Shown here: one piece after another, positions 1 through 11,914 of the stretch
How the letters are laid out: each line of letters starts with the position of its first letter
Numbering within the stretch: the stretch's first letter is position 1
Source of the DNA: Bdellovibrionota bacterium FG-2
Lineage (GTDB): Bacteria; Bdellovibrionota; UBA1018
Assembly (NCBI GenBank): GCA_051382305.1
Contig: JBBCAV010000017.1
Span: 1-11,914, forward strand
Direction: 5' to 3'
Length of the DNA: 11,914 nucleotides
Made by a program: the position numbers and the translations under genes
Notes under the pieces: model-generated
The model's database searches: none
What the model was told of the DNA's origin: nothing
What the model saw: the letters and a program-made list of their open reading frames with translations, nothing else

Positions 1-67
1 GTGCGGGATAGTGACGCTACCAGGTAATTCAACCAAAACTGCGCACCGCATCTAAGTAACAGATATT

Positions 68-96
68 TTGAGGCAATTCGTGTTTTATCGTACTTT
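68..96 (+). promoter_or_regulatory. Possible sigma70-type promoter for the SPFH cluster
   Basis: TTGAGG (68-73), a 17-nt spacer and TACTTT (91-96) in an AT-rich stretch just upstream of ATG 101. Pattern match only. Confidence 0.3.
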
Positions 97-125
97 TCTT
101 ATGAGCAATGACAAAACAAATTTAG

Positions 126-1136
126 TACCTTACAATTACCCCGCTGACCCAAAATCTAAGCCAAGGCCTCCTTTTTAGGAAGATCTATGAATTTGAGGAT
201 CCCTCCGGGACGCTCATCGCAGCAAAAACTCCTCAAACCGGGACGGCGGATCTCTTTGATGGCACGGCGATCATTGTTAAACCCAATCAGTGCGCCGTTC
301 TTGTATACAAAGGTCAGATTACGGATGTGCTGCCAGCGGGAACGCATTTTGCGAAGACCGAAAATATTCCGGTGATCACCCGGCTTGCCAATTGGAAGTT
401 TGGGCTAGAGAGTCCGTTGCGCGCAGAGCTTTGGTTTTTTTCGGGCAATGTTTTTACGGCACGACGTTGGGGAACGGCTCAGCCCATTGTCCTGAATCTC
501 GATGAGCTCGGGCCGACACCGCTGCGCGCGTTTGGCAATTATAATGTCGTCATCCGGGATCCTAAAAAAGTATTTCTCAATCTCATTGGCAGTCGCACCA
601 GTTTTGACATCACAGATATGGAAGATTTTATTCAGGGGAAAATCGTCGAGCTTTTTCCCCAAGCGGTGGCATCGGTCAGGACTCTTGAGGGCTTGGGCAC
701 CGCGCGGGATGCAGTTTCCAAGACCCTAGAAGCCTTGCTCACAAAAGAGCTCAGTATTTTTGGCGTGCAAGTTCAGAAGATTCAGGTGCTTTCGATCTTA
801 CCCCCGCAAGAAGTGATTCAGGCGCTAGACGCAAAAGTTGCGATGAAGGTTCTGGGTAATCAAAAAGAGTATTTAGTCTATAGAGCCGCCAATAGTTTGG
901 AAGCGATGGGCAGCGGCGATCACGGGGCCGGCAACTCAATGCAAATGATGCTGGGACTTATGCTGGGAAAAGGCCTGATGGGGGTGGATTCGCGGGAGCG
1001 AGAGAAGGAGCGAGAGAATGAAAAGGAAGGGCAGGCTGTTGCCCCGGTTTCAAAAAACCAAAGAATTTGCGGCGGCTGTCAAAACGCCTTGGGAGAGGGC
1101 CATAAGTTTTGTCCTCATTGCGGGAGGCAGACTTGA
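126..1136 (+). CDS. SPFH (band 7) domain protein, YdjI/'virion core protein'-like, with C-terminal zinc ribbon; true start uncertain
   Basis: The frame of the 327..1136 ORF is open back to 126 (TAG at 123-125). It reads ...GLLFRKIYEFEDPSGTLIAAK...TAIIVKPNQCAVLVYKGQITDVLPAGTHFAKTENIPVITRLANWKFGLESPLRAELWF...RRWGT...LRAFGNY, the typical YdjI-like SPFH N-terminus. It ends in CGGC...FCPHCG. There is no ATG/GTG/TTG in frame before GTG 327. Confidence 0.85.
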   Translation, partial: YLTITPLTQNLSQGLLFRKIYEFEDPSGTLIAAKTPQTGTADLFDGTAIIVKPNQCAVLVYKGQITDVLPAGTHFAKTENIPVITRLANWKFGLESPLRAELWFFSGNVFTARRWGTAQPIVLNLDELGPTPLRAFGNYNVVIRDPKKVFLNLIGSRTSFDITDMEDFIQGKIVELFPQAVASVRTLEGLGTARDAVSKTLEALLTKELSIFGVQVQKIQVLSILPPQEVIQALDAKVAMKVLGNQKEYLVYRAANSLEAMGSGDHGAGNSMQMMLGLMLGKGLMGVDSREREKERENEKEGQAVAPVSKNQRICGGCQNALGEGHKFCPHCGRQT

Positions 1137-1825
1137 GTTTTTCCGTCGTGTGCAAAAATTGTGGTGCGACGAGCAGCCCCTCCACGGGGGGTTGTCCTTT
1201 TTGCAAATCCGTGATGGCGCAGCCCCAAAAGAGTAAAGAGGCGCCGAGTTTGGTTGCCCTAAAGAAATTTTATGCGGAAGGAAATCTGCCCGCAGCGCTA
1301 GCGCTGAGTGTGACCCTGGCCTCAGAAAATCCGAAGGAAATGGAAAATGTGGGTTATCTCCTTTGTTATGCCCAGATCCTCTCGGAATCCGAAGGGCCTA
1401 CGAGCAAGATTAAGAGCCTGCTTGGGAAAGCACTGATGTTGGAGCCGCAGAACGCGCAGGTGAATGAATACCTTGAGCTCACTGAAGCCAAATCAATGCT
1501 GACAAAAGAAAAAGGGGATTTGGGAGAAAAGAAACTCCTGGATCTGCTTCGACGATCGCCTGACAATCCCCATGCCCTCTTTTTTCTAGGGGCCCATTTG
1601 TTTTGGACGCTGGATGAAACGCTTGCGCCGGTTCGCCATTTAGAGCGTTGCGTTCGTATTCATCCTAAGTTTCTTCGCGCGTGGGGCTGTTTGGGGACGA
1701 TCTATGAGAAGCTGGGAAACCCCACGCATTCGGTTAAAGCTTTTTCAAGCGCCTTGGCTGTTGAAACTGACCTGACGATGAGAGATTTTTTCAAGCAGAA
1801 GATTGAATCGTTATCGGCTCTTTAG
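1133..1825 (+). CDS. Zinc-ribbon (CxxC...CxxC) plus tetratricopeptide repeat protein
   Basis: TTG at 1133 overlaps the SPFH stop (TTGA) and follows GGAGG at 1123-1127. N-terminal CKNC...CPFC, then TPR-like helices (KALMLEPQNAQV, LLRRSPDNPHALFFLG, RAWGCLGTIYEKLG). Confidence 0.85.
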   Translation: MSFSVVCKNCGATSSPSTGGCPFCKSVMAQPQKSKEAPSLVALKKFYAEGNLPAALALSVTLASENPKEMENVGYLLCYAQILSESEGPTSKIKSLLGKALMLEPQNAQVNEYLELTEAKSMLTKEKGDLGEKKLLDLLRRSPDNPHALFFLGAHLFWTLDETLAPVRHLERCVRIHPKFLRAWGCLGTIYEKLGNPTHSVKAFSSALAVETDLTMRDFFKQKIESLSAL

Positions 1826-1839
1826 AAAAGGGGATCGAG

Positions 1840-2091
1840 ATGTACTGGAAATATTATTTGCCCTCATTGGTTTCAATCTCGCTAGGGCTGTTTTTTCTTT
1901 GGATTCCGAGCCTGGCCGTGGCATTGGTGGTGGGTGGATTTTTGGGGTTCGGCGTTTTCTACGCGGTCTTTATCTCAAAAATCATTCAAGCTAAAGTTGA
2001 AGCCAACTTTGGGCGCCCGCCGGGACAGGAGCCCACGTTTCGACATGTGACGGTTTCAATCGTAAAAAAGTCGAACTGGTTTCGCGAATGA
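1840..2091 (+). CDS. Small membrane protein (two predicted TM helices plus soluble tail), function unknown
   Basis: AAGGGGA ribosome-binding site before ATG 1840, 14 nt after the preceding stop. Two hydrophobic segments in the first ~47 aa. Confidence 0.75.
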   Translation: MYWKYYLPSLVSISLGLFFLWIPSLAVALVVGGFLGFGVFYAVFISKIIQAKVEANFGRPPGQEPTFRHVTVSIVKKSNWFRE

Positions 2092-2101
2092 AGGACTGCG
2101 T

Positions 2102-2299
2102 CTACCAGTTCTCATCCCGAGGTTGAGGCCCCGGTACAATTCCTTCAAGGTCGGGGTCATGGCCGCCCGCGACAGATTCATCACGATCTTTCTTCGATTC
2201 ATTTCGAAGAGATCTCTTCTCACGCTTCCCTGCCTGCGTTTCTTGTTTTGAGCGTTCGCGGTTTCGCTTGGCTTGCGTTGCTGGGCTAGGTCTTCCCAT
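2102..2299 (-). CDS. Small basic (Lys/Arg-rich) protein, 65 aa, with C-terminal DPDLxGIVPGPQP motif
   Basis: Strong AGGAGG SD (complement of 2305-2310) 5 nt before ATG. Charged helical N-terminus. The DPDxxGIxPGPQP tail resembles small hypothetical proteins I recall from other bacteria (not verified by search). Confidence 0.8.
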   Translation of the reverse strand: MGRPSPATQAKRNRERSKQETQAGKREKRSLRNESKKDRDESVAGGHDPDLEGIVPGPQPRDENW

Positions 2300-2525
2300 T
2301 GTAACCTCCTAAGGCTAAGCGCCGCTTAAGACGAAAGCAGGCCTCATTGCCCGCAGACTCAGAAGAAGCATAAGTTACGACTGACTCCGTGAGAAATACC
2401 ACGAAGGAGGCGTAATAGATATGGCAATTGCGGGACCTTGCTTCGTCATCAGCCGCTTTCTATGTAATTTCAGCGACATGAGGCGGTTCATCATGATAGC
2501 ATAAACGTAGATAGAAGGTGCAGAT

Positions 2526-3422
2526 TTGAACTCACTGTGGAATCCTCTGAATTTACCCCTCTCTGAAGCCGCTTTTCGAGGACTTTTGGCGCGCGAGCAG
2601 GGTGTTAGTGGGGGAGATCATCAGCGAACTATTGAGTTACTCTGCTGGATTGCGCGTGCCGAAGCGCTGCAGGGGCGGTTTTCTGAAGCGCGCTCGACGT
2701 TAGAAAAAGCTGAAAAATTTCTCGAAGAAAAAGGGGCGGCCTCTCTGGCCTCTCTTAAGATTCGTTGGCTCTTGGAGAGTGGGCGGCTCTATGTTTTGGA
2801 GCGAACCCCTGCGCAAGGTCGGAGTTTTCTGGCCACCGCTTGGACCTTGGCTAACGAATCGCACGAGGATTCGCTTGCGGTGGAAATTGCTCAAGTGATG
2901 GCTGCGAGTGAACCACAGAAGTCTCAGCAGGAATGGATTGTGCGGGCCATTAGCATCGCTGAAAACTCTTCTGCGGGAGACACTAAAAAGTGGCTGGGAA
3001 GTCTCTACGCGACTTTGGGTTGGAAACTATACGATCTTAGGCAATTCGAGAAATCCATTGAAACCTTCGAAAAAGCCCTTCGAAACTTCATGGCCTACGG
3101 CACTAAGCGCGAGTCCTTTGTCGCGCGCTGGTCCATTGGCAAGGTGTTGCGTGCTTTCGGAAAAACCGAAGAGGCGTTGGCGATTCAACAGGTGCTCCTG
3201 ACTGAGCTTAACATCGAAGGCCTACGCGACGGTCGGCTCTATGAGGAGTTGGCGGAGTGTCTTCAAAACCTCAAACGCACGGATGAAGCGCAGCCGTATT
3301 TCGAGCTCGCCTACAAGGAACTCTCAAGTGATAAGTGGATCATCGACAATAAGCCCCTTAAACTGAAACGGATGAAGGACTTGGGAAAAGTGAGAACGGC
3401 CCGCACCTCGGATACTTTTTGA
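2526..3422 (+). CDS. Tetratricopeptide repeat protein
   Basis: 298-aa ORF with a TTG start after GAAGG (2514-2518). Repeated TPR-like helices (IARAEALQGRFSEARSTLEKA, LGWKLYDLRQFEKSIETFEKAL, IGKVLRAFGKTEEAL, LAECLQNLKRTDEAQPYFELAY). Confidence 0.85.
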   Translation: MNSLWNPLNLPLSEAAFRGLLAREQGVSGGDHQRTIELLCWIARAEALQGRFSEARSTLEKAEKFLEEKGAASLASLKIRWLLESGRLYVLERTPAQGRSFLATAWTLANESHEDSLAVEIAQVMAASEPQKSQQEWIVRAISIAENSSAGDTKKWLGSLYATLGWKLYDLRQFEKSIETFEKALRNFMAYGTKRESFVARWSIGKVLRAFGKTEEALAIQQVLLTELNIEGLRDGRLYEELAECLQNLKRTDEAQPYFELAYKELSSDKWIIDNKPLKLKRMKDLGKVRTARTSDTF

Positions 3423-3506
3423 GTTGTTTACAAGTCGTCCTCATATAGGGCACTGTGGCTCTCGTAACTCAGTTAAACAGTTTTTCAAACGAAGGGGACT
3501 TTGATT

Positions 3507-3632
3507 ATGGGCGATAAATCACCGAAGAATACGAAGAAAAATGCTACGCAGAAGCAAGCTAAGTCTGACAAAGCAAATATCTCGAAGAATCAGGCCATTG
3601 CGGCGAAGCAAGCCGGCGGCAAAAAGAAGTAA
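3507..3632 (+). CDS. Small Lys/Ala-rich protein, 41 aa ([41 protein letters not shown]); not in the ORF track
   Basis: GAAGGGGA SD at 3491-3498, ATG 3507, TAA 3630-3632. Strongly biased basic composition. The MGDKSPK start resembles small hypothetical proteins I recall from other bacteria (not verified by search). Confidence 0.75.
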
Positions 3633-3634
3633 CA

Positions 3635-4549
3635 CTGCATCCTCGAAATCGGCATCAGGGTCACTATGACTTTGAGCAACTCATAAAGAGTTGCTGTGAG
3701 CTTGCGCCTTTCGTGTCACTGAATCCGTACAATACGCTTTCGATCGATTTTGCGGATCCAGTGGCCGTTGCTCTCCTCAATAAAACGCTCCTAAAGTATT
3801 TTTATGGGGTGGCGGAGTGGGGGATTCCCCCTGAATATCTGTGTCCACCCGTTCCGGGTAGGGCGGATTATTTGCACCACCTTGCAGATTTGTTGAGCCA
3901 CTGTAACGGCGGAACTATTCCGCGCGGGGCCTCGATTCGGGCGTTGGATATTGGTGTTGGCGCCAATTGCATTTATCCCATCATCGGGCATTGCGAATAT
4001 GGCTGGAGTTTTGTCGGCGCGGACATTGATCCTGTCGCTTTGGCTTCAGCGAAGCGGATTGTGCGCTCGAACAAAGAGCGGTTGAGCTGCGCGATTGAAT
4101 TCCGCCATTAACCCTCGCCTTCGAGCGTTGTGAGCGGTCTTCTTGGGAAAGATGAAGAGTTCGACATTTCTCTTTGTAACCCTCCTTTCCACGAGTCAAT
4201 TGAGGAAGCTCAAAAAAGCAATCGACGAAAATCCAAGAACCTAGGACAAGCGCCCGTGTTGAATTTTGGGGGTCAGGGTGCAGAGCTTTGGTGTCCTGGT
4301 GGCGAGGCCGCTTTCGTGCGGCAAATGATCGAAGAGAGCGCGGAGGTCGCGGCAAGAGTCTTTTGGTTTACGACCCTGATCTCGAAAGAAGCCACCCTCT
4401 CTGCCGTTTATAGCGCGCTTAAGAAGGCGGGAGTGGTTGAGTACAAAACGATCGACATGGCGCAGGGACAGAAGAAAAGTCGCTTCGTGGCATGGACCTT
4501 TTTGAATTCTAAGCAGCAAGAACAGTGGCGGAAAAGACGTTGGGGTTGA
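3635..4549 (+). pseudogene. rlmF: 23S rRNA (adenine1618-N6)-methyltransferase RlmF, interrupted by an in-frame TAA and lacking a canonical start
   Basis: A single frame carries LHPRNRH (3635), [47 protein letters not shown] and [18 protein letters not shown] at 4109-4111 splits it into the two track ORFs (3713..4111 and 4130..4549, same frame). Confidence 0.9.
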
Positions 4550-4564
4550 AGCGGTTTTTTTTTC

Positions 4565-4591
4565 TAAACAAGACGAACAAGCTGCCGATAG
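4565..4591 (+). promoter_or_regulatory. Sigma28 (FliA)-type promoter
   Basis: TAAA (4565-4568), exactly 15 nt, then GCCGATAG (4584-4591), against the consensus TAAA-N15-GCCGATAA. Intergenic and directly upstream of an AAGGA SD and ATG 4612. Confidence 0.65.
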
Positions 4592-4611
4592 AGACAACTA
4601 AGGAACAAAAT

Positions 4612-4779
4612 ATGAAATTTCACCTCATGCTCATTTTTGCTATCGCTTCTTTATCCCTGGGCACCGGGGCAAAGAAGGCGCAAAAGGACGTAAAAGAACA
4701 CGGCAGTCCGAGCGCGAATAGCTTGACGGACGGGCCTGCCCTCAGCACAATGGCGGCATATGCAACATTCGGTGGGTAG
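4612..4779 (+). CDS. Small putative secreted peptide, 55 aa
   Basis: AAGGA SD at 4600-4604. MKFHLMLIFAIASLSLG looks like a Sec signal peptide, followed by a short hydrophilic tail. Overlaps the next gene by 20 nt. Confidence 0.5.
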   Translation: MKFHLMLIFAIASLSLGTGAKKAQKDVKEHGSPSANSLTDGPALSTMAAYATFGG

Positions 4780-5641
4780 CCTGCTGCTCTGTTCTTTTTT
4801 TTTACTTACGAACCTATCAGCGTTTGCTGATCATATCTTCGTCGAACCTACGACCGGGACTGGGGTGAGCGCGGATGATCTTTTGGCGGTCACGGATTTG
4901 ATCGGGGGTACCCTCACGGAAGACGGCAAGTATGATGTCGTAACCGACAAAGCCAAGGCGGATTTTAGCCTAAGACCCAAACTCACTCGGTTGGGCGGAG
5001 CCATTATTCTGGGTGTCTCGAAGGTGAAGGACAATAAGGTCATTTTTTCGAGTCAACTCAAAGCCTCTCAAATAGACGAGCTTGATAAAGTGGCTCATCG
5101 GGTGACTCAAGCTGTTTTGGCAGGCAATAAAGCCGCAAGTGATACGCGTGTGGGCGAGACGACGGACCAAGAAGCGAAAGAAGGGACGCAGCGCAAGCCC
5201 GTGATTCATGCCTTGTCTGTAGGGCTGGGGGGCGTGGTTTTAGGGAACTTAAATACAGGTTCGGATATTGGTTTTGGTTTGGGCGGAAGTTACGGCTGGG
5301 ATCTTAACCGCGTGCGCATTAAGTTTAATGCCGATGGGGCGTGGAACCAGAATGCCGTTTTTTTAGATGGCGGAATTGGGCTTAACTTATTTTTGCTCAC
5401 CACCGATTTTGCCCCCTATTTGAGTGGCGATTTTGGATTGGCGATGGCAAAAACGCAAAGTGCAGCGCTGCGCGATAGCGAGGTCACCGCAGGGTTCATG
5501 GGCAGCCTAGGGGCTGGCGTGGAGATTTTCAGAACCTCATCGGTGAGCTTGGACTTGGGACTTCGTTTTGGTATGTTACTCAAATCCAACGCCTATGGAA
5601 GTCCTCAGATGTTATCGGCGAGGGTAGGAGTGTATTTCTAG
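4760..5641 (+). CDS. Outer-membrane protein: signal peptide, periplasmic alpha/beta domain and C-terminal small beta-barrel
   Basis: Signal peptide ending SAFA. The C-terminal half has alternating amphipathic Gly/aromatic strands (GFGLGGSYGW, APYLSGDFGLA, SLGAGVEIF, SLDLGLRF) and a terminal beta-signal ARVGVYF. Confidence 0.8.
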   Translation: MQHSVGSLLLCSFFLLTNLSAFADHIFVEPTTGTGVSADDLLAVTDLIGGTLTEDGKYDVVTDKAKADFSLRPKLTRLGGAIILGVSKVKDNKVIFSSQLKASQIDELDKVAHRVTQAVLAGNKAASDTRVGETTDQEAKEGTQRKPVIHALSVGLGGVVLGNLNTGSDIGFGLGGSYGWDLNRVRIKFNADGAWNQNAVFLDGGIGLNLFLLTTDFAPYLSGDFGLAMAKTQSAALRDSEVTAGFMGSLGAGVEIFRTSSVSLDLGLRFGMLLKSNAYGSPQMLSARVGVYF

Positions 5642-5643
5642 TT

Positions 5644-7410
5644 ATGCGCATACTTCATTTCGCTTTTGTATTTTCGGTCCTCTTCGGTCTTTCCACTTAT
5701 GCCGCTGATAGTCCTTCGGTCCCCGATTTTGAGTTCACTATTAATGACGGTATTCTCGCGGTCCGGCCCCCTAAGGGGCATCACTTCAATGTCAATGCTC
5801 CGGCCCGGCTGAGTGTTAATTCAGCTCGAGTTTCGATTCAAATCACGCCCCAGAAACTCTCAGGTCACTTGCCTCCAAACCCCAATGCCCAGATGGCTCA
5901 CCTTGAGGTTTTCATTTGCGATGAAGCCAATACTTATTGCCGCAAGAAAAGTCAGGACATTCTGGTTCCGCCCGTGGTAAAATCTGCCCCCTCGCCACAG
6001 GCCGAGCACGGGGGAAAGAAAACATCCGCTGCTCCCGCGAAAGCCGCCGCTCCACACTTTGAAACTGAAACGGGGTTTTATGTCAACGACCCGACGACGG
6101 TGTTCGCGTTGGCCAAAAACAAAAAATTACCTCTGATGATCGACTTTTTTGGAATCTGGTGTCCTCCATGTAACCATCTGGACGTCATGGTTTTTTGGGA
6201 TAAAGAATTTAGGACGCGGAATCAGAAACGCTTTGTTCAACTCAAACTAGACGCCGATCAAGATGAATTCAGTTCACTAAAGAATCGCTACAAAATCCAG
6301 GGGCTTCCAACGGTTATATTTGCCACTTCGGAAGGAGATGAGATATTTCGCATCGTCGGGTTTCATCCCCTGGATGAAATGCTCAAGAAGGCTGATGTGG
6401 CTTACCTAAGTCGCGAAGTGGGTTTTTCGCAGCTTGAGGCCCAAGCGGCTAAAGGCGATGTTCCTGCTCGCTACAAAGCGGCCCACATTGCGCTAGATCG
6501 AGATGAGCCGGCTAAAGCCTTGGAGTGGCTAACTCCCTTGATAGAGCAGATGACCCAAGCGCATGATCCCCGTCTTGCGGACCTTTATCGGGCGCGGTTG
6601 CGAATTGCACAGAGCAAAGCACAAGACAAAAAAGATGACGGAGGTTCCCAAGAGGCTTTAGCAATTCCAAACGTACTTCAGAATTGGTTAAAAGAATTTC
6701 CTTCCTCCATTGATGCGGTAGAGAACTATCAAACTCTTGCCGATCTAAAAGAAGCGGCCCACGATGCAAAAGGGCGCGCTGCTGCGCTCACAAGCGCGCT
6801 TGCGCTTACGGATCAGTTTCTCGCATCACCCTCACTCGCTCTCAAAGACAGTGAATACACTCTCGCAGATCTCTCGGCGACCCGGGCCGATATTCTCGAA
6901 AAATTAGGGGATAAAGAACGTGTGATCGCAGCCTATCTTGTGTGTGCCAAGGCTTACGAGGCTGAGGCGCGCATGGAGGGTGTTGGTTTTGCGAAGGGGC
7001 CAAAGTTGGAGCAGGCTTATTGTCTGGGAAAAGCCGGAGAGACGCTCGAAAGTGAGGCGATTTATCGAGAGGGAATTAGGAGGTTTCCGAGAGAGTATAC
7101 TTTTTATCACGGCCTGGCTAAACTTTTTTTGGGCTCTGATTCCGCGGTAAATAGTGCATTAAAAGGTGCAAAGAAAGCTTTGCCCGAAGCAAAACGTGCG
7201 GTTCTATATGGCTACGGAAACCAGAGACTCAAGGCTACCTTGACTTTGGTCCGAGCGCTCGAGGCTTTGCATGAATTTCAGCAAGCGATCACGGCGGTCG
7301 AAGAAGCGTTAAAATCACCTCCGCCCGACGAGGCCACCTTGGGAACGATCAGTCTTCGCCAAAAATTGAAGGCCAAGGCCGCTGACTTGAAGAAAAGGTC
7401 TGAAACTTGA
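5644..7410 (+). CDS. Exported thioredoxin-family protein (WCPPC) with N-terminal DsbD-N-like domain and C-terminal TPR/helical repeats
   Basis: Signal peptide; PPKGHHFN...FICDEANTYC; MIDFFGIWCPPC...YKIQGLPTVIF thioredoxin fold; TPR-like repeats (AIYREGIRRFPREYTFYHGLAKL). Starts 2 nt after the upstream stop. Confidence 0.85.
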   Translation: MRILHFAFVFSVLFGLSTYAADSPSVPDFEFTINDGILAVRPPKGHHFNVNAPARLSVNSARVSIQITPQKLSGHLPPNPNAQMAHLEVFICDEANTYCRKKSQDILVPPVVKSAPSPQAEHGGKKTSAAPAKAAAPHFETETGFYVNDPTTVFALAKNKKLPLMIDFFGIWCPPCNHLDVMVFWDKEFRTRNQKRFVQLKLDADQDEFSSLKNRYKIQGLPTVIFATSEGDEIFRIVGFHPLDEMLKKADVAYLSREVGFSQLEAQAAKGDVPARYKAAHIALDRDEPAKALEWLTPLIEQMTQAHDPRLADLYRARLRIAQSKAQDKKDDGGSQEALAIPNVLQNWLKEFPSSIDAVENYQTLADLKEAAHDAKGRAAALTSALALTDQFLASPSLALKDSEYTLADLSATRADILEKLGDKERVIAAYLVCAKAYEAEARMEGVGFAKGPKLEQAYCLGKAGETLESEAIYREGIRRFPREYTFYHGLAKLFLGSDSAVNSALKGAKKALPEAKRAVLYGYGNQRLKATLTLVRALEALHEFQQAITAVEEALKSPPPDEATLGTISLRQKLKAKAADLKKRSET

Positions 7411-7417
7411 ATAACCT

Positions 7418-7831
7418 TAGCTCGTAGAAAGTGAAAATCGAAAGAGGTTCACTTTCGCGGCAGCTATCAGATGAAAATCTAATGGCTGTCTGCTTGCGTG
7501 AGATGCGACCCTTATTCTTACGTGGGCAGATTTCCAAGGTCCCCAAGAACCTTGGGATCGAGAAAAGCGTGAAGAACGTTTTCGCTCTGAGGGGTGGATC
7601 CTACTACCTCAGCGACCAGAATCATAAGGGATTGAGAAGCAAGATTGAGGTCGTTGTCCGAAAAGGCTTTGGACACAGGGAGTTTAGGATTGAGTATTCA
7701 ATTGGGAGCTCAATCCGCGCGGACTCGAGATCAATTGGAACTCGAAGTCAGCAACGGAGTGAAAACTGCTGCAGAAGCCGAAGCAGTCCGGAGGTCGGAG
7801 ATGCCAATAACATCTCCGACCTACTTTTTTT
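7418..7831 (+). ncRNA. Candidate large structured non-coding RNA (unassigned)
   Basis: About ten consecutive hairpins found by eye, three capped by GAAA tetraloops. G-U pairs work only on the + strand. There is a long-range closing stem and a 3' intrinsic terminator. No match by eye to RNase P, tmRNA, SRP or 6S signatures. Confidence 0.45.
7792..7831 (+). terminator. Intrinsic terminator-like hairpin
   Basis: Perfect 12-bp stem AGGTCGGAGATG (7792-7803)/CATCTCCGACCT (7811-7822) with a 7-nt loop, then AC and T7 (7825-7831). Overlaps the stop codon of the convergent Rrf2 gene. Confidence 0.7.
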
Positions 7832-8222
7832 GGGGGCTGATCAATTCAGCGACTGTGACTTCGCGAAAAGATTTTTCTACCAGTGCAGTCGCATCATCTA
7901 ATTTGCGATGAAGTGGGCACAGATTCTTGCCGTGATCTTTTCGTTTTAGGGGGCAGCTCAGGATGCGGGGGAGGGGATCCACGGCTTGCACGATTTCATA
8001 AATGGTGAGCTCGTTTGGTGGGCGTGTGAGGGTAAAACCGCCGCCGAGTCCGCGCTGCGAGTTGACAAGATTGGCCTTGCTAAGATTTTGAAGTACTTTG
8101 GAGAGATATCCGGCGGGAGCTTTCGTCGCTTCGGCGATTTGTTGAGTCGTGCGGGGGCGATCAGATTCTTCTGCCATGAAAAGGATTGCGCGGAGAGCAT
8201 ATTCGGCAGTCTGGGATATCAT
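7821..8222 (-). CDS. Rrf2-family transcriptional regulator (probable Fe-S/NO sensor), 133 aa
   Basis: MISQTAEYALRA...YLSKVLQNL...SQRGLGGGFTL...TIYEIVQAVD winged-HTH signature with C-terminal CPL..H....CPLH. The start is ATG 8222. The longer track ORF (to 8390) runs through the norB promoter and start. Confidence 0.93.
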   Translation of the reverse strand: MISQTAEYALRAILFMAEESDRPRTTQQIAEATKAPAGYLSKVLQNLSKANLVNSQRGLGGGFTLTRPPNELTIYEIVQAVDPLPRILSCPLKRKDHGKNLCPLHRKLDDATALVEKSFREVTVAELISPQKK

Positions 8223-8268
8223 AATTGCATTTAATAGCAAATGACGGCTAAAAACAAGGTGTAAAATA

Positions 8269-8314
8269 AAATTGGATATCTGGACCTTGACGTCCAATTT
8301 AGAAGGAGTATATT
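8269..8314 (+). promoter_or_regulatory. norB sigma70-type promoter overlapped by a palindromic putative Rrf2 operator
   Basis: -35 TTGACG (8287-8292), 16 nt, -10 TATATT (8309-8314). Dyad TGGAC-N6-GTCCA (8281-8296) is centred on the -35, with outer arms AAATTGGA (8269-8276)/TCCAATTT (8293-8300). SD AGAGGAG at 8332-8338. Confidence 0.6.
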
Positions 8315-8345
8315 TAAGGAAACGGTCAACAAGAGGAGAATTAAG

Positions 8346-10691
8346 ATGGGGCACCAAAAGAGTTACCAAAAGAATTACAGGGATAGTCATAAGAAGCTTT
8401 GGGTCATCCTGGGATTAGTCGTGGGAGCGTCGTTTCTTACTTTAGGGTACTATGGCGCGGAGCTTTATCGCCAAGCGCCGCCGATTCCGCAAACAGTGCG
8501 CACGCAAAGTGGCACGGAACTTTTCACTGGGCAAATGATCAAGGATGGCCAGAACGTTTGGCAATCCATGGGCGGCCAGGAAAGTGGCAGCATCTGGGGA
8601 CACGGCGCTTATGTTGCCCCGGACTGGTCAGCGGACTGGCTTCATCGAGAGGCGACTACTCTGCTCGAGATCTATGCACAACAGTCCCATAGCAAAGCTT
8701 TTGCGCAATTGGACGAAAAAGACCAACTCCTGCTTCGGGCACGCCTTAAAAAAGAAATGCGCACGAACAGCTATAATGAGAAAACAGGCGAACTCGTGAT
8801 CTCCAATGAACGAGCGCAAGCGATCGCCAAAGTGAGCGAACATTATACGGCCCTGTTCGGGGACAAGCCTGAGCTCGCGTCGCTACGAAGCTCTTATGCG
8901 ATTCCGCCTAACACGATTAAGGACGGACAGCGCCAGATTTTGATGAATTCATTCTTCTTCTGGGCGGCGTGGGTTAGTGCCACTGAGCGCTCCGGAAGTG
9001 CTGTCACCTATACGAATAATTGGCCAGCCGAAGAGCTGATCGGAAACACCCCTGCGCCGCCACTTGTAATTTGGTCGATCCTAAGTTTTGTCTTATTGCT
9101 TGCGGGAGTTGGGGCATTGAGCTGGTATTATGCCGCAAGACGGGGTGCGACCGAAGAGCCGCTTATCACACCAAGCCGTGACCCTCTGTTTAATCTTCAT
9201 CTTACGCCATCGATGCAGGCCACCCTAAAATATTTTTGGATCGTCGCCGCGCTCATTTTAGTTCAAATCGGGCTTGGCGCAATCACGGCTCATTATGGGG
9301 TCGAAGGCCAAGGCTTCTATGGAATCCCTCTGGCGAAGTACCTGCCCTATGCTCTGACTCGGACTTGGCATACGCAGCTGGGGATTTTCTGGATCGCCAC
9401 CGCATGGCTCGCTACCGGTTTGTTTGTGGCTCCGGCGATTTCCGGTCAAGAGCCCAAATTTCAGCGTTTGGGCGTAAATTTTCTATTCGTGTGTTTGCTC
9501 ATTATTGTCGTGGGTTCGTTTGTGGGTCAAGCCTTCTCGCTTCAGCAAAAACTTGGATTTGAAGCGGGGTTCTGGTTTGGTCATCAGGGCTATGAGTATG
9601 TGGATCTCGGAAGATTCTGGCAGATTTTCCTTTTTGTGGGGCTCTTTGTGTGGCTGTTTCTCATGGGCCGAGCCCTCTTGCCTGCGTTGCGAAAGCCCGG
9701 TGAGGGACGCAGTTTGCTCATGCTCTTTGTGCTTTCGGCCGGCGCGATTGGTCTGTTTTACGGGGCAGGCTTAATGTGGGGCAGGCAAACCAATCTCGCG
9801 ATCGCTGAATACTGGCGTTGGTGGGTGGTCCATCTCTGGGTTGAAGGGTTCTTCGAAGTCTTTGCCGTGGCCGTGATTGGATTACTCTTTAGTCGACTGG
9901 GTCTGGTTCGAGTTTCAACGGCGAGTACGTCGATCCTTGCTTCTACTGCAATCTTCTTAACGGGAGGAATTCTCGGCACGTTTCATCATCTCTATTTTAC
10001 GGGGACCCCGACCGTGATTTTGGCGCTGGGCTCTTGTTTTAGCGCGTTGGAGATTGTGCCGTTGGTGCTCGTGGGACATGAAGCGTACGAGCACCTCTCG
10101 CTTGCGCGGGCAGACTCAAATGCGTCTCATCGTCAATGGATCCAGCAGTACAAGTGGCCCATTTACTTTTTTGTCGCCGTAGCCTTCTGGAATCTCGTGG
10201 GCGCGGGGATTTTTGGATTTCTCATTAATCCCCCGATAGCACTTTATTATGTGCAGGGCCTGAACACGACTGCCGTGCACGGACATGCCGCTTTATTTGG
10301 CGTTTACGGAATGCTCGGCATCGGACTCATGCTTTTTTGCCTAAGAAAAATGTCAGGCACGCGCGAGTGGAACGGAAAGCTGCTTAGCTTCGCATTTTGG
10401 TCGATCAATGTGGGACTCGCGCTCATGATCGTCTTGAGTTTGCTGCCCGTGGGCATCTTGCAAGCGATCGCAAGCATTGAGCACGGAATGTGGTATGCAC
10501 GCTCCGCCGAGTTTATGCAAACCGATTTGATGCAGACGCTTAAATGGATGCGGGCGATTGGTGACACGATTTTTGCACTTGGAGCTGGAGTTTTAGTTTT
10601 GTTCATTGTGGGACTAAAAACAGGCTGGTCTTATGTTCCAGAGGCGGGCTCGCGCCTGGAGTCTTTGAGTGGAATTGAAGAGAAAGCATGA
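8346..10691 (+). CDS. norB: Quinol-dependent nitric oxide reductase (qNor, single-subunit NorB/NorZ)
   Basis: GSIWGHGAYVAPDWSADWLHRE, YTNNWP, AHYGVEG, RTWHTQL, GYEYVDLGRFWQ, WRWWVVHLWVEGFFEVF, GTFHHLYF, SALE, HGHAALFGVYG and GD motifs; multiple TM helices; 781 aa. Confidence 0.97.
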   Translation: MGHQKSYQKNYRDSHKKLWVILGLVVGASFLTLGYYGAELYRQAPPIPQTVRTQSGTELFTGQMIKDGQNVWQSMGGQESGSIWGHGAYVAPDWSADWLHREATTLLEIYAQQSHSKAFAQLDEKDQLLLRARLKKEMRTNSYNEKTGELVISNERAQAIAKVSEHYTALFGDKPELASLRSSYAIPPNTIKDGQRQILMNSFFFWAAWVSATERSGSAVTYTNNWPAEELIGNTPAPPLVIWSILSFVLLLAGVGALSWYYAARRGATEEPLITPSRDPLFNLHLTPSMQATLKYFWIVAALILVQIGLGAITAHYGVEGQGFYGIPLAKYLPYALTRTWHTQLGIFWIATAWLATGLFVAPAISGQEPKFQRLGVNFLFVCLLIIVVGSFVGQAFSLQQKLGFEAGFWFGHQGYEYVDLGRFWQIFLFVGLFVWLFLMGRALLPALRKPGEGRSLLMLFVLSAGAIGLFYGAGLMWGRQTNLAIAEYWRWWVVHLWVEGFFEVFAVAVIGLLFSRLGLVRVSTASTSILASTAIFLTGGILGTFHHLYFTGTPTVILALGSCFSALEIVPLVLVGHEAYEHLSLARADSNASHRQWIQQYKWPIYFFVAVAFWNLVGAGIFGFLINPPIALYYVQGLNTTAVHGHAALFGVYGMLGIGLMLFCLRKMSGTREWNGKLLSFAFWSINVGLALMIVLSLLPVGILQAIASIEHGMWYARSAEFMQTDLMQTLKWMRAIGDTIFALGAGVLVLFIVGLKTGWSYVPEAGSRLESLSGIEEKA

Positions 10692-10714
10692 AGGAGGATA
10701 TATGAGGATATTTT

Positions 10715-11053
10715 ATGATGAAAAATGAAAAAGGACGCTTACCGCCCGCTGAAGCTCTGCGCTTGGATCAGTTAATTGAGTATGCCTCAGGGGCAGTGGT
10801 CAGTAAGACGCTTCTTAAAGAGGAGAAGGGCACGCTGACGCTCTTTGCCTTTGATGAAGGTCAGGGACTCAGTGAGCACACGGCGCCATTTAATGCCGTG
10901 GTGCAAATCTTAGATGGAAACGCAGTGATCGTGATTGGGGGCAAGGACGTACCTGCCAAAACGGGGGATATCGTGCTAATGCCCGCAAACATCTCGCACG
11001 CGCTCAAGGCTCCGCAACCCTTCAAAATGCTCTTAACGATGATTCGGCAATAG
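10715..11053 (+). CDS. Cupin domain protein (cupin_2-like)
   Basis: TLTLFAFDEGQGLSEHTAP...VQILDG...GDIVLMPANISHALKA cupin motifs; 23 nt downstream of norB. The start could be ATG 10715 or 10718. Confidence 0.9.
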   Translation: MMKNEKGRLPPAEALRLDQLIEYASGAVVSKTLLKEEKGTLTLFAFDEGQGLSEHTAPFNAVVQILDGNAVIVIGGKDVPAKTGDIVLMPANISHALKAPQPFKMLLTMIRQ

Positions 11054-11132
11054 CGGTTTCCCCTTGCGTAACGCCGCGCAACGGCATATAGCTCCTGCGA
11101 TCAACGAATTAGCAATAGTCACAGGAGTATCT

Positions 11133-11914
11133 ATGAAATCTAGTTTTGTTGCGCTTTTCGCGCTTGTGATATCGGTTGTCTTTACGGTCCCGTCATTCGC
11201 TGGTGACGAGCCGATGATTGAAATCAATGCGAGCGTCGACTCGCGTTTTGATTCTCCCTACACCACGGGCAATGATTGGGCGGTTATCCCGTCCTATAGC
11301 GCAACGGTCGGTGGGAAATTCAACTATTGGAAGATCGATGCCGAAGCCGAACTCACCGCGCAAGAAGGGGATGGCCTCAATTTTGAGTTTCGTGGCTCCG
11401 CCGGACTTCTCTTTTTAAAGCTTCATGAAATCTACGTCCGAACGGGCGGGGCGCAAGGCGAAGAAAAAAGGGCGATGCTCGGTTTAGGGGGGAGTGTTGA
11501 TCTTCCCGCGAGCTTAGGAAAACTCACCGCAAGTGTGGGCGCAATGGGTATCTTGTGGCAACGCCCCAAGGGCGCAGCCGGTGCAAGCGGTGTTGAGCAG
11601 CAAATGCTCGGCCTCTACGCAGGGGCAACACTTTTCATGCATATTTGGCGATTTGAAAACGAACTTAGGGTCGCCTACTACGCTTCTCCGCGTATAGATC
11701 TTTCGCTTGGATCGATGTCTTCCGGCACCCAGGACATTTCGGGTGTCTGGTCAAAAAACGGACTCATTGCATCTGATCGTCTTTACTTCAGGGCGATCAA
11801 GTTGCCCTTTATGTCCTTTGGACCCGACCTTCGCGCGGCGGTGGAACAGCTTCCTGATGGCACGGAGTGGGTAGTTACCGCGGGCATCGGCGGAACGTTC
11901 GGTTCATCAGGTTT
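11133..11914 (+). CDS. Putative outer-membrane beta-barrel protein, 3'-truncated by the window edge; not in the ORF track
   Basis: CAGGAG SD at 11122-11127, ATG 11133, frame open to the window end (260 codons). Signal peptide MKSSFVALFALVISVVFTVPSFA followed by amphipathic strands (SYSATVGGKFNYW, FEFRGSAGL, LGLYAGATLFMHIW, WVVTAGIGGTF). Confidence 0.75.
   Translation, partial: MKSSFVALFALVISVVFTVPSFAGDEPMIEINASVDSRFDSPYTTGNDWAVIPSYSATVGGKFNYWKIDAEAELTAQEGDGLNFEFRGSAGLLFLKLHEIYVRTGGAQGEEKRAMLGLGGSVDLPASLGKLTASVGAMGILWQRPKGAAGASGVEQQMLGLYAGATLFMHIWRFENELRVAYYASPRIDLSLGSMSSGTQDISGVWSKNGLIASDRLYFRAIKLPFMSFGPDLRAAVEQLPDGTEWVVTAGIGGTFGSSG

Follow-up and report, generated by a model that had tools for sequence, protein, structure and literature searches.

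A stretch of about 410 nt between two genes of Bdellovibrionota bacterium FG-2 is almost certainly a conserved, non-coding, structured and stand-alone RNA gene. The stretch was analyzed within a window of 11,914 nt (the whole piece of DNA under study, contig JBBCAV010000017.1), and it apparently represents an undescribed class of large structured RNA that is a member of no catalogued family. A first-pass annotation made from the letters of this DNA had put forward a discrete, undescribed large non-coding RNA, and this proposal is supported by homologues, by covariation among them, by the lack of both a conserved reading frame and an Rfam match, and by contigs from RNA libraries that stay within the element. 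Literature searches brought up no paper on this RNA; the supplements and candidate lists of large RNA screens lay outside their coverage and could contain it. The main text of the Minerva preprint (10.64898/2026.09.22.753630) does not mention Bdellovibrio, Oligoflex, UBA1018, kissing, ornate or sigma54.

Homologues and distribution of the RNA

Homologues were found in six other genomes, with 56-61% identity to the window copy over the core. BLAST on relatives located the 3' end in five genomes of the host's family, nhmmer extended these matches over most of the length, and a sequence-only model added one homologue from another family of the same order (E 3.6e-35). Out of 127 genomes in the class, three models, one sequence-only and two structured ones built on separate domains, each picked out an identical set of 7, which belong to four genera and include 6 of the 75 genomes of the host's family. 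Weak HMM hits (L032-L035, L037 and L038; E 0.002-0.009) were not retained, as they were recovered by neither of the structured models. The RNA is present as a single copy in every carrier and is retained by all four members of one genus, and it was not found in a 98%-complete genome from the host's own genus. It belongs to the accessory, not the housekeeping, genes.

The wider hunts were exact-pattern or filtered searches, by which diverged copies would be missed. Two samples of the phylum, 151 genomes in all, returned only the genome of the host itself. A GTDB-wide search with a terminal-hairpin pattern gave 94 loci, 14 of them with short flanks; six were true, and these came from the same six genomes. 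JGI metagenomes yielded 0 and then 68 pattern loci, none of them true, viral contigs yielded 17 loci, again none true, and 0 with a second pattern, and phage and plasmid records gave no match.

Folding and covariation of the RNA

The view that the stretch folds almost end to end agreed with its folding energy, which lies far beyond that of shuffled controls. The plus strand of the element reached -167.9 kcal/mol with a z of -7.68, and 0 of 100 shuffles folded as well; the minus strand had a z of -5.52. When 14 further tiles of 414 nt from across the window were folded, 13 gave z values from +3.4 to -2.0, and the tile overlapping the RNA gave -7.5. The RNA strand was the better-folding strand in 7/7 homologues (z -4.1 to -8.2), with about 63% of the nucleotides of the RNA paired.

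The helices named in the first-pass annotation were all located in the sequence, and the arrangement derived from the homologues is listed in Table 1. The RNA begins with the 5' hairpins P1-P5, continues through a junction with P6-P8 to P9, P10 and an optional P11, and ends with a linker, P12 and P13.

Table 1 Features of the RNA gene and its surroundings in the window
Feature	Position	Strand	Remarks
Upstream neighbour, thioredoxin/TPR protein	5644..7410	+	Unlinked to the RNA in other genomes
Predicted sigma54-type promoter	7397..7411	+	GG 7397-98 (-24), TTGAA 7407-11 (-12)
RNA gene	7422..7831	+	About 410 nt (homologues about 410-475 nt); 5' end predicted
P1 and P2 hairpins	7427..7487	+	P1 with GAAA cap; sequence variable, structure kept
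P1 stem and P2 region as first annotated	7427-35/7448-56; 7459-90	+	Located in the sequence
P3 hairpin	7488..7531	+	16 bp; 9/10 core pairs with two-sided changes; 100% of cells paired
P4 and P5	7532..7582	+	P4 7534-55, P5 7564-82; P4 loop in pseudoknot 2
Central four-way junction	7585..7680	+	Closing helix CUCUG 7585-89 / CAGGG 7676-80; carries P6, P7 and P8
P6	7591-7610	+	Arm of the four-way junction
P7	7612-54	+	GCGACC/GGUCGU; internal loop is partner in pseudoknot 1; optional GNRA hairpin (P7a) in homologues
P8	7655-75	+	Loop GGCUUU 7665-70
P9 and P10	7687..7752	+	P9 7687-7716, P10 7722-49
P11	After P10	+	Extra hairpin in six homologues
Conserved linker and P12	7753..7787	+	Linker CA..G.A..GAAAA; P12 loop GAAGCC 7774-79
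P13 and U tract	7792..7831	+	Near-invariant 11-12 bp stem; predicted intrinsic terminator
Pseudoknot 1 (pk1)	7509-15 x 7624-30	+	CCCUUAU (P3 loop) x AUAAGGG (P7 internal loop); 3/5 pairs with two-sided changes
Pseudoknot 2 (pk2)	7542-46 x 7702-06	+	CCCAA (P4 loop) x UUGGG (P9); one two-sided change (L010)
Pseudoknot 3 (pk3)	7774-79 x 7665-70	+	GAAGCC (P12 loop) x GGCUUU (P8 loop); 98% of cells paired, 3/7 pairs with two-sided changes
Convergent neighbour, Rrf2-family regulator	7821..8222	-	Divergent from the qNor nitric-oxide reductase gene norB; unlinked to the RNA elsewhere

RNAalifold on six sequences predicted 147 pairs, 55 of them with two-sided changes. The alignment of all seven sequences supported 120 pairs in 17 helices, with 95.7% of cells paired and two-sided changes at 51 pairs, counts that lean towards the structure in that it was chosen on the same alignment as it was tested on. 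None of 500 shuffles reached this structure on any of five measures, and controls with slid partners paired 38-44%; the seven sequences represent four genera, four of them come from one genus, and two are 97% identical. P1 and P10 were excluded from the tally because the alignment is off register there. Whole helices (P1, P7a, P9 and P11) are gained or lost as modules: homologue L036 is without P1, P7a and P9, and the window copy is without P7a and P11.

Some pairings proposed earlier took a different place in this structure. CCCTTAT/ATAAGGG, which had been read as a long-range stem enclosing three hairpins, is a pseudoknot, because CCCUUAU is the loop of the 16-bp hairpin P3 that had been missed. 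The CTGAGG/CCTCAG hairpin is present in the sequence, but only as an alternative register to the four-way junction supported by the homologues. The hairpin CAGC..AGT-GAAA-ACT-GCTG (7749-71) found no support; at this place the homologues keep ACUGC 7765-69 / GCAGU 7783-87, with two-sided changes at 3/5 pairs. The proposed 12-bp terminator stem (7792-7803/7811-22) with its U7 tract (7825-31) was confirmed in the sequence. Ten of the 11 core pairs of P13 are invariant over seven sequences, and P13 probably has a second role besides termination.

Predicted loop-loop pseudoknots

Taken alone, the three pseudoknots comprise 17 pairs, with 97.4% paired and 7 with two-sided changes. On four of five measures 0 of 500 shuffles reached them; on the fifth ('further pair types') 483 of 500 did, and there the shuffles were not beaten. 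An all-against-all search of 14 loops returned L8-L12 and L3-J7 as the top non-self matches. L4-L9, corresponding to pk2, ranked low because L036, which is also without pk2, has no P9. By sequence comparison, pk1 and pk3 can be regarded as well supported. In addition, a 10-nt palindrome lies in the linker of 5/7 copies, a 6-nt one in that of L036 and none in the window copy; such a palindrome would allow dimers.

Relation to known RNAs and coding potential

The first-pass annotation could not assign the RNA to RNase P, tmRNA, SRP, 6S or a known riboswitch, and a search of the window with Rfam 15 likewise gave no match over the element at E<=5. Five homologue loci gave only chance miRNA and snoRNA matches, far below the cut-off. 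RNase P RNA, tmRNA and 6S RNA each have their own copy on another contig of the genome.

It could be argued that the stretch is a protein-coding gene or a housekeeping RNA in disguise, such as SRP RNA or merRNA. A 156-aa frame is open at 7431-7901 in the window, and neither a small SRP RNA nor a c-di-GMP-I riboswitch was detected in the host genome. Against this, the 156-aa frame has no Pfam match, and the homologues conserve no reading frame: their frames are broken by indels of 1, 2 and 14 nt, and the longest open stretch ranges from 22 to 135 codons in differing frames. Ffh is absent from 75/75 family genomes searched, and the other six carriers have a separate, dissimilar c-di-GMP-I RNA. 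This explanation is largely refuted and hardly deserves any weight.

An identity with merRNA, which the first-pass annotation had suggested for comparison, was initially attractive because the host genome is without the otherwise single-copy c-di-GMP-I RNA; the riboswitch was found neither there nor in the same-genus relative. The link was rejected. The RNA holds no c-di-GMP-I aptamer, 30 riboswitch loci of the phylum are dissimilar to it (best E 0.076, on the wrong strand), a structured-model comparison with 10 such loci revealed no similarity, and in the other six carriers the c-di-GMP-I RNA lies at a separate locus. As an observation in its own right, the c-di-GMP-I aptamer occurs in 94/127 genomes of the class, in 93 as a single copy. 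The aptamer loci that were read (L256, L257, L261, L264, L265, L267, L275 and others) show a unit of about 230 nt with complementary ends GAAGAG..CTCTTC and a terminator-like hairpin, and these units are likely a stand-alone, merRNA-like sponge that extends far wider than Bdellovibrio.

SRP RNA was rejected as well: the RNA has no match to RF00169, and the Ffh M-domain (PF02978) was found in 0/75 family genomes, including 6/7 carriers. The distribution of this domain is itself unusual, with 0/75 in the host's family (f1; G000-G036 and G061-G098), 0/19 in another family (f10) and 22/127 in the class. A small SRP RNA was not found in the six genomes tested, one of which has Ffh; the signal recognition particle may have disappeared from the entire lineage.

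Genomic neighbours of the RNA

The neighbours of the RNA change with the genus, and the seven carriers show four unrelated gene settings. In one setting the neighbours are Hsp20 and a hemerythrin-like gene, and MsrAB or OxyR-like/AhpC/AhpD are close by; the others have an aldehyde dehydrogenase, an RtcB-like gene in divergent orientation and the thioredoxin/TPR and Rrf2 pair of the window, respectively. In the same-genus genome the orthologues of both neighbours are present on different contigs, neither with the RNA. No tRNA was found in six flanking regions or in the window. The neighbours are often stress genes (Hsp20, MsrAB, OxyR-like/AhpC/AhpD, Rrf2-qNor, RtcB), four of the carriers being members of one genus and so not independent cases, and this may hint at a role in stress.

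The first-pass annotation had offered either a discrete RNA gene or a very long structured 3' UTR, and only the former held up. If the element belonged to the gene before it, as a structured 3' UTR or in cis-regulation, this would fit the three of four settings in which a same-strand gene ends just upstream of the RNA, and also the window, where the promoter-like motif and the stop codon of that gene overlap. Nevertheless this reading is very improbable, because the upstream genes are unrelated to one another, the upstream gene of L255 points away from the RNA, a conserved promoter-like motif belongs to the RNA itself, and the element is missing next to the upstream gene's orthologue in the same-genus genome. 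The contigs from RNA libraries also stop short of the upstream gene.

In the window both flanking genes end inside the cassette that runs from the promoter motif to the terminator, the stop codon of the upstream gene lying in the promoter motif and the last codons of the Rrf2 gene in the terminator (7811-7831). Their same-genus orthologues have different C-terminal residues. Such a cassette brings up the idea of a ribozyme or of a mobile RNA, selfish and non-autonomous (a distant remnant of a group I/II intron, for instance), that moves from promoter to terminator as a unit. The patchy occurrence (7/127 genomes, and none detected in the same-genus genome of 98% completeness), the new neighbours in each genus and the tightness of the cassette would all suit this idea; so would the fold, as ribozymes typically have multi-junction, multi-pseudoknot folds. 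We consider it distinctly unlikely, however, given that every carrier has a single copy, that no Rfam intron or ribozyme model matched at E up to 5-10, that the RNA never lies within a gene or has an obligate RT/TnpB partner, and that it was not found in the phage, plasmid and viral collections searched. Its retention by all four members of one genus fits vertical inheritance there.

Several further features of the surroundings were observed. Two carriers from different families, L254 and L255, have a glnS gene (8984-10708 and 7597-9309, respectively) at a distance of 4-6 kb upstream of the RNA, and their GlnS proteins are 73% identical; this may be an ancestral position or a coincidence. In the window, an RlmF-type RNA methyltransferase gene (PF05971) is split in two frames (3713-4111 and 4130-4549; model positions 34-159 and 168-299), by a frameshift, by decay to a pseudogene or by an assembly error. 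At window positions 327-1825 there is an SPFH/Band-7 protein carrying a zinc ribbon and, after it, a zinc-ribbon/TPR protein; these lie about 6 kb from the RNA and were not seen near the other copies.

A conserved promoter-like motif

The consensus letters of sigma54 promoters are GG-N10-GC. These promoters are recognised at -24/-12 (PMC7057263). A motif of the form GG-N10-GA, which shares the GG-N10-G spacing, lies upstream of the RNA in 7/7 copies, all seven of which also have the terminator. G7397, G7398, T7401, A7404 and TTGAA are invariant in 7/7 homologues within flanking sequence that is not conserved, and TGGCAT lies upstream in five homologues. The -12 element carries GA where GC is usual, the predicted start is at about 7422, and rpoN was detected in 5/5 genomes tested. 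At sigma54 spacing, the TTGCT form is enriched genome-wide (24 vs 0-5) and the TTGAA form is not (3 vs 7-12), and for this reason a sigma54-type promoter is only likely as the origin of transcription. The -24 element of the window (AGGTCT) is a poor match.

The RNA in RNA libraries

Contigs from three RNA libraries of three studies (freshwater and sediment; one library only guessed to be RNA) are mostly 90-99% identical to the window copy. Within 7000-8300 their cover is limited to 7433-7798, and two records (386 and 347 nt) start and stop within the element. A fourth, near-identical run, which may be the source of the window, covers 7000-8300 entirely. The missing cover on the flanking genes was not counted alone because the relatives may have other neighbours. 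At the RNase P locus, thousands of contigs fell on RNase P RNA and almost none on the flanking protein genes, which shows that the libraries behave as RNA; this control could not isolate the host's own copy. Strand, ends and level cannot be read from the contigs, which come from runs picked for holding this stretch, so the evidence for a discrete transcript from the RNA gene is good but indirect.

The contig variants respect the structure. Of 29 variable positions, 21 lie in helices, and 19 of these keep or make a pair, as against 55% expected for random transitions (p 5e-4); four variants fall in pk1, and the pairing is kept in all four. Two runs carry a 38-39 nt insert that contains a GNRA-capped hairpin, at the position of P7a in the homologues. 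Separately, records 4 and 7 of run X2 (225 and 407 nt) align partially and have loose ends that resemble other homologues, which indicates that sediment metatranscriptomes contain more diverged family members.

A proposed mode of action

To look for a partner of the RNA, several classes were compared with its occurrence. TROVE/Ro60 was found in 0/5 carriers, reverse transcriptase in 2/5, a TnpB-like protein in 2/5 and Ffh in 1/7. Each copy has 3-5 ANGGA and 0 AANAANAA, so sponge repeats are absent, and one conserved CAGGG is base-paired; antisense targets in the genome were nothing longer than chance 15-mers. An action by shape is favoured because no tested partner tracks the RNA and it has no sponge repeats and no long antisense matches.

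On this basis we give an even chance to a model in which the RNA of about 410 nt runs from its own sigma54-type promoter to its terminator and acts by shape, likely in stress, as a stable scaffold locked by pseudoknots. Transcription would start at the sigma54-type promoter and end at the P13 terminator. The RNA would then fold compactly, locked by the three loop-loop pseudoknots, with the loops of P3, P4 and P12 (L3, L4 and L12) docking onto the central four-way junction and P9. By analogy with ROOL and GOLLD, some of these loop contacts may be made between copies, giving an RNA-only dimer or cage that could hold or shield a partner; for such an RNA-only scaffold the chances seem to us evenly balanced. 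A bolder version, in which the RNA would be a protein-free machine of new architecture (a self-assembling cage or a ribozyme), chromosomal and switched on through sigma54 under stress, is rather unlikely.

Alternatively, the RNA might serve a protein whose gene lies at another place in the genome, as a ribonucleoprotein scaffold or as a sponge, with P13 and the GAAAA linker as the binding site. The sequence of P13, and not just its pairing, is conserved across homologues of 56-61% identity, and sigma54-driven sRNAs such as CrcZ, GlmY/Z and Qrr act through proteins, both of which speak for such a partner. There are, however, no repeated sponge motifs, the conserved CAGGG being paired; no neighbour is common to all settings, and the occurrence of Ro60, RT, TnpB and Ffh does not follow that of the RNA. 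We therefore regard a protein-bound role as possible but doubtful, and prefer the scaffold acting by shape.

Comparison with known large RNAs

Few large, intricately folded RNAs are found in bacteria, and those whose role has been established are either ribozymes or core machines; the functions of ROOL, GOLLD, OLE and raiA are a long-standing open question. Sponges of the CsrB/CrcZ type, among which CrcZ is sigma54-driven, are loosely structured and carry repeated single-stranded motifs. They are similar in length to the RNA described here, which instead is about 63% paired, pseudoknotted and without repeats.

According to Karunker et al. 2013 (PMC3627812), the merRNA of Bdellovibrio has 445 nt and holds a c-di-GMP-I riboswitch; its promoter is treated in 10.1101/2025.05.17.654431. 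It resembles our RNA in belonging to the same phylum and in being of similar length, stand-alone and terminator-ended, but differs in its c-di-GMP-I aptamer, which our RNA does not have. The raiA motif RNA (PMC10861870) and OLE RNA (PMC12286853) are also chromosomal, highly structured bacterial non-coding RNAs whose biochemical function is uncertain. In contrast to these, the present RNA has no Rfam match and no fixed neighbour gene, and comes from a different phylum; no Oap-like partner came to notice.

The closest likeness is to ROOL and GOLLD (Kretsch et al. 2025, PMC12286853). According to that study, ROOL has multiple pseudoknots and no known protein partner, and its kissing loop, first seen by covariation, proved to be intermolecular. 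The shared features are a large multi-helix fold with several loop-loop pseudoknots and optional modules, a patchy spread, and no known protein partner or function (PMC12286853). Extensive covarying structure together with several pseudoknots, which marks ornate RNAs of the ROOL and GOLLD type, was found in this RNA too. The Rfam models of ROOL and GOLLD do not match it, however, and with 410-475 nt it is shorter than those RNAs, which have 659 and over 800 nt (PMC12286853). ROOL and GOLLD are phage-borne and often lie near tRNAs, whereas this RNA is chromosomal, was not found in the phage and viral collections searched, has flanks without tRNA and carries a sigma54-type motif.

The rarity of the RNA (7/127 genomes, one class) limits the breadth of the finding. 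Although its hosts are uncultured, in vitro transcription gives access to it, and its natural deletion variants define a minimal core. If it did work as a protein-free machine, it would be a small (410 nt) and tractable model for ornate RNAs, with removable modules. Alongside ROOL, GOLLD, OLE and raiA it stands as a further, unrelated class, for which three kissing contacts are predicted.
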